Shown here piece after piece: positions 1 through 64,000 of a DNA stretch of 64,000 bases. Location: NCBI GenBank assembly GCA_965237415.1, contig CBDEFM010000002.1:3104001-3168000 (forward strand). The letters are read 5' to 3'. The stretch comes from Alphaproteobacteria bacterium. Lineage in GTDB: Bacteria; Pseudomonadota; Alphaproteobacteria; UBA828. The translations under genes were made by a program, and so were the position numbers. The notes beneath the pieces are model-generated. The model did not search any database. It was not told where the DNA came from and worked only from the letters and a program-made list of their open reading frames with translations. How positions within the stretch are numbered: the stretch's first letter is position 1; each line of letters opens with the position of its first letter.

Positions 1-1246
1 GACGGCCGTCGGTGCCGAGGCCGATCAGACGGGAGACGCAGGGCTCGGAGGCAGCGACGCTCCACAGACCGGCACTGCCGGGGCCTACAGCATGACCATC
101 GAGAACGATGGCACCGGCGCGACGGTCAAGATCGAGTTGGAAGATGCTGCGGACGACGATCCGAAGTTCGTCGATCAGGAGGCGGGCCTGGATGGTGGAC
201 GCTCCATGCACGTTCGCGCGATGGAAGCGGATGAAGACGGCAACGTGGTGGAAGAAGTCGTCATCGTCAGCACCGACATCGAGGGGCCCAAGGCCACGGC
301 GTTCGCGATGGTCCATGATCTTAACGCCAACCCTGAAACCACAGGCGGCGGCGACTTCCAATCTCTCGACATCGCCGCTGGTAATTTGGCGATGATGATG
401 ACGGATGGCATTACTTCGACAGGATCAGGTGAGATCACTCTCCTGGCAGCGGTCGAGGACAACGACGAAACCGATGAGGATGAGACTGTTGCGGCTTTTG
501 AAACCGCAGCCACCTTCGACGGCGCGCCGGGCACATTGAAGTGCGGCGGCGCCACCGACTGCAGAGCCACGCTCGACGCGATGGGCATGATCACCGCAGT
601 GGCCGGTGGCTGGATCTTCACTCCCGATGCGGACGTCAGGGTCGACGTGGATGACGCGGACTACCTCCGCTACGGCTTCTGGCTGCAGCGGACGACGGAC
701 GCAGACGGCGCGGTCACCTACGACGAGGTCGAGACCTTCGCCGGTTCGTCGATTGAGGCAAGCGGCAGTGTTGCTCAGATTAGAGGCAGCGCAACCTATA
801 AAGGCGGCGCGGTCGGCGTGTACGTGAGGGAAGTGTACAAGGCGGAAGATGGTAGTGTCGACACGGCCACCTCCGGTCACTTCGCGGCGAAGGCCAACCT
901 GACGGCGACATTCAACCAGACGGTGAATGACCCTGATACGACCATCGACGAAGCAGATTCCATCGCGCCACGACTGCTGAACACCCTCAGCGGAACCATC
1001 AACAACTTCGTCCTGCAACATGGCGAGGCGAACGACTGGGCGGTGGACTTGCAAGGTGACATCGATACCAGCGTTGGCACCGCGAACGGCACGGCCAATG
1101 GTGGCGGCGCGGAAGGCTCGTACAGCGCCACGTTCCATGGTCCGACGACGGACGATGCCCAGCCGCACACCGTTGTCGGCGAGTTCAACGCCAACTTCGG
1201 TAACGGCACCGCGGCCGGCGGCTTCGGCGCGCGGAAGCAGGACTAG
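1..1246 (+). CDS. TbpB/HpuA-like surface protein, C-terminal beta-barrel (5' end outside window)
   Basis: Frame is open from the window start. Acidic, Gly/Thr-rich. Contains GSATYKGGAVG and ends GEFNANFGNGTAAGGFGARK, typical of transferrin-binding-protein-like barrels. A Slam gene lies directly downstream. Confidence 0.75.
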   Translation, partial: TAVGAEADQTGDAGLGGSDAPQTGTAGAYSMTIENDGTGATVKIELEDAADDDPKFVDQEAGLDGGRSMHVRAMEADEDGNVVEEVVIVSTDIEGPKATAFAMVHDLNANPETTGGGDFQSLDIAAGNLAMMMTDGITSTGSGEITLLAAVEDNDETDEDETVAAFETAATFDGAPGTLKCGGATDCRATLDAMGMITAVAGGWIFTPDADVRVDVDDADYLRYGFWLQRTTDADGAVTYDEVETFAGSSIEASGSVAQIRGSATYKGGAVGVYVREVYKAEDGSVDTATSGHFAAKANLTATFNQTVNDPDTTIDEADSIAPRLLNTLSGTINNFVLQHGEANDWAVDLQGDIDTSVGTANGTANGGGAEGSYSATFHGPTTDDAQPHTVVGEFNANFGNGTAAGGFGARKQD

Positions 1247-1253
1247 AACAGCA

Positions 1254-1336
1254 GGTCCGGGTCTCTTCGATGAGACCCTGACCTTTTGGGTCAAACTTGC
1301 GGGAGAGGGTGGCAGGTTCTGCCACCCTCTTTTTCT
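1254..1336 (+). terminator. Two tandem hairpins, each followed by a T-run (intrinsic terminators)
   Basis: GGTCCGGGTCTC-ttcgat-GAGACCCTGACC-TTTT (1254-1287) and AGAGGGTGGCAG-gtt-CTGCCACCCTCT-TTTTT (1304-1335). Confidence 0.75.
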
Positions 1337-1360
1337 GTCCCCCGACCATCCTTCAGAGTC

Positions 1361-2794
1361 ATGGTTTCGACACTCATCCCTCTCCGCCGCGCGCCGGCGG
1401 CCACGGCCGGCCTGTTCCTCGGCTCTCTTGCAATCGCCGTCTGTCTCGTGCTCGCCGCGCCGGCCTGGGGCGCCGGTGACGAGGGGAAGGCGCCGCCCTC
1501 TCCCGAGACTTCTGCCGTCGAGGCCGAGGCGGAGGCGCGGGCGCTGATGGCGGCCGGCCGCTTCGCCGAGGCGCTCGCCATCCTGCGGCCGCCTGTGGAA
1601 GCCGGGGCGGTGCCGGCCATCCTGGTCTTCCTCTATGGCCTTGCGGCGTCGGAGACATCGCAGCAGCCGGGCCTTGACGATGACGCGCGCGAGGCGCTGC
1701 TGAACGAGGCCATCGGCGCCTTCCACGCCATGCTGGTCGAGGCGCCGGGGCTGGTGCGGGTGCGGCTGGAGCTGGCACGCGCGTTCTTCTTCAAGGGCGA
1801 GGACGATCTGGCGCGGCGCCACTTCGAGGCGGTGCTGGCCGGCGGCGTGCCGGAGGCGGTGGCCGCCAACGTCCAGGACTTCCTCGCCGCGATGCGGGCT
1901 CGCAATCGCTGGAGCTTCAATGTCGGAGCGGCGCTGGCGCCGGACAGCAACATCGGTGCCGGCTCCGAGGAGCGCACCATCTATATCCATTTCTTTGGCC
2001 AGGACTTTCCGTTCGAGCGGACCGCGGAGGAGCTTACGACCTCCGGCATCGGTGTCTCGGTCTGGGGTGGGGCCGAGTATCAGGTGCCGCTGGCGGAGCG
2101 CTGGCGGCTCCGCGCAGGCGGCGAGGCGGCGCGGCGGGAGTACGGGGGCTCCGAGTTCGATCAGCTCTTCGTCGCCACCCATCTCGGCCCGCGCTGGCTG
2201 GTGGACCGCGACACGGCGGCGAGCCTGCTGGCAAGCGCCCGCCAGCGCTGGACCGGCACTGTGCCGGACAATCGCGATCTCGGCGCCCGCCTGGAGCTGG
2301 GGCACCGGGTGAGCCCGCGGGTGACGGTGTCGGGGCAGGCCTCCTGGCACGACCGGCGCTACCGGACGCGGAGCCATCTGGACGGGCCGATCATGGATGC
2401 GTCGCTCAGGGGCTCCTGGGTGGTGACGCCGACGGTGCGGGCGAACTTGTCGGCGGGTTATGGGCAGGAGCGCCCCGAGAGCGAGCCCTATCGCAACCGC
2501 AGTCGCTGGCTGGGTGCGGGTGTTACCGTGATCCTGCCGCTGGGGTTTACGGTGGGCGGCGGCGGCGAGGTGCGCTGGACCGACTTCGACGACGAATGGT
2601 TCCGGCACACGCCGCCCGGCGAAGACAGGGCGGACCGCACGCGCAGCCTGCGGCTCTCGGTCCACAACCGTGCCTTCACCGTCTACGGCTTCAGTCCCGA
2701 ACTTGTGGTGGTGAACGAGGAGCGTGAGACCAACGCCCAGCTCTACGACTACCAGCGCACGCGCGGCGAGCTGCGTTTCGTGCGGCAGTTCTAG
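1361..2794 (+). CDS. Slam-family (DUF560) surface lipoprotein assembly modifier / type XI secretion outer-membrane protein
   Basis: Signal peptide, TPR-like region (RVRLELARAFF...ARRHFEAVL), beta-barrel starting at APDSNI, and a C-terminal Phe (ELRFVRQF). Start taken at ATG 1361. Confidence 0.8.
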   Translation: MVSTLIPLRRAPAATAGLFLGSLAIAVCLVLAAPAWGAGDEGKAPPSPETSAVEAEAEARALMAAGRFAEALAILRPPVEAGAVPAILVFLYGLAASETSQQPGLDDDAREALLNEAIGAFHAMLVEAPGLVRVRLELARAFFFKGEDDLARRHFEAVLAGGVPEAVAANVQDFLAAMRARNRWSFNVGAALAPDSNIGAGSEERTIYIHFFGQDFPFERTAEELTTSGIGVSVWGGAEYQVPLAERWRLRAGGEAARREYGGSEFDQLFVATHLGPRWLVDRDTAASLLASARQRWTGTVPDNRDLGARLELGHRVSPRVTVSGQASWHDRRYRTRSHLDGPIMDASLRGSWVVTPTVRANLSAGYGQERPESEPYRNRSRWLGAGVTVILPLGFTVGGGGEVRWTDFDDEWFRHTPPGEDRADRTRSLRLSVHNRAFTVYGFSPELVVVNEERETNAQLYDYQRTRGELRFVRQF

Positions 2795-3171
2795 TCTTTC
2801 CGGACGGCCTCTTCGTCGAGAGGGCACGGGCAGGGATACCACGTGGCCCACCGTCTGTTGCCAATGAACCTCGACTGCCGCCTGGGCGGAGGTGCAGTTG
2901 CAGCCCTGTGCGTCTGTCGGCCGAAGCTGCTGCGCTCGGCGACGACGGGATGCTCGGCTACTGGGTGTGCGATCCTGACCATGCCGACCAGCGCGGGATA
3001 CGGCGGGGAACTATTCACCCCTCTTACCACACTGGCCGAGACGTTTCGGACAGCACTGCAGCGGCGGTCGCTGGCGCTATTGCCCACTTGCAGCCGGCAT
3101 CATTCCTTCTATGTACGTTTCATGGAGAGGCGCGAAGTCCTTGATCGCGCAGCCGCAAGGGGAGGGCCGCG

Positions 3172-6100
3172 ATGGTAGCCTCGATCGGCAAGATCGTCTC
3201 GCCGGCGCAGGGCGTGAACTATTATGAGCGCGACGGCTACTACGCGAGGGACGATCCGGCACACCAGGAGGCGAGCGCCTGGGCCGGCAAGGGCGCCGAT
3301 GCTCTGGGCCTCTCCGGCCCCGTCGATCCCGACACCTTCACCGCCATCCTCGAAGGCGAAGTGCCGGACGGCCCGAAGCTCGGCAGACGGGACAAGGACG
3401 GCGACATCCACCACAGGCCGGGCCGCGACGTCACCCTGTCGGCGCCCAAGTCGGTCTCGCTCGCCGCTCTGATCTGTGGCGACCATCGAATCGTCACGGC
3501 GCACGACCGTGCCGTGCAACGCACCCTCGCCTGGATCGAGGCAAACGCCATCGAAACCAGGATGCGGGACCCGTCCACCGGCACGATGGTACGCGCCGGC
3601 GGGCAAGAAATGGTGGTGGCTACCTTCCGCCATGACACCTCGCGCAACCTGGATCCCCAGCTTCATACCCATTGCGTGATTGCGAACATGGTCCGGGGCG
3701 GCGATGGCAAATGGCGGACCATGGTCGATGACGGGCTTTACGGCGGGAAAATGACCATCGGTGCCATCTACCGGGCAGAGCTCGCGCGGGGTCTGAAGGA
3801 CCTCGGCTACCAGATCGAAAAGACCCACACGGACGGGCGATTCGAGCTCGCCGGTGTGCCGCGCAAGGTGATCGATGCGTTCTCGACGCGTCGTGCCGAG
3901 ATCGAAGCAGCCATGAAGGCGCGCGACCTTGGAGCGCCGATCGACGATCCGAGGCTCGCGGATCGGACGGCGCTGATGACGCGGGCGCACAAGCGCGACA
4001 CAGATAAGGACGCGCTGCGCCAGGACTGGTCGCGCCAGGCGCTGGAATTGGGCTTCTCAGCCGACACCTTGGTCGAGATCGCCTCGGCGCGGGAGGCCCA
4101 AGTCCGCGACAGCGTGATGCAAGACCACGGCGATATTGTCGCTTACCGCGATCACGCCGCGCGCTGCGAATACATGACGGTTGGAACTGCAGCCTGGGCG
4201 GCGTGGCATCTCGGCGAGCGCGAAGCAGTGTTCTCCCATGCGTCGCTGCTCGCCGCGACGCTCGCGTGCGATCCCGGCGCGATCACCGTCGATGCGGCCG
4301 AACAGTCTATCGACGCGTTCCAACGAGCCGGTCGCCTGAACGAGGCAACCGGTCTCAAGCACGGCAAGCACTGGACCACGGACGCGGCGCTCGCAAGCGA
4401 GTCCGAGACCATCGCCCTGATGCAGACCGGCCAGGGCAAGAGCAAGCCCATCATGAAGCGCTGGGTTGCGGAGACGAAGCTCCATCGCGGCCGGCTCAAC
4501 GACGGACAGAAGGAGGCGGTCAAGATCATCCTCTCCACCAGGGACCGGGTGGTGGGAGTCCAGGGCTACGCCGGCACCGGCAAGACCACGATGCTGAACC
4601 GGCTCCGCTCTCTAGCGGAGAAACAGGGCTACCACGTGACCGGCCTCGCGCCGTCGGCATCCGCTGCGCGCACCCTGGAGAGGGAAGCGGGCATCGAGAG
4701 TGAGACCCTGCAGCGCTTCGTCGCCCGCCATGCCGGCATTGCAGAAGGACGTGGAACCCAGAAGGGCATTCGCAATCTGCGATCCACCTACCAGAAGACG
4801 CTCCTGGTGGTGGACGAAAGCTCGCTGGCGTCGACCGAACAAATGCGCGACCTGCTGAGGATCGCGACAACGCTGCGCACCGCCCGTGTCGTTCTGGTTG
4901 GCGACGAGAAGCAGTTGGACGGTGTGGAGGCGGGAACGCCCTTCGCCCAGTTGCAGAAGGCCGGCATGAGCACGGCGGTGATGGACGAGATCGTGCGCCA
5001 GCGCGACACACTATTAAGAGAGGCGGTGCGTGCGGGCCTCGCGGGTGAGGTCAAGACGGCCTTCGAGAAGCTCGGAGATCGCGTGTCGGAGGTGACACGG
5101 GATCATCTCGGCGCCGATGTGGCGGAACGCTGGCTCGAATGTTCACCCGAAGAACGCGAGAGCACCGAGGTGATCGCGCCCACGCGAGCGCTGCGGGACG
5201 AGATCAATGAACGGATCCGCGCGCGCTTGTTCGAGGAAGGCGCAATCCACGGACCGGCGATGGCAAGCGAGAAACTGATCTCACGGGGCATGACCAACGC
5301 CGAGATGGCGGTGGCGTCGAACTATGCCGAGGGCGACACGGTGATCTTCAGCCGCCGTTACAAGACACTCGGCGTCGAGAAGGGCGATGAGAGGGAGGTC
5401 GCCAAGGTCGATCACCAGAGACACACCGTCCATCTCCGGGACAGCGAGGGACACGTGGTCGAGTGGAAGCCCTACCTTATCGCCGCGGCCAAGGGCGGTG
5501 TGGAGGTGTACCGGAGCGAGGCAATGGAGTTCCGCACCGGCGATCGTGTGCGCTTTACGCGCAACGATCCAGCGTCCGGCTTGGTCAACGGGCAGGTCGC
5601 TAAGGTTGAAGCGATCGAACAGGATGGCGCTCGGTTCCGTTTGGAGGACGGAACCGCGATCAGACTTTCGGCAAGCGATCCTCAACTTCGTCACGTGGAT
5701 CGCGCATGCGCGTCGACCGTTCACGCCTTTCAGGGCCGGACTGTGGACAACGTGATCGCGGCCATGGTCTCAGACCATCCGCATTTGACGACGCAGAAAT
5801 CGTTTTACGTCGCTATCAGCCGCGCGCGTAACAGCTCCGAGCTGGTCACCGACGACGCGGCGACGCTCTCACACCATCTCGAAAAGGCCACCGGGGAGCG
5901 CATCGCAGCGCTCGACGCGGTCAAGACGTACGTCACACTTGCGGTCGTGATCGACGACGACATGGAGCGCGAGCGTGACGCCGGCCGCAATCAGCGCGCG
6001 CAAGAGGCCGCTCACAGCCGCGATGTTGCGCGAGAAGATTTGGCATCGCGCGATCCTGAGCGCGAATCTGCACGCAATGTCGAGCACGAAGTGACGCGTG

Positions 6101-6282
6101 AATCGGAGAAGCGCGACGCCGATCGGCACCAGCGCGAACGTCAGCCCGCCGACCCAGTGCACGAAGGCGAACGGAAATCGGAGCCACCGCGCGCACCGGA
6201 CCGCGATCCCGCGCCCCAGGCCGAGAAGGAATCGAAAGAGAAAAAGATCGAGTTGGACTTCGAATTGGAGCTGGAGTTGTAG
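3172..6282 (+). CDS. MOBF conjugative relaxase-helicase (TrwC/TraI-like)
   Basis: N-terminal NYYERDGYY tyrosines, DVTLSAPKSVS, HUH motif HDTSRNLDPQLHTH, helicase Walker A GYAGTGKT, VVDESS, and a charged C-terminal tail. Confidence 0.95.
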   Translation: MVASIGKIVSPAQGVNYYERDGYYARDDPAHQEASAWAGKGADALGLSGPVDPDTFTAILEGEVPDGPKLGRRDKDGDIHHRPGRDVTLSAPKSVSLAALICGDHRIVTAHDRAVQRTLAWIEANAIETRMRDPSTGTMVRAGGQEMVVATFRHDTSRNLDPQLHTHCVIANMVRGGDGKWRTMVDDGLYGGKMTIGAIYRAELARGLKDLGYQIEKTHTDGRFELAGVPRKVIDAFSTRRAEIEAAMKARDLGAPIDDPRLADRTALMTRAHKRDTDKDALRQDWSRQALELGFSADTLVEIASAREAQVRDSVMQDHGDIVAYRDHAARCEYMTVGTAAWAAWHLGEREAVFSHASLLAATLACDPGAITVDAAEQSIDAFQRAGRLNEATGLKHGKHWTTDAALASESETIALMQTGQGKSKPIMKRWVAETKLHRGRLNDGQKEAVKIILSTRDRVVGVQGYAGTGKTTMLNRLRSLAEKQGYHVTGLAPSASAARTLEREAGIESETLQRFVARHAGIAEGRGTQKGIRNLRSTYQKTLLVVDESSLASTEQMRDLLRIATTLRTARVVLVGDEKQLDGVEAGTPFAQLQKAGMSTAVMDEIVRQRDTLLREAVRAGLAGEVKTAFEKLGDRVSEVTRDHLGADVAERWLECSPEERESTEVIAPTRALRDEINERIRARLFEEGAIHGPAMASEKLISRGMTNAEMAVASNYAEGDTVIFSRRYKTLGVEKGDEREVAKVDHQRHTVHLRDSEGHVVEWKPYLIAAAKGGVEVYRSEAMEFRTGDRVRFTRNDPASGLVNGQVAKVEAIEQDGARFRLEDGTAIRLSASDPQLRHVDRACASTVHAFQGRTVDNVIAAMVSDHPHLTTQKSFYVAISRARNSSELVTDDAATLSHHLEKATGERIAALDAVKTYVTLAVVIDDDMERERDAGRNQRAQEAAHSRDVAREDLASRDPERESARNVEHEVTRESEKRDADRHQRERQPADPVHEGERKSEPPRAPDRDPAPQAEKESKEKKIELDFELELEL

Positions 6283-6378
6283 ATAACCGCGCTGCTTCCG
6301 GCCACGTCATGCACGAGAGACGTGCCGGCGTGGACGCACGGTGACGTGAAACGACGGCACCGAGTTTGCAAATGGGTT

Positions 6379-7404
6379 CCTGCTTATCCCTGAAAGTCAT
6401 CCGGCGATGAGGAGGCGATAGGGCATGGGCTCGGTGCGTGCGGCGCTATGGACGAAACGCGGGATCATGGTTTCGAGTTGATAGCGCCGGTTGTAGCGCC
6501 AGGCGAAACTGGCGAGGTAGCGCCCGGTGTGATCGGGGCCGAGCTTGCGATAGGTCCCGGTGATCGCGCACTCGATGTTGCCGAGCGTCGTGTTCACCCA
6601 TTTGAACGGCGCCATGCGGGCCGCCTGTCGGCCCGACCCGGTGCGGATTGCCTGAGGGCTGCGGGCGATCTCGTCGAGTGCGCTCCAGCAGCCCAGGCCG
6701 TCCGTCACAACCGCCGCTCCGGGGGCCAGCCAGTGCTTGGCGCCGCGCGCGATCTCGCGCTTGCGGAAGCCCTTGACCGGCGCCAGCTTCAGCTTGCGCG
6801 GGCGCCCCTCGGGACTGGTCGAGACCGCCGCCACGAAGGGCGTTTTGCCCGCCGCGCCGCGGCCCCGCTTGCCGCCGGAGCGCACCCCGCCGAGCCAGGC
6901 GTCGTCCATCTCGACCCGCCCCGTAAGCGGCGTCTCCCCCTCACGCCGCGCCATCACCGCCATGATCTTGTGCTTCACGGCCCAGGCCGTCGGCTGCTTG
7001 ACCCCGAGACGGCGGCCGAGTTCCACCGACGAGATGCCGTTCTTCGCCGTCACGATCAGGTGGATGGCGGCGAACCAGAGTGTCAGCGGCAGCTTGGTCG
7101 CATGGAAGATCGTGCCCGCCGTGGGCGATGTCTGCTTCTTGCACCGGTTGCATTGATAGAGACCCCGCCCCGCCAGCACGCAATGCCCGCGATGGCCGCA
7201 GCAGGGGCAGAGGAAGCCGTCCGGCCAGCGCAGCCGGAGCAGCGCCGCGCGGCACTGCTCCTCGGTGCCGAAGGCCTCCCGAAACGCCTCGTCGCTCAGA
7301 CCACGCACGCGCGATGCAACCTTGAACCTCATAACCGTGACCCCCTCATACGGAACATATTGAGAACATACAGCCTCACATGCGGAGTGTCACGGATAAG
7401 CAGG
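6379..7404 (-). mobile_element. IS1595-family element, copy 1 (transposase 6397-7332)
   Basis: Zn-ribbon (CPCCG...CNRC), VEMDD and VVTDG motifs. Terminal IRs CCTGCTTATCCCTGA / TCACGGATAAGCAGG. Confidence 0.9.
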
Positions 7405-7427
7405 TTCCGAAATGACGGAAAACCTAA

Positions 7428-8203
7428 CCTGCTTATCCCTGAAAGTCATCCTGCGATGAGGAGGCGATAGGGCATCGGGTCGGTTCGGGCGGCGCTATGG
7501 ACGAAACGCGGGATCATGGTTTCGAGTTGATAGCGCCGGTTGTAGCGCCAGGCGAAACTGGCGAGGTAGCGCCCGGCGTGATCGGGGCCGAGCTTGCGAT
7601 AGGTCCCGGTGATCGCGCTCTTGATGTTGCCGAGCGTCGTGTTCACCCATTTGAATGGCGCCATGCGGGCCGCCTGTCGGCCCGACCCGGTGCGGATTGC
7701 CTGATGGCTGCAGGCGATCTCGTCGAGTGCGCTCCAGCAGCCCAGGCCGTCCGTCACAACCGCCGCGCCGGGGGCCAGCCAGTGTTTGGCGCCGCGCGCG
7801 ATCTCGCGCTTGCGGAAGCCCTTGACCGGCGCCAGCTTCAGCTTGCGCGGGCGCCCCTCGGGACTGGTCGAGACCGCCGCCACGAAGGGCGTCTAGCCCG
7901 CCGCGCCGCGGCCCCGCTTGCCGCCGGAGCGCACCCCGCCGAGATAGGCGGTCCATCTCCACCCGCCCCGCCAGCACGCAATGCTCCCGATGGCCGCAGC
8001 AGGGGCAGACGAAGCCGTCCGGCCAGCGCAGCCGGACCAGCGCCGCGCGGGCACTGCTCCTTGGTGCCGAAGGCCTCGCGAAACGCCTCGTCGCTCAGAC
8101 CACGCACGCGCGATGCAACCTTGAACCCCATAACCGTGACCCCCTCATACAGAACATATTGAGAACATACATCCCCACAGGCGGAGTGTCACGGATAAGC
8201 AGG
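7428..8203 (-). mobile_element. IS1595-family element, copy 2, internally deleted
   Basis: Same IRs and near-identical sequence to copy 1. About 250 bp shorter, with frameshifts and a stop codon. Confidence 0.9.
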
Positions 8204-8598
8204 AATGGGTTTGTCACGCTGTGCCGAAACACGGCGCCAGCGCCATCCGGTTAAGGCTAAACGATCGCGCGTTGTGCGGTTTGTTTCTCTTGACGTCGGC
8301 TTATATTCTCGACGCGCGACCGAAATGTCGCGCACATCGTCTGCAAATCGTTCGCAACAACGGCGTATTTCATTGAGTTTCGCCGCCTGATTCCCGACCC
8401 CAAATTGGGATCACCCTATGACATATACAATTTCCTGTGCCCGCTGCACTCTTGTGGTGTGACAATACAAGGACGTGGACAAGCCTTTGAAATCACGTAA
8501 GAAACAGTGGCGTATTTCAATGTATTTCGCAGAGCATTCGCCTTTCCCAAGGCAATTATTCGTGATTTTGCAACTCAAGCGTAGCCGAACGTGCTCAT

Positions 8599-8631
8599 GT
8601 CATAGAAATACGCACTCTGCACCCCAGGTGC
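8599..8631 (-). other. Candidate MOBF oriT nic site
   Basis: Minus strand reads GCACCTGGGGTGC-AGA-GTGCGTATTTCTATGAC, resembling the R388 nic region GCACCGAAAGGTGCGTATTGTCT/AT. Lies in an AT-richer intergenic stretch. Confidence 0.4.
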
Positions 8632-9118
8632 GGCGGGTGTGAAAACCAAAGCGGCTCCGCCGTAGACAGGGACTTATGACAGGCATGGAGAGGGTCAAGG
8701 CCCAGCCGGGAGAAAGCGCGCAAGGCGGGGACGACGCGGCACTGCGTCGCGCAGGACGCGGAGAGCACGCGGTCGTCGGGCGCGCAGCGGAACGACGGTG
8801 CCGGAAGAGATGGGGCGGCATGCATTGCCGGCATCGGGCGCACGCGTGTCGCAGGTTTCGGTGCGGAGCGTGGAAGTGCATGGGGCGATAACGATGTCGG
8901 GCGGGTGCAGCGGTCGGACGCGGAGCTGTGCGGCGAGCGTCCGGCGAAGGCGCGCGAGCGCCGAGCCTGACGCGAGCAGCGTGATGTCCGCACCGTCGAC
9001 GCGAGCGGCGGCGGCGCGGAGCGCTGCGCCGCGATGCGCGGCAGAGGCACGGCGAAAAGAGAAGAGCCGATCCACGCAGGTGCGCGGACCGGCTCGTGCG
9101 GCAACGGGGGCGCAGCCG

Positions 9119-10027
9119 TCACGGGGCGACGCGATGAACGGGGATGCCGAGCTTGGTCGCCTTGTCGACGAGGTTGCCGGTGATGCCGGAGCCGGGGAAC
9201 GCGATCACACCCTTGGGCAAGAGGTCGAGCAGCTCGTCGTTGCGGCGGAAGGGGGCTGCCTTGCCGTGGGCGTTCCAGTTCGGACGGCACACGAGTTGAT
9301 GGACGCCTCGGGCTTCGGCCCACCTTGCCGCCACCGTCTCGACGCCGGGACCGCCGCCGTGGAGCAAGACCATGTCCGCATGCTTGGCACGCGTGCGGTC
9401 GAGCGTGGTCCAGACGATGTCGGCGTCGGCGACCTGCTTGCCGCCGGTGACGGCGACCAGGGTGCCCTCCGGTATGTGCGCGCGGGCCTCTCTGTCCTTG
9501 CGGGCGCGGCGGAAGTCGCGAGCGTCGATGGCGGCGGAGGTGAGGTTGCCGGTCTGGCTCACGTGCGACCCGTGGCGGGGTCGCCAGGTGTCGCCGGTCT
9601 CGACACGGTAGGCGTCGGCGGCGAGGTCGCGCATGGTCTCGAAGGCGTCGCGGCGGTTGCCGAGGTTGGCCTCGGCATCGCTGCCGCCGTAGAGCCGGCC
9701 CTCGGCCTTGGCCCTCGCGTAGCTGGCGCGGTCGGCCGCGCGCCGCTGCTCGAGGCATTGCCGGCACCTGGAGCGGTCCGGTGCCGGGGGATGCTTGCCG
9801 CACTTCGGGCACAACCCCCGCGCAAGGCGGTCTGCGGTCTGCCGCCGATAGCGCCGGCGCTGCCAGGCGCGCGCGTCCTCAACCTTCTTGTAGGCTATTG
9901 CAGGGATCCTCCCCGGCGAGAGTGCGGTCGAGCGAATGGGCGGTCCGGCGGGAGCACCGGCGCGACGGCGCCCCCGCCGGGCGTCGGTCAGCGATGCCGG
10001 CCGTTCGCGAACAGGCCGCAACTCCAC
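9119..10027 (-). CDS. DUF2493 (SLOG/YspA-like) domain fused to a CxxC-containing segment; probable chimera
   Basis: C-terminal VAVTGG...VLLHGG...AAPFRRNDELL...GVIAFPGSGITGNLVDKA. N-terminal CPKC...CRQC. Start uncertain. Confidence 0.65.
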   Translation of the reverse strand: MELRPVRERPASLTDARRGRRRAGAPAGPPIRSTALSPGRIPAIAYKKVEDARAWQRRRYRRQTADRLARGLCPKCGKHPPAPDRSRCRQCLEQRRAADRASYARAKAEGRLYGGSDAEANLGNRRDAFETMRDLAADAYRVETGDTWRPRHGSHVSQTGNLTSAAIDARDFRRARKDREARAHIPEGTLVAVTGGKQVADADIVWTTLDRTRAKHADMVLLHGGGPGVETVAARWAEARGVHQLVCRPNWNAHGKAAPFRRNDELLDLLPKGVIAFPGSGITGNLVDKATKLGIPVHRVAP

Positions 10028-10305
10028 TCACCCCAGTACTGGATGCCGCCGTCGACGCTGATGCCGGTGGCAATGATGATCTCGTTTCGCTTCGGCCGCA
10101 GACGGCGAACCGACCGGCGGGACATCGTGGTGCGCGGCTTGCGCCCGCCGTTCGCCCGCCCCTCGTCGAGGGGTCTGATCTGGCCGTCCGCCGTGCTCTG
10201 GAAGCGCTCGACCACGAAGCGCTCATCGGCCTCGAGGCCGCCCCCGAAGATATGCGTCAGATACGTGGCGGCATGTCGATTGTGTGTCCTCGCCGTCGTC
10301 GGCAT
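9988..10305 (-). CDS. Hypothetical protein
   Basis: ATG with an upstream GGAGG RBS; non-shadow composition. Confidence 0.4.
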   Translation of the reverse strand: MPTTARTHNRHAATYLTHIFGGGLEADERFVVERFQSTADGQIRPLDEGRANGGRKPRTTMSRRSVRRLRPKRNEIIIATGISVDGGIQYWGEWSCGLFANGRHR

Positions 10306-10469
10306 GGTCCGTCCTCCCGGTCCGTGTGTGCGAACGGCGCGCGCGCCCTCTCGCCCGAGGACCCGCCCGCCGCCCGCGTCACGGCCGCCCTCTTCCTCTC
10401 GGCGGCGTGCGGGCGCGGGGGCGGCGAGGGCCGGCAGACGCCGGCGGCGGGATGCCGGAACGGCGAGCC

Positions 10470-11345
10470 ATGGATATGATGGGAGCGATGTCCAGCCGGA
10501 GACCCGCGGATCGTGCGGTTGCGGACCGCCAGCCCGATCTGTTCGACGAACGTGGCCTGATCGAGGCCGGCCGAGTCGCGGCCCCGGTCGCGCCGGACGC
10601 CGGTCCGGCAGCCGCCGGTCTCACGGACGGCGCGCTGATCGCGACACTGCCGCAGGCGACCGCGTCGAACGTGGAAGCGCTATGCGCCGAGGTGGTGAGC
10701 CGGTCTCTTGAGGCGGCGGCGCCTGCGCTCGAAGAGCTGTGGCGCCGCTTCGCCGGGTACGGCATCGGGGCGCCCTTGGTGGAGCAGCGAGCGGTTTTGG
10801 GCGCGCTGGCGCAACTTGAGTGCGGGGCCGCGCAGACGACGCTGAAGGGGATCGTCCTGTGCGCGGTCTTGCCGGCCTCGCTGCTCCCGTGCGCGCTTCG
10901 GGCGACGGCGGATGCCGGGCTCGCGCTGCCGGCTACGTTCGTCGCCCCGCTGCTGGGCCACGAGGATGTCGCGGTGCGCGAGCCGGCGTTTGCGCTGGCC
11001 CTGAAGGCCGGTGTTCGCAGCGACCTGCTTCGGGACCGGCTTGGCGATGCGTCGGCGTCGGTCCGGCGGTCGGCGGCGCTCGCCATGGGCAAGCGGGGCG
11101 ACGCGGGGGCGCGGGAAGCGCTGATCGGCGAGCTCGGGCGGAACCCGTCGAGCGAGGTGATCGAGGCGCTCGCCCTGGTTGCGGATGACGATGTCGTGGT
11201 TCACCTGGGCCGGTGCGCGGCGCGTCATCCCGCGCTTGCCGGCACCGTGCTCGGCATCCTGCGCGACATGGAGTGCGTGAGGGCGGAGCGGCTTGCCGGG
11301 CGCCTGGAAGCGGGACGCCGGATCTCGGGGAGCGGCGGCGATTGA
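10470..11345 (+). CDS. HEAT-repeat protein
   Basis: Repeats such as LLGHEDVAVREPA and RLGDASASVRRSAALAMG. Start uncertain. Confidence 0.65.
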   Translation: MDMMGAMSSRRPADRAVADRQPDLFDERGLIEAGRVAAPVAPDAGPAAAGLTDGALIATLPQATASNVEALCAEVVSRSLEAAAPALEELWRRFAGYGIGAPLVEQRAVLGALAQLECGAAQTTLKGIVLCAVLPASLLPCALRATADAGLALPATFVAPLLGHEDVAVREPAFALALKAGVRSDLLRDRLGDASASVRRSAALAMGKRGDAGAREALIGELGRNPSSEVIEALALVADDDVVVHLGRCAARHPALAGTVLGILRDMECVRAERLAGRLEAGRRISGSGGD

Positions 11346-11382
11346 GGCTCATGGACGCCCGCAGACGGCCCGCTGTGACGGC

Positions 11383-11616
11383 CTAGCCTTGTCGGCAGGG
11401 TGGCGATGCTGCAAGGCGGCGACAAGCGCCTGCGGCCTGGCGTCCCGCGCGGCGCCGGTCGGCCAGGCGGGACACTGGGCGACTGCTCTTGGTAATGACG
11501 ATCTCTTCGCCGCTGTTCGCCACCTCGTCCATCAGCTTCAGGCACGTTGCCTTGAACTCGGAAGCCTTCACGATCCTGGCACCGCAAGCGCCGATGCCGT
11601 TGTCGGTCTTCACCAC
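11383..11616 (-). pseudogene. Phd/YefM-family antitoxin, degenerate C-terminus, no toxin partner
   Basis: IVKASEFKATCLKLMDEVANSGEEIVITKSSRPVSRL. Confidence 0.7.
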
Positions 11617-11844
11617 GCGCCATCCGCTATCCGATGATGGTCGCCAAATTGCCATAGTCATGCCTTGGTCAAAATCCGTATCTCTACGACCTCCTGAGGC
11701 GGACGACGCCCCACCACGGCCTTGCGGAGGCGCGCCTGAATCGGCGCCGCACTGGCCCCGTCGCAACCTTCCCGCACGCCGTGAACACCGGCAGGTTTCA
11801 TTGCCCGGGCGCAATCGTGCGAAGGCCAAGAAATCGGCAAGAGA

Positions 11845-12261
11845 TCACGAAGATAGTTCAGAGAGCGTCATCTCTGCGTCTGCCGTCACTTCGAGCACGC
11901 GATTGACCATGACATCCATCGGATCGCGACGTTCGGATAAATATGCGATCGCGGCGCGCAGCAGCGCCTCCGAACGTGCTCGCCCAGCGGAGGGCAGGAT
12001 TATGAGGCCGGGATGAACGTCCCGCGCGGACACGAGCCCGCGAAAATCGCGGGCGTTCTCCGTGACAAGAACAGGATCCTGCTCGACGCACCGAGCCAAG
12101 ACGTCGCGATCCGGCGCACCCAGCCCGCCGAAGTCTCGTGGGTGCACGGCGAGATGCGTGCCTTCGGCATTCAGCGTTTGCGAGATTGCTGGAGAGATGC
12201 ACTCATCGAGAAACAACCGCACCGACTTGTCTAGGTCGCTATTCAGGCCGCGCTTCGCCAA
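11845..12261 (-). CDS. DUF5615 PIN-like toxin
   Basis: RLFLDECIS...APDRDVL...VLVTENARDF...HPGLIIL. Directly downstream of a DUF433 gene. Confidence 0.85.
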   Translation of the reverse strand: MAKRGLNSDLDKSVRLFLDECISPAISQTLNAEGTHLAVHPRDFGGLGAPDRDVLARCVEQDPVLVTENARDFRGLVSARDVHPGLIILPSAGRARSEALLRAAIAYLSERRDPMDVMVNRVLEVTADAEMTLSELSS

Positions 12262-12833
12262 GGCCTGCCGGATGGGCGTCCTCGAAGAGGGTGGGCCTTG
12301 GCGTATAGTACGGCGGCTTCGAACGCCTCACGCGGTATCTCCGGATAGTCGTGCGCAAGATCCTCGATAGCATCGCCGTCGCTCAGCCGACCCAGCACCG
12401 AGTAAACCGACACGCGCGTGCCGACAATGACCGGCGTGCCGCCGAGGATATCGGCATCGGATACGATGTACAGGTCACGGGCGTCCCGGTACCGCTCGGC
12501 GTCGCGCAACGGCTCGGCCGCAAGGCGAGGCAGGTCGAGCATCGCGCCGGGGGTGAATTCGATGGGCTCGAGCCGCCAGGGCTCAAGCCCCGCCAGACGC
12601 GCCCATATCTCCCGCTCGTGGCGCAACGCGAGGTCCGTCAAATCCGCCGCCTTCAAAGAGTGAAAATAGGCCACCGCGCGGATCGGCAGATAGCGCGTCG
12701 CTCCGCCGCGAAAGCGGGCAGGACCTGCGACAGACCGAAGAACGCCGGCTTCGAGGGCTTTTTCGATAGTCGAGCGCGGCACGCCCGCAAGCGCAGCGGC
12801 TTCTCGTATTGTCAGGTCGGCCGTGATCGGCAT
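12243..12833 (-). CDS. DUF433-domain antitoxin with N-terminal HTH
   Basis: IVSDADILGGTPVIVGTRVSVYSVLGRL...LAHDYPEI; N-terminal LTIREAAALAGV. Confidence 0.85.
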   Translation of the reverse strand: MPITADLTIREAAALAGVPRSTIEKALEAGVLRSVAGPARFRGGATRYLPIRAVAYFHSLKAADLTDLALRHEREIWARLAGLEPWRLEPIEFTPGAMLDLPRLAAEPLRDAERYRDARDLYIVSDADILGGTPVIVGTRVSVYSVLGRLSDGDAIEDLAHDYPEIPREAFEAAVLYAKAHPLRGRPSGRPWRSAA

Positions 12834-13084
12834 TATTCTTTCCTCATCGGGCACGAATATATGGCTGAGCCTTGCGCGTGGCAAGGCTCCTGGGAGCAGG
12901 TTTTCAACGAGCGAACCGCCGAAGAAGGGCGCGACCAGGAAACGTCGGCCGGGGCGGATCGGGGTGTGTCGACGGACGTCCCGTCGGGGACCACGGTCGT
13001 CCTTGGGCTGGCGGCATGTCCGGAATCACGACTGAGGTGAGCCGCGGATGGCAACGTCTGCGTCTCAGCGTCGGTTGAGCGCAG

Positions 13085-13345
13085 AGCAGGTACAGGTCTT
13101 TGTTGAGCGCCACGATGAGGCCCGCGGCTCCCATCATCATTGCACCCAGACGAATGGTCATGCGCCGCTCCGGATCCTGCATCTGGCCCCGCAGCGCCGC
13201 CTCGGTCTTCTCAAGGTCGACCTTGGTGACGAAGGTCTCGGTCGTGCCCTCGACAATGGTGTCGACCAGGACCCCAAATGGGTTCCCGTCGAAGCCGCCC
13301 TTCGTCGTGTTGCTGCCGCGACGCCCTGAGCGTGTCGAACGCCGC
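13085..13345 (-). pseudogene. DUF1640-like coiled-coil protein remnant, copy 1
   Basis: AFDTLRA...FVTKVDLEKTEAALRGQM...MTIRLGAMM, spread across frameshifts. Confidence 0.55.
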
Positions 13346-13543
13346 CGTCGCCGTTACTGTTATCGCGACCGGCTCTCCCGAAGCCGGCCCCGCCGGTCGC
13401 GAGCGCGCCTGGCGAAGACTGTCATCGGCCCCGATTCGGCACGGCGCCCGGATCGAAAATCGCCTCCGGGCGCGGACGGTTTGATTCCGGCAGCGCGGGC
13501 GCTGTCGGCTTCCCGGTGTAGCGTTTGCGCGAATCGGGCGGAC

Positions 13544-13692
13544 AGGGGTACGCTGGAGTTCGAATTCACTCGCTTCCGCAGTGATTACGGCGGGCAATTC
13601 AGGGGGCTGCGGAAAGGGGAAGATTCGGAGGCTAAGTCACTGAAAGCAGCGAGAGAACGGAGAGTGTAGGAAATTTTCTACCCCCAGGCTCT
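13544..13692 (+). repeat. 149-bp direct repeat, copy 1 (core of an approximately 600-bp duplication)
   Basis: Four mismatches to 16481-16629 by eye. Confidence 0.9.
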
Positions 13693-13761
13693 GCCTCTCC
13701 GTGGCGCACAGGCACGGGGGCGGCGCGGGCCGGCAGTCGGTGCGGCAGCGAGACCGGGACC

Positions 13762-14211
13762 ATGAGCTTGCATCAGCGCTGCTACGAGGCGATGCCGGGG
13801 TGCCGGTCGTGGGGCGAGGTCGCGGATGCGGCGGGCCTTCCTGAGCATGAAGGGGATACGCCCTACAGGCGGGGATGCCGGGCGCGGGTTTGCGCGCGTC
13901 ATTACGCTGCGGTGAGGGGCCTCGCATTTCCGCCGGAGGGAAGCCGGATCCGTGGCCGCGGCCGGCCGCGGTCTCTCGCTCGTGCGCGCCGGGCTTACGA
14001 GCTCAGGGCTGGCGGGGGAAGGACCTGGAGAGCGATCGCGGTGGAGCTCGGGTACTCCACCGCGAACCACGGGCGGGCGGCGCTCGAGATGGCGCGGCGC
14101 TATGCGTCAGAGGCCGGCATGCCGTGGCCCCCCGGCCGATCTTGCCAGAGTAGGCCGGGAGACCCGTCGGACGCTGCCACCCGGCCGGGTGAGCGTGTGA
14201 CGGCTAAATGA
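13762..14211 (+). CDS. Hypothetical protein with two HTH-like internal repeats
   Basis: CYEAMPGCRSWGEVADAAG...ARHYA...GLAFPP versus AYELRAGGGRTWRAIAVELG...ARRYA...GMPWPP. Confidence 0.55.
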   Translation: MSLHQRCYEAMPGCRSWGEVADAAGLPEHEGDTPYRRGCRARVCARHYAAVRGLAFPPEGSRIRGRGRPRSLARARRAYELRAGGGRTWRAIAVELGYSTANHGRAALEMARRYASEAGMPWPPGRSCQSRPGDPSDAATRPGERVTAK

Positions 14212-14311
14212 GTTTCGTGAGAGCGACGATGAAAGCGACCGTCAAGCTGGGCGGGTGCGCCGTGCGCCATCCCGTCCTCGCCGGGTCCGTCAGGGCGCCC
14301 CGAAAGCCGGT

Positions 14312-14635
14312 CTATACCGCGTCAGAAAGCGCTGTTCTCGAGGCGAGATCGGCCCTCGTCGGCAGAAGCCGGATCGTATCGCCCGTCTCCTTGTCGGCAC
14401 AGACGAGATCGAAGTGTGCTTGCAGGTTGAGCCAGAACTCCGGCTCGACACCGAACCAGTGACCGAGGCGGAGCGCCGTGTCGCCAGTGATCGAACGCCT
14501 GCAGTGGATGATCTGGCTCACACGGTTCGCCGGCACATCGATCTGGCGCGCGAACTCCGTCGGAGTGACGCCGATTTCCGCCAACTCTTCCTTCAGTATC
14601 CGACCGGGATGGACGGCACGTCTCAGCACAGGCAC
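14312..14635 (-). CDS. higA: HigA-family antitoxin
   Basis: VHPGRILKEEL...ITGDTALRLGHWFGVEPEFWLNLQAHFDL. Confidence 0.9.
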   Translation of the reverse strand: MPVLRRAVHPGRILKEELAEIGVTPTEFARQIDVPANRVSQIIHCRRSITGDTALRLGHWFGVEPEFWLNLQAHFDLVCADKETGDTIRLLPTRADLASRTALSDAV

Positions 14636-14642
14636 TCCCCCT

Positions 14643-14940
14643 TCACGAATGGTAGTCCACAATCTCGATGTTGCCAGGCCCCGATTGACCCTCCGGCCAC
14701 TCGAAACAGATACGCCATTGCCTGTTGATCCGAATGGAATACTGTCCTTTCCGATCTCCTCCGATCTCCTCCGAGGGCCTCCAGCCGATTGCTCGGCAGG
14801 TTCCGCAGCGTGTCGAGGGACGGCGCGGCGTTCAGGATGGTAAGGCGTCTGGCCGCTTGCTGCTCAAAGCCCTGGAAATCCCGGACCATTCGGCCGCTGG
14901 CGAATCTCTCGGTTTTGCTGTCCCTGTAGCTGAGGATCAT
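14643..14940 (-). pseudogene. higB: HigB toxin frameshifted by a 10-bp tandem duplication
   Basis: MILSYRDSKTERF...PSNRLEALGGDR continues in another frame as KGQYSIRINRQWRICFEW...IEIVDYH. CCGATCTCCT is duplicated at 14751-14770. Confidence 0.9.
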
Positions 14941-15276
14941 CAAGGGACAAGGTAGCCCGTTGACGATGTACGTCAAGCGTAGACATCGGGCGACGGTCCG
15001 GGTTCGAGATCGCTGCTGCTTTCGCCGAAAACTGCTCGGACAGCGCCGCTGCCGGTTGCAGCCATCGTCGCGGCCGTCGCGGTCGCACCGATCGCGAGCC
15101 GACCGGCGGCGGCGGACGCACCCGATCAGAACCGCCCCGGCAGCACCTCAGAGGCTCGACCGGCTCAGCCGCGCGCACCGTGCTTTCGGAAAGCAGGTTT
15201 TGATTCCGGTTGCGGGGCCGCCGCCCATGCGCCCCGCAGATGGACTTGCCTGCACCAAATATGGTACACCAGCGCG

Positions 15277-15639
15277 GTGACATCACCCGACAAAGTCGCC
15301 GTTGCCCGGTTCTTCCGCTTGGCGAGCGGTCGCGAGCCTGCGCGCGAATGGCTCCGGGAGCTGACGGGGGAGGATCGAAAGACCATCGGTCGGGACCTGA
15401 TGAAGATCGAGTTCGGGTGGCCGTGCGGTCCTCCCCTGTGCAGGCCGCTCACCGGTCACCCCGGTCTGTACGAGGTGCGCAGCAGGCTGACGGATGGGAG
15501 GAACGCCAGGTTGTTCTTCACCGTATCGGCAGGGATCATGGTGCTCCTGCATGGCTTCATCAAGAAGAGCCGGGCGACGCCCGAGAGGGAGCTGAAGCTG
15601 GCGGAGCGGCGAAGGAGGGACTATGAGCGAAACGGGTAA
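15277..15639 (+). CDS. RelE/ParE-family (Gp49-like) toxin
   Basis: SGREPAREWL...IGRDLMKIEFGWP...GLYEVRS...VLLHGFIKKS. Confidence 0.85.
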   Translation: MTSPDKVAVARFFRLASGREPAREWLRELTGEDRKTIGRDLMKIEFGWPCGPPLCRPLTGHPGLYEVRSRLTDGRNARLFFTVSAGIMVLLHGFIKKSRATPERELKLAERRRRDYERNG

Positions 15640-15925
15640 GGGCAGCGCTCGCATCGGGACGACGCTCGAAAGCCTGCTGCGCGAGGACGGCAGCTACGAG
15701 GAGGCGAAGAACCAGGCGGTCAAGTCGGTTCTCGCCTACAAGCTGGAGCAGGCGATGAAAGCGCAGAAGCTGTCGAAGGCAGGCATGGCCGCCCGTATGG
15801 AGACCAGCCGCTCGCAGCTGGACCGTCTGCTCGATCCCGATAACGACGGCGTCACGCTGCACACGCTGAAACGTGCTGCGGCGGCCGTCGGCATGCGTCT
15901 GGAAATCGAACTTCGTCACGTCTAG
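15623..15925 (+). CDS. XRE-family HTH antitoxin
   Basis: IGTTLESLLREDG...LSKAGMAARMETSRSQLDRLLDP...VTLHTLKRAA; overlaps the toxin stop. Confidence 0.85.
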   Translation: MSETGKGSARIGTTLESLLREDGSYEEAKNQAVKSVLAYKLEQAMKAQKLSKAGMAARMETSRSQLDRLLDPDNDGVTLHTLKRAAAAVGMRLEIELRHV

Positions 15926-15989
15926 CCGGCGGTAACCGTTCCTGCGCGGTCGAGTGGAATTGGGAACCGCTGGGGCGAAGCGCAGCAAG

Positions 15990-16244
15990 GCCTGACCGAC
16001 GCCGCTGGCCAACGACAACGGTGCCCACCAGCGTCGCACCCAGGCAAATGGTCATGCGCTGCTCCAGCTCACGCATCTGGCCTCGCAGCGACGCCTCGGT
16101 CTTCTCAAGGTCGACCTTGGTCGCCAGGGTCTCGCCCGTGCGCTCGGAAAAGGTCTCGACCAAGATCGCGGCCTGCTTCTCGTCGAAGCCGCCTTCGGCG
16201 CGCGGCCGCCGCGCGGCCCTGAGCGTGTCGAACGCCAGCGTCAT
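15990..16244 (-). pseudogene. DUF1640-like protein, copy 2 (degenerate)
   Basis: MTLAFDTLRAARR...GGFDEKQAAILVETF...LATKVDLEKTEASLRGQMRELEQRMTI. Confidence 0.65.
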
Positions 16245-16480
16245 GCGCTCATCCCGTCGCCGCAGCCGGCGGCGGCGACCATGTGCACCGCCGTCGCCAC
16301 CGTGCCTCCGGCATTCCCGAACTCGGCCATGTCGGTCCTGAGCGCGCGCGGCAAGGACCGTCATCGGCCCGATCAGGCCGGGCGGCGGGATCGAAAACCG
16401 CCTCTCGGCGGGGTGGTTTGATTCCAGCGGCGCGGGCGCCGTCGGCGGGTATGTGTAGGGTTCGCGCGACTCGGGTACGC

Positions 16481-16629
16481 AGGGGTACGCTGGAGTTGGA
16501 ATTCACTCGCTTCCGCAGTGATTACGGCGGGCAATTCAGGGGGCTGAGGAAAGGGGCGGATTCGGAGGCTAAGTCACTGAAAGCAGCGAGAGAACGGAGA
16601 GTGTAGGAAATTTTCTACCCCCAGGCTCT
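16481..16629 (+). repeat. 149-bp direct repeat, copy 2
   Basis: Matches 13544-13692. Confidence 0.9.
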
Positions 16630-16904
16630 CCTCATTCTGAAGAGGCCTCGTCGGGAGGCCTCAGGGCGCGCCGCTCCCAGGATTTACGCCGCCGATCGGC
16701 GAATAAAGTTCCGTGCAGAACCGCAATAAACCCCTTCAACAACGTCGAAATTAGACGTGCCAGCCATACGCGCCGGTTTACCGGCCGGGCTGCGGGGTGC
16801 TTACGGGGCGCCTCGCATGATTCCGGCCGGTTACGCGGTGAAGCCGCCGCATCCTCTCGTGATGACGGCGCGCTTGCCGTTTACGGGGTGTTCGGCGCTG
16901 GGAT

Positions 16905-19334
16905 GTGACGGGGATGCCGCGCCGTAGCACGCTGACCCTATCCGGCCGGGCGGTGGACGCGCTCGCGGTCTCCGAGCGCGACGTCATCGTCTGGGACCGG
17001 GAGCTCGCGGGCTTCGGCGTGCGCGTCTACCCCTCGGGCCGCAAGGGAAAGTCTGAACAACCCCATGTTCGCGGTTTCGAGGGGGAGAGGCGGCTTGGAT
17101 GTGAAGCTCGACGATATTGCCGACAGGCCGGGGGCTGCTTTGGTCACGGGATACGGAGCGAACGGGCGATATCCGCGTCGATCCGCCTCCTTCCCCGCCG
17201 TCCCGCCAGCGGCGGGCAGACTACTCCCCTGTCATCCCGTCGCGTAGCGGCCGGCGATCAGCAGATTCGAGAACCCCAGCAGCAACGCGATGCGCTGCCT
17301 GTTCTTTGCCACGCCCCGGTAGCGCACCTTGGCGTAGCCGAAGTGCCGCTTCACGTACAGGAACGGATGCTCAACCTTCGCCCGCACCGACGCCTTGCGC
17401 TTCTCGGCCGCCTCTTCGGCGACGCCCTCGCCCAGCAGCCGGCGCCGCCCCGGCTTCATCGCCACACGCCACTCGACACCGCCGTCCCGGTGCTCGGGAC
17501 GCTTCTCCACTCCCTGGTAGCCTGCGTCGCCCCACGCCGTCGTCTCAGCGCCATGCAGCAGCGCTCCCGCCTGCGTCACGTCGCTTGCGTTGGCCGCCGT
17601 CGTCGTCAAGCTGTGCGCCAGACCCGACCCGGCGTCCACCCCGATGTGCGCCTTCATCCCGAAATACCACTGCTTGCCCTTCTTCGTCTGATGCATCTCA
17701 GGGTCCCGTGCGCGGCGCCGGTTCTTCGTCGACGACGGCGCGTCGATGATGCTCGCGTCAACGATCGTCCCCGTGCGCAGCCGATGGCCGCGCGACGCCA
17801 GGTGCGCATTGATCTCCTCGAACAGACCCTCGCCCAGGCCGTGCTTCTCCAACAGATGCCGGAAGTTCAGGATGGTGGTCTCGTCGGGCAGCGCCTCCGT
17901 CAACCGCAGCCCCACGAAACGCCTCACCGACTCCACCTCGTAGAGAAGGTCCTCCATCCCCGGGTCGCTCAGGTTGTAGAACAACTGCACGCAGTGAACA
18001 CGCAGCATCACCGAAAGCGGGTACGGGCGCCGACCGCGCCCCGCCTTCGCATAGAACGGCTCGATCCGTCGCTCCAGCCGCTCCCAGGGAACCAGCTTGT
18101 CCATCTTCTCAAGGAACAACTCACGCCGCGTCCGGCGCTTCTTCAAGTCGTGCTCCAGTTCCGCAAAGCTTGCCTGTGCCATGGCTCGATCATCCAATCC
18201 GCGACTCCTGCGCAAATTATGGCACACGCAACTTGATCAGACCTTCCCAAGGTCTACGTCGTCCAAAGCCGGGCGGGTGGCGGGCCACGCCGCGTCACGC
18301 TCGGCACCCACGGCGAGATCACCGCAACCCAGGCACGCAAACGCGCAGCCCAGGTCATCGACCGCATCAAGCGGGGCGAGGAACCCGCAGCACTCCTGCC
18401 CCAGGCCGGCACCACCGTCGCCGACCTCGCCGAGCGCTACATGAGCGCCCACGTCGCACAGAACTGCAATGCGCACACCGCCGGCATCTACCGGGGCTCG
18501 CTGGAGAACCACATCCTGCCGGCGCTCGGCATGATGCCGCTTGGCCTGGTCGAGCGCGCCCACGTCTCGGCGCTCCACTACCGCCTGCGCGAGACGCCCC
18601 GCGCCGCCAACCGGGCACTGGCGGTCCTCTCCAAGATGTTCTCCCTCGCCGCCGCCTGGGGCCTCGTGCCGGACGGCACCAACCCCTGCCGCGCCGTCCG
18701 CAAATACAAGGAGAGAAAGCGCGAGCGCTTCCTCTCCCGCGAGGAGTACCGCCGCTTAGGCCAGGCCCTGGCTGAAGCGGAGGCCGAGGCGGGGGCGGAT
18801 GTGGAGGGCGCGGTCTCCCCCTACGCCATCGCCGCGCTCCGCCTCCTCATGCTCACCGGCTGCCGCCTGAACGAGATCCTTACGCTGCGCTGGGACGATG
18901 TGGACCGCACCGCAGGCGAGTTCCGGCTGCGCGACGGCAAGACGGGCACCCGCATGGTCCCCCTCACACCCACGGCGGAGGCGGTGCTGGCAGGCATCCG
19001 CCGCACGCCCACAAACCCCTGGGTCATCGTCGGCAAGCAGCCCGGCGCCCACCTCCCCACCATCACCGCCGAGTGGTATCGGCTCCGCGCCCGCGCAGGG
19101 CTCGACGACGTGCGCATCCACGATCTCCGCCACTCATACGCGAGCCGTGCGCTCGCCGCCGGCGAGAGCCTCTCCATGATCGGCAAGCTGCTCGGCCATG
19201 CCGACATCCAGAGCACCGCCCGCTACGCCCACCTCGCGCGCGAGACCGAGAGGGTGTCCGCCGCCAGGGTCGGCGCCAGCATCGGCGCCGACATCGCGTC
19301 GGCGGCCGGGGCCGGGAAGGACGGCGCGTCGTGA
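16905..19334 (+). pseudogene. Tyrosine integrase with Arm-DNA-binding domain, interrupted by IS5
   Basis: VWDRELAGFGVRVYPSGRK [IS5] VYVVQSR...; catalytic LTGCRLNEI, HDLRHSYAS, LLGH...TARYAH. Confidence 0.9.
17046..18247 (-). mobile_element. IS5-family element (transposase within 17232-18227)
   Basis: IRs GGAAAGTCTGAACAA / TTGATCAGACCTTCC, 4-bp TSD CAAG (17042-17045 and 18248-18251). Motifs IVDASII, FGMKAHIGVD, RAKVEHPF. Confidence 0.95.
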
Positions 19335-19820
19335 ACTATTCGGCGAGCCAGCCGGCGCGAGGCTCAATTACAGAGTGCGTCGTCGACGCCCTCCCGGCGG
19401 GCCGGGACACGGTGATCTGGGACCGCGCGCTCACCGGCTTCGGCGTCCGCGTCTATCCCTCCGGCGCCAAGGTCTACGTCGTGCAGACCCGGGGCCCCGC
19501 AGGCACGAAGCGCATCACCGTCGGCCGCCACGGCGTCATCGGCGCCGACGAGGCCCGCCGCCGTGCCGCCCTCATCATCGCCCGCGTGCACGCCGGCGAG
19601 GACCTCGCAGAACGCCCGGCGCAGAAACCCGCAGGCCCCACCCTTGCCGCGCTTGCCGAGCGTTACCTGCGCGAGCATGTCGCGGTGCGCTGCAAGCCCT
19701 CCACCGCAGCCCAGTACCGGCTCGCCATCGAGCGCTATATCGTCCCCGCCCTCGGAGAGCGCGCGGTCTCCGAGATCGGGCGCAGCCATGTCGCCGATCT
19801 GCAGCACGCGCTCCGCGACT
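19331..19820 (+). pseudogene. Second Arm-type integrase, N-terminal fragment only
   Basis: IWDRALTGFGVRVYPSGAKVYVVQTRG...LAERYLREHV; ends before the catalytic domain. Confidence 0.8.
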
Positions 19821-20158
19821 GCCGGACAATCCGAATTATTGTTTCGTGCCCGCTTACGACGTCGAGGCCGACGTGCAGCAGATCCGACTCGTCATCGAAG
19901 GTCTCTCCGGCCATATCCCGACCGCGCTGGTTGCGCTGGACCTCGACGATGCTCTCTCCATTTGCGACAAGCTTAACCGCAGACTCGGATACGACCGGGA
20001 TGCCTGGACCGCCATGGCAGCCGCGTCCATGCGCGCCGAAGGCGAGGATCCGGACAGCGGCGCCCGCCACTGACGCGACGCCGGCCGCCTGACCGCGCCG
20101 TCGCGCCGTCGCTCGCGCCGGCCCGGCTGCTGCGCAGCCGGCCTGCCGCCCTCTGCGC

Positions 20159-20699
20159 TCAACCCTTGTGCGCCAACCTTGAACTTCGAGGAGAAGGTCC
20201 GGATTGCCGCATGCCCGGCCGCGGCGCGTCCCTGCACGAAGCTGTTGTAGTCGGCGATGTTCGACGCTCGCGCACCGCGCCCCGTCGAGGTGACGAAAAG
20301 GAGGCGGAACTCGTCGCTGGCGCCCAGCCCCGGGGGCGTGAGCGCCCAGCTGCGCGGCACCTCGACGACGTCCTGGGCCGCGGCGGGCGCCGCCAGCGGT
20401 CCCATCGACAGCAGGGCAAGCGCCGCCGCAACGAAGGAAAGGAGCGCGAGCGGGCGCGCCGCCGGGAAGCAGCGGCGTCCCGCACGCGCAGCCGCCCACC
20501 GGCGAGCGGCAGGCCGGCGGATCGGATGGTGGCGGGAAATCGCGGCGAGCGCCGCCGCGGACGCGGTGCCGGCCGGGGCGGGCGGCAATTCCCGACCGCC
20601 CGCATCCGGCCGCCGCGCTCCGTTTCGTCCGAGCGCGAATTCATCGACAATGCCGACCCCGGGCCGGCAACCGGACACATCCGAACTGCGCATCGTCAC
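20159..20699 (-). pseudogene. Secreted/surface protein N-terminal fragment (truncated)
   Basis: Signal-peptide-like LALLSFVAAALALLSMGPLAAPAAA/QD followed by VPRSWALTPPGLGASDEFRLLFVTS...IADYNSFVQ; sense is lost after about 20170. Confidence 0.55.
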
Positions 20700-20706
20700 C
20701 CCACGT

Positions 20707-20740
20707 ATTGCGCTCGATAACTGTCACTATCGAGCGCAAT
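20707..20740 (+). other. lox-like recombination site 1 (13-8-13)
   Basis: ATTGCGCTCGATA-ACTGTCAC-TATCGAGCGCAAT: perfect 13-bp inverted arms around an asymmetric 8-bp spacer, 37 bp upstream of the recombinase ATG. Confidence 0.9.
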
Positions 20741-20777
20741 CCGTGGGCTCGGTTTCGGTCTGTGCGGAGGCGCCCTG

Positions 20778-21761
20778 ATGTATCTCGAACCCCCGTTCGA
20801 TGCTTCGGAGGCCCCGCTACCGGACCGCGGACCCACGCTCCCGGAACTGCTCGGACACTTCGTCCGGGGCGCCGGCGGGGCGTTCAGCGATAACACCGAG
20901 CGGGCTGTCCGCTCGGACCTCGCCATCTATGCCGGGTGGTGCCGGGAGCGGGGGCTGAGGGCGCTGCCGGCGACGCCGGAGACGGTCGCGGGCTTCGTCG
21001 ATGCGATGGCCGAGCGGCGCGCGCCGGCCACGGTGCGCCGCTATGTCGTCAGCATCGCCATCGCCCATCGGGCGGTTGGCCGGGAAGAGACGCCCGGGAG
21101 CCCGCTCGTGCGGCTCGCGCTCAAGCGCATGCACCGGCGCAAGGGGCGCCGGCAGGAGCAGGCGCACGGTCTGACCTGGCCGCTGCGCAACCGCCTGATG
21201 GCCGCGGCCGGCGACCGCCCGATCGACGACCGCAACCGCGCGCTGCTCGCCGTCGCCTACGACACACTGCTCCGCCGCGGCGAGCTGGCCTCCCTGCAAG
21301 TGTGCGATCTGCTTGAGGAAATGGGCGGCCACGCCACCCTGCTCGTGCGGCGGTCCAAGACCGACCCCGAGGGAGAAGGCGAGATCGTCTGGGTCGCGCC
21401 CGACAGCCTGCGCCTGGTCAAGGCATGGCTTGAGCGCAGCGGCGTCTCGGACGGGCCGCTGTTCCGCTCGGTCGGCAAGGGCGGGCGGGTCGGCGGCGGG
21501 TTCCACCCCTGCCAGGTGCCGCGCATCTTCAAGGCGATGGCCCGCGAGGCCGGCCTTCCCAGGGCGGTCGTGGAGGGCCTGTCGGGGCACAGCACGCGGG
21601 TCGGCGCCGCCCAGGACATGATCGCCGCCGACCTCGAACTGCCGGCGATCCAGCAGGCAGGGCGGTGGAAGTCCACCGCCATGGTGAACCGCTACGGCGA
21701 GCGCCTGCTCGCCCGGCGCAGCGGCGCGGCGCAGCTCGCCCGCCTGCAGGGTCGCGAATAG
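20778..21761 (+). CDS. Cre-type tyrosine site-specific recombinase (327 aa, intact)
   Basis: No Arm domain. AFSDNT...YAGWC N-terminus; catalytic LLRRGEL (R), RSKTD (K), SGHSTRVGAAQDM (H-x-x-R), QAGRW (W), MVNRY (Y), matching the Cre motif series. GGAGG RBS. Confidence 0.92.
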   Translation: MYLEPPFDASEAPLPDRGPTLPELLGHFVRGAGGAFSDNTERAVRSDLAIYAGWCRERGLRALPATPETVAGFVDAMAERRAPATVRRYVVSIAIAHRAVGREETPGSPLVRLALKRMHRRKGRRQEQAHGLTWPLRNRLMAAAGDRPIDDRNRALLAVAYDTLLRRGELASLQVCDLLEEMGGHATLLVRRSKTDPEGEGEIVWVAPDSLRLVKAWLERSGVSDGPLFRSVGKGGRVGGGFHPCQVPRIFKAMAREAGLPRAVVEGLSGHSTRVGAAQDMIAADLELPAIQQAGRWKSTAMVNRYGERLLARRSGAAQLARLQGRE

Positions 21762-21955
21762 AGGGAATATGTAATATCGTTCATGCCAATTCGACATTGC
21801 CCGCCTCCCGGGCAGCGGACCGGGGCGGACTGGGACGGCGGTGGATTCCCGGAGCGCAGGCGCCCGGCGGGTCCGGATTCGAAAACGATTATCGAGCGTA
21901 ATAATGTGCGGCGCCCGTGCGCCCGGCATGCTGCCGCTGCGGTCCGCAGGGGGGC

Positions 21956-21984
21956 TTGCAAACCACCGGAAGTCAGGCTACATA
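21956..21984 (+). promoter_or_regulatory. Candidate sigma70 promoter facing lox-like site 2
   Basis: TTGCAA-N17-TACATA, with a C before the -35 and GC before the -10, as in alphaproteobacterial housekeeping promoters. Confidence 0.5.
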
Positions 21985-22068
21985 AACCGATCCGAGGCTC
22001 TTCGGCGGCCGACGGTCGTGCCCGGCAAACGGCACGGGGCGTCGCCGGAGATGCGCGGAATTGTAGGG

Positions 22069-22102
22069 ATTACGCTCGATAGTGACAGTTATCGAGCGCA
22101 AT
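22069..22102 (-). other. lox-like recombination site 2, inverted relative to site 1
   Basis: ATTACGCTCGATA-GTGACAGT-TATCGAGCGCAAT. The spacer is the exact reverse complement of the site 1 spacer; one arm mismatch. Confidence 0.9.
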
Positions 22103-22676
22103 CCGGGATCTGCAATTCCGGGTCCGCGCCGCCCGCCGAGGGGCGTAACCGTCTGATATTCCACACCTGTTCGACGCCGGGCGAGCCCTTCTGCGGCCGG
22201 CCGGCGCTGTTTGCGCCCGATATTCGGCCTGCGCGCCGCGAGGCGCTGCCGGCGAGCCGGATTCCGGGCCCGGCTCGACCTCGCAACCGGCTGTCCGAAG
22301 AGGCTGCCCCGACCGTGTCGAACGGGCCGCCTGGAGAGCGGCGGAGACGCGGGCGCGGCCGGAGACCGCGTCCATCCCCCGGAAGGCGGAACGCCGCGCA
22401 CGGAGGACCGTGCGCGGCGCTGTCCGATGGTCGCGGGTCCGGTCGTGCAGCCCGTCGCCGGGATCCCGCGGCGGATCGCCCCGCCGCCCGGCCGGGCACG
22501 ATCCCTCCGGGAGGGGCGCGAGCCGGTGCGTCCCGCCGCCCGGGGTTCTTTCGCCTGTCCGGCTGCCGTCGTCTGGTGCACTCATCGCCCGGCTCCACGC
22601 GTCTCCACTGGGGCGCGTCCGAAGAGGATGCGCTACGGAGTCAGGTGGGAACGCGGTCTCTCGCGACCAGACGGAT

Positions 22677-22699
22677 TTTCCAATGGGGCCCATTGGAAA
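22677..22699. promoter_or_regulatory. 23-bp palindrome, possible protein-binding site
   Basis: TTTCCAATGGG-G-CCCATTGGAAA. Confidence 0.35.
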
Positions 22700-23450
22700 T
22701 GGTTATCGACCCTCCCCGCCCCGGCGCGCACCGCCCGCCGGCGGAACCGGCCCAGACAGGGCACCGGGCCTGCCGCCCCGCGTTCTCCTGGTCCGCTCCC
22801 CGTGACTAGCGACCCGGGACCGAAAAAGAAAATGCCGATCGAAACCAAATCCATTCGCAGGCGGCATGCGGCGGCGACGCTGCAGAACCGCCGGCGCTTG
22901 CGGTTCCGGCCGGTCGCAAGCGCTGCGGTCGCGGGGCCGACGACATTGGGCCGGTGGCCCGCCGGCCCGGCCGGCCCGCCAACTCGGCGGCCCGCCCGGC
23001 GGAATGCTCTGCCCCGCCGTTCGCCGCCAGGGGCGCTGACGGCTGATTGAATTCTGCGGATTCCCCGTGGATTCCCGGCTTGCCGGGACGATACCGCCTC
23101 GCCGCCCGCTGCGACGACCGCCAATGCGGGGTTTCCGCACAACCGCCGCCAAGCCGCGGTCGGCGTTCGCGCCCAGGACGGTCAAGTTGTGGGTCAGTGG
23201 GTTTGCATGGGATCCCACGTATCTGCGGTCGGTTCTCGGCCTCGCGCTCGCAGACAAATCTGTCGGCGATCTACGCCGCGAATTCCTTTGCAGCTCCGTC
23301 GAGTGCGTATCGCGCGCTATCGCTTGAAACTTGCTCTTCATTCGGCGACAAGGGGCGGCCATGGCGGGAACGACCGCGAGACTTCCGCCACCACTCGTAC
23401 GCAACGGATTCCATCACCTCGCACCGTCGTCAGAATAACTCAACTCCACC

Positions 23451-24737
23451 GTGGATGTTCCTATGCCTCCTTTCGACTGCAATCAGAGCAAACCAAAGCT
23501 CCTTGTAATTCTGGGAGCCGGGAGCTCTATCGATTGTGACATGCCGTCCGTTAGCGACATCAACAAGGAAATGAAACTCTGGAGTTGCAAATACCAGACA
23601 TCACTTCCCGACCAGTACGAGATCAACATATTCCAAGAATTGTGGGAAATGGTGAAATGCTACTATGGAACGAATCATTATGGCATTCGCCCAAATTACG
23701 AAATGGTTCTCGGCGAAATGACTGCGTTCGCCAGTTGGGCGTCGCCCTCTCCATTCGGCAATCCGCTGAATAAAGTTGTGAAGGACAGTTCGCCCACCGC
23801 TCCGTTTACATTGCTGCTAGATTGTTCAGATCCCAATCGCGTTCGCAAGGAAATTGTACGTCAACAAACCTTTCTCCTTGAACGATTGGTCGACTATATG
23901 CGCGAGAAGAGCAAGAACTTAAACATCCAAGCCGACTCGTTCTCCGACTACAGGGAGTTTTTTCGAAGGCTCCAGGATCGGTTCCAGCTCGGCGTCTACA
24001 ACTTGAATTACGATACCATGGCCCACACCGCGTGGCCAGAGTCGTTCAACGGATTCGATTGTTCGGGGCACTTCGATCCGTTACGTGTCAGCCGACGACA
24101 TGAGTGGGGATTCGCTTACCACCTTCATGGCAGCGTACATCATTGCATCGAAGACAAAGTAGTGAAGCCCTGGATCATCTGGAAAGAAGATCTTGATGAA
24201 TCATTTGTGGACTCCGGTATTCCGCCCATCGACATGGCGCAGCAGTTCAGGCCGATACCCTTGACCACATTGATCGCGGGCGGATTCAAGCTCGACCAGC
24301 TCCTTGCCGACCCATACCAGACATTCTACTCCGCCCTCATCAGGCATGCGCAGGAGGCCGATTCGATTTTGATTGCAGGATATGGATTTGGCGATCTGCA
24401 TGTGAACAGGGCAATTCAAAACAGATTTGAACGAAGTTACGATGATCGACGTTCGCCACAGGTCGTCGTTTTAGAAAAATCTCGTCCAGAGCGATTTCAC
24501 ACTGGGCGTCTCGAAATCAGCCAGTTTTGGTCTTATGAACTAAAGCATACGTTGAAGACCACCTTCTCTGACGGCAGCGAATATCCATCCGAGAACAGTT
24601 CCACGGTCGAGGACTTTATCGCCAGGCGGGAGTTCGAAACGGATCGCAAGGACCGGGTCGCCATATGGCACGGGGGCTTCCTAGATGCGCTTTCAGCTGT
24701 CGACAAGATCCTCGAGTGGTTGTCGAGGGGACTGTAG
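23451..24737 (+). CDS. SIR2-like domain protein
   Basis: LLVILGAGSS, YNLNYD, YHLHGSV, LIAGYGFGDLHVN; lower GC than the surroundings. Confidence 0.85.
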   Translation: MDVPMPPFDCNQSKPKLLVILGAGSSIDCDMPSVSDINKEMKLWSCKYQTSLPDQYEINIFQELWEMVKCYYGTNHYGIRPNYEMVLGEMTAFASWASPSPFGNPLNKVVKDSSPTAPFTLLLDCSDPNRVRKEIVRQQTFLLERLVDYMREKSKNLNIQADSFSDYREFFRRLQDRFQLGVYNLNYDTMAHTAWPESFNGFDCSGHFDPLRVSRRHEWGFAYHLHGSVHHCIEDKVVKPWIIWKEDLDESFVDSGIPPIDMAQQFRPIPLTTLIAGGFKLDQLLADPYQTFYSALIRHAQEADSILIAGYGFGDLHVNRAIQNRFERSYDDRRSPQVVVLEKSRPERFHTGRLEISQFWSYELKHTLKTTFSDGSEYPSENSSTVEDFIARREFETDRKDRVAIWHGGFLDALSAVDKILEWLSRGL

Positions 24738-24823
24738 CGTCGGCCCGCCTTGAATCGGCGCGTCCGATCGATGCAGTCCGGATCCGAGACAGCACGGGGC
24801 GGGTTGCCCGGTCAAGCGCCAAA

Positions 24824-24908
24824 GATGGCCGGCCGGAGCTACGTTGGGCTTCGAGGCTAAATGGGAAGCGCCTGCTGCCCGTCCGAGGGTGCGAACAGGC
24901 AGATCGTG
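24824..24908 (+). repeat. 85-bp diverged direct repeat, copy 1
   Basis: Ungapped alignment to 26832-26916, about 18 mismatches by eye. Confidence 0.75.
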
Positions 24909-25107
24909 GGCCTGAAGGATTCCAGGCAAACGGACTAACAGATCGCGTGATCCGGATACCCCGCCGTCCATGGGACCCGGGACGATCTCGTTCCCGCACT
25001 GCCGGACCGGATATCCACCTCCTGGCGCCCCCATGCAGGCCGTGCGGTCCGGCGTCTCCCGCTGAGCGTCGCGACCGTCGGGACCGGCCCAACGACCGGG
25101 ACGCTCA

Positions 25108-26259
25108 CTATTCCCCGCGAAAGCCGTAACGCGGGAATTCCACCGTCCTGACCTCCCTGAAGGGGTTGTTTTCTTTCAGCGCCCTATCAAGCTCTTCTTC
25201 GTATCTCCAGGGATGTTCGATATAGCACCACTCAACTGAGTACCAACCGCCTTCCTCCGGACAGAAGGATGCCCCGACGCATTTCGGAACTTTCAGGTCG
25301 TACTTGCAGGCAAGCGTCAAGTTCATCAGCCCCTGTTTCCTGACTTCGACCACATCTTCGGTCAGAGGTATGAAAACGAATCCGCAATCCGTACGCGGAC
25401 TGGCCATACGGTAAGGCAATGCGAATTCGTCCGATCTGCATTTTTCCATAGACAGGCGGAACCGCGTCTTAAACTCCCTCAACTCGTTTCTCTTCAGTTT
25501 CGCCAGTTCCTTCAGGATGGCGTAGTACTCCGTAGCGTGCCCGTCCGTCGTCACCCGTTCCGCAAACTGCTTGACGATTCCCGACATGTCCCACTCATCG
25601 GCGCGGTGTTCCAACTCCGTCAGGACATCCATGAACGCCGGTTCCGGCCTGCTGTCCGCATCGCCTGTCAGGTATTGTCCGACAAGCGCTGGTTCCGGCA
25701 CCGACGAGACGGCATCGTCCCATTTTTCGATCAACTCCTGACGAAACGCCAGATACTCGGACAGCTCGAACGGCGTCAGGACTGTACGGACGACACCGAG
25801 ATAATCATGCGCCGCAATGACGTGTATCGTTCCGGCAGTACGGCTGAGGTGGAACTTCTTCCTGCGGCAGGCCTCGGGAAGCCGGTCGTTGCCGAGATAA
25901 CATATCACCCTATGCAGGCCCGCAATGGCGTCACTTCTTAGCTTGAATTGGTGACCTCTATGGTTCCGGAGCAGAATGTTTCGGTGAACGTCCAGGTACT
26001 TCATGGAATCTCGAATTTGTTTCGTGCCGACACCGATAACCTTCTTTTCGAACCACCTGGCCTCTCTGTCCGGTGATGTTTTGCCGATCTTCTCGCGTTC
26101 CTTCAGTTGAAAGAGGACGAGCATATCGTCAAGCCAAATGATGCTGTCGGCCAGCTCCAGCTCGGTCGACGGGCTCGGACGAAAGGTGTTCGTCGAGTAG
26201 GTGAATTCCTCGAAAAAGAAGTGCTCGTTGAGACTTGCTATGTCGCCCTCGAACGTCAT
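25108..26259 (-). CDS. Hypothetical protein with PD-(D/E)xK/NERD-like N-terminus
   Basis: ELADSIIWLDDMLVLFQLKER resembles a nuclease E..D...(Q/E)xK signature; low GC. Confidence 0.6.
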   Translation of the reverse strand: MTFEGDIASLNEHFFFEEFTYSTNTFRPSPSTELELADSIIWLDDMLVLFQLKEREKIGKTSPDREARWFEKKVIGVGTKQIRDSMKYLDVHRNILLRNHRGHQFKLRSDAIAGLHRVICYLGNDRLPEACRRKKFHLSRTAGTIHVIAAHDYLGVVRTVLTPFELSEYLAFRQELIEKWDDAVSSVPEPALVGQYLTGDADSRPEPAFMDVLTELEHRADEWDMSGIVKQFAERVTTDGHATEYYAILKELAKLKRNELREFKTRFRLSMEKCRSDEFALPYRMASPRTDCGFVFIPLTEDVVEVRKQGLMNLTLACKYDLKVPKCVGASFCPEEGGWYSVEWCYIEHPWRYEEELDRALKENNPFREVRTVEFPRYGFRGE

Positions 26260-26397
26260 CTCGTTGCGTCCCGTTTCGTCCCGAGCATGGCCGGTTCCAC
26301 GTCCCGGCAATGATCCCCGCCGAACCGCCCCGGGTTTCCCGCAGGCATTCCGGTTGGGGTCATGCGTTCATAGTGAAGTTTTGGCCGGCTGCACAGC

Positions 26398-26690
26398 GAT
26401 TTGCCATCGACCGCGCGGCGCGCCGGGTGACCGCCGCAGAGCGGGCGATGCGGCTCACCGCCATCGAGTACAGACTCCTGCACACGCTCTCGCTCGACGC
26501 CGGCTGAGCGTCGGCCTCCGAGACCCTCCGGCGCCGGGTGTGGAGCGAACGGGGCGGCGCCGACCCGCAGACCGTGCGCAACGCCGTCCGCAAGCTCCGC
26601 CGCAAGATCGGCGACGACGCCGGGAACCCGAAATACATCCTCGGCGAGCGCGGCCTCGATTGCCGCATGCCCGGCCCGGAGGACGCGTGA
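26398..26690 (+). pseudogene. OmpR/KdpE-type winged-helix fragment
   Basis: RLTAIEYRLLHTL...(in-frame TGA)...LRRRVW...VRKLRRKIGDDAGNPKYILGERG. Confidence 0.75.
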
Positions 26691-26831
26691 GGCCGGAAGC
26701 GGGAGGGACCGCCGCGGCGTCCCCGCACCAGCGCCGGCGCACGGTGGCGCCCTCCACGGCGTCAGGTCCTGGACTTCCGACGACAACCACGCGATTTCGC
26801 GCGCTTGGGCGACCGGCGCCCCCGCGACGTG

Positions 26832-26916
26832 GATGCCCGGCCGGAGATCCTTCGGGATCCACGGCCAACCGGAAAACGCCTGCTGTCCGTCCGAGGGTAC
26901 GAACAGGCGGATCTTG
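26832..26916 (+). repeat. 85-bp diverged direct repeat, copy 2
   Basis: Matches 24824-24908. Confidence 0.75.
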
Positions 26917-26955
26917 CGGGTTTGCGGCGGGCCGAACGAACCGTAGGCTGTCCGA

Positions 26956-28491
26956 ATGGAGGATACGCAGCCGCAGCAGGGCGCCTGGACCATGCGACTG
27001 ATCGAGGGCCGGCAAGCCGATGCCGAGCTTGAGAATGTGGAAAGGGTGGAAGGCCTTGAGGCCGCCCCCGCCACGTTTCCCCTGGCGGATCTATCGCCCG
27101 TCGATTTCGAGCGGCTGAACTACGCCCTGTTCAAGAGCTCCTCGCCTCCCGGCGAACGTCGGATTTGGGACGACGCCGCTCTCATGCTGACCGGCGCCGA
27201 TGCAGGGCGGGACATCCTGCTGCTGGGAGGCGGCGCCGCACCGGGAGTCGTCCAATGCAAGAGACTGGGCGCTGCCATGGCGCGCCCTGCGGTTCTTCGC
27301 GAACTCTTCAAGTGCATTCTCTTCTGCACGCTCGACGCCTCATTGCCGCCGCTTTCCCCGCACGCGCATTACTTTCTTTCCCTGGCAAGGGATCCTGCCG
27401 GTACCGTCGTGGATTTCTTCGCGCAACCTTCGCAGTTCCTGAGTTCGCATCCATCGGACGTCTCCGAGGCGGTAAGAGACACGCTCAAATCGTATGGCTC
27501 ACTTCATGCGCTGGACTTCGACGACGCCTTAACCACCGTTCATCGGTATCTGCGATCGATGACTCTCCATCTGCTCAGACCGGTCGACTTGTATTTCTGG
27601 ATAGCTCAGGAACCGGACATCGCCAGGCGCTTCTTTCGACACCGCGTTGTTGTCGACAACGCTCCCGTCATGGACGAATTGGCCGCATTGCGCGGGAGCT
27701 TGGACGAAGTCGCTCGACAAACGAAAGGTATCTCCGCGATCACGGACGACGATGTGAAAATCATCAAGGACTACATCGATGGCGTTCCCGAATCGCACCG
27801 AACCTCGCTGGGCATTGCCTCCCTGTTCGGATTTCCGAGAGAAATGTTCGCCGGGGAAGAAAACTTCCGAAAACACCTGGAATCACTGGTGCGCGCACTC
27901 CAGGTCCTCCACACGGCTTACATCAATTGGATGAACTCCCGGGCCCAGGAGGAGGCGGCGCGAATTTGCGACATTCCGGAGATCCGGTTGACCGTTCATC
28001 CCTTCGCCCTGCAAATTGCCTCCGGCTACATGGGAACGCTGGCCGCAGACATCTCGCTTCGATCCCTGAGCGGCGAAGTGATGAGCTCGATCATCGAGAA
28101 AGCGACCAAGCGAAAGGCGCTTAGCGACGATGATGAAAGACTTGCGCACGTTTGCGAGCGCGTACTCGAACAGGGACGCCGACATCTTGCGCACGATTAC
28201 AGCCAGCTCGCCGGAGATGACGAACTGGTTGCGTTCAAGCGCCAGTTCTTCGACCGTCTCATGGCCGAAATTCCCGACAGGACAACACTGGAAGACGTCG
28301 TGCAAGACGGCAGGCGGAAACTGGAGCCGTACCTGAAGCAAGCGTCGTCGGAACTTCGGTCATTGGGGGGCTTTCGCCCAAGCGTGTTCCTGGCGGGAAC
28401 GAGCGGACTGGACAGCGACATCGCGATCGCGAAGATGGCGGACACCGCGCGGACATTGGACGGGCTTGGCGGTCGAGACGACGGAGGCTGA
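26956..28491 (+). CDS. Mrr-like restriction endonuclease domain protein with large unknown C-terminal region
   Basis: LSPVDFERL...GADAGRDI...VVQCKR Mrr_cat-type signature. Confidence 0.7.
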   Translation: MEDTQPQQGAWTMRLIEGRQADAELENVERVEGLEAAPATFPLADLSPVDFERLNYALFKSSSPPGERRIWDDAALMLTGADAGRDILLLGGGAAPGVVQCKRLGAAMARPAVLRELFKCILFCTLDASLPPLSPHAHYFLSLARDPAGTVVDFFAQPSQFLSSHPSDVSEAVRDTLKSYGSLHALDFDDALTTVHRYLRSMTLHLLRPVDLYFWIAQEPDIARRFFRHRVVVDNAPVMDELAALRGSLDEVARQTKGISAITDDDVKIIKDYIDGVPESHRTSLGIASLFGFPREMFAGEENFRKHLESLVRALQVLHTAYINWMNSRAQEEAARICDIPEIRLTVHPFALQIASGYMGTLAADISLRSLSGEVMSSIIEKATKRKALSDDDERLAHVCERVLEQGRRHLAHDYSQLAGDDELVAFKRQFFDRLMAEIPDRTTLEDVVQDGRRKLEPYLKQASSELRSLGGFRPSVFLAGTSGLDSDIAIAKMADTARTLDGLGGRDDGG

Positions 28492-28679
28492 ATTTCTCAG
28501 GCTCGAAACATCGATGCCTGTCTGCCTTCCAGTACCTGCGTGGCGAGACTTTGTTCGTACGCATTGTCGACTTGAGATTTGCGACCGGTCGAAGCGGTCC
28601 TGACCAGTCCGCATTCTCGCGGCGGGACCTTTCAAGCAGGAACAGGAACGGCAGGCCGCGCGCAAGAACAATGACCGGG

Positions 28680-28858
28680 CGGGTCGGCGCCGACTGGCAG
28701 GCGGGGCAGGAGTTCCGTCTGCCGCCGGCCTGGCAGCCCGATGTCGGGTTTTCCGGCGGCGGCTACACCGAGGCCGGCGAGTTCAGCGACTTCTTCGAGG
28801 CCCTGTTCGGCGGCGCCGGGCACCGCCGCTCGGGTGGCGGCTTGCCGCGGATGGCCTA
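28680..28858 (+). pseudogene. CbpA/DnaJ-family internal fragment
   Basis: WQAGQEFRLPPAW...EFSDFFEALFGG. Confidence 0.7.
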
Positions 28859-29202
28859 GGCGAATGCGCACCCTACCACGTGATTCCTGGCGCCCTTCGT
28901 CGCCCGGCACCACCATAGCTGCGAATTTCGGGTTCGACTGCGATCCGCAGCTCAACCACGCTCGGCCGCATTCGCTCGCGCAAGCGGTCGAGCAGGGGTC
29001 GGCCGTCGCCGAGCGCCTCGTGACCGGCTGCCGGTCTCGGCTTGAAATGGTAATCTGCCGCCGCACTCCGACAGCAAGAGACCTCAGTTTGAATAAAATC
29101 GCATTCGGTTTGATGACTGATCCTGTAAATCCTGCGCCTCAAGCTAGGAGACGAGAAAATTTATTCAAGTATTACAATTCACTAAAGGAACAGCGCGCAA
29201 AT

Positions 29203-29292
29203 GGCTCCGGATTTGTTCCGGGCATCTCGCTCAGCGAGGTCCGTTGAACTCCGAGCAAACACGTGGATGGCCGGGACAAGCCCGGCCATGAC
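29203..29292 (-). repeat. Alphaproteobacterial REP/RIME-like palindromic element
   Basis: Minus strand GTCATGGCCGGGCTTGTCCCGGCCATCCAC...GATGCCCGGAACAAATCCGG. Confidence 0.75.
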
Positions 29293-29454
29293 GTGGCAAG
29301 GGGACACGAGCGCAGCAGCGCACAGTCTCCCTCCCCGCCCGCATCGGCGCCGTGACCGGCGGTTGCGTTCCGCAGCCGCTGTTGGGACCATGGCCGCCGC
29401 CGCCTATGCCCTGGCGGCGGCCGGGTTTCACCATAGCGGGCGGCAGGCGCCAGC

Positions 29455-30162
29455 GTGACCGATATCGCCGAGGCCTTCGCGGCGGCCTTCTCCCTCGTCT
29501 ACCATCTCGACAGCGACCTGGGCGAGATCGTGCTCCTCTCGCTCCAGGTCAGCATCGGCGCCGTGGCGGTGGCGAGCGCGATCGGCCTGCCATTGGGCGC
29601 CGCCGTGGCGCTCTTCCGCTTCCCCGGCCGGGGCGCGGTCGTCGTCCTGCTCAATGCGTTGATGGGTCTGCCGCCGGTGGTGGTGGGCCTCGTGGTCTAC
29701 CTGGTGCTCTCGCGCGCAGGCCCGCTCGGCGTGCTCGGCCTGCTCTTCACGCCGACCGCCATGGTGATCGCCCAGGTGCTGCTGGTGACGCCCATCGTCG
29801 CGGCCCTCGCCCGCCAGGTGATCGAGGACCTGTGGAGCGAGTACGAGGAGCAGCTCCGCTCCCTCGGCGCGACGCCGCGGCGCGCGCTGACGGCGCTGCT
29901 CTGGGACGGGCGCTACAGCCTGCTGACCGCCGTGCTCGCGGGCTTCGGCCGCGCCATTGCCGAGGTCGGCGCGGTGATGATCGTCGGCGGCAACATCGAC
30001 CATGTGACCCGCGTCATGACCACGGCGATCGCGCTCGAGGTCTCCAAGGGCGACCTCGCGCTGGCGCTCGGCCTCGGCATTGTCCTGGTCGGGCTCTCCA
30101 TCGCCGTCAGCACCGCCGCAGCGCTCCTGCGCGGCACCCTGGCGCAGGGGTGGCCGCGATGA
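29455..30162 (+). CDS. tupB: Tungstate ABC transporter permease
   Basis: LMGLPPVVVGL, GFGRAIAEVGAVMIVGGNI...TRVMTTAIALE. Confidence 0.9.
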   Translation: MTDIAEAFAAAFSLVYHLDSDLGEIVLLSLQVSIGAVAVASAIGLPLGAAVALFRFPGRGAVVVLLNALMGLPPVVVGLVVYLVLSRAGPLGVLGLLFTPTAMVIAQVLLVTPIVAALARQVIEDLWSEYEEQLRSLGATPRRALTALLWDGRYSLLTAVLAGFGRAIAEVGAVMIVGGNIDHVTRVMTTAIALEVSKGDLALALGLGIVLVGLSIAVSTAAALLRGTLAQGWPR

Positions 30163-30920
30163 CGGCGGCCTCCATCCTGCCGCTGGAGCTTCAGGGCGTG
30201 AGCTTCGAGCGCGACCGGCAACGGTTGCTCAAGGAGGTCTCGGTGCGCATCGCCGAGGGGCCGAAGACGATCGTCCTGGGCCCCAACGGCGCGGGAAAGA
30301 GCCTTCTGCTCCGCCTCTGCCACGGGCTGATCGCACCCAGCGAGGGGGCGGTGTTGTGGCATGGCGCGGCCGGGCGCGATGCGCAGCGCTTCCAGGCGAT
30401 GGTGATGCAGCGCCCGGTCATGCTGCGCCGCTCGGTCGCCGCCAACATCGACTTCGCGCTCGGCCTGCGGCGTATTCCCCGGCCGGAGCGCCGGCGGCTG
30501 ATCGCCCATGCGCTGGAGCGCACCGGGCTCGGCGCCTTCGCGCGGGTGCCGGCGCGCGTGCTCTCCTTCGGCGAGCAGCAGCGGCTGGCGCTGGCGCGCT
30601 CCTGGGCGCTCAAGCCCCAGGTGCTCTTCCTCGACGAGCCCACCGCCAATCTCGACCCTGCGGCGACCCACGTGATAGAGGACGCGATCGTGGCCATGGC
30701 CCAGGAGGGAACCAAGATCATCATGACCACCCACGATCTCGGCCAGGCGCGCCGGCTTGCGGACGAGGTGATGTTCCTGCACCGCGGGCGCGTGCTGGAG
30801 CATGCGGCAGCGCCAGCGTTCTTTGCCGGGCCGGAGAACGAGCTCGCCAGCGCCTTCCTGCGGGGCGAGCTGCTCTGGTGGGAGCGCCGCGAGCTCACCC
30901 CGCCCACGGCCCGCGCGTAG
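30159..30920 (+). CDS. tupC: Tungstate ABC transporter ATP-binding protein
   Basis: GPNGAGKS, LSFGEQQR, LFLDEPT; ATGA overlap with tupB. Confidence 0.88.
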   Translation: MTAASILPLELQGVSFERDRQRLLKEVSVRIAEGPKTIVLGPNGAGKSLLLRLCHGLIAPSEGAVLWHGAAGRDAQRFQAMVMQRPVMLRRSVAANIDFALGLRRIPRPERRRLIAHALERTGLGAFARVPARVLSFGEQQRLALARSWALKPQVLFLDEPTANLDPAATHVIEDAIVAMAQEGTKIIMTTHDLGQARRLADEVMFLHRGRVLEHAAAPAFFAGPENELASAFLRGELLWWERRELTPPTARA

Positions 30921-31060
30921 AGCGTTTCCGTTTGGCACGGAAACGCTCTCGCTCTTTTGTCGCTCACGGCAGCCGGCCTGTGGCCGGCGCTTGCGCGGGC
31001 GCGGCCTGTCGCGCGTCCGTCAAAGACGGACGCGCTCTAAGCCACGCGAGAGCGCCTGGC

Positions 31061-31912
31061 GTGCGATCCCTTCCCCCGAGCCGACGCACCCGCGCGCGCG
31101 GCCTCCTTGCCTGGCTCGCGGCGGCGGCGCTCACGATCGTGCTGGCAATGCCGGCGGCGCGCGCCGGCGACTTCATCACCGTCGCTTCCACCACGTCCAC
31201 CCAGAACGCCGGCCTCTTCGACCGTCTATTGCCGCTGTTCGAGGCCGAGACCGGGATCGAGGTGCGCGTCGTCGCGGTCGGCACCGGCCAGGCGTTGCGG
31301 CTTGCGCGGAACGGCGATGCCGACCTCCTCCTGGTGCACGACAAGCCCTCCGAAGAGGCGTTCGTGGCGGCGGGCTACGGCAGCGCGCGCTTCGACCTGA
31401 TGTACAACGACTTCGTCGTGGTGGGCCCCGCGGGCGACCCGGCCGGGATCGCGGGTGCGGACGAGGCGGCGGCGGCGCTCGCCAAGATCGCGGCGGCGGA
31501 GGCGCCCTTCGTCAGCCGAGGCGACGACAGCGGCACCCACCGGCGCGAGCGCGCGCTCTGGGCGGCCGCCGGGGTGGACCCCACGGGCGCGTCGGGCACC
31601 TGGTACCGCGAGGCCGGCCAGGGCATGGGGGCGACGCTCAACACTGCCTCCATGATGGAGGCCTACACGCTCGCCGACCGCGGCACCTGGCTCTCGATGC
31701 GGGGCAGGCTCGACTTGCGCCTCCTGGTCGAGGGCGATGCGGGGCTCCGCAACCAGTATGGCGTCACCCTCGTAAGCGCGGAGACGCACCCGCACGTCAA
31801 GGCCGAGGCTGCCCGGCGCTTCGCCGTGTGGTTGATCTCGCCCGCCGGCCAGGCGGCGATCGACGGCTTCACCATCGACGGCGAGCGCCTCTTTATCCCG
31901 AACGCGAACTAG
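31061..31912 (+). CDS. tupA: Tungstate ABC transporter substrate-binding protein
   Basis: ASTTST motif, VGTGQAL, FVSRGDDSGTH. Start uncertain. Confidence 0.9.
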   Translation: MRSLPPSRRTRARGLLAWLAAAALTIVLAMPAARAGDFITVASTTSTQNAGLFDRLLPLFEAETGIEVRVVAVGTGQALRLARNGDADLLLVHDKPSEEAFVAAGYGSARFDLMYNDFVVVGPAGDPAGIAGADEAAAALAKIAAAEAPFVSRGDDSGTHRRERALWAAAGVDPTGASGTWYREAGQGMGATLNTASMMEAYTLADRGTWLSMRGRLDLRLLVEGDAGLRNQYGVTLVSAETHPHVKAEAARRFAVWLISPAGQAAIDGFTIDGERLFIPNAN

Positions 31913-31971
31913 AAATGGCCCGTATAGTGGGATAAGCGGGCGGGCACGAGCACGGGAGCGGAGGCCGGCGC

Positions 31972-33288
31972 ATGGCGGTAAAGATTCTACCCAAGGAAGA
32001 CGCCACCAACGGGTGGAGCCGCATCCTGCCACCGCGTGCGCCGGCGCCGGCGCTCAAGGGCGACGTGCGCGCCGATTGGCTGGTGGTGGGCGCGGGGTTC
32101 ACCGGCCTCGCCGCGGCGCGCAGGCTGGCCGAGAACCGGCCCGACGACCACGTCGTGCTGCTGGACGCCCACGAGGTGGGCGAAGGCGCGTCCGGGCGCA
32201 ATTCCGGTTTCGCCATCGACCTGCCGCACAATGTCGGCGGCGCGTTCGATGAGCTGTCAGGCGCTCATGGCTACATCCGCCTCAGCCGGGCGGCGATCGA
32301 CCATCTCGACGCATGCGTGGCGCAGCACGGGATCGACTGCGGCTACACCCATCGCGGCAAGTATCACGCCGCCGTCACGGACCTCGGGCGCACGAAGATC
32401 CTGGAGCCCTTCGCACGCACGATGGAGGCGCTCGGCGAGCCCTATCGCTGGCTCGACGCCGCAGAACTCCGCAAGGCCCTCGGAACCTCCTATCACTCGG
32501 TGGCGCTCTATACGCCGGGCGGGCGGCTCTTCAACCCTGCCGGCCTCACCAAGGGCCTCGCCGCCACGCTGCCCGAGAACGTGACGCTGCACGAGCACAC
32601 GCCGGTCATGGAGGTCGAGCAGCGGAACGGCGTGCGCGCGGTAACCCCCGGCGGCGCCGTCGACGCTGAGGCCATGGTGCTCGCGGTCAACGGCTATGCG
32701 CCCCAATTCTCGGTCTTCAAGGGCACCCTCCTGACCTTCGCGGCCCACGGCAGCCTGACCCGGCCTCTTACCGAGGCGGAGCACCGGGCGCTCGGCGGTG
32801 TAGAGGACTGGGGGCTGACGCCGGCCAACTCCCACGTCGGCGTCACTCTGCGTTACACGACCGACCGGCGCATCCTGGTCCGCCAGCGTTTCTTCTACGC
32901 GCCGAGGCTCAGGCGCTCGGACGCCGAGATGGAGACGATCCGCCGCGACCACCAGCGGGCCTTCGAGGCGCGCTTCCCAATGCTGCCGGATGTCAAGATC
33001 GAGCACACCTGGCGCGGCTATGTCTGCCTCTCGCGCAACCATGCGCCGGGCTTCGGCAAGGTCGGCCCCCACACGTTCGCCGCGGTCTGCCAGAACGCGG
33101 TCGGTGTCACCAAGGGCACCATCTCGGGCGTGCTCGCGGCGGACATGGCCACCGGCCAGGACAACCCGCTCATCGCCGACATGGAGGAGCAGGGCACGCC
33201 CGCCCCGCTGCCGCCGGCACCCTTCTGCGACCTCGGCGTCCGTGCCCGCCTCGCGCTCGACAACATTCGCTGGCGCCGCGAGCGCTGA
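31972..33288 (+). CDS. FAD-dependent oxidoreductase (DadA/PuuB family)
   Basis: VVGAGFTG and GASGRNSGF motifs. Confidence 0.88.
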   Translation: MAVKILPKEDATNGWSRILPPRAPAPALKGDVRADWLVVGAGFTGLAAARRLAENRPDDHVVLLDAHEVGEGASGRNSGFAIDLPHNVGGAFDELSGAHGYIRLSRAAIDHLDACVAQHGIDCGYTHRGKYHAAVTDLGRTKILEPFARTMEALGEPYRWLDAAELRKALGTSYHSVALYTPGGRLFNPAGLTKGLAATLPENVTLHEHTPVMEVEQRNGVRAVTPGGAVDAEAMVLAVNGYAPQFSVFKGTLLTFAAHGSLTRPLTEAEHRALGGVEDWGLTPANSHVGVTLRYTTDRRILVRQRFFYAPRLRRSDAEMETIRRDHQRAFEARFPMLPDVKIEHTWRGYVCLSRNHAPGFGKVGPHTFAAVCQNAVGVTKGTISGVLAADMATGQDNPLIADMEEQGTPAPLPPAPFCDLGVRARLALDNIRWRRER

Positions 33289-33354
33289 CCGGAACTCCTC
33301 TCCAAAGTCGTCGTCTGCGCGGCCGAGGACTCCAGCTCGCTAATCCGATGGCGG

Positions 33355-33624
33355 TCAGGAGCCCGGATGCAGGCTGGCGATTTGCCGCTTCACGACCCGC
33401 GCTGCCTCGGATTGTGGGGCCGACTGCTGCAGGAGCTGAATGTGGGCCCGCCCCAGCGGCGGCAGAGCCTGCGCAGCGGAGACGACCTGCAATCCTTCGG
33501 GAATCGAGCCCTCTGCCATGACAGTGACCGCCGTTCCGGACGAGACAGCGCTCAGAATGACCCGTTCGTTGGCGCTGCAGATCGCTTCCCGACAGGCAAC
33601 GCTGCGAGACCGCAGAGCGTGTTT
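33355..33624 (-). pseudogene. LysR regulator, C-terminal fragment
   Basis: AVSSGTAVTVMAEG...LPPLG..IQLL, paralogous to 46970-47857. Confidence 0.8.
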
Positions 33625-34267
33625 GGATCGTGTCCCGGCGCGTGGTGTAAGAGCGTTGCGCTCTACGCGGCTCCCGGCGGGTAGGGCCGGGACGTTCAGG
33701 CTGCCACGGTGGGCAGCGTGATGGGGACACCATCGCGCAGCGGAGCGATGGATTCCAGCGTCATGTATCTCCTTGAGACGGCCCACTCGTCGTTCTGCTC
33801 GAGAAGGATGGCACCGACGAGCCGTGTGATAGCGGCTTCGTTGGGAAAGATACCGACGACGTTGGTGCGGCGCTTGACCTCGGCATGGAGCCGTTCGATC
33901 GGGTTGGTCGAATGCAATTTCTGGCGGTGCTCCCTGGGGAAGCTCATGTAGGCGAGGACGTCGTGCTCGGCTTCGTCCATGAGAACTGCCAGCTTGGGCA
34001 CCTTGGGCCTGAGTTGGTCGGCGACCTGGCGCCACTGGGCCTTGGCGCTGTCGGCGTCCTCCTGGGCGAAGGCGGTGGCGACGAAGGCGGAGACGACGCG
34101 CCGGCCCTGCCTGCCGGCATGGGCCAGCAGGTTGCGGGCGAAGTGCACGCGGCAGCGCTGCCATGTGGCGCCGAGGATCCGGGTCGCGGCGGCCTTCAGG
34201 CCCTTGTGGTCGTCGGAGATCACCAGCTTCACGCCGCGCAGCCCGCGCCGGGCCAGCGAGCGCAGGA
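33625..34267 (-). mobile_element. IS256-family element, 3' half only
   Basis: LVISDDHKGL, WQRCRVHF, STNPIERL, VGIFPN; terminal sequence TACACCACGCGCCGGGACACGATCC. Confidence 0.9.
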
Positions 34268-34613
34268 GCTTTGTATCGACATCGGACATGGCATATTAGT
34301 AATATCAATACTATGTTTCGGTCAATATGATTGTCCGCCGACTGCCCCCTGCGCTGGTGAAATGGGGGCAGTTGAAGGGGGTCAGAGCCGGCGCCGTGGC
34401 CGGTCGGTCATTCGGCCTCAATGCGGTCCGGGGGCGGAATGCGGAGGGTCGAGCCGCAGTCGTTGCGTCCAGGCTCTCGGTCCTCAGGAAGCGGGCCGAT
34501 ACGCAAGGCGGACGACGGTAGACGTCCGTATCGCGCCGGCGTCTGGACGCGAGCATGAGGGCGGCGCGCGGCGCGAATATCCTGGATTGATGCTTGTCGT
34601 TGGATCGTCTTTG

Positions 34614-35702
34614 CTACCAACGATCGCCACTATTGTCGCCATGCGGATAGAACTGTTTGCAATAGCGCCGATATCTGCCGATGGCACCGTCGGAGCGGCA
34701 CAAACGCGGATGAGGTCGGTAGCTCTTCCGTCCCCAGATCTCGACATCCTAGAGAACATCCCGCTTTTGCATGAAAATCAACATTTTGTTCATGATCCTG
34801 GTGCGCAACGTCACCGGCAGGAATCCGAGGCCTGCGATCAGACGCTTGGGCTTTCGTATTTCCCGGACTTGTCCGGCCAGAACCAGATCGATGAACGTGC
34901 CGTCGACCGGCGTCGCCAGAATCCACAGGCGAGAGTCCATGCCGATCGTGTTCTCACGGATGTCGACGAACGAGTAACCCAGCCCATGGACGTAAGCGGT
35001 GACTGAAAAGTCGTAGATGATGTCGGTAAATCCTGCAATGCGGCGGCGACTCCTGAAATCGAAGCGACTCACGAGTACTGCGCCGTCCGCCGTTGTCGAT
35101 CCGGCAGCCTTCACATCGTCATAGCCGTGCACATGCCGCAGGTGGGCCAGGTCTACCGAGTTTTCCGTCGTCTCCTGGGGATGGCCGGGGAATCGGAGGG
35201 TCCGGAGTTCCAGGTCGCTCCACTCGCCTCCAGCCGGCGGCTCTTTGGGAAGGTCCCATTGCGGCGGGCGTCCGTCGATGCTCCACCAGGCGAAGACGAG
35301 ACCCAGGATTTCCCGCGTGTCGAAGACCTTCAGCCTCACCGATGCCGGCGGCGCGGCATAGGGAGTCGCAACACAGTTGCCGGCGACATCGTAGGTGAAG
35401 CCGTGAAAGGGACAGACGAGATGGCCATCGCGCACGCGTCCGCCGGCGGCAGGACCCAAAGAGGAGCCCAGATGAGGGCATACCGACTGGGCTACGCAGA
35501 TGGTCCCCTCATTGTCGCACCAGGCGACGATGTCCTGCCCAAGCCGCTGCTTTTGGATCAATCTTCTCTTCGTTATCGAGCGGCGGCTGTCGACAGAATA
35601 CCATCCCTCGGGAAATGGGAAGAGAGAGAGTTCGTCGCTCCCGACGCCGCAATCGTCGCCCACGTATTGCGGCGTTTGCTGCCTATGTAGAGGCTTCTGC
35701 AT
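34614..35702 (-). pseudogene. Rieske non-heme iron oxygenase (KshA/sterol desaturase-like) with in-frame TAG
   Basis: FPEGWY, CPHLG, CPFHG, ENSVDLAHLRHVH. After the TAG at 34749-34751 the frame continues DVEIW...DGAIGRYRRYCKQFY. Confidence 0.8.
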
Positions 35703-36263
35703 AGCAAGGCCCCTCAGCCCGGAGCGCACGACGGCGTGTGTTCACGGGGCATCAGATACCCATCCACATCGTACCGGATCACGGTGAGCACGAAGCACGC
35801 TGTTACCGACCGCGCGCGCCTCCTGATCCAAATTATAGCCCATTGTGTTTCACATCGCCTAACAAACAGCCGCAAGACCCCGATGCCGTGGGGGCTGACG
35901 AATTTCGCTGGACGGCCGGGGAGTCGGCGCGAGAGGATCATGGCCGCGGGCGTCGACAAAGCCTGCACTACGTCGAATGTTGCCCCCACCTGTATGGCCT
36001 TCCTCCCCGGCCCCCAACGCTGGCATCGTGCCGTCGAGCGACACAAGGGCGGTAACGGCCTCGCGCATCCGTTCGAGTGCCGCAAACTCAGCGGGCGCGC
36101 CCGAAAGAGTGATGAACGAGGGGGCCGTAGGCTGGGATACTGGACACGCAAATGCTCCCGATGTCGGGCTTCATCGCCTGAAGTCTGCCCACAAGACGGC
36201 ATGTTGAAATGAATTTAGAGACCTGCATAGCCCTCATCATGGGTCGCCGCGGGTGCCCAGTAC

Positions 36264-38644
36264 TTGGTATCTGTCGATGTCGACGTTCGGAATCATTTCA
36301 AAAAGAATGACCCACACATTGTCGCGCTCGATCAGTTGGAAGGCACCTACGCTATCTCCGACACCGCGCTTGTTGCCGTCGCGCCGCAGAGCGGCACCAT
36401 CTTCACGCGGGAAACGCTCGTCGCCATAGAAGAGCTGACCGAACAGCTTTGGCGAACGCCCTATGTCACCCGCGTTGATTCAATTGCAAACTATTCCCAT
36501 AGCGAAGGCTTAGAGGACGAGCTGATTGTCGAGCCACTTATCGACGACGCCGGTTCCCTGAGCGATAGTGACGTAGAACGAATAGAGAGAATCGCGCTCG
36601 ATACGGAGGAGATTGCCGGGCGCTTCATTTCCCGGGACGGTCACGTGGCCGGGTTGGTTGTCAGTATCGCGCTTCCCGATGATCGGCAAGATCGACAACC
36701 GGCTAAAGTAGAGGTTGTCGACTTCCTCTACGATGCTGCCGCCGAGGCTCGGGCAAAGTATTCGACCATCGACTACCATATTACTGGCGAGCTCGCCCTC
36801 AATCGTGCCATGAGCGACGCACTGAGCGACGAGTTTGGCATCCTCGGGCCCATCGCGCTTGGGACGATGCTGCTCGTCGTCATTGTTTTGCTGCGCTCGA
36901 TATGGGGGACAGTTGCGATTGTCTTGATGATCATTGCCGTCATCGTATCCGCGGTCGGCTTTGTCGGCTGGAGCGGCATGACGCTGTTCGGTGAGAGCGC
37001 TGCTGCAATATTCGTTCTGATGGCGATCGCGGTCGCACATTCCGTACACGTCATAGAGGCAATGCTGGCGGGTTTGCGCCAAGGAATGGACCGTAAACAA
37101 GCAGCGATCCATTCTATGGAGCTCAACGTGTGGCCTGTTTTCCTCACGTCGGTCACCACTGCAATCGGTTTCCTCAGCCTGAATTTCTCGGAAATGCCAC
37201 CGTTTCAGGTCATGGGTAACATGGTGGCTTTCGGCTCGTTGTGCGCCTTCGTCTACGCGGTGACGATTTTGCCCATAATTTTGTCAGTTATGCCCATGCG
37301 TAGTCGGCCCGCGGGCGCGGAGAGAGCGGACTATTTCGATCGTCTCGGGCGGTTTATCGTTTCCAACCGCGTGATCCTCTGTGCTCTTTCGCTGTTTTAT
37401 CTGTTGCGCTTATGGCCGGCACGTCTCGGATCGAACTCAAGGAAAACTGGCTGGAGCTTCTCGGCGAAAGTTACGAGTTCCGGCGGTCCACAGAATTCAT
37501 AAGCAGGAATTTCACTGACGTCGAAGCATTCGAGTACTCGCTCGTCTCCGGGCAGGAGGGCGGTATCACGGATGTCGAATACCTAAGCCAGGTGGATGCT
37601 TTCGCGGAGTGGTATCGAGCGCAGCCGGAAGTCGCCCACGTCTTCGCAATCTCCGGCATCATGAAGCGCTTGAACAAGAATGTGAATGGGGACGATCCGG
37701 ACTTTTACAGCGTTCCGGACAACGCCGAACTTGCCGCACAGTATCTGCTGCTTTACGAATTCTCTTTGCCGGTGGGTCTCGACTTGAACAATTTTATCGA
37801 CGTTGAACGCTCGGCAACGCGTGCAACGGTCGTGTTGAGCAGTCTCTCCACCAATGAGAAGATAGAGCTCGACGATCGCGCGCAAGCCTGGTTGCGGCAA
37901 AATGCTCCTGGTCTGGAATCCGGGGCCGCTGGAGTTTCGATTGTCGCTGCTCATTCGATTCAGAAGAATAAAAAAAACAAGCTGATCGGTACCATTACCG
38001 CGATGGGCATCGTCTCCCTGCTCCTGGTCTTCATCTTCAGGAGCGTGCGACTCGGCCTGATCAGTTTGATACCCATTTTCGTTCCGGCCGCCCTGGCGAT
38101 GGGTCTGTGGGGGTATGCGGTGGGAGAGGTCGGAAACGCAGCGGCGGTGGTCACCGCTATAGCGTTCGGCTTCATTGTTGACGAGACGATCCACTTCATG
38201 ACCAAATACATAAGGGCCAGAAAGAGCGGGCTGTTGCCGGCGGAGTCCGTTCAAACCGCCTTCCGCACCGTGGGCAAGGCGCTATTGGCGACGACCGTCG
38301 TGTTTGCGCTGGGCTTCATGGTGTTCGGGGCGTCGGGGATTGCGACCAACCAGGCGCTTGGTCTGCTCGTGGGAGCAACCGTTATCGTCACTCTACTGGC
38401 AGATTTCCTGTTCTTGCCGCCGTTGCTGATGGTGTTCGAGCGGTTAAAAGAAAGGAAATGGGGAGGGCAGTTGAACACGTCTGGCAAGTGCGGTTCCCTG
38501 GAGCGATATCTTGTGAAGGCCTTCGGACGGATCGGCGCCGCGTGTCGTGCCGGGTTCCTTATAGTCATGCTACCGGATAAGACTGGGCGCCCCGCTCTTG
38601 CGAGCGTGTTCTCCGCGCGTGCCGGCGGTGGGGGGGGGCGATGA
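36264..38644 (+). pseudogene. MMPL/RND-family transporter, 5'-damaged and frameshifted near 37400
   Basis: Two overlapping ORFs (36264-37502, 37412-38644) carrying PVFLTSVTTAIGFLSLNFS and VDETIHF MMPL motifs. Confidence 0.85.
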
Positions 38645-39909
38645 TTGCGCGCCGCCTCGTCCTTCTCTCGGTGCTGTTGTGGCTACTGGTTCCGGTGCTT
38701 GCAACGGGAGCGCATGCCGACAACGGGATCGCCGATCTAATCGAGGTTTCCGGGCGTCTTTCCCCGGAAACCCGGCTCTACCCCGAGACTGCCGCGCATC
38801 CCGGCCAGCGCTCGCATGCGAGCGGCTTTGCCGCGGAGGCAACGGTCTATATGGAAGACGGCGAGGGCAGAAGCATTACGATCACGCCCTTTTTTCGATA
38901 CGACGCCGGAGATCCCGACCGCACCCACGCGGATCTTCGCGAGGCCTTTCTTCTCTTGTACGGCGATGTCGGCGAAGACGAATGGGAGCTGCGTCTAGGC
39001 GTCGATCGGGTCTTTTGGGGCGTCGTCGAATCGCGATCCCTGGTCGATATCGTCAACCAGACCGACCTCGTTGAACAGCCAGACGAGAAGACCAAGATGG
39101 GTCAGCCCATGGTCCATCTCACCTGGTCGGGAGACTGGGGGGCGCTGGAGTTGTTCGGGCTGACCTGGCACCGGCCGCGCACTCTCCCGGGCCGGCACAG
39201 CCGCGTGCGTGCCGGGCTCGTCGTGGACCACGATTTGACATCGTACGAGTCCGCATCGGAAGAGTGGCATCTCGATTTCGCCGGCCGCTACGGCGGTAGC
39301 TTCGGGCCGCTCGACGTCGGGCTTAGCGTGTTCGACGGCACGAGCCGCGAGCCCACCCTTCTGCCGGCGCTGGTGGGCTCTGAATTGGTTCTCGCGCCGC
39401 ATTACGAGCAGATCCTCCAATTCGGTCTGGATTCCCAGCTCACCACAGGCCCGTGGCTTCTCAAGCTGGAAGCCATCCACCGCGCCGGCGCGCAGAACCG
39501 CCGCCTGGATCGATACCTCAAATACGAGGAAGAGGACTACGCGGCTTTCATCGTGGGGGGCGAATACACGATCAATGCCGTGTGGGACTCGGACGCTGAT
39601 CTGAGCCTGATCGCCGAATGGGCTCGCGACGGGCGAGGCCGATGGGCAACCAACGCGTTCGAGAACGACATACTCCTTGCTGCGCGTCTCGGGCTGAACG
39701 ATGAACAGAGCACCGAATTCACCGTCAGCGTTCTGGCCTCACTCGACAACAGCAGTCGTGTTCTAAGCACTGAATTCAAGCGCCGCCTCTCGGAGAGCTG
39801 GTCCTTGCATGTGGAGAGCACCGCCTATTTCGGGATCGCCGAGGACGACGTCGTATACGATGTGCGGCGCGATAGTTTCATCGGGGTGAACCTGGACTAC
39901 AACTTCTGA
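38641..39909 (+). CDS. Outer-membrane beta-barrel protein
   Basis: Signal peptide, VFWGVVES..LVDIVNQTD, C-terminal LDYNF. Confidence 0.8.
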   Translation: MIARRLVLLSVLLWLLVPVLATGAHADNGIADLIEVSGRLSPETRLYPETAAHPGQRSHASGFAAEATVYMEDGEGRSITITPFFRYDAGDPDRTHADLREAFLLLYGDVGEDEWELRLGVDRVFWGVVESRSLVDIVNQTDLVEQPDEKTKMGQPMVHLTWSGDWGALELFGLTWHRPRTLPGRHSRVRAGLVVDHDLTSYESASEEWHLDFAGRYGGSFGPLDVGLSVFDGTSREPTLLPALVGSELVLAPHYEQILQFGLDSQLTTGPWLLKLEAIHRAGAQNRRLDRYLKYEEEDYAAFIVGGEYTINAVWDSDADLSLIAEWARDGRGRWATNAFENDILLAARLGLNDEQSTEFTVSVLASLDNSSRVLSTEFKRRLSESWSLHVESTAYFGIAEDDVVYDVRRDSFIGVNLDYNF

Positions 39910-40137
39910 ATCGGACCACTGCGTGAAGGCTCGGAGAACGGCCGCCATGTGGACTTTGCCGCGCGGGAATGGCCGTCGCCGGGCGGGGCTTTCATGCGCC
40001 GGGCAGGAATCGTGCTACCATGTGCGCAGAGGTCCGGGCGAAGGTGGAGGAGGTGAAATGGCCCTGCCGGCGCCTGGGCCCCGCCGTCGATTTCCCGATT
40101 TGCCCGCTCTTCTGATGGCCGCCGACAGGAGGAAACG

Positions 40138-40959
40138 GTGATGCGCGTCGCTCTCCCCCACCCAATGCTTGCCTTGTCCGGGATCGTTCTTGCCATTGCG
40201 GCCTGGGCGGTCGAACCCTCGGTCGGTCGCGCGGCCGACAGTGCCGAGGAAGCCGGGCTCAAGATCGCAACCGAAGCCCGCGAACGCCAAAATGGTTTCG
40301 GCAATTTCACCGCAAGCCTGACCATGATACTGCGCAACAAACGGGGGCAGGAAAGCCAGCGCGAACTCCGCCTGAAAGTGATCGAGGTCGAGGGAGACGG
40401 CGATCGCACCTTGTTCGTGTTCGACCGCCCGCGCGATGTCCGGGGAACCGCGTTTCTCGTCCACGCCCATAAGGACGAGCCGGACGAGCAGTGGCTCTAT
40501 CTTCCCGCCCTGAAACGGGTCAAGCGCATCAGTTCCTCGAAGCAGTCCGGCTCCTTCATGGGCAGCGAATTCTCATACGAGAACTTGAGCGCCGTCGAGA
40601 TCGAGAAATACACTCACCGACACCTGCGCGACGAGTCCTGTGGCGAGCTCGAATGCACCGTTTTGGAGCGCATCCCGCTCAGCAAGGATTCAGGCTATTC
40701 CCGTCAACTGGTCTGGCTCGACCAGGAGGAGCTTCGTACCATGCAGGTCCAATTCTTCGACCGCAGGGACGAGCATCTCAAGACGATGGCCGTCGAAGAC
40801 TACGAGAAATATCTCGATCGCTATTGGCGGGGCGGCGAGATAACGATGACGAACCATCTCACGGGAAAGAGCACCGTGCTGCGTTGGACGGACTACGAGT
40901 TCGGGACCGACCTCGACGTCGGCGACTTCACCCGGACGGCGCTAAAGCGGGTGCGGTAG
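40138..40959 (+). CDS. LolA-like outer-membrane lipoprotein-sorting protein
   Basis: PRDVRGTAFL, QWLYLPALKRVKRIS, SFMGSEFSYE. Confidence 0.88.
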   Translation: MMRVALPHPMLALSGIVLAIAAWAVEPSVGRAADSAEEAGLKIATEARERQNGFGNFTASLTMILRNKRGQESQRELRLKVIEVEGDGDRTLFVFDRPRDVRGTAFLVHAHKDEPDEQWLYLPALKRVKRISSSKQSGSFMGSEFSYENLSAVEIEKYTHRHLRDESCGELECTVLERIPLSKDSGYSRQLVWLDQEELRTMQVQFFDRRDEHLKTMAVEDYEKYLDRYWRGGEITMTNHLTGKSTVLRWTDYEFGTDLDVGDFTRTALKRVR

Positions 40960-40974
40960 AGTAGGCGAGATCAG

Positions 40975-41217
40975 GCAGCTCTCTGACTCCGGCTTCGTCC
41001 ACAGGCGATCGACCGGAGCGGGCCATGGCGCTCATTCGAGGCCGTCGAGCTCGCTACTCTGGAATGGGTCGATTGGTTCAACAACCGGCGGCTCCTGGAG
41101 CCCATCGGAAACATCCCGGCGGCCGAAGCCGAGGAACGCCACTACGCCATGCTGGAGCAGTCAGATATGGCGGCGTGACTCAAACAAAATGGCCTCCGCC
41201 CAACCCGGCGCGGTTCA
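40975..41217 (+). mobile_element. IS3-family 3' remnant
   Basis: PWRSFEAVELATLEWVDWFNNRRLLEPIGNIP; terminus ...CCCGGCGCGGTTCA. Confidence 0.85.
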
Positions 41218-41541
41218 GACCGAACGCATCTCGCAATGGCCTCCCGCTCGACGCAGAGCATAGTCCACGGAGCGTGCAGTCTGACTGAGAAGCTTCGGAT
41301 ATGAATTCGACAGCACGACTTCGAGGGGGGTGCCCAGGTCGATGACCTCGCAACTGGAGATGATGCCGCGCACATAGGGCAGCACACCCGCCTCCTCTCA
41401 CCCGGTCCGCACGAACACAATCCCGACTTGCGCAACTCGTCACGTCATTCGGCCAATTCGGCGGCTTATCGGCCATGAAAGTGGCGGATTATTGTGTATT
41501 GCCCCTTTGCAACTGTCTGTAATGCCGAGCTGTCCCCCTTG

Positions 41542-44511
41542 TGTTAACGGCGGAGGAATAATGCTCCACGCGGAGCGACCGGACGGTCCGGTCGCGGCGG
41601 CGCAAAAATGCGCCAACCATGGTCCTTTGTCGGTTGCGACGAGGGGCGGGGGATGTACGGCGTGGAGCTCTATGCGGCGGTTCGACTGGCGGTTGTCGAC
41701 GAGGGTTTGAGCCATCACGAGGCGGGCCGTCGGTTCGGCATCGACCGTCGCACGGTGAAGAAGATGCTGAGCTACTCGGCGCCGCCGGGCTACCGCCGGA
41801 CGAAGCCGGTCAGGCGGCCCAAGCTGGACGGGTTCACCGGCATCGTCGACGCGATCCTGGAGGCGGACACGGATCCGGATGTGCCGCGCAAGCAGCGCCA
41901 CACGGCGCACCGGATCTTCGAGCGGCTGCGGGACGAGTACGGGTTCACCGGCGGCTATACCATCGTGAAGGACTATGTGCGTTCCCGGCGGCAATCGACG
42001 CGCGAGGCCTTCGTTCCACTGCATCACCCGCCGGGCCATGCCCAGGTCGACTTCGGCGAGGCGGTGGTGGAGCTGCGGGGGCAGCGGGAGAAGGTCGCCT
42101 TCTTCTGCCTGATCCTGCCCCATTCCAACGTCTGGTTCGTCAAGGCCTATCCGAGGGAGACGACCGAGGCCTTCCTCGACGGCCATGTCAGCGCCTTCGC
42201 CTTCCTCGGCGGGGTTCCGCGCTCGATCCTCTACGACAACACCACCCTTGCGGTGGCGCGGATCCTGGGGGACGGCACGCGCCGCAGGACGCAGGCGTTC
42301 TCACATCTTCAGTCGCACTACCTGTTCCGCGACCGCTTCGGCCGGCCCGGCAAAGGCAACGCAGCCCGGGAGAAGGTCATGGTGCCGAGCTGTTCCTGCG
42401 GCTGATGGCGCGCTGCCTGGAGCGGCTCGACGCCCAGGCGACCGGGCGGCGGCGCTCTCAACTGCGAGATTGCCGGGCCAGGTCTCGTCGACGGCCCTGG
42501 TGCGTTCGGTCAAGGCTATCCGACCGGGAGACGCTCCGAGGCGACGGCCAGGCGGCGCCGTGCAGCGCCTTCGCCTTCCTCGGCGGGGTACATCCGCGCT
42601 CGATCCTCTACGACAACACCACCCTTGCGGTGGCGCGGATCCTGGGGATCGGCTTCGATTCGGTCAACGCTGATCACGCGCCGCAGGACGCAGGCGTTCT
42701 CACATCTTCAGTCGCACTACCTGTTCCGCGACCGCTTCGGCCGGCCCGGCAAAGGCAACGACAAGGGGAAGGTGGAGGCCCTGGTGAAGACGGCAGCGGC
42801 ACGGCGCCGGTTCATGGTGCCGATCCCGAAGGTGCACGACCTGTCGGTCCTGAACGAGCGGCTGATGGCGCGCTGCCTGGAGCGGCTCGACGCGCTGGAG
42901 GCAGGCGACCGGGCGGCGGCGTTGCTCGCCGATCTCGACGCCCTGCGCGATCTGCCCGCCGTCCCCTTCGAGGCCTGCGAGCATGTGCCGGGCCAGGTCT
43001 CGTCGACGGCCCTGGTGCGCTACCGGCTGGTGGACTACTCGGCGCCGGCGGTGCACGCCCACAAGAAGGTGACGGTCAAGGGCTATGTCGACCGGGTCGA
43101 GCCTCGCGCTCGGCGCCGAGATCGTCGCCCGCCATAGGCGCTCCTATGTCCGCGGCGACGTCGTCTACGACCCGCTGCACTATCTGTCGTTGCTGGAGAG
43201 GAAGCCGGGCGCCCTGGACCAGGCGGCGCCGCTGCGGGGGTGGAAGCTCGATCCGGCCTTCGACACGCTGCGCCGCCTCCTCGAAGCCCGCTTCGGGCCG
43301 CGCGGCAAGCGCGAATACATCCAGGTGCTGCGCCTGCTGGAGGACTTTCCGGAGCGCCAGGTGACGGCCGCGGTGCAGGACGCGGTGACTTTTCGCGCGC
43401 CAGATGGTCAGGCGCGATCTTGTTCATCGCCCGCCTCCTTCTCCGTGGCCGTCCCGTCCGCCATGTCCTCCGTCGGGTTCGCTGCCGCTTCGAGCAGCAG
43501 CGCCGCCAGTATCGGGATTACCGCCCCTCGCATCGCCGGCGTGAGTGCCGGACCCGGCTCCAGTAGTTCCAACAGCTCTCCCTGTCTTCCCATGTCGCCC
43601 TCCCAAATCCATGCGGGAGGGCGATGGTAGAACAGCGTCGATGTCCGAACGGAGGTCGCGCAGGGCGTCCAGCGCGATCCGCGGCTGATCCGTCACCGTC
43701 ATCGCCGCCGCGTCTGGAAAGCACATCCAGGTCGGTATCTGCGCCAGCGTGCCATCCGGCTGGCGGACGACGTAGATCATGGTCCCCTTGAAGCGGTGGC
43801 GCCGAACCACTTCCACGCGCTGGCCCGTGCGGGGGTGGAAGGGGTAGTGGATCTTCGTCGGACCGCCCTGGTATCGGGCAGTGTGTGGCTGTTCCGTCAG
43901 GCGTCGGCAAGACGCATGTCGCGCTCGCCCTCGGGCTTGCCGCCTGCCAGAAGGGCCTCTCCGTGCGCTTCACCACCGCCTCTCACCTGGTCCACGAGAT
44001 GATCGAGGCGCGCGACGAGAAGAGGCTCCTCCGCCTCCAGGACCAGCTCGCCAGGGTCAATCTCCTGATCGTCGACGAGCTCGGCTACGTGCCCCTCTCG
44101 CAGACCGGAAGCGAACTGCTGTTCGACGTCTTCAGCCGGCGCTACGAAAACGGCGCCACAATCGTGACCTCAAACCTGCCCTTCCAGGAATGGACAACGG
44201 TCTTCGCCAGCGAGCGCCTCACCGGCGCGCTGCTCGACCGCATCACCCACCATGTCCATATCCTGGAGATGAACGCAGACAGCTACCGGCTCAGGCAGAG
44301 CCGATCGCGACGCCAGCGCCCGTCCGAATAACCCCCCGCTTGTCCCCGTGGGCCCATAGGCCCCACCCACGCGCGGGCCGCCGCCAGCCGCGCACAGGGC
44401 GCGTCGACCCGCGCGCGGGTCCCTCCCATGGACTACGCGGACAAGCTACCACCGAGCCCGTGGTACATTTTTACGCCGCCGCGCCGGTACATAATCTCGC
44501 CGCCGTTGACA
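41542..44511 (+). mobile_element. IS21-family element, internally scrambled (istA from 41654, istB remnant to 44331)
   Basis: TGTTAACGGCGG...CCGCCGTTGACA ends, 6-bp TSD CCCTTG. IstA QVDFG and LYDN motifs; IstB GVGKTH, LIVDELGY, ALLDRITH. Confidence 0.9.
43390..43895 (-). mobile_element. Fragment of a recombinase-associated element (Y4bD-like small ORFs and start of a recombinase) inside IS21
   Basis: IHYPFHPRTGQ...QPDGTLAQIPTWM, a second small ORF (43408-43593), then MNKIAPDHLAR, truncated. Confidence 0.55.
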
Positions 44512-44524
44512 CCCTTGATTGAAG

Positions 44525-44700
44525 TGACGCCGCGTCGGGTGCTACGCCCACGTTCTTTGTGTCGGCGAGATCAACGACGGCCAGCGCGCGGCGTGGTGCC
44601 GCTCGATCGAGATTGTGGAGGGCACGTCGGGGTCTCGGCGGATGGCGCTGTTTTCCGAGGATCGCGAGGTGCCGGCGCTGAACGGCGAGGCGGTCACGTT
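44525..44700 (+). pseudogene. IS1634-like transposase N-terminal remnant
   Basis: VGEINDGQRAAWCRSIE...MALFSEDRE. Confidence 0.5.
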
Positions 44701-44780
44701 CGATGTCGCGAACGCGGCCCTGCTCGACCCCCTAGTGAGGAATATCTGCAACCAGGCGTGCCAGGAGGTCGCTGGGGTTA

Positions 44781-45045
44781 GCCCGTATTTCTCACCACAG
44801 TCACGGCCTGCGTCGCGGCCAGGCGTTCGATCCGCCAGGAGCGGGCCGAAAAGCGTAGCGGGGACTACGGTTGAGGCCCGTGACGCCGCGGGCGGGCGCC
44901 TGGCCGCGACCCGAAGGGCGGCGCTGTCCGGCCGACAGTGTGCGTCACACCGCTTGCCCGATGCCCCACATCGCGCTGCGCGCCGTTCCTACTCTGTCGG
45001 CCGGACAGCGTCGCGCAGACCATGACCGTGGCGAGAAATGCGGGC
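44781..45045 (+). mobile_element. MITE, copy 1 (265 bp, TA duplication)
   Basis: TA-GCCCGTATTTCTCACCAC...GTGGCGAGAAATGCGGGC-TA; homologous to 59920-60183. Confidence 0.85.
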
Positions 45046-45267
45046 TAGTCACCTGAATCTGAAGTTCGCCACATAAAGACAACTATATTGCACGACCACA
45101 TTCTTCGACAATAGAGCGACTTAGTGTGACGACACTGCCAATTGAAAATGATCTCAACTTCAGTGTCAGGTGACTAGAGGAGAGCTTGATTTACACGGCC
45201 CGACTTGAGAACAACACTGGAATGGTTAAGCATGCCTCGTCTGCTCTGATCGATGGGAGGTAATCGA

Positions 45268-45726
45268 ATGGCTCGTCTCGCGAAGATTGCAGCCGCCGGC
45301 TTGGCGGCTACAGCCCTCAGTTTCGCTGTTGCGGCGTGCCAGCCGCAAATGATGGCTCCACGGGCTCTGGACGCTGCTGCTCCGGCCAATGCGATGGCCG
45401 TCGCCGAGGTCCAGGAGCTGGTCGTGGGAAAGACTATTCTCATCAGAGACGAGAATCGGAGAGTGAGTGGGGCGGAATATTTTTCTCCGGACGGAACAGT
45501 GAAATTGAAGGCGAAGCCGGACAGCATCAGTATGACATTTAGTTATAAAGGAACATATTATTTCAACGATCAGGGAAAATTGTGCACGAATTACCCCACT
45601 TTGCCGATCAACCCAAAGGAATTTTGTGAGTATATCGTCCCCTTAAGCGATGGGCGGCATGAGCTGACCGATAGAGGCGTCTATGAGCGGATCCTGGACG
45701 GTGAGCAGCTCGGCGAGCTGAAATAG
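45268..45726 (+). CDS. Putative lipoprotein
   Basis: Lipobox VAAC after a hydrophobic stretch; GGAGG RBS. Confidence 0.75.
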   Translation: MARLAKIAAAGLAATALSFAVAACQPQMMAPRALDAAAPANAMAVAEVQELVVGKTILIRDENRRVSGAEYFSPDGTVKLKAKPDSISMTFSYKGTYYFNDQGKLCTNYPTLPINPKEFCEYIVPLSDGRHELTDRGVYERILDGEQLGELK

Positions 45727-45799
45727 CTTTTCCGGCCAGGCACTGTCGCCGATTGCAGGCGGAGCCGGGCCGTTTCACCGCGTTGGCCGCCACCCTGCG

Positions 45800-46468
45800 C
45801 TATTCCGCCGGGTCCTCCAGCGGCGCCTCGACGCGCGCACGGATCTCGCTCAACAGGCCGTCGATGCCTTTGCGATTGACGACCGAGCTGAACTCGGCCC
45901 GGTGAGTCAGCAGCATGCTGATGCCTTCGACATAGAGGTCGACAACCTTGTGGTTCCCGTCCTTCGAGCGTACGCGGAAATCGATCTCCACGGGATCGGC
46001 ACCGGAGGGCCGGGCGACCTTTGCCTGCACGATTGTGTCGCCGCTCTCGTCGGCAATGACGGAGCGCACCGTGAACTGCTCGCCACCGTAGGAATAGGAA
46101 TCGAACCGGCTCGCGTACACGCGTGCGATGAAGTCGAGGAAAATCGCTGAGAATTCCGCGCGCTGCTCATTGGTCGCCGATTTCCAATGGCGCCCGAGCA
46201 CGAAGCGGGTGACTGTCGGAATGTCGAAGCCCCTGCCCATCATGTCACGGAAGGCGGCCTCGCGCTCCGCAAGGGTGCTGTTGGCCTTGTCCCCGAGGAT
46301 GGCGATGACGTCGTTGCCGACACCCTGGACGAACGCGACCGCCGGGTCGTCGGAGGCGGCCGCCTGCTGTCCCCCGACCGCGACGATGAGGGCAGCAATC
46401 AAGGCGGCGGCCAAAAACGTGCGTCGAGAGAGACGATTGACTCTCTTCCGGTTCGACTTTCTCGACAT
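45800..46468 (-). CDS. MlaC/Ttg2D-family lipid-binding protein with Tat-like signal
   Basis: SRRTFL; RFVLGRHW; VVDLYVEGISMLLTHRAEFSS. Confidence 0.88.
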   Translation of the reverse strand: MSRKSNRKRVNRLSRRTFLAAALIAALIVAVGGQQAAASDDPAVAFVQGVGNDVIAILGDKANSTLAEREAAFRDMMGRGFDIPTVTRFVLGRHWKSATNEQRAEFSAIFLDFIARVYASRFDSYSYGGEQFTVRSVIADESGDTIVQAKVARPSGADPVEIDFRVRSKDGNHKVVDLYVEGISMLLTHRAEFSSVVNRKGIDGLLSEIRARVEAPLEDPAE

Positions 46469-46969
46469 TATGACCGTCCTATTCTGACTAATTGATGAAG
46501 TGTACCGGAGCTTGTCAGATTTAACAATAGTGGTCTCTCAATCGGCGCCTATTTCGGTCCGTGCGTCGGTGTAATTGCATCAATTAGAAGAGACAAATGC
46601 AACCCCCCGCATCGGAATAATCTCCTCTATTTCGATATAGTTGGGGAGATGTCATGTCACGGTCTGTGGTCCGCATTGCGTCGGGTACCGTGCAGGTACC
46701 ATACCATTTTCGAACTTCAGCGCAGCCTCAAGCGCATCTGGCATGAGCGATGGAATGGATGTCCCGCGTTCCCCGCAACAATTCGACCGGAGCGCAGTAG
46801 GCGCGATGGCTCGCGTGGTCGATCAGGGTCAGGGGGACGATCAGGCCGACAGAGACGACCACGAGGCCTGCGACCGGGAACGCGACGATCACGCCCGCCC
46901 ACAGGACAAGCGGGCGCGCTGGAGGGCGCCGTCGCCCTGGTGCTTGTTCCCGAAAGAGCGGAGCGCCTG

Positions 46970-47857
46970 TCAGACCAACTGCGTCGTCGGTGCCTGGTAT
47001 GCGCGTATTAATTCTCGCTTGACCACCGCCGGCGCCTCCGACTGCAAGCCCGGCCTTTCGAGCAACTGGATGCAAGCCTCGCCCAGAGGCGGCAAGAGAG
47101 AAGATGCAGACATCACGCTCAATGTCTTGGGCACGGTTCCTTCGGCCATGACGGTAACGGCGGTTCCTGCTTCGACTGCGGCCTGAATGACTCGCGAATC
47201 GTCGCTGCGCAGCACCTCGCGATAGGCGATGCCTTGGCTCTTGAGCGCCTCGGCTCCCGCGGCCTGGAAGAAGCACTTGTTCCGATGCCAGGCGACGGGT
47301 ACCGGCATCGAGGGAGCGAGTGCCAGCTCCGGGGCGGCTACCCAATGAAGCTGAGGCCGGCGGAGTACTACGGCTGACTGCGATTCCTCCGGCAACGTCA
47401 CGACGGCAAGATCCAGCGTGCGCGACTCTACCAACTGTTGCAGACGCCAGCTCGGCCGGCACGTAATGTCGAGTTCCGCGGCGGCGTAGTTCTGCTGCAT
47501 GTATTTCAGGAGGCCCGGCAGAAGCGACGCCTCGTAACTCTCGGCAATGCCGATCCTGATTTGGCCGATAACCCGCCTTGTCTGCGTGCGCTCGTACATT
47601 CGGTCTTGCATGTCGACGAGGGCCCGAATGTCCGGTAGCAGATCGCGCCCCTCGGCCGTCAACTTCACCTCGTGAGGACCCCGGTCGAACAGCCGAACCC
47701 CGAATGTTTCCTCCAGCTTCTGAATACGAACCGACATTGTGGCTTGGGAGCACCCGAGCTGACGGGCCGCCTCAGAGAAACTTCGCTCCACTGCAAGACA
47801 AAGGAATGAACGGAGTTGCTTGGTATCCAAATCGATCATGAGAATCGAATAAGCCAA
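46970..47857 (-). CDS. LysR-family regulator
   Basis: LDTKQLRSF...SFSEAARQLG.SQATMS..IQKLE...LFDR. Confidence 0.92.
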   Translation of the reverse strand: MAYSILMIDLDTKQLRSFLCLAVERSFSEAARQLGCSQATMSVRIQKLEETFGVRLFDRGPHEVKLTAEGRDLLPDIRALVDMQDRMYERTQTRRVIGQIRIGIAESYEASLLPGLLKYMQQNYAAAELDITCRPSWRLQQLVESRTLDLAVVTLPEESQSAVVLRRPQLHWVAAPELALAPSMPVPVAWHRNKCFFQAAGAEALKSQGIAYREVLRSDDSRVIQAAVEAGTAVTVMAEGTVPKTLSVMSASSLLPPLGEACIQLLERPGLQSEAPAVVKRELIRAYQAPTTQLV

Positions 47858-48179
47858 TACTGCGTATTCCTCAATATGATATATTTCTTATAAGCATAAC
47901 TATTTCGTCAGGTCATGTCGCTCTCAGCGACTCCGCCATCGACGATTGGTAAGTTCACGAGGACGTCATGACGACTCTTGGACATGTATTGGAGGAACGA
48001 GTCGTTCGTTGCCCCACGTTGACCCCGGCCGTGGACGTGGTCTCTATGGCGATCCTCTCCATAATGCCTGCCCAATACGCCCGCGAGCGGCGACCTTCCC
48101 TGCTCGCTTGACAGGTACCGGGCCGCATGGTCAGTAGCGGCCCGCGCGAACGGATCGCAGGTGCGCGAAAGTCTCCCGC

Positions 48180-49124
48180 ATGACGACGGCCATCATCTTT
48201 CCCGGTCAGGGCTCCCAGACGGTCGGCATGGGCCGCGACCTTCACGATGCGTTTCCGGCCGCCCGCGCGGTGTTTCAGGAGATCGACGAGGCCCTCGGCG
48301 AGAGCCTTTCCCGCCTCATGTTCGAGGGTGAGGAGAGCGAGCTCACGCTCACCCGGAACGCGCAGCCCGCGCTCATGGCGGTCTCGGTCGCCGTGGTTCG
48401 CGCGCTCGAGGCCGAGGGCGCCTGGCGGCTCAAGGAGCGCGCTGCCTTCGTCGCCGGCCATTCGCTTGGTGAATACACCGCACTTGCCGCTGCGGGGTGC
48501 CTGGCGCTGGCCGACGCGGCACGCCTGCTTCGTCTGCGAGGCGAGGCCATGCAACAGGCGGTCCCGGTGGGCGCCGGCGCAATGGCCGCGCTGATCGGCG
48601 CCGATCTGGCCCAGGCAGAGGCAATCGCCAAGGCGGCCGCCGGGGACGAGGTCTGCGTGGTCGGCAACGACAACGCACCGGGTCAGGTCGTCATCAGCGG
48701 TACGGCGTCCGCGGTGGAGCGCGCGGTGGCGCTCGCGCCGGATCACGGCATCAAGCGCGCCGTGATGCTGCCGGTGAGCGCACCCTTCCACTCGCCGCTG
48801 CTCGCGCCGGCAGCGGAGACGATGGCGGCGGCATTCAGGGAGGTCCCGTTCATGCCGCTCGCCGTCCCGGTCGTCTCAAACGTGACCGCCCGCCCGGTTC
48901 ACGAGGCATCCGACGTGCCGGCACTGCTCGTTCGTCAGGTGACGACGATGGTTCGCTGGCGCGAGAGCGTGCTTCACATGGCGGGCGAGGGCGTGGATAC
49001 GCTGATCGAGATCGGCGCCGGCCGGGTGCTCACCGGCCTGGCGAGGCGTATCGACCGGGCGCTTGGCGCAAGCGCGGTCGGCACCGTCGCGGAGGTCGAT
49101 GCCCTGCTGGGGCGGACGGCTTAG
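48180..49124 (+). CDS. fabD: Malonyl-CoA:ACP transacylase
   Basis: FPGQGSQ, GHSLGE, VSAPFHS. Confidence 0.97.
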   Translation: MTTAIIFPGQGSQTVGMGRDLHDAFPAARAVFQEIDEALGESLSRLMFEGEESELTLTRNAQPALMAVSVAVVRALEAEGAWRLKERAAFVAGHSLGEYTALAAAGCLALADAARLLRLRGEAMQQAVPVGAGAMAALIGADLAQAEAIAKAAAGDEVCVVGNDNAPGQVVISGTASAVERAVALAPDHGIKRAVMLPVSAPFHSPLLAPAAETMAAAFREVPFMPLAVPVVSNVTARPVHEASDVPALLVRQVTTMVRWRESVLHMAGEGVDTLIEIGAGRVLTGLARRIDRALGASAVGTVAEVDALLGRTA

Positions 49125-49159
49125 GCGCGGCAGGCAGCGGCAGCAGGGAGCGGCAAGGG

Positions 49160-49897
49160 ATGTTCGATCTGTCGGGAAAGGTGGCGCTGGTCACGGGCGC
49201 ATCGGGCGGTATCGGCGGAGCCATCGCCGAGGCCCTTCACCGCCAGGGGGCGGCAGTGGCGCTCTCCGGACGGCGCGCGGATGCGCTGGAGGCGCTGGCT
49301 GCGCGGTTGGGCGAGGGCGCCCATGCGGTGCCCTGCGATCTCGCCGATCGCGCCGCCCTCGCGGCCCTGCCCGAACGCGCGGCGGAGGCGGCAGGTGCGC
49401 CCGCCATCCTCGTCCATTGCGGCGGAATCACCCGCGACGGCCTCGCGCTCCGCATGAAGGACGAGGACTGGCAGGAGGTCCTGGACGTCAATCTCAGCGC
49501 CGGCTTCGTGCTCGCCCGCGCCTGCCTGCGCGGCATGCTCCGCCAGCGTTGGGGGCGGCTCATCTTCATCACCTCGGTGGTGGGCACGACCGGCAATGCC
49601 GGGCAGGCCAACTACGCCGCCTCCAAGGCTGGCCTCGCGGGGATGGTGAAGGCGATTGCCGCCGAGGCAGCCGCGCGCGGCGTCACCGCCAACTGCGTCG
49701 CCCCAGGATTCATCGAGACGGCGATGACCGACGCGCTGGCGGACGCGCAGAAGGAGGCCCTGCTCGGCACGATCCCCGCCGGGCGCTTCGGCGAGGGGAG
49801 CGACGTGGCCGCCGCCTGCGTCTACCTCGCGAGCGAAGAGGCCCGCTACGTCACCGGGCAGACGCTCCACGTCAACGGCGGCATGGCCATGATCTGA
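49160..49897 (+). CDS. fabG: 3-oxoacyl-ACP reductase
   Basis: TGASGGIG, GQANYAASK, GQTLHVNGGMAMI. Confidence 0.97.
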   Translation: MFDLSGKVALVTGASGGIGGAIAEALHRQGAAVALSGRRADALEALAARLGEGAHAVPCDLADRAALAALPERAAEAAGAPAILVHCGGITRDGLALRMKDEDWQEVLDVNLSAGFVLARACLRGMLRQRWGRLIFITSVVGTTGNAGQANYAASKAGLAGMVKAIAAEAAARGVTANCVAPGFIETAMTDALADAQKEALLGTIPAGRFGEGSDVAAACVYLASEEARYVTGQTLHVNGGMAMI

Positions 49898-49931
49898 ACC
49901 CGGCGCGCTTGCCGGTCGGCCATTCCTCCTC

Positions 49932-50834
49932 CTACGGCACCTGTTTGCGTCCGGGCCTGCCGGCGCGTATTGCGATCACGCCGGCTGCGACGATCAGCAC
50001 CGCGCCCCCTGCCATGAGCCAGTCCACGCCCTCGTCCCAGAACAACCAGCCGAACACGGCGGCGAAGACCACCGACGTGTAGATGAAGGTGCCGACCCGG
50101 TCGGTCGGCGCAATGAGGCTGCCTTTTGCGAAAAGAACGTGGGCGGCGGTCGAGAAGACGCCCAGCATGATCAGCCCGGGCCAGGCATCCGCCGGGGGCA
50201 AGGTCGGATTCATCAGCACCGGCGTGAGCGTCACGAGTATGCCGATCAGGGCGAAGTAGACGGCGATGCGGATCGGGTTCTCGTCGGTCGGCATGCGCCA
50301 GATCGCGACGGCGGAGAGCCCGCCGAGCACGCCCGAGGCCGCTCCGATCAAGGCTGCGGGCTGAAAGAACTCCGTTCCGGGCTTGAGGATCAGGGCAACG
50401 CCCGCAAAGCCGATCAACACCGCTGCCAGCACCCTGCCGTCGAGCGCGAATCGAAACAGAAGAAAGCCAAGCACGGGCACGAAGATGGGCGCGCTGAAGT
50501 TGAGCAGCACCGCTTCGGCAAGCGGGAGCACGCTGACCGCGTGGTAGTAGCAGAGCAGCGCGGCCACCAGTGCCACCCCGCGCATCGCCATGAGGCCGCG
50601 ATGGGTCGGGCGCATTGACCGGGGCCAGTACCAGAGGACCCACGGCGTGAGGATCGCGAGGCTGAGCACGTTGCGCCAGAAGAGAACCTCGAAGCTGGAG
50701 AGGCTCTCCTCCGCCATCTTGATGCCCATGCCGGCGAGGGCGAACATGAGGCCCGCCGCAGCGACGAGCGCGGCGCCCAATATCACCCGCCGGCGTCCGG
50801 GCGCGGCGCCGACACTCGCTTCTTGCTCGGTCAT
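49932..50834 (-). CDS. DMT/EamA-family transporter
   Basis: About 10 TM segments with duplicated EamA pattern. Confidence 0.88.
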
Positions 50835-51081
50835 GGCCGCGTGCCTGGCGGTGGATTCGGTGCTTCTTTCATGGCTCGCGAACGGGCTTCAGGCTCGATT
50901 CGACACTCGCATGGGCGCAGTCGTTCGAGTGTATGGAGTATCGCCGGAAAATGTGTTACCTAGCGCCCCGTCCGTCCGTCCGCGCGGCACGGCCCGAATT
51001 GGGTGCGCGAGCCGCACGGGGCCGCTGTCCGTTGGTTCAGACCGGCGAAGCCGTTCACGCAGTCCGACGAGGGAAGGTTAC

Positions 51082-51321
51082 ATGAGCGATAACGATATCG
51101 CCGCGCGCGTCAAGAAGATCGTCGTCGATCACCTTGGCATCGAAGAGGAAAAGGTGACCGAGAATGCGAGCTTCATAGACGATCTCGGCGCGGACAGCCT
51201 CGATACGGTCGAGCTCGTGATGGCCTTCGAGGAGGAGTTCGGCTGCGAGATTCCCGATGACGCCGCCGAGAAGATCCTCACGGTGAAGGACGCAATCGAC
51301 CACATCGAGCAGATCACCTGA
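51082..51321 (+). CDS. acpP: Acyl carrier protein
   Basis: [21 protein letters not shown]. Confidence 0.98.
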
Positions 51322-51390
51322 CGGGGCGGCCAGAGAGGCCGATGGCGCGGACACGACCTGCGCGAGACCTCGATAGCCGGAGAGCAGTGG

Positions 51391-52668
51391 ATGCGCACCG
51401 CTGACCGGGCGCGCAGAGTGGTGGTCACTGGCGTCGGCATGGTGTCGCCGCTGGCAAACGGCGTCCGCCTGAGCTGGGAGCGGCTCATCGCAGGCCGCTC
51501 GGGCATCGCGCAAATCCAGGGATTCGATCCCTCCGACCTGCCGGTCAAGATCGCGGGCGAGATCCCGTCCGGCGACGATGCGGGCGCGTTCCGCCCGGCC
51601 GACATCGTGCCGACCAAGGACCTGCGCAAGATGGACGACTTCATCGTCTATGCGCTTTGTGCTGCGGTGGAAGCGGTCGAGGATTCCGGGTGGACGCCCG
51701 AGGACGAAGAGAGCCTGGAGCGGACCGGCGTGATGATCGGCTCCGGGATCGGCGGCCTCAAGACCATCGAGGCGGCGACCATCCTCGTCTCCCAGAAGGG
51801 CTACAGGCGGCTCAGCCCGTTCTTCATCCCGTCGAGCCTGATCAATCTGGCGTCGGGGCACGTGTCGATCCGTTACGGATTTCGCGGGCCCAATCATTCG
51901 GTGGTGACGGCGTGCTCGACCGGGGCGCATGCAATCGGCGATGCAACGCACCTCATCCTGCGCGGCGATGCGGATGTCATGGTCGCCGGCGGCGCGGAGG
52001 CAGGGGTCTGCCATCTCGGAGTCGCCGGCTTCGCCGCGGCTCGCGCGCTCTCCACCAATTTCAACGATACGCCGGAGCGCGCATCCCGCCCGTGGGACGA
52101 GGCACGCGACGGGTTCGTGATGGGCGAGGGCGCCGGCGTCGTGGTGCTGGAAGAGTACGAGCACGCGAAGGCGCGGGACGCCACGATCTATGCCGAGATC
52201 ATCGGCTACGGCATGAGCGGCGATGCCCACCACGTGACCGCGCCGGCGCCGGACGGCTCGGGCGGCTACCGCTCCATGGTGCACGCGCTCAGGACCGCAG
52301 AGCTCAACACCGACGAAATCGACTACATCAACGCGCACGGGACCTCGACGCCGCTCGGCGACGAAATCGAGCTGGGCGCCGTCAAGCGCCTCTTCGGCGA
52401 AGACGCCGGTCAGCTCGCGATGTCATCGACCAAGTCGTCCACCGGGCATCTGCTCGGCGCGGCGGGCAGCGTGGAGCTGATCTTCTCCATCCTCGCCATC
52501 AACCACGGCGTGGTCCCGCCGACGCTCAATCTCGATAATCCCTCGCCGGGCTGCGATCTCAATCTCGTCCCGCACGAGGCTCAGGAGCGCAAGGTCGAGC
52601 GCGCGCTGTCCAACTCCTTCGGATTCGGCGGCACCAACGCCTCGGTCATCGTGGGCCGGCCCACCTAG
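51391..52668 (+). CDS. fabF: 3-oxoacyl-ACP synthase II
   Basis: TACSTG, NAHGTST, GHLLGAAG, SNSFGFGG. Confidence 0.97.
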   Translation: MRTADRARRVVVTGVGMVSPLANGVRLSWERLIAGRSGIAQIQGFDPSDLPVKIAGEIPSGDDAGAFRPADIVPTKDLRKMDDFIVYALCAAVEAVEDSGWTPEDEESLERTGVMIGSGIGGLKTIEAATILVSQKGYRRLSPFFIPSSLINLASGHVSIRYGFRGPNHSVVTACSTGAHAIGDATHLILRGDADVMVAGGAEAGVCHLGVAGFAAARALSTNFNDTPERASRPWDEARDGFVMGEGAGVVVLEEYEHAKARDATIYAEIIGYGMSGDAHHVTAPAPDGSGGYRSMVHALRTAELNTDEIDYINAHGTSTPLGDEIELGAVKRLFGEDAGQLAMSSTKSSTGHLLGAAGSVELIFSILAINHGVVPPTLNLDNPSPGCDLNLVPHEAQERKVERALSNSFGFGGTNASVIVGRPT

Positions 52669-52679
52669 TCTGGATTGCG

Positions 52680-53675
52680 ATGAGGCGCGCCGTCCTATGG
52701 CCGCTGACGGGGTTGGCGGTCCTGGTCGGCCTCGCCGTCGTCCTGGCGATCGCAGGTTGGCTCTACGTCCACAGCCAATTCGACACGCCGGGGCCCGCGC
52801 GCGACGAGCGCACCGTTGTCCTGCCCCAGGGGCTGGGTGCCTTCGACATCGCCGACCGGCTCGCGGAGGCCGGCGTCATCGACGATCCGGTGCTTTTCGT
52901 GGCCGGGCTCTGGATCGAGGACAAGCAGCACGCGCTCAAGGCTGGCGAGTACGTGTTCGAGGCGCTGGTCACGCCGCGCGGCGTGATGGAGAAGCTGGTC
53001 GCCGGCGACACCGTCGCGCACCGGTTCACCGCCAAGGAGGGCATGACCAGTGCCGAGGTCGTGGCCGCGCTCAACGCCGCACCGGGGCTCGAAGGCGAGA
53101 TCGAGAAGGTGCCGGACGAAGGGTCGCTGTTGCCCGAGACCTATCACTATGCGCTCGGCGACAGCCGGGCCGTGCTGATCGAGCGCATGCAGCACGCCAT
53201 GGCGCGCGTCGTCGACGAGCTGTGGCAGGCGCGTGACCCGGCGGTCGGCCTCGACGATGCCGATCAGGCGGTGGTGCTCGCCTCCATCGTCGAGAAGGAG
53301 ACAGCCGTCGCCGAGGAACGCCCCCTGATCGCCGGCGTCTTCCTCAACCGGTTGCGCCAGGGCATGCGGCTTCAGGCCGACGCCACCGTGATCTACGCGG
53401 TAACCGGCGGCAAGCGTCCCTTGGGGCGGCCGCTTTCCCGCGCAGACCTCAGGGTCGAGAGCCCGTACAACACTTATCGCAATGGCGGCCTGCCGCCGGG
53501 ACCCATCGCCAATCCCGGTCGGGCAGCGCTCGCCGCGGTCCTGAATCCGGCCGAGACGGACGCGCTCTATTTCGTCGCCGACGGCTCCGGCGGGCACGCG
53601 TTCGCGGAGACCCTGGACGAGCACAACCGCAACGTTGCGCGCTGGCGCGCCAAGCGCCGTGCGACAAAGAATTAG
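52680..53675 (+). CDS. mltG: Endolytic transglycosylase
   Basis: LASIVEKE, SPYNTY, GLPPGPIANPG. Confidence 0.96.
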   Translation: MRRAVLWPLTGLAVLVGLAVVLAIAGWLYVHSQFDTPGPARDERTVVLPQGLGAFDIADRLAEAGVIDDPVLFVAGLWIEDKQHALKAGEYVFEALVTPRGVMEKLVAGDTVAHRFTAKEGMTSAEVVAALNAAPGLEGEIEKVPDEGSLLPETYHYALGDSRAVLIERMQHAMARVVDELWQARDPAVGLDDADQAVVLASIVEKETAVAEERPLIAGVFLNRLRQGMRLQADATVIYAVTGGKRPLGRPLSRADLRVESPYNTYRNGGLPPGPIANPGRAALAAVLNPAETDALYFVADGSGGHAFAETLDEHNRNVARWRAKRRATKN

Positions 53676-53693
53676 CGGCAGCGAGGCGCTGGG

Positions 53694-54593
53694 ATGAAAA
53701 ACACGATCGGCATTTCCAGCATGACCGGGTTCGCCCGTGCGAGCGGCGGCGACGGCGCGTCCGGCTGGAGCTGGGAGGTCAAGAGCGTGAACGGGCGGGC
53801 GCTGGATGTCCGCTGCCGCCTGCCGCAAGGGCTGGAACGGCTCGACCCGGCGGTGCGCACTGCGGTGTCTCTGCGGCTCAGGCGCGGCAATGTCACGGTA
53901 GGGCTCAGGCTCTCCCAGGCGCCGGACGCTGCCGCCATGCGCGTCAACAGGGCTTGGCTCGACGAGCTGATCGCGCTCGCCGCCGACTATCGCACGCATG
54001 AAGGCATCGAGCCGCCGCGCCTCGACGGCATGCTGACGTTGCGCGGCGTGATCGAGTCTGCCGAGCGGCCCGAAGACGACGCGAACACTGGCCTGGACGA
54101 CGGCGCTCTGCTGGAGACGCTCGAGGCCGCGCTCGCGGAGCTGGTGCGCGAGCGGCAGGCCGAGGGGGCTCAGCTCGCGGCCGCGCTCACGGAGCGGATC
54201 GAGGAGATCGCAGCGCTCACACTTCGTGCCGAGGCGCTGGTGCCGTCGCGCCAGGAGGCCCTTGGCGCGCGGCTGCGTGAGCAGGTGACGGCATTGATCG
54301 GCGCCGGTGCGCCGGTTCCCGAAGATCGACTGGCGGCGGAGCTCGCTATGCTGGCCGTCAAGATCGACGTGACCGAGGAGATCGACCGGTTGAAATCCCA
54401 TTGCGCGGCGGCGGAGCGCCACCTGCAGGAAGAGGGAGCCGTCGGACGCAAGCTCGATTTTCTCGCTCAGGAGTTCAACCGCGAGGCCAACACCCTTTGT
54501 TCCAAGGCCTCCCATGCCGTGCTCACGGATGTCGGCCTCGCGATCAAGGCCGCAATCGACCAGTTTCGAGAGCAGGCGCAGAACGTCGAATAG
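53694..54593 (+). CDS. yicC: YicC/YloC-family endoribonuclease
   Basis: SMTGFAR, GRKLDFLAQEFNREANT, REQAQNVE. Confidence 0.95.
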   Translation: MKNTIGISSMTGFARASGGDGASGWSWEVKSVNGRALDVRCRLPQGLERLDPAVRTAVSLRLRRGNVTVGLRLSQAPDAAAMRVNRAWLDELIALAADYRTHEGIEPPRLDGMLTLRGVIESAERPEDDANTGLDDGALLETLEAALAELVRERQAEGAQLAAALTERIEEIAALTLRAEALVPSRQEALGARLREQVTALIGAGAPVPEDRLAAELAMLAVKIDVTEEIDRLKSHCAAAERHLQEEGAVGRKLDFLAQEFNREANTLCSKASHAVLTDVGLAIKAAIDQFREQAQNVE

Positions 54594-54607
54594 AGATCGA
54601 ATAGAGA

Positions 54608-55276
54608 ATGAGCGCGTCGGCCAACAATCCCGTCCTAGGGCGCCGCGGCCTCCTGCTGGTGCTGTCCTCGCCCTCCGGCGCCGGCAAGACGACGATCACC
54701 CGCCGTCTGGTCGAGCTCGAAGGCGATGACGTCGCGATCTCGGTCTCCCACACCACACGGCCGAAACGGCCGGACGAGATCGACGGCCGGGACTATCACT
54801 TTGTCGACAAGGCCGGGTTCGCGCGTCTGCGGGAGCGCGGGGAATTCCTCGAGAGCGCGGAGGTGTTCGGCCACCGGTACGGCTCTGCACGCGACCCGGT
54901 TGAGAGCGCGCTCGATGCCGGCCGCGACGTCGTCTTCGATATCGACTGGCAGGGGAGCCAGCAGCTGGCCGAGGCGGTGCGGGACGATCTGGTCAGCGTC
55001 TTCATCCTGCCGCCGTCCCTGGAAGCGCTCGAGCAGCGGCTGAATCGCCGCGCCCAGGACAGCCCCGCCGTGGTCGCGCAGCGCATGAGCCGCGCCGGCG
55101 ACGAGATGCGCCACTACGACGAGTACGACTATGTGGTGGTCAACACCGCGCTGGAGCGGGCCGTTGAGGAGGTGCGCTCGATCCTCCGGGCCGAGCGGCT
55201 GCGCCGGGATCGCCTGAGGGGGCTCGACGATTTCGTGCGGCGGCTCACGGCCGGCACGGAGCCGGCACGGGGCTGA
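54608..55276 (+). CDS. gmk: Guanylate kinase
   Basis: SSPSGAGKTT, SVSHTTR, FDIDWQG. Confidence 0.97.
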   Translation: MSASANNPVLGRRGLLLVLSSPSGAGKTTITRRLVELEGDDVAISVSHTTRPKRPDEIDGRDYHFVDKAGFARLRERGEFLESAEVFGHRYGSARDPVESALDAGRDVVFDIDWQGSQQLAEAVRDDLVSVFILPPSLEALEQRLNRRAQDSPAVVAQRMSRAGDEMRHYDEYDYVVVNTALERAVEEVRSILRAERLRRDRLRGLDDFVRRLTAGTEPARG

Positions 55277-55760
55277 GGGGCGTGACCGCGCCCTCGGCGT
55301 CGCCGAGGGCGCCGGGGACGAGTTCAAGCGCGAGCAGCCGGCGCGGCTCGTCGAGGCCGGGCAGGGTGATTCCGTAGCGCGCCGCGCTCATGAAGCCGAA
55401 GCGGCCGAGAAAGCTCGGCGTGCCGACCGCGACGACGGCGGTGTGGCCCTCCGCCGCAACCCTTTCGAGCGCGGCCCGCACCAGGAGGCTGCCTAACCCG
55501 CGCCGTTCGTGAGCCGGATCCACGGCGATGGGCCCAAGCAGGAGCGCCGATCGCGCCTCGCCGACCCGTACTGGCCAGTGGCGGATCGTGCCGAGGATGC
55601 GCCCCTCGGTGAGGGCGACGAGGCAGAGGTTGCGCACTGGCGGGGCGCCTTCACGCAAGCGGTAGGAAGGGCGGGCCAGGCGATCGGCGCCGAACGCGCG
55701 GTCCAGCAGGGCCTCGATCTGCGGGCCGTCCTGCGGCCCCTCGGTACGAATGGAAGGCAT
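55245..55760 (-). CDS. GNAT N-acetyltransferase
   Basis: LLGPIAVDPAHERRGLGSLL. Confidence 0.9.
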   Translation of the reverse strand: MPSIRTEGPQDGPQIEALLDRAFGADRLARPSYRLREGAPPVRNLCLVALTEGRILGTIRHWPVRVGEARSALLLGPIAVDPAHERRGLGSLLVRAALERVAAEGHTAVVAVGTPSFLGRFGFMSAARYGITLPGLDEPRRLLALELVPGALGDAEGAVTPLSPVPAPCRP

Positions 55761-55910
55761 GTCAGCTCAGCTCTCGACGACGGACGGACGCGATGGTGAT
55801 GCCGCCGTGCCGATGGCGCGGCGGTGTCAGCCGTCTCGTCGTCGCTCGCGAGCAAAGCGTCTCATGACGGTCCGCTGACTAAGCCGTGCCGGCCGCGTTG
55901 GCAAGCAGAA

Positions 55911-56792
55911 TTACCGCCTGACCGCCCGCTGCTGCGTCGACCAGGCGCGAGCCAGTGCGCAGAATTGCGCGACCGAGAGCGTCTCGGCCCGCGCCTCGGG
56001 CGGAATGCCGGCGTTCTGAAGCAGGGTCTGAGGGTCCTTGGTGAGGCCGCGAAGGGCGCGGCGCAGCATCTTCCTGCGCTGGCCGAACGCCGCACGGGTC
56101 ACGGCGTCGAGCGCGTCGGGGTCCGCCGGCGCGAGCGTCTCGGCCCTCGGCACCAGGCGCACCACCGCAGACGTCACGGCGGGCGGCGGCACGAAGGCAC
56201 GCGGGCTCACGTCGAACAGCCGCTCGCAGGTGCAAAGCCACTGCGCGCGCACTGAGAGACCGCCGTAGTCCCGCCCCCCTGTCGCGGTGATCCTTTGCGC
56301 GACCTCCTTTTGGAACATGAGGGTCATGCTGTCGAGACGCTCGACCCGGTCCAGCCAGCGCAGCAGAAGCCGCGTACCGACGTTATAGGGAAGGTTCGCC
56401 ACGATCCCGATGCGGGTGCGGCCCAGGGTCGCGATGTCGAAGGCGAGCGCGTCGCCCTCAATGACCTCGAGCCGGTCGGGATACCGCGCCGCAAGCTCGC
56501 CGAGTGCGGCCACGCAACGGCGGTCCTTTTCGACCGCGACGACGCGGGCCGCGCCGGCTGCGAGCAGCGCCCGGGTCAGCCCGCCCGGCCCTGGCCCCAC
56601 CTCCAGTATGACGGCTGGCGTGCGCGGCCGGGCTGCGTGCGCGATCTTCCCGCAGAGTCCGGGGTCGAGGAGGAAGTGCTGCCCGAGCGCGCGCCTGGGC
56701 CGCAGGTCGTGCCGGGCGATGACGGCAGAGAGCGGCGGCAGCGGGGTGTCATGCCCGCCGTCTGCCGCAGCGGGGGCGCCTGCGCCGGTCAA
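55911..56792 (-). CDS. rsmA: 16S rRNA m6,2A dimethyltransferase
   Basis: LGQHFL, EVGPGPG, ANLPYN, FGQRRKML. Confidence 0.97.
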   Translation of the reverse strand: MTGAGAPAAADGGHDTPLPPLSAVIARHDLRPRRALGQHFLLDPGLCGKIAHAARPRTPAVILEVGPGPGGLTRALLAAGAARVVAVEKDRRCVAALGELAARYPDRLEVIEGDALAFDIATLGRTRIGIVANLPYNVGTRLLLRWLDRVERLDSMTLMFQKEVAQRITATGGRDYGGLSVRAQWLCTCERLFDVSPRAFVPPPAVTSAVVRLVPRAETLAPADPDALDAVTRAAFGQRRKMLRRALRGLTKDPQTLLQNAGIPPEARAETLSVAQFCALARAWSTQQRAVRR

Positions 56793-57757
56793 ATGCGTAC
56801 GTTGATGAATGCCGAGCGGTGCAGGTCGCGCGCGTAACGCCGGGCGAGCATCTCCAGTCTGCGCTGGCCGATCTCCTGTCGGATCGCCTCCCGATCGGGG
56901 CCGGCGGCGGGCGCGTCCGAAAGCACCGTGCGGCGGTCGATCAGCGAGACGATGGTGTAGCCGTCGAATGCCCGCACCGGAGGGGCGACCGACCCCGGTT
57001 CCAATTGCACCAGAGCGGCCTCGATCTCGCTCGGGAGCTCCCCTTCGAGAACCCAGCCGATGTCGCCGCCGACGGCGGCCGTGGCGCTTTGCGAAAACTG
57101 GCTGGCGATCTGGGCAAAGCTGGCGCCAGCCGCCAGCTGCTCGTAGAGACTCGTGGCGGCGGCGCGGACCTCGCCCTCCCGCTCCCTCGATTCAACCGCC
57201 AGGAAGATCTCGGCGACACGATATTCGGGACGCCCCCGATTAGCTTCGAGCCGGGCGAGCGCCTCGTCGATTTCGCCTTCTCCGACCGAAACCGCAGCGC
57301 CCAGGCGGCCGCGCACGAGCTTGGACCAGAGGATCTCCGCCCGAAGCTGATCCGTGACGGCGGCGACATCCAGCCTCTGGCTCCTTAGAAAATCATCTAA
57401 ACCGCCGGCGGCGATTCCGTTGCGTTGCTCGACGCTCCGCCGCGCATTCGCCATCTCAGCCTCGCTGACCGTCACGCCAAGACGCTCCGCTTCCTGTACC
57501 TTCAGTCGTTCGTCGATCAGTGAGCGAAGCACTTGGGGCGCGAGCTGCCGGCGCAGCTCTTCGCTGACCCGCAGGCGGGATGCCACGACGGCGATATCGA
57601 TACGCGCCACGAGATCGGGGATCGAAATTGCCTCGTTGTTGACCACGGCGGCGATCCCCACGGTCTCCTGGGCGCCCGCACGGTCCGCAGGCGCGAGCAA
57701 AATTGGTAGCAGTGCGAGCAGCAGTAAAGCTGCCCTTGCGATCGATGGAACTTTCAC
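56789..57757 (-). CDS. surA: SurA-like peptidyl-prolyl isomerase (single parvulin domain)
   Basis: AAVVNNEAIS, FSQSATAAVGGDIGW; position after lptD. Confidence 0.85.
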   Translation of the reverse strand: MKVPSIARAALLLLALLPILLAPADRAGAQETVGIAAVVNNEAISIPDLVARIDIAVVASRLRVSEELRRQLAPQVLRSLIDERLKVQEAERLGVTVSEAEMANARRSVEQRNGIAAGGLDDFLRSQRLDVAAVTDQLRAEILWSKLVRGRLGAAVSVGEGEIDEALARLEANRGRPEYRVAEIFLAVESREREGEVRAAATSLYEQLAAGASFAQIASQFSQSATAAVGGDIGWVLEGELPSEIEAALVQLEPGSVAPPVRAFDGYTIVSLIDRRTVLSDAPAAGPDREAIRQEIGQRRLEMLARRYARDLHRSAFINVRI

Positions 57758-57764
57758 GGCCGCC

Positions 57765-59927
57765 TCAGCCCGCCTGTTTCAGTATTACGGTCAGGTGCCA
57801 TATCGTGTCCGGCTCGATGTCCCGGTCGCGGGTGAAGGAACGCGAGATCCCTGTGTTGATGAGAATACACTCATCTTCATAGGAAAGACCGGCTCTCCAA
57901 TTAATGGAAGTGTTGTCCTCGACATCGCGGCGGATCCCGGATGAGAACGTCCAGTTGTCGAAGGGCTTCGTCGTGAAACTCGCGTGCGCCTCCCTGCCGC
58001 CGCCGACGTCTCCCATCATACTCGTTGGCTGTCGGTGCAGGTCGACGAAGCCGATCCTGCCCCGCAGCCAGCTTGGCCCGGCTGCGAGGTCGATCTCGTT
58101 GCGCCTGACGGCGGCGTCGCGATGGTCGAGACGAAACCGCAAAGAGAGATCGATCAAGGGCGATGGCTGCATGAGGATGTGCCCGACAAAGTCGGAGAGC
58201 TGATGTTCGAGCCCGCTGCCGGGTTCGAACAGCGGATTCTTCCTGTCCCGGACGCTCTGGCCGAACAGCGCGGTCGCCCGGCCACCTTCCGGCCCAAAGA
58301 AGCCGAGGCGCACCCCGTAGTTGATGCGCCTCCCGGTCTCGATGCGGTCGAGGCCGGTGAAGCGGTTGGTGCTGAACAGATTGGTGTGATCGAACTCGAG
58401 GTCGCGGCTGTCCTCATTGGGAATATTGTATGAATTGCCACCGTCCGGGCTGACGACGCCTTGCACGATCGGCTCGATGAGCTGGCGGATCGAACCGAGC
58501 CGCGAGATGAGCGGATAGCGCCATTCCACCGCGAGCTGCGGCAAGAACCGCGCGGTCGTATCGCTCTTCATGGCGCCCGACGGATGCTCGCGGTCGACCG
58601 GCGTATAGGCGTGATAGAGGTCGCCGCGCAGGCTCGCGTCGATGCGGATGAGGTGCCCCCCGGCCAGAATCATCGGCCGGTGCCAGCCGCCGGCGATGGA
58701 AAGCCGCCGGCTGTCAGTTCCATCGAGGCGCTCCAGAATCATGAGATTGGTGTCGAGCGTGGCGTAGCCGCCGGCGTAGTCGGGCGCGGTCACCAGGCTC
58801 GCTTCGAGCAGGGGGAGAACGATGGGGCTCTGATCGCTCTGATCTCCAGCCCGAAGGCTCTGGAACAGGTAGCTATGGCCCGACAAGAAGCTGCGCTGAC
58901 TGTATCGTTCCGCAAATAGGGTCGTGACCAGCTCGTCCTCCGACGAAATGTCGTAGCGGTTCAGATACGTGTCGTCGAGGGCGCGCTCCAGATTGAAGCC
59001 CCACCGCCAGGTCTCGTCGATATCGAAACGCCCGTGGCCGAAGACATGCCCGCGCAGCCTGTTGCCGTCCTCTGCGGCGGTGCTGGCCTGGGTGATGCTG
59101 GCATCGATGGCGAATTCGCCGTCTCGCGTGCGCTCGCGGTACTCGCCCGCCAGCACGACCCCCTCTTCGGAGGTGAAACGCGGCAAAAAGGTCGCATCCC
59201 GGTGGGGCGCGATCGACCAGTGATAGGGTATCGTCACGTCCGCGCCGAGGGCCCTTGAGCTCCGATAGAGCGGCGACAGGAAGCCGGACTGACGGGTTAC
59301 GCTTGGATCGGGATGGCGGAAGTAGGGCGTGTAGAAGACGGGAACGCCGAAGAACTCGAGCGACGCATCGTAGTATGTGAGATCGTGATCGGCTTGATCG
59401 TGGACCACCGTACCGGCCTTGAGCTGCCAGAGCGGCGCCCGGGCGGGTTCGTCGGCGCAGAGCTCGCAAGGGGAAAACACCGCCTTCCGCATTACCGTGC
59501 GGTTACCGTCGAAGCGCCTGGCGCCGCCCGCAACGATCCGCGAATTGTCCGTCAACAGCACGCTCAGGCGGCGAATCACGCCGCTCCTCAAGTCACCGGT
59601 AAGCTCGACGGAATCGGCGAACAACACCTCACCGCCCGGCTCTCGCAGCGCGACGTCGCCGGTTGCGGTCACGACGCCATCGCTTTGCCTGTAGCGGATA
59701 CGCGCGGCACGCAGAACGCGCTCGCCCTGGGCGAGCTCGACATTGCCGGTTGCGATGATCGAATCGGTGTCTTCGTCATAAGTCAGCTCATCGGCGGTCA
59801 TCAGGAGATCGCCTGTGAGCAGGTCATCGACGCGCGGCCCGGAATCGGCCTCCTGCGCGCGCGCCTCCAGCGCGGAGAGGGCCAGGAGACACGCGAGAGC
59901 GAGCGGCGCGAGGGCCTTAACCCGCAT
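57765..59927 (-). CDS. lptD: LPS assembly protein
   Basis: N-terminal OstA-like region, FSPCELC, IPNEDS, NRFTGLDRIE, YEDEC; gene context. Confidence 0.95.
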   Translation of the reverse strand: MRVKALAPLALACLLALSALEARAQEADSGPRVDDLLTGDLLMTADELTYDEDTDSIIATGNVELAQGERVLRAARIRYRQSDGVVTATGDVALREPGGEVLFADSVELTGDLRSGVIRRLSVLLTDNSRIVAGGARRFDGNRTVMRKAVFSPCELCADEPARAPLWQLKAGTVVHDQADHDLTYYDASLEFFGVPVFYTPYFRHPDPSVTRQSGFLSPLYRSSRALGADVTIPYHWSIAPHRDATFLPRFTSEEGVVLAGEYRERTRDGEFAIDASITQASTAAEDGNRLRGHVFGHGRFDIDETWRWGFNLERALDDTYLNRYDISSEDELVTTLFAERYSQRSFLSGHSYLFQSLRAGDQSDQSPIVLPLLEASLVTAPDYAGGYATLDTNLMILERLDGTDSRRLSIAGGWHRPMILAGGHLIRIDASLRGDLYHAYTPVDREHPSGAMKSDTTARFLPQLAVEWRYPLISRLGSIRQLIEPIVQGVVSPDGGNSYNIPNEDSRDLEFDHTNLFSTNRFTGLDRIETGRRINYGVRLGFFGPEGGRATALFGQSVRDRKNPLFEPGSGLEHQLSDFVGHILMQPSPLIDLSLRFRLDHRDAAVRRNEIDLAAGPSWLRGRIGFVDLHRQPTSMMGDVGGGREAHASFTTKPFDNWTFSSGIRRDVEDNTSINWRAGLSYEDECILINTGISRSFTRDRDIEPDTIWHLTVILKQAG

Positions 59928-60183
59928 TTCTCACCACGATCATGGTCTGCGCGTCGCTGTCCAGCCTGCAGGGAAGGAAAGCCGCGCAGCGCGATGTGGG
60001 GCATCGGGCAGCGGCTTGACGCTCCCTGCAGGCTGGACAGCGACGCCCTTCGGGTCGCACCCAGGCGCCCGCCCGCGTCGTTGCGGGCCTCAACCGTATT
60101 CCCCGATACGCTCTTCGGCCCGCTCCTGGCGGATCGAGCGCCTGGGCGCGACGCAGGCCGTGACCGTGGTGAGAAATGCGGGT
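59920..60183 (-). mobile_element. MITE, copy 2 (264 bp) at the lptD start
   Basis: IRs ACCCGCATTTCTCACCAC / GTGGTGAGAAATGCGGGT; reverse orientation to copy 1. Confidence 0.85.
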
Positions 60184-60197
60184 TCATCATGCCGGCG

Positions 60198-61292
60198 CTA
60201 TCCGTCCTCGAGGTGGAACAGGCCGGCGACGCCGAGCAGCGTGAAGATGCCCGCCGGAGTCCATGCCGCGAGCACCGGCGGCAGCTTGCCCGAGAGGCCG
60301 AGGGCAAGCACCAGGTCCGAGACGAAATAGAGGAGAAATCCGGTGAGTAGCCCGCCCAAGACCAACATCCAGGTGCCGCGCCGGGTGAAGCGAAGCGAGA
60401 AGGTCGCTGCGATCAAGACCATCGCGCAGAGGAGGAGAGGGGCGGCAAGCAGCGAATGCCAGTGCAGGCGGTGCTTCACCGAGGAGAAGCCGGAGTCCTC
60501 CAGCACCTTGATGAAGCTGGGCAGTGCCCAGAAGGACAGGGTTTCCGGCGGTGAAAAGCTGTTCTGGATGCGCTCCAGGGTGAGGTCGGTCGGCACGCGG
60601 GCGTTCGCCCGGTGCCGGGCCGGCTCGCCCGGCGCGCTGAAGAGGGCGTCCTTCAGGTTCCAGTAACCGTCCTCGAGCCGGGCCTCGGCGGCGTCGATAC
60701 GGCCGACGAACTGATCCTTCTTCGCGTAAAGGAAGATGATCGTGTCGTAGAGCGTCATAGTTTCCTGATCGATGCGCTCGGCGTGAACCACCGACTGGCC
60801 TTCCGGATCTCCCTGTCTGAGCCAGATTCCCGACTGCGAAAGGGCCAGGAGGCTCGATGTGCCGCGCAGATAGCTCGCGTCCAACTGCTCATAGCGCGAA
60901 GTCGTGGCAGAGGCGAGGGGGTTGACGACTGTCATGAAAAGGCCGCCCAGGAGCGCTGCGATGACGAGTACGGGCAACAGGAACTGCCAGACCGAGACGC
61001 CCGCCGCCCGCGCGATCACGAGCTCGCGGCTCCGCGTCATCTTCGCGAAGGTCACGATGCCGCCGACGAGAACGATGAAGGGCAGTGCCTTTTGGGCCAT
61101 GAAGGGAATGTGGAGCGATGCCATCTGGAGAACGATCTCGAGCGTGGCCGTCTTGTCTGGCCCGGACGCGCGGCGAAGCAGCTCGATCGTATCGGCAATG
61201 AGAATGGTCATAATGACGAGCAGAAACACGAGCGCGACGCTCTGCAGATATTGCCTGCCCATGTAGAGCGAAAGGGTGGACGAGAGGCGCAT
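60198..61292 (-). CDS. lptG: LPS export permease
   Basis: ELVIARAAGVSVWQF; YjgP/Q family; context. Confidence 0.93.
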   Translation of the reverse strand: MRLSSTLSLYMGRQYLQSVALVFLLVIMTILIADTIELLRRASGPDKTATLEIVLQMASLHIPFMAQKALPFIVLVGGIVTFAKMTRSRELVIARAAGVSVWQFLLPVLVIAALLGGLFMTVVNPLASATTSRYEQLDASYLRGTSSLLALSQSGIWLRQGDPEGQSVVHAERIDQETMTLYDTIIFLYAKKDQFVGRIDAAEARLEDGYWNLKDALFSAPGEPARHRANARVPTDLTLERIQNSFSPPETLSFWALPSFIKVLEDSGFSSVKHRLHWHSLLAAPLLLCAMVLIAATFSLRFTRRGTWMLVLGGLLTGFLLYFVSDLVLALGLSGKLPPVLAAWTPAGIFTLLGVAGLFHLEDG

Positions 61293-61304
61293 CGGCCTTG
61301 GCCC

Positions 61305-62429
61305 CTACCCGTGCGTGCCCGGCTCTGGCGCCGCGGCGCGGCCGCCGAGAAAGCGCGGCAAGCGGCCACGCAGCACGGCGATCGCCGCGGCCGTAGCCAG
61401 GACCGGGTTGAGATACATGAGCGGAATGAGGTTACTGCTCTTGGCCGTCGCGTTGACCAGGAAGAGCGCCAAGGCCTCGAACACGACCGCGGCTACGATC
61501 GCGACGAGGATCCTGCGCCATTGTCCGCGCCGGTCGACGTTGCCCAGGAGCAGCGCCGCCAGGCCGATCGCGGCAAACGTATAGGCGAACAGTGGTGAGA
61601 CGATGCGATTGTGCGCTTCGGAGAGGAACTTGCTGCGCATCCGCTCCGCACCCTCGCTGTCGGGGTCGAGCAGCTCGTCGACGAAGCGTTCGCGCGGCTC
61701 GCGCCAGCGGGCGCCCTCGCGTTGGGCAAATTCGCCCAGATCCATCGTGTAGCGCTCGAAATTAAGTAGCGAGAGCCGCGCCGAGTCGCGATCGATCCGT
61801 TGTCGGTGGCCATTGAAAAGGATGAAGCGTGGGCCCTCATCGGTCTGAACCAGCAGGCCGCGCTCGGCCATCATCGTGACCGGCCTTTCCTTCTCTCGGG
61901 CGTCATGCACGAGGATGCCGTTGAGCGAGCCGCCCTCGCGCCCTCGAATGTAGACCGTGACGCCCTCGGTCAACGTGTTGAACGAGCCTTCCTCCAGGAG
62001 AAGCGCTGAATGCTCGCTGCGCAGGACGAACTGCCGCTCCTTAAACTCCCGGTGGCTGACGGGCATGACGTACATGCCTATCGCGTACGAGACGACGACG
62101 ATGATCGTGGCCATCGCCAGCGCCGGCTTCGCCAGCGACCACTGGCTGACGCCCGCCGCGCGCAGGCTGACCAGTTCGCTGTCGATTGTGAGCCTGTTGT
62201 AGACGAAAAGCAGCGCGCAGAAGAAGGCGATCGGCAAAATCGCGCCCAGGAACGTCGGCAGCACCAGCATGCTCATTAGCAGGAAGGCACTGAGCGACAA
62301 GCCCTTGTTGACGATCAAATCGATGATGCGCAGCGATTGCGACAGCCAAACGACCGCCGTGAGGCTCAGCGTGACGAGCAAGAACGGACCCACGAGCTGG
62401 AGCAAGAGGTAACGTTGGTAGCGGGGCAT
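61305..62429 (-). CDS. lptF: LPS export permease
   Basis: WLSQSLR, YNRLTIDSELVSLRAAG. Confidence 0.93.
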   Translation of the reverse strand: MPRYQRYLLLQLVGPFLLVTLSLTAVVWLSQSLRIIDLIVNKGLSLSAFLLMSMLVLPTFLGAILPIAFFCALLFVYNRLTIDSELVSLRAAGVSQWSLAKPALAMATIIVVVSYAIGMYVMPVSHREFKERQFVLRSEHSALLLEEGSFNTLTEGVTVYIRGREGGSLNGILVHDAREKERPVTMMAERGLLVQTDEGPRFILFNGHRQRIDRDSARLSLLNFERYTMDLGEFAQREGARWREPRERFVDELLDPDSEGAERMRSKFLSEAHNRIVSPLFAYTFAAIGLAALLLGNVDRRGQWRRILVAIVAAVVFEALALFLVNATAKSSNLIPLMYLNPVLATAAAIAVLRGRLPRFLGGRAAAPEPGTHG

Positions 62430-62565
62430 GCCCCATTATAGCGGTTTGAGCAGCGGAGCGGGTGGCGAGGTACCCGCGGCACAGGTGACGCCCGCCTGGC
62501 TGCCGGTCAGCGCGGCCCTCGCGTGCCGAGCCGACCGTTCTGCACCGCCTCTTCGCCGCGTCGGG

Positions 62566-63990
62566 CTAGAGTGGCGGACGATGGCGGCTCCAGTTCGTCG
62601 TTGTCTCGAAGGCCGCCGCCGCGCGGAACACGCGGGCGTCGTCATAGGTGCGGCCGACGATCTGCAGGCCGGTGGGAACGCCATTTCGTGCAAAGCCGGT
62701 CGGCACGCTCGCGACCGGGCATTGGTTCATCATGTTGAACGGATAGGTGAGAAGCCAGCCGAGGTGAGGCTCGACGGGCTTGCCGTTGATGGTGAAGCCG
62801 GGGTCCATGTTGGTGTGGTCCGCCTTGACCGCCGGCACTGCGAGGGTCGGGCAGATCATGACGTCGTAGTCTTCAAGGATGGGCGCGAGCTTCTGGTACA
62901 TCCAGCCGCGCGTGCGGCTGACCCGTTCGAATTCGACGGCGCTGACGCGGCTCCCCCTCTCCACCAGATCGACCACTCTCGGGTCCATCTCGTAACGCCA
63001 TTCGGGGAGGAAGTCCTGAAGGCCGCTGGCGAACAAGACCTCGAACAGCCGCAGATATTGATTGAGCACGCCGGAGGTCCAGCCGAGATCGACCTCGTCG
63101 ACCTCGCAGCCCAAATCGCGGAAGACTTGCACGGCCTTTCTGGTGTTCTCCTGCACTTCCGGGTCGACCTGGACGTAGCCGAGGTCCGGCGAATAGGCGA
63201 TGCGCCAGCCCTCAATACCCTCGTAAGTGAGCGGCAGCCGGATCCGCGTCCTGAGGGAGGCGATATCCGCCTTGTGGGGGCCGGAGACGATGTTCTGCAG
63301 CAGCGCCGACTCCGCCACCGTGCGGGTCAGCACGCCGATCTGGACCAGAAAGGCGTGGGGCGCGTCGATGTCGTTCGGGTTGCGCCCGTAGGGCGGCTTG
63401 AAGCCGAAGAGGCCGTTGACCGAGGCCGGAATGCGGATCGACCCGCCGCCGTCGCCACCGTCCGCGATCGTGGTCATGCCTGCGGCCACCGCGCCGCCGC
63501 TGCCGCCAGACGACCCGCCCGGCGTATACTCGGGGTTCCAGGGGTTGCGGCTCACGCCCCAAAGCGGGCTGTGACTCGTCCCTGCATAGCCGAACTCTGG
63601 CGTCGTTGTGCGAATGTGGAGGATCGCGCCGGCACGCATGAGCCGCTCGGTGACCGGGTAGGTGTGATCGGGGCGGTTGTGCTCCATGATCTTGGAGCCG
63701 ATCGTGGTGATCTCGCCCTTGATTGCGTGATAGTCCTTGCTCGCGAACGGCAGCCCCTCGAGCGCTCGCAGCCGGCCATCCGTCTTGCCGTAGCGCGCCT
63801 CGGCCGCCTTCGCCTGTTCCAGCGCGCGGTCGAAATAGCTGTAGGTCACGAGGTTGAGCGCCGGGTTGACCGCCTCGCAGCGGGCGATCACGGCCTTCAT
63901 CAACTCGACCGGCGACAGCGTCCGCGCCTTGAACGCGGCGAGCGCCTCGATCGCGCTCATGTAGCAAAGATCGAGGTCGCCTGCGCCCAT
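62566..63990 (-). CDS. Amidase-signature family protein
   Basis: PGGSSGGS, DGGGSIRIPAS. The true start may lie at or beyond the window edge. Confidence 0.92.
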   Translation of the reverse strand: MGAGDLDLCYMSAIEALAAFKARTLSPVELMKAVIARCEAVNPALNLVTYSYFDRALEQAKAAEARYGKTDGRLRALEGLPFASKDYHAIKGEITTIGSKIMEHNRPDHTYPVTERLMRAGAILHIRTTTPEFGYAGTSHSPLWGVSRNPWNPEYTPGGSSGGSGGAVAAGMTTIADGGDGGGSIRIPASVNGLFGFKPPYGRNPNDIDAPHAFLVQIGVLTRTVAESALLQNIVSGPHKADIASLRTRIRLPLTYEGIEGWRIAYSPDLGYVQVDPEVQENTRKAVQVFRDLGCEVDEVDLGWTSGVLNQYLRLFEVLFASGLQDFLPEWRYEMDPRVVDLVERGSRVSAVEFERVSRTRGWMYQKLAPILEDYDVMICPTLAVPAVKADHTNMDPGFTINGKPVEPHLGWLLTYPFNMMNQCPVASVPTGFARNGVPTGLQIVGRTYDDARVFRAAAAFETTTNWSRHRPPL

Positions 63991-64000
63991 GACGAGAACT

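What the first reader, a model, noticed from the sequence alone, without database searches (positions are those of the whole stretch)
20707..22102. Cre-type recombinase sitting between its own inverted 34-bp lox-like sites
Seen in sequence: site 1 (20707-20740) is ATTGCGCTCGATA-ACTGTCAC-TATCGAGCGCAAT and site 2 (22069-22102) is ATTACGCTCGATA-GTGACAGT-TATCGAGCGCAAT. Both have 13-bp inverted arms and an 8-bp asymmetric spacer, and the two spacers are exact reverse complements. They bracket an intact 327-aa recombinase with the R-K-HxxR-W-Y catalytic set, including SGHSTRVGAAQDM (Cre has SGHSARVGAARDM). Established: this is loxP geometry, and inverted spacers make Cre-type enzymes invert the DNA between them; phage P1 Cre normally resolves direct sites. 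Inference: this is a 1.4-kb self-inverting cassette and a recombinase/target pair whose arms differ from loxP, so it could be an orthogonal genome-engineering tool. I cannot confirm that it is absent from published Cre-like surveys.
Basis: partly seen in the sequence, partly recalled or inferred. Interest (0 to 1): 0.93.

Follow-up and report, generated by a model that had tools for sequence, protein, structure and literature searches.

The report
Self-inverting Cre-type promoter switch
A 1.4-kb DNA cassette carrying its own Cre-like enzyme between two mirror-image lox-like sites is one member of a conserved family of flip-switches that sit at the start of genes for giant surface proteins in related bacteria.

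Summary
Sites 20707-20740 and 22069-22102 are 13-8-13 palindromes with reverse-complementary spacers. They bracket an intact 327-aa tyrosine recombinase whose best solved relative is Cre (E 2.6e-26).

It is not a one-off. The genome holds four such cassettes, and related Alphaproteobacteria hold more than 20. In 23 of 23 cassettes with both sites, the central 6 bp of the two spacers are reverse complements, although seven different spacers occur. Spacer positions 1 and 8 need not match. That is the pattern expected of a Cre-like 6-bp crossover.

Two loci of one MAG (L010, L012) share both flanks but carry the cassette in opposite orientation, with outer arms staying with the flanks. This is a natural inversion product.

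The unit also includes:
- a TTGACA hexamer 2 nt before the inner arm of site 2 (20 of 22 cassettes; TTGTAG here);
- a lone recombinase half-site, mostly 200 bp from the distal arm of site 2;
- a conserved flank beyond site 2.

Genes for giant fn3/Calx-beta adhesin-like proteins start within 170 nt of the other site in 11 of 21 loci.

Best reading: a phase-variation switch with a built-in Cre-type invertase. The window's own copy looks partly decayed. Inversion at this locus was not observed directly.

The parts
19735..20699 (-). Remnant of the gene that starts next to site 1, reading away from the cassette. A purine-rich stretch and a start codon lie within 15 nt of the outer arm, followed by a signal-peptide-like segment, then a frameshift.
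   Evidence: ORFs 19854-20699(-) and 19735-20499(-). Outward sequence and start codon. No Pfam family. Two pieces match places 4.5 kb apart at C2:837.7-842.5 kb, in two different frames. The signal peptide was read by eye.
20707..20740 (.). Site 1: lox-like 13-8-13 site. The outer arm is 20707-20719, the spacer 20720-20727 (central 6 bp CTGTCA), and the inner arm 20728-20740.
   Evidence: It lies 37 nt before the ATG, at the same place (-71/-72) in the related cassettes.
20778..21761 (+). Cre-type tyrosine recombinase, 327 aa. GGAGG lies at 20766-20770. Catalytic candidates are R166, K194, H271, R274, W297 and Y306.
   Evidence: dN/dS against relatives is 0.21-0.40.
21875..21905 (+). Conserved block holding the lone recombinase half-site (21890-21902, same sense as right arms). 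It lies between a -35-like TTCGAA (21878-21883) and a -10-like AATAAT (21900-21905).
   Evidence: One search gives the arm with 1 mismatch. One search shows it is the best-conserved part of the 3' region between cassettes A and B. One search finds a lone arm in 19 of 20 cassettes scanned (the scan listed nothing for L027) at -170 to -199 from site 2, and it follows the arm type of its cassette. The promoter reading is by eye.
22061..22066 (+). Position of the conserved -35-like hexamer of the outward promoter. It is degenerate here (TTGTAG).
   Evidence: TTGACA at this offset in 20 of 22 cassettes, 1 shifted by one base, and TTGTAG in the window's copy. Sequences.
22069..22102 (.). Site 2: lox-like site in inverted orientation. 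The inner arm is 22069-22081, the spacer 22082-22089 (central TGACAG), and the outer arm 22090-22102.
22103..22222 (+). Conserved flank outside site 2 ('X-flank'). It aligns without gaps in 16 cassettes, with invariant AA at 22147-22148 and TG at 22154-22155. It ends with a near-arm, TTTGCGCCCGATA, at 22210-22222.
   Evidence: 16 of 16 sequences, no consensus RNA structure. Near-arm; the same offset (+141) in L017 and L020.

Best explanation
The finding is an invertible genetic switch (an inverton) that carries its own invertase.

Mechanism. The Cre-type recombinase binds the four 13-bp arms of the two inverted lox-like sites. It cleaves with a 6-bp stagger inside the 8-bp spacers and flips the 1.36-kb segment between them. 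This step is inferred from the Cre family and from the comparative pattern; it was not assayed.

Output. The segment carries promoter-like elements at its 3' end that point outward through site 2. One is a TTGACA 2 nt before the inner arm, which places the -10 position in the crossover region. The other is an upstream block whose spacer holds a lone recombinase half-site. In one orientation these face a conserved non-coding flank (OFF). After inversion they face a gene whose ribosome-binding site and start codon lie just outside the other site (ON). In the family, that gene usually encodes a giant secreted adhesin-like protein. The promoter role is inferred. The lone half-site, the near-arm and the conserved flank are probably accessory or regulatory binding sites; this too is inferred.

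This copy. The window's cassette keeps an intact enzyme and perfect sites. Its -35 hexamer is degenerate and its target gene is a frameshifted remnant, so it may still flip but probably no longer controls anything useful.
For: 1. Enzyme. Cre is the best solved relative (E 2.6e-26, both domains aligned) and all six catalytic positions are kept. Phage Cre and Dre are the only phage-collection relatives, at about 30% and 28% identity. dN/dS is 0.21-0.40.

2. Family. There are 4 cassettes in this genome, with two arm types. A further 18 loci come from other alphaproteobacterial genomes, with more in same-genus genomes and metagenome contigs. Pairwise homology typically starts at site 1 and ends at site 2.

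3. Covariation. In 23 of 23 cassettes with two identified sites, the central 6 bp are reverse complements. Seven different central spacers occur. All 8 bp match in only 12 of 23. Of 20000 permutations, 0 reach 23 (mean 5.45, maximum 14).

4. Both orientations exist in nature. L010 and L012 share a cassette that is 96.65% identical over 1941 nt on the same strand. Both flanks match on the opposite strand (94.6% over 646 nt; 80.9% over 867 nt). Outer arms stay with the flanks and inner arms with the cassette. L024 carries the X-flank on the site 1 side.

5. Output. TTGACA sits at a fixed offset in 20 of 22 cassettes. ORFs of at least 850 aa start within 170 nt outward of site 1 in 11 of 21 loci. 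Those tested carry fn3, SWM_repeat, Calx-beta, Cadherin-like or LapA domains. In the two flipped loci a gene starts next to site 2: the L012 homologue of the L010 gene, and in L024 a TbpB-like protein.

6. Accessory parts. A lone arm was found in 19 of 20 cassettes scanned and covaries with the arm type. The X-flank aligns without gaps in 16 of 16 sequences.
Against: - Both orientations were not seen for this locus. The two runs that hold it are Logan contigs. These bridge both sites only in the window's orientation and show no strand-change joint. Contigs cannot show absence.
- No promoter was demonstrated. The consensus scan does not call an outward promoter in the window's copy. Its only hit is on the minus strand (22088 to 22060, CTGTCA-17-TACAAT), reading into the cassette.
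- The -10 positions implied by TTGACA match the consensus poorly.
- I found no promoter for the recombinase gene itself.
- Of the 18 loci with a recognisable X-flank, 16 have the promoter end pointing away from the big gene. That needs a strong OFF bias, or the ON/OFF assignment is reversed.
- Only 11 of 21 loci have a giant ORF at site 1.
- The cassettes are related, so the permutation count overstates independence.
- More distant homologues (31-64% identity) show no paired sites: 0 of 17 loci. A Methylorubrum plasmid homologue has a single site. The design is therefore confined to one sub-family.
Confidence: 0.65

Rival explanations
1. The cassette is a small selfish mobile element, an IS-like unit whose 'transposase' is the Cre-type recombinase and whose terminal inverted repeats are the two lox-like sites. 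Inversion would be incidental. Its position next to surface-protein genes would reflect insertion preference or tolerance.
For: There are several copies per genome: 4 here, and at least 6 loci in one MAG. The distribution is patchy: 5 of 20 other same-genus genomes and 0 of 20 more distant relatives. Most pairwise homology is bounded by the two sites. The window copy lies among integrase and IS remnants. Neighbour genes differ between loci.
Against: Sequence just outside site 2 is conserved at fixed register in 16 of 16 cassettes, including the 66-69% identical C/D type, so the ends of the unit are not the sites. No target-site duplication is visible at the four own-genome copies (by eye). No free-standing target-like site occurs elsewhere in the genome. 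Conservative recombination between inverted sites cannot excise a circle; this is established for the Cre family.
Confidence: 0.12
2. The cassette does invert, but its output is not an outward promoter. Inversion might instead set the recombinase's own expression, place a terminator or insulator between neighbours, or disconnect the adjacent gene from a promoter that reads out of the 5' end of the cassette. In the last case the common orientation would be ON.
For: 16 of 18 loci have the big-gene side next to the recombinase 5' end. That would be natural if this were the expressed state. No promoter was demonstrated. The recombinase's own promoter is unknown.
Against: The 37 nt between site 1 and the ATG, and the start of the ORF, show no A+T-rich or TTGACA-like conserved element on the minus strand (by eye). 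The 3' end has two conserved promoter-like blocks in a 70% G+C genome. In both flipped loci a gene start abuts the 3' end.
Confidence: 0.15
3. The gene and site 1 are an ordinary Cre/loxP-like dimer-resolution or integration module inherited from a plasmid or prophage. On this view site 2 is a leftover of a past recombination event and has no function.
For: Plasmid relatives are common: 406 plasmid records at E <= 1e-20, the best at 49% identity. The Methylorubrum extorquens DM4 plasmid homologue has one lox-like site at -72 and no partner, the classical arrangement. The window copy lies in an island with integrase fragments.
Against: Site 2 is conserved in position and in inverted orientation, with a matched spacer, in 23 of 23 cassettes across seven spacer types. 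The cassettes are chromosomal as well as on the 713-kb second contig.
Confidence: 0.04

Closest known systems
Cre/loxP of phage P1, and Dre/rox of phage D6
   Same: Same recombinase family. It is the best PDB match (E 2.6e-26) over both domains, with all six catalytic positions kept. Identity to phage Cre is about 30% and to Dre 28%. The target geometry is 13-bp inverted arms around an 8-bp spacer. The covariation pattern points to a 6-bp crossover.
   Different: In P1 a single site beside the gene serves plasmid dimer resolution and cyclisation (recalled). Here two sites in inverted orientation flank the gene. The unit also has a lone half-site, a near-arm and a conserved outside flank, none of which Cre/loxP has. 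The arm sequences differ.
fimS switch with FimB/FimE (E. coli type 1 fimbriae) and other invertible promoters
   Same: Tyrosine recombinase, short inverted repeats, a promoter-bearing segment next to a surface-structure gene, and an ON/OFF logic. The fim description comes from the abstract listings and the passage.
   Different: In fim the recombinase genes lie outside a 314-bp switch. Here the recombinase gene lies inside a 1.36-kb segment. The sites are full lox-like palindromes with a defined asymmetric spacer, and the enzyme is of the Cre sub-family.
Hin/hix flagellar switch of Salmonella
   Same: The invertase gene lies inside the invertible segment, which also carries an outward promoter (recalled). 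[quoted passage not shown]
   Different: Hin is a serine recombinase that needs Fis and an enhancer (abstract). The enzyme family and chemistry are different.
PsrA (CreX) inversions at the pneumococcal type I R-M locus
   Same: A tyrosine recombinase that drives programmed inversions for phase variation (abstract).
   Different: That system shuffles hsdS coding segments between several inverted repeats. Here a single promoter-type cassette is flipped between two lox-like sites.
Cre-type recombinase/target pairs of Jelicic et al. 2023 (PMC10250229)
   Same: That survey predicted about 500 Cre-like enzyme/13-15-bp palindrome pairs within 1 kb of the gene (section 14 and passages read). This family would fit its search criteria.
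   Different: The passages read do not mention two inverted sites flanking the gene or any natural inversion role. Its Supplementary Table S2 could not be opened, so members of this family may be listed there.

Membership tests
Cre-type tyrosine site-specific recombinase | Catalytic R-K-H-R-W-Y set | tested here: met
   R166, K194, H271, R274, W297 and Y306 align to the Cre motifs (alignment; residues printed).
Cre-type tyrosine site-specific recombinase | Two-domain Cre-like protein of 300-400 aa without an extra arm-binding domain | tested here: met
   327 aa. Query 34-315 aligns to Cre 35-332 of 343. The only Pfam hit is Phage_integrase. No structure was predicted.
Cre-type tyrosine site-specific recombinase | 34-bp target with 13-bp inverted arms and an 8-bp asymmetric spacer close to the gene | tested here: met
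   The same holds in 23 related cassettes.
Cre-type tyrosine site-specific recombinase | Recombines its sites without host factors or accessory sites | not testable with these tools
   The conserved lone arm, near-arm and X-flank raise doubt. An assay is needed.
Invertible promoter switch (inverton) | Segment bounded by inverted repeats that are recombinase targets | tested here: met
Invertible promoter switch (inverton) | Both orientations occur | tested here: met
   Met at family level: L010 against L012, and L024 against L014. At the window's own locus only one orientation is seen, in contigs of 2 runs, which is inconclusive.
Invertible promoter switch (inverton) | Promoter inside the segment that reads out into a neighbouring gene in one orientation | tested here: inconclusive
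   Conserved TTGACA in 20 of 22 cassettes, and gene starts abutting the sites. There are no transcript data, and the consensus scan is negative for the window copy.
Invertible promoter switch (inverton) | Mixed orientations within one clonal population | tested here: inconclusive
   Only Logan contigs were available.
Insertion sequence / transposon | Conservation ends at the terminal inverted repeats | tested here: not met
   The flank beyond site 2 is conserved in register in 16 of 16 sequences.
Insertion sequence / transposon | Target-site duplication, or an empty site in relatives | tested here: inconclusive
   No duplication is seen by eye at the 4 own-genome copies. Empty sites were not searched for.
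XerC/XerD chromosome dimer resolvases | Score above the NCBIfam equivalog cut-off | tested here: not met
   28-32 bits against cut-offs of 220-335.

The most novel reading that the evidence does not exclude
This would be a so far undescribed class of portable phase-variation module, built from a Cre-type enzyme and full lox-like sites.
- The promoter straddles the recombination site, with the -35 in the cassette and the -10 in the crossover region.
- Extra recombinase half-sites inside and outside bias the direction of switching or repress the promoter.
- Spacer diversification (seven central spacers, mostly different between cassettes of one genome) keeps the several switches of a cell from recombining with each other.
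- The module spreads between genes for surface proteins by recombination at the sites.

It would also supply a ready-made natural set of mutually orthogonal Cre/lox-like pairs: at least three arm types, each with heterospecific spacers.
Probability: 0.2. Interest if true: 0.75.

Novelty: new variant of a known kind. Interest (0 to 1): 0.6.

Why it matters
Programmed inversions and Cre-type recombinases are both well known. However, five full-text searches found no description of a Cre-sub-family enzyme acting as a built-in invertase between two loxP-geometry sites.

If the reading holds, three things follow:
- It shows how a plasmid-type resolution system with a single site, as in the Methylorubrum plasmid relative, was turned into a switch for giant adhesins in environmental Alphaproteobacteria.
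- It gives a natural experiment on spacer specificity. The exchanged core is 6 bp, and seven spacers are in use.
- It offers several enzyme/site pairs with non-loxP arms that could be tested as orthogonal tools.

The caveat is that the conserved accessory sites may make them less simple than Cre.

Tried and rejected
Reads. One search found two runs of one study that hold the stretch. Both are kept only as Logan contigs. Laid on 20300-22500, contigs bridge site 1 (X1 record 5; X2 record 9) and site 2 (X1 record 8; X2 record 15) in the window's orientation. No strand-change joint is listed. One joint, 20395 to 22118 (one contig, side of 21 letters), falls under the tool's own warning for short sides and does not lie at the sites, so I give it no weight. 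This neither shows nor excludes a minority orientation.

RNA. Rfam at E <= 1 on 16000-27000 found nothing. ARAGORN found no tRNA in the window. RNAalifold on 16 X-flanks gave no consensus structure.

Right-hand genes. ORFs to the right of site 2 in the common orientation look spurious: Arg/Pro-rich by eye, and of the 10 right-hand ORFs sent to Pfam, 8 had no family. The two hits were the L024 TbpB-like gene, which is the flipped locus, and an arylsulfotransferase on the minus strand in L022. A toggle between two genes is therefore not supported.

Distant homologues. 17 loci at 31-64% identity from a 401-genome class sample have no paired 13-8-13 sites. Three plasmid homologues were examined; one has a single site and two have none.

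Metagenome contigs. The scan gave 11 loci and no new orientation case.

Other leads.
- A host bending-protein (IHF-like) site in the X-flank was considered by eye only and not tested.
- A promoter for the recombinase gene was sought by eye and not found.

Rows dropped before the 23-cassette count: L027 (gene truncated, site 2 only), L035 (site 1 degenerate; by eye its central spacer also matches), L036, L037 (pseudogene with TGA), L038 (no sites), L039/L040 (gene split by an insertion), and all metagenome loci.
Full report
OBSERVATION. Site 1 (20707-20740) and site 2 (22069-22102) each have 13-bp inverted arms around an 8-bp spacer. The spacers, ACTGTCAC and GTGACAGT, are exact reverse complements. 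Between the sites lies one intact ORF, 20778-21761(+), of 327 aa. It matches Pfam Phage_integrase at 9e-16. Its best solved relative by far is Cre (E 2.6e-26, query 34-315 on Cre 35-332); XerD is next at 1e-6. The residues aligned to the Cre catalytic set are R166, K194, H271, R274, W297 and Y306. In the phage collection the only relatives are Cre-type and Dre-type genes at about 30% and 28% identity. NCBIfam Xer models score far below their cut-offs. The arm with up to 2 mismatches occurs 11 times in the window against 1.8 expected. The whole 34-bp pattern occurs at three places in the 4.75-Mb genome, and the backwards control finds none.

A FAMILY, NOT A SINGLE CASE. The genome holds four full-length paralogues, at 100, 80, 69 and 66% identity. 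Cassette B (C2:3020684-3022080) aligns with the window's cassette A from the first base of site 1 to the last base of site 2, and the flanks are unrelated. Cassettes C and D have different arms (TTGACTCGCGATA and TTGGCTCGCGATA) but the same layout. A scan of one genome per species found 18 further loci in alphaproteobacterial MAGs labelled Rhodospirillales, Defluviicoccus, Rhodobacterales and others, at 71-80% identity, with several copies in some MAGs. Site 1 lies at -71/-72 from the ATG and site 2 about 300-320 nt after the stop. Most pairwise homology runs from site 1 to site 2. Among 40 relatives, 5 of 20 other same-genus genomes have a match and 0 of 20 more distant ones do. In a 401-genome sample of the class, 18 genomes match at E <= 1e-25. 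The 17 loci at 31-64% identity show no paired sites. The best plasmid relatives, from Methylobacterium, reach 49%. The M. extorquens DM4 plasmid copy has a single lox-like site at -72 and no partner. The recombinase gene is under purifying selection (dN/dS 0.21-0.40), and all ten genes compared are 327 codons long.

EVIDENCE THAT THE TWO SITES RECOMBINE WITH EACH OTHER. I cut both sites out of 23 cassettes by coordinate. In 23 of 23, the central 6 bp of the spacers are reverse complements of each other. Seven different central spacers occur: CTGTCG 9, CTGTTG 5, CTATTA 3, CTGTCA 2, CTATCG 2, CTATTG 1 and CTTTTG 1. None of 20000 permutations of partners reaches 23 matches (mean 5.45, maximum 14). 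The cassettes are related, so this count overstates independence, but the spacer has changed repeatedly and always on both sites. Spacer positions 1 and 8 match in only 12 of 23. That is what a Cre-like 6-bp staggered cleavage predicts: only the exchanged core is homogenised. This last step is inference from the established Cre mechanism.

NATURAL INVERSION PRODUCTS. L010 and L012 come from one MAG. Their cassettes are 96.65% identical over 1941 nt on the same strand. The right flank of L010 matches the left flank of L012 on the opposite strand (94.6% over 646 nt). The left flank of L010 matches the right flank of L012 on the opposite strand (80.9% over 867 nt). At the junctions, the outer arms stay with their flanks and the inner arms with the cassette. 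This is the footprint of a crossover inside the spacer. L024 is a second case: its left flank matches the right flank of L014 on the opposite strand (72% over 217 nt) and carries the flank motif on the site 1 side.

WHAT ELSE BELONGS TO THE UNIT. Four further features recur.
- A TTGACA hexamer sits 2 nt before the inner arm of site 2 in 20 of 22 cassettes. One is shifted by a base, and the window's copy has TTGTAG at 22061-22066. With a 17-nt spacing, the -10 position falls in the crossover region, so the element would be rebuilt identically after inversion and would read outward.
- A lone half-site in the sense of a right arm was found in 19 of 20 cassettes scanned (nothing was listed for L027), at -170 to -199 from site 2 and mostly -179, which is 200 bp from the distal arm. 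It follows the arm type of its own cassette. By eye it sits between -35-like and -10-like hexamers (21878-21883 and 21900-21905 here; TTCACA-17-AATAAT in cassette B). That placement would let the recombinase repress this upstream promoter-like block.
- The first 90 nt beyond site 2 align without gaps in 16 of 16 cassettes, with invariant AA and TG at columns 45-46 and 52-53 and no consensus RNA structure. A near-arm follows at +141 (22210-22222).
- On the other side, a purine-rich stretch and a start codon lie directly outside the outer arm of site 1.

NEIGHBOURS. ORFs of at least 850 aa begin within 170 nt outward of site 1 in 11 of 21 loci. The neighbours of cassettes B and D are 2701 and 3041 aa and carry fn3, SWM_repeat and Calx-beta domains. 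The L017 and L014 neighbours carry fn3, Cadherin-like, Calx-beta and LapA domains. In the flipped locus L012, the homologue of the L010 neighbour starts 15 nt beyond site 2, after AGGAG. In the flipped locus L024, a TbpB-like gene follows site 2. Of the 18 loci with a recognisable X-flank, 16 have it on the site 2 side and 2 on the site 1 side.

INTERPRETATION. The simplest account is a phase-variation switch. The cassette carries outward promoter elements at its 3' end, and the built-in Cre-type enzyme flips it. The gene abutting the far site, typically a giant adhesin-like protein, is then connected or disconnected. The common orientation would be OFF. Recombinases 'near or inside' invertible regions are a known kind (passage in PMC9881135). 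What appears new is the Cre sub-family enzyme with full lox-geometry sites, the promoter straddling the site, and the accessory half-sites.

Five full-text searches turned up no description. Nor did passages of PMC10250229, PMC3414803, PMC8138268, PMC9881135 and PMC11602134. The supplement of PMC10250229, which lists about 500 predicted pairs, could not be read.

THE WINDOW'S OWN COPY. Enzyme and sites are intact, and the spacers match over all 8 bp. However, the -35 hexamer is degenerate. The gene that starts next to site 1 (19735-20699, minus strand) has no Pfam family. It is split over two frames, and its pieces match places 4.5 kb apart in another gene of the genome. It abuts integrase fragments and an IS5-family transposase. 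This copy therefore looks like an orphaned switch. Contigs of two public runs show only the window's orientation, which cannot settle whether it still flips.

RIVALS. A selfish IS-like element is disfavoured. Conservation continues beyond site 2, no target duplication is visible, and inverted sites cannot excise. Copy number and patchy distribution keep it alive at about 0.12. An inverting cassette with a different output, or a reversed ON/OFF assignment, gets about 0.15, because no transcript data exist and the recombinase's own promoter was not found. A plain resolution module with a relic second site gets about 0.04.

LIMITS. No activity, transcript or population-level orientation data were available. 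Promoter calls are consensus-based and partly by eye. Related loci are not independent. 

Noticed in passing
window 17232-18227 (-), 18441-19334 (+), about 19400-19800 (+): IS5-type DDE transposase (DDE_Tnp_1, DUF772). Beside it is a phage-type integrase lacking its N-terminal part, and next to that an integrase N-terminal fragment (the fragment read by eye). This mobile-element debris lies directly left of the cassette's remnant target gene.
   Followed up: partly
window 23451-24737 (+) and 25108-26310 (-): A low-G+C island (48-60% against about 70%). It holds a SIR2_2-domain protein that matches PADLOC Aga_SIR2 (1e-13) and a 400-aa protein with no family in Pfam, NCBIfam or PADLOC. It may be a defence island.
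   Followed up: partly
window 22389-22422: A second, G+C-rich 13-8-13 palindrome lies about 290 nt beyond site 2. Near-identical palindromes lie about 200 nt beyond site 2 in L016, L018, L019, L020, L025 and L027. No function is proposed.
   Followed up: no
window 22523-22707, palindrome at 22678-22698: A non-coding block of about 185 nt is conserved with the right flanks of L014-L020, L025 and L027 at varying offsets. It has one partial copy elsewhere in the genome (C2:1540298-1540386, 81%) and contains a perfect 21-nt palindrome. There is no Rfam match.
   Followed up: partly
L010 2692-2772 and L012 2883-2963: These two cassettes have two tandem lox-like sites 47 bp apart at the 5' end and a 3' region about 500 bp longer. 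The L010/L012 inversion used the outer of the two sites.
   Followed up: partly
L039/L040 (G011:C1:2079474-2082495) and L033/L038 (G003:C1:651281-656139): In one same-genus genome the recombinase gene is split by an insertion of about 2.1 kb. In another, two paralogues lie 4 kb apart, and the second (66% identity) has no recognisable sites.
   Followed up: no
L059 2899-2932 (Methylorubrum extorquens DM4 plasmid p1METDI): A 48.5% identical plasmid homologue has a single lox-like site with similar arms at -72 and no second site, beside toxin-antitoxin genes. This is a cultured strain in which the ancestral single-site arrangement could be studied.
   Followed up: partly
own genome, cassettes A, B, C, D: The central spacers are CTGTCA (A), CTGTCG (B) and CTGTTG (C and D). 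C and D have the same spacer but lie on different contigs and differ in their arms. Spacer differences might keep the cassettes of one cell from recombining with each other.
   Followed up: no
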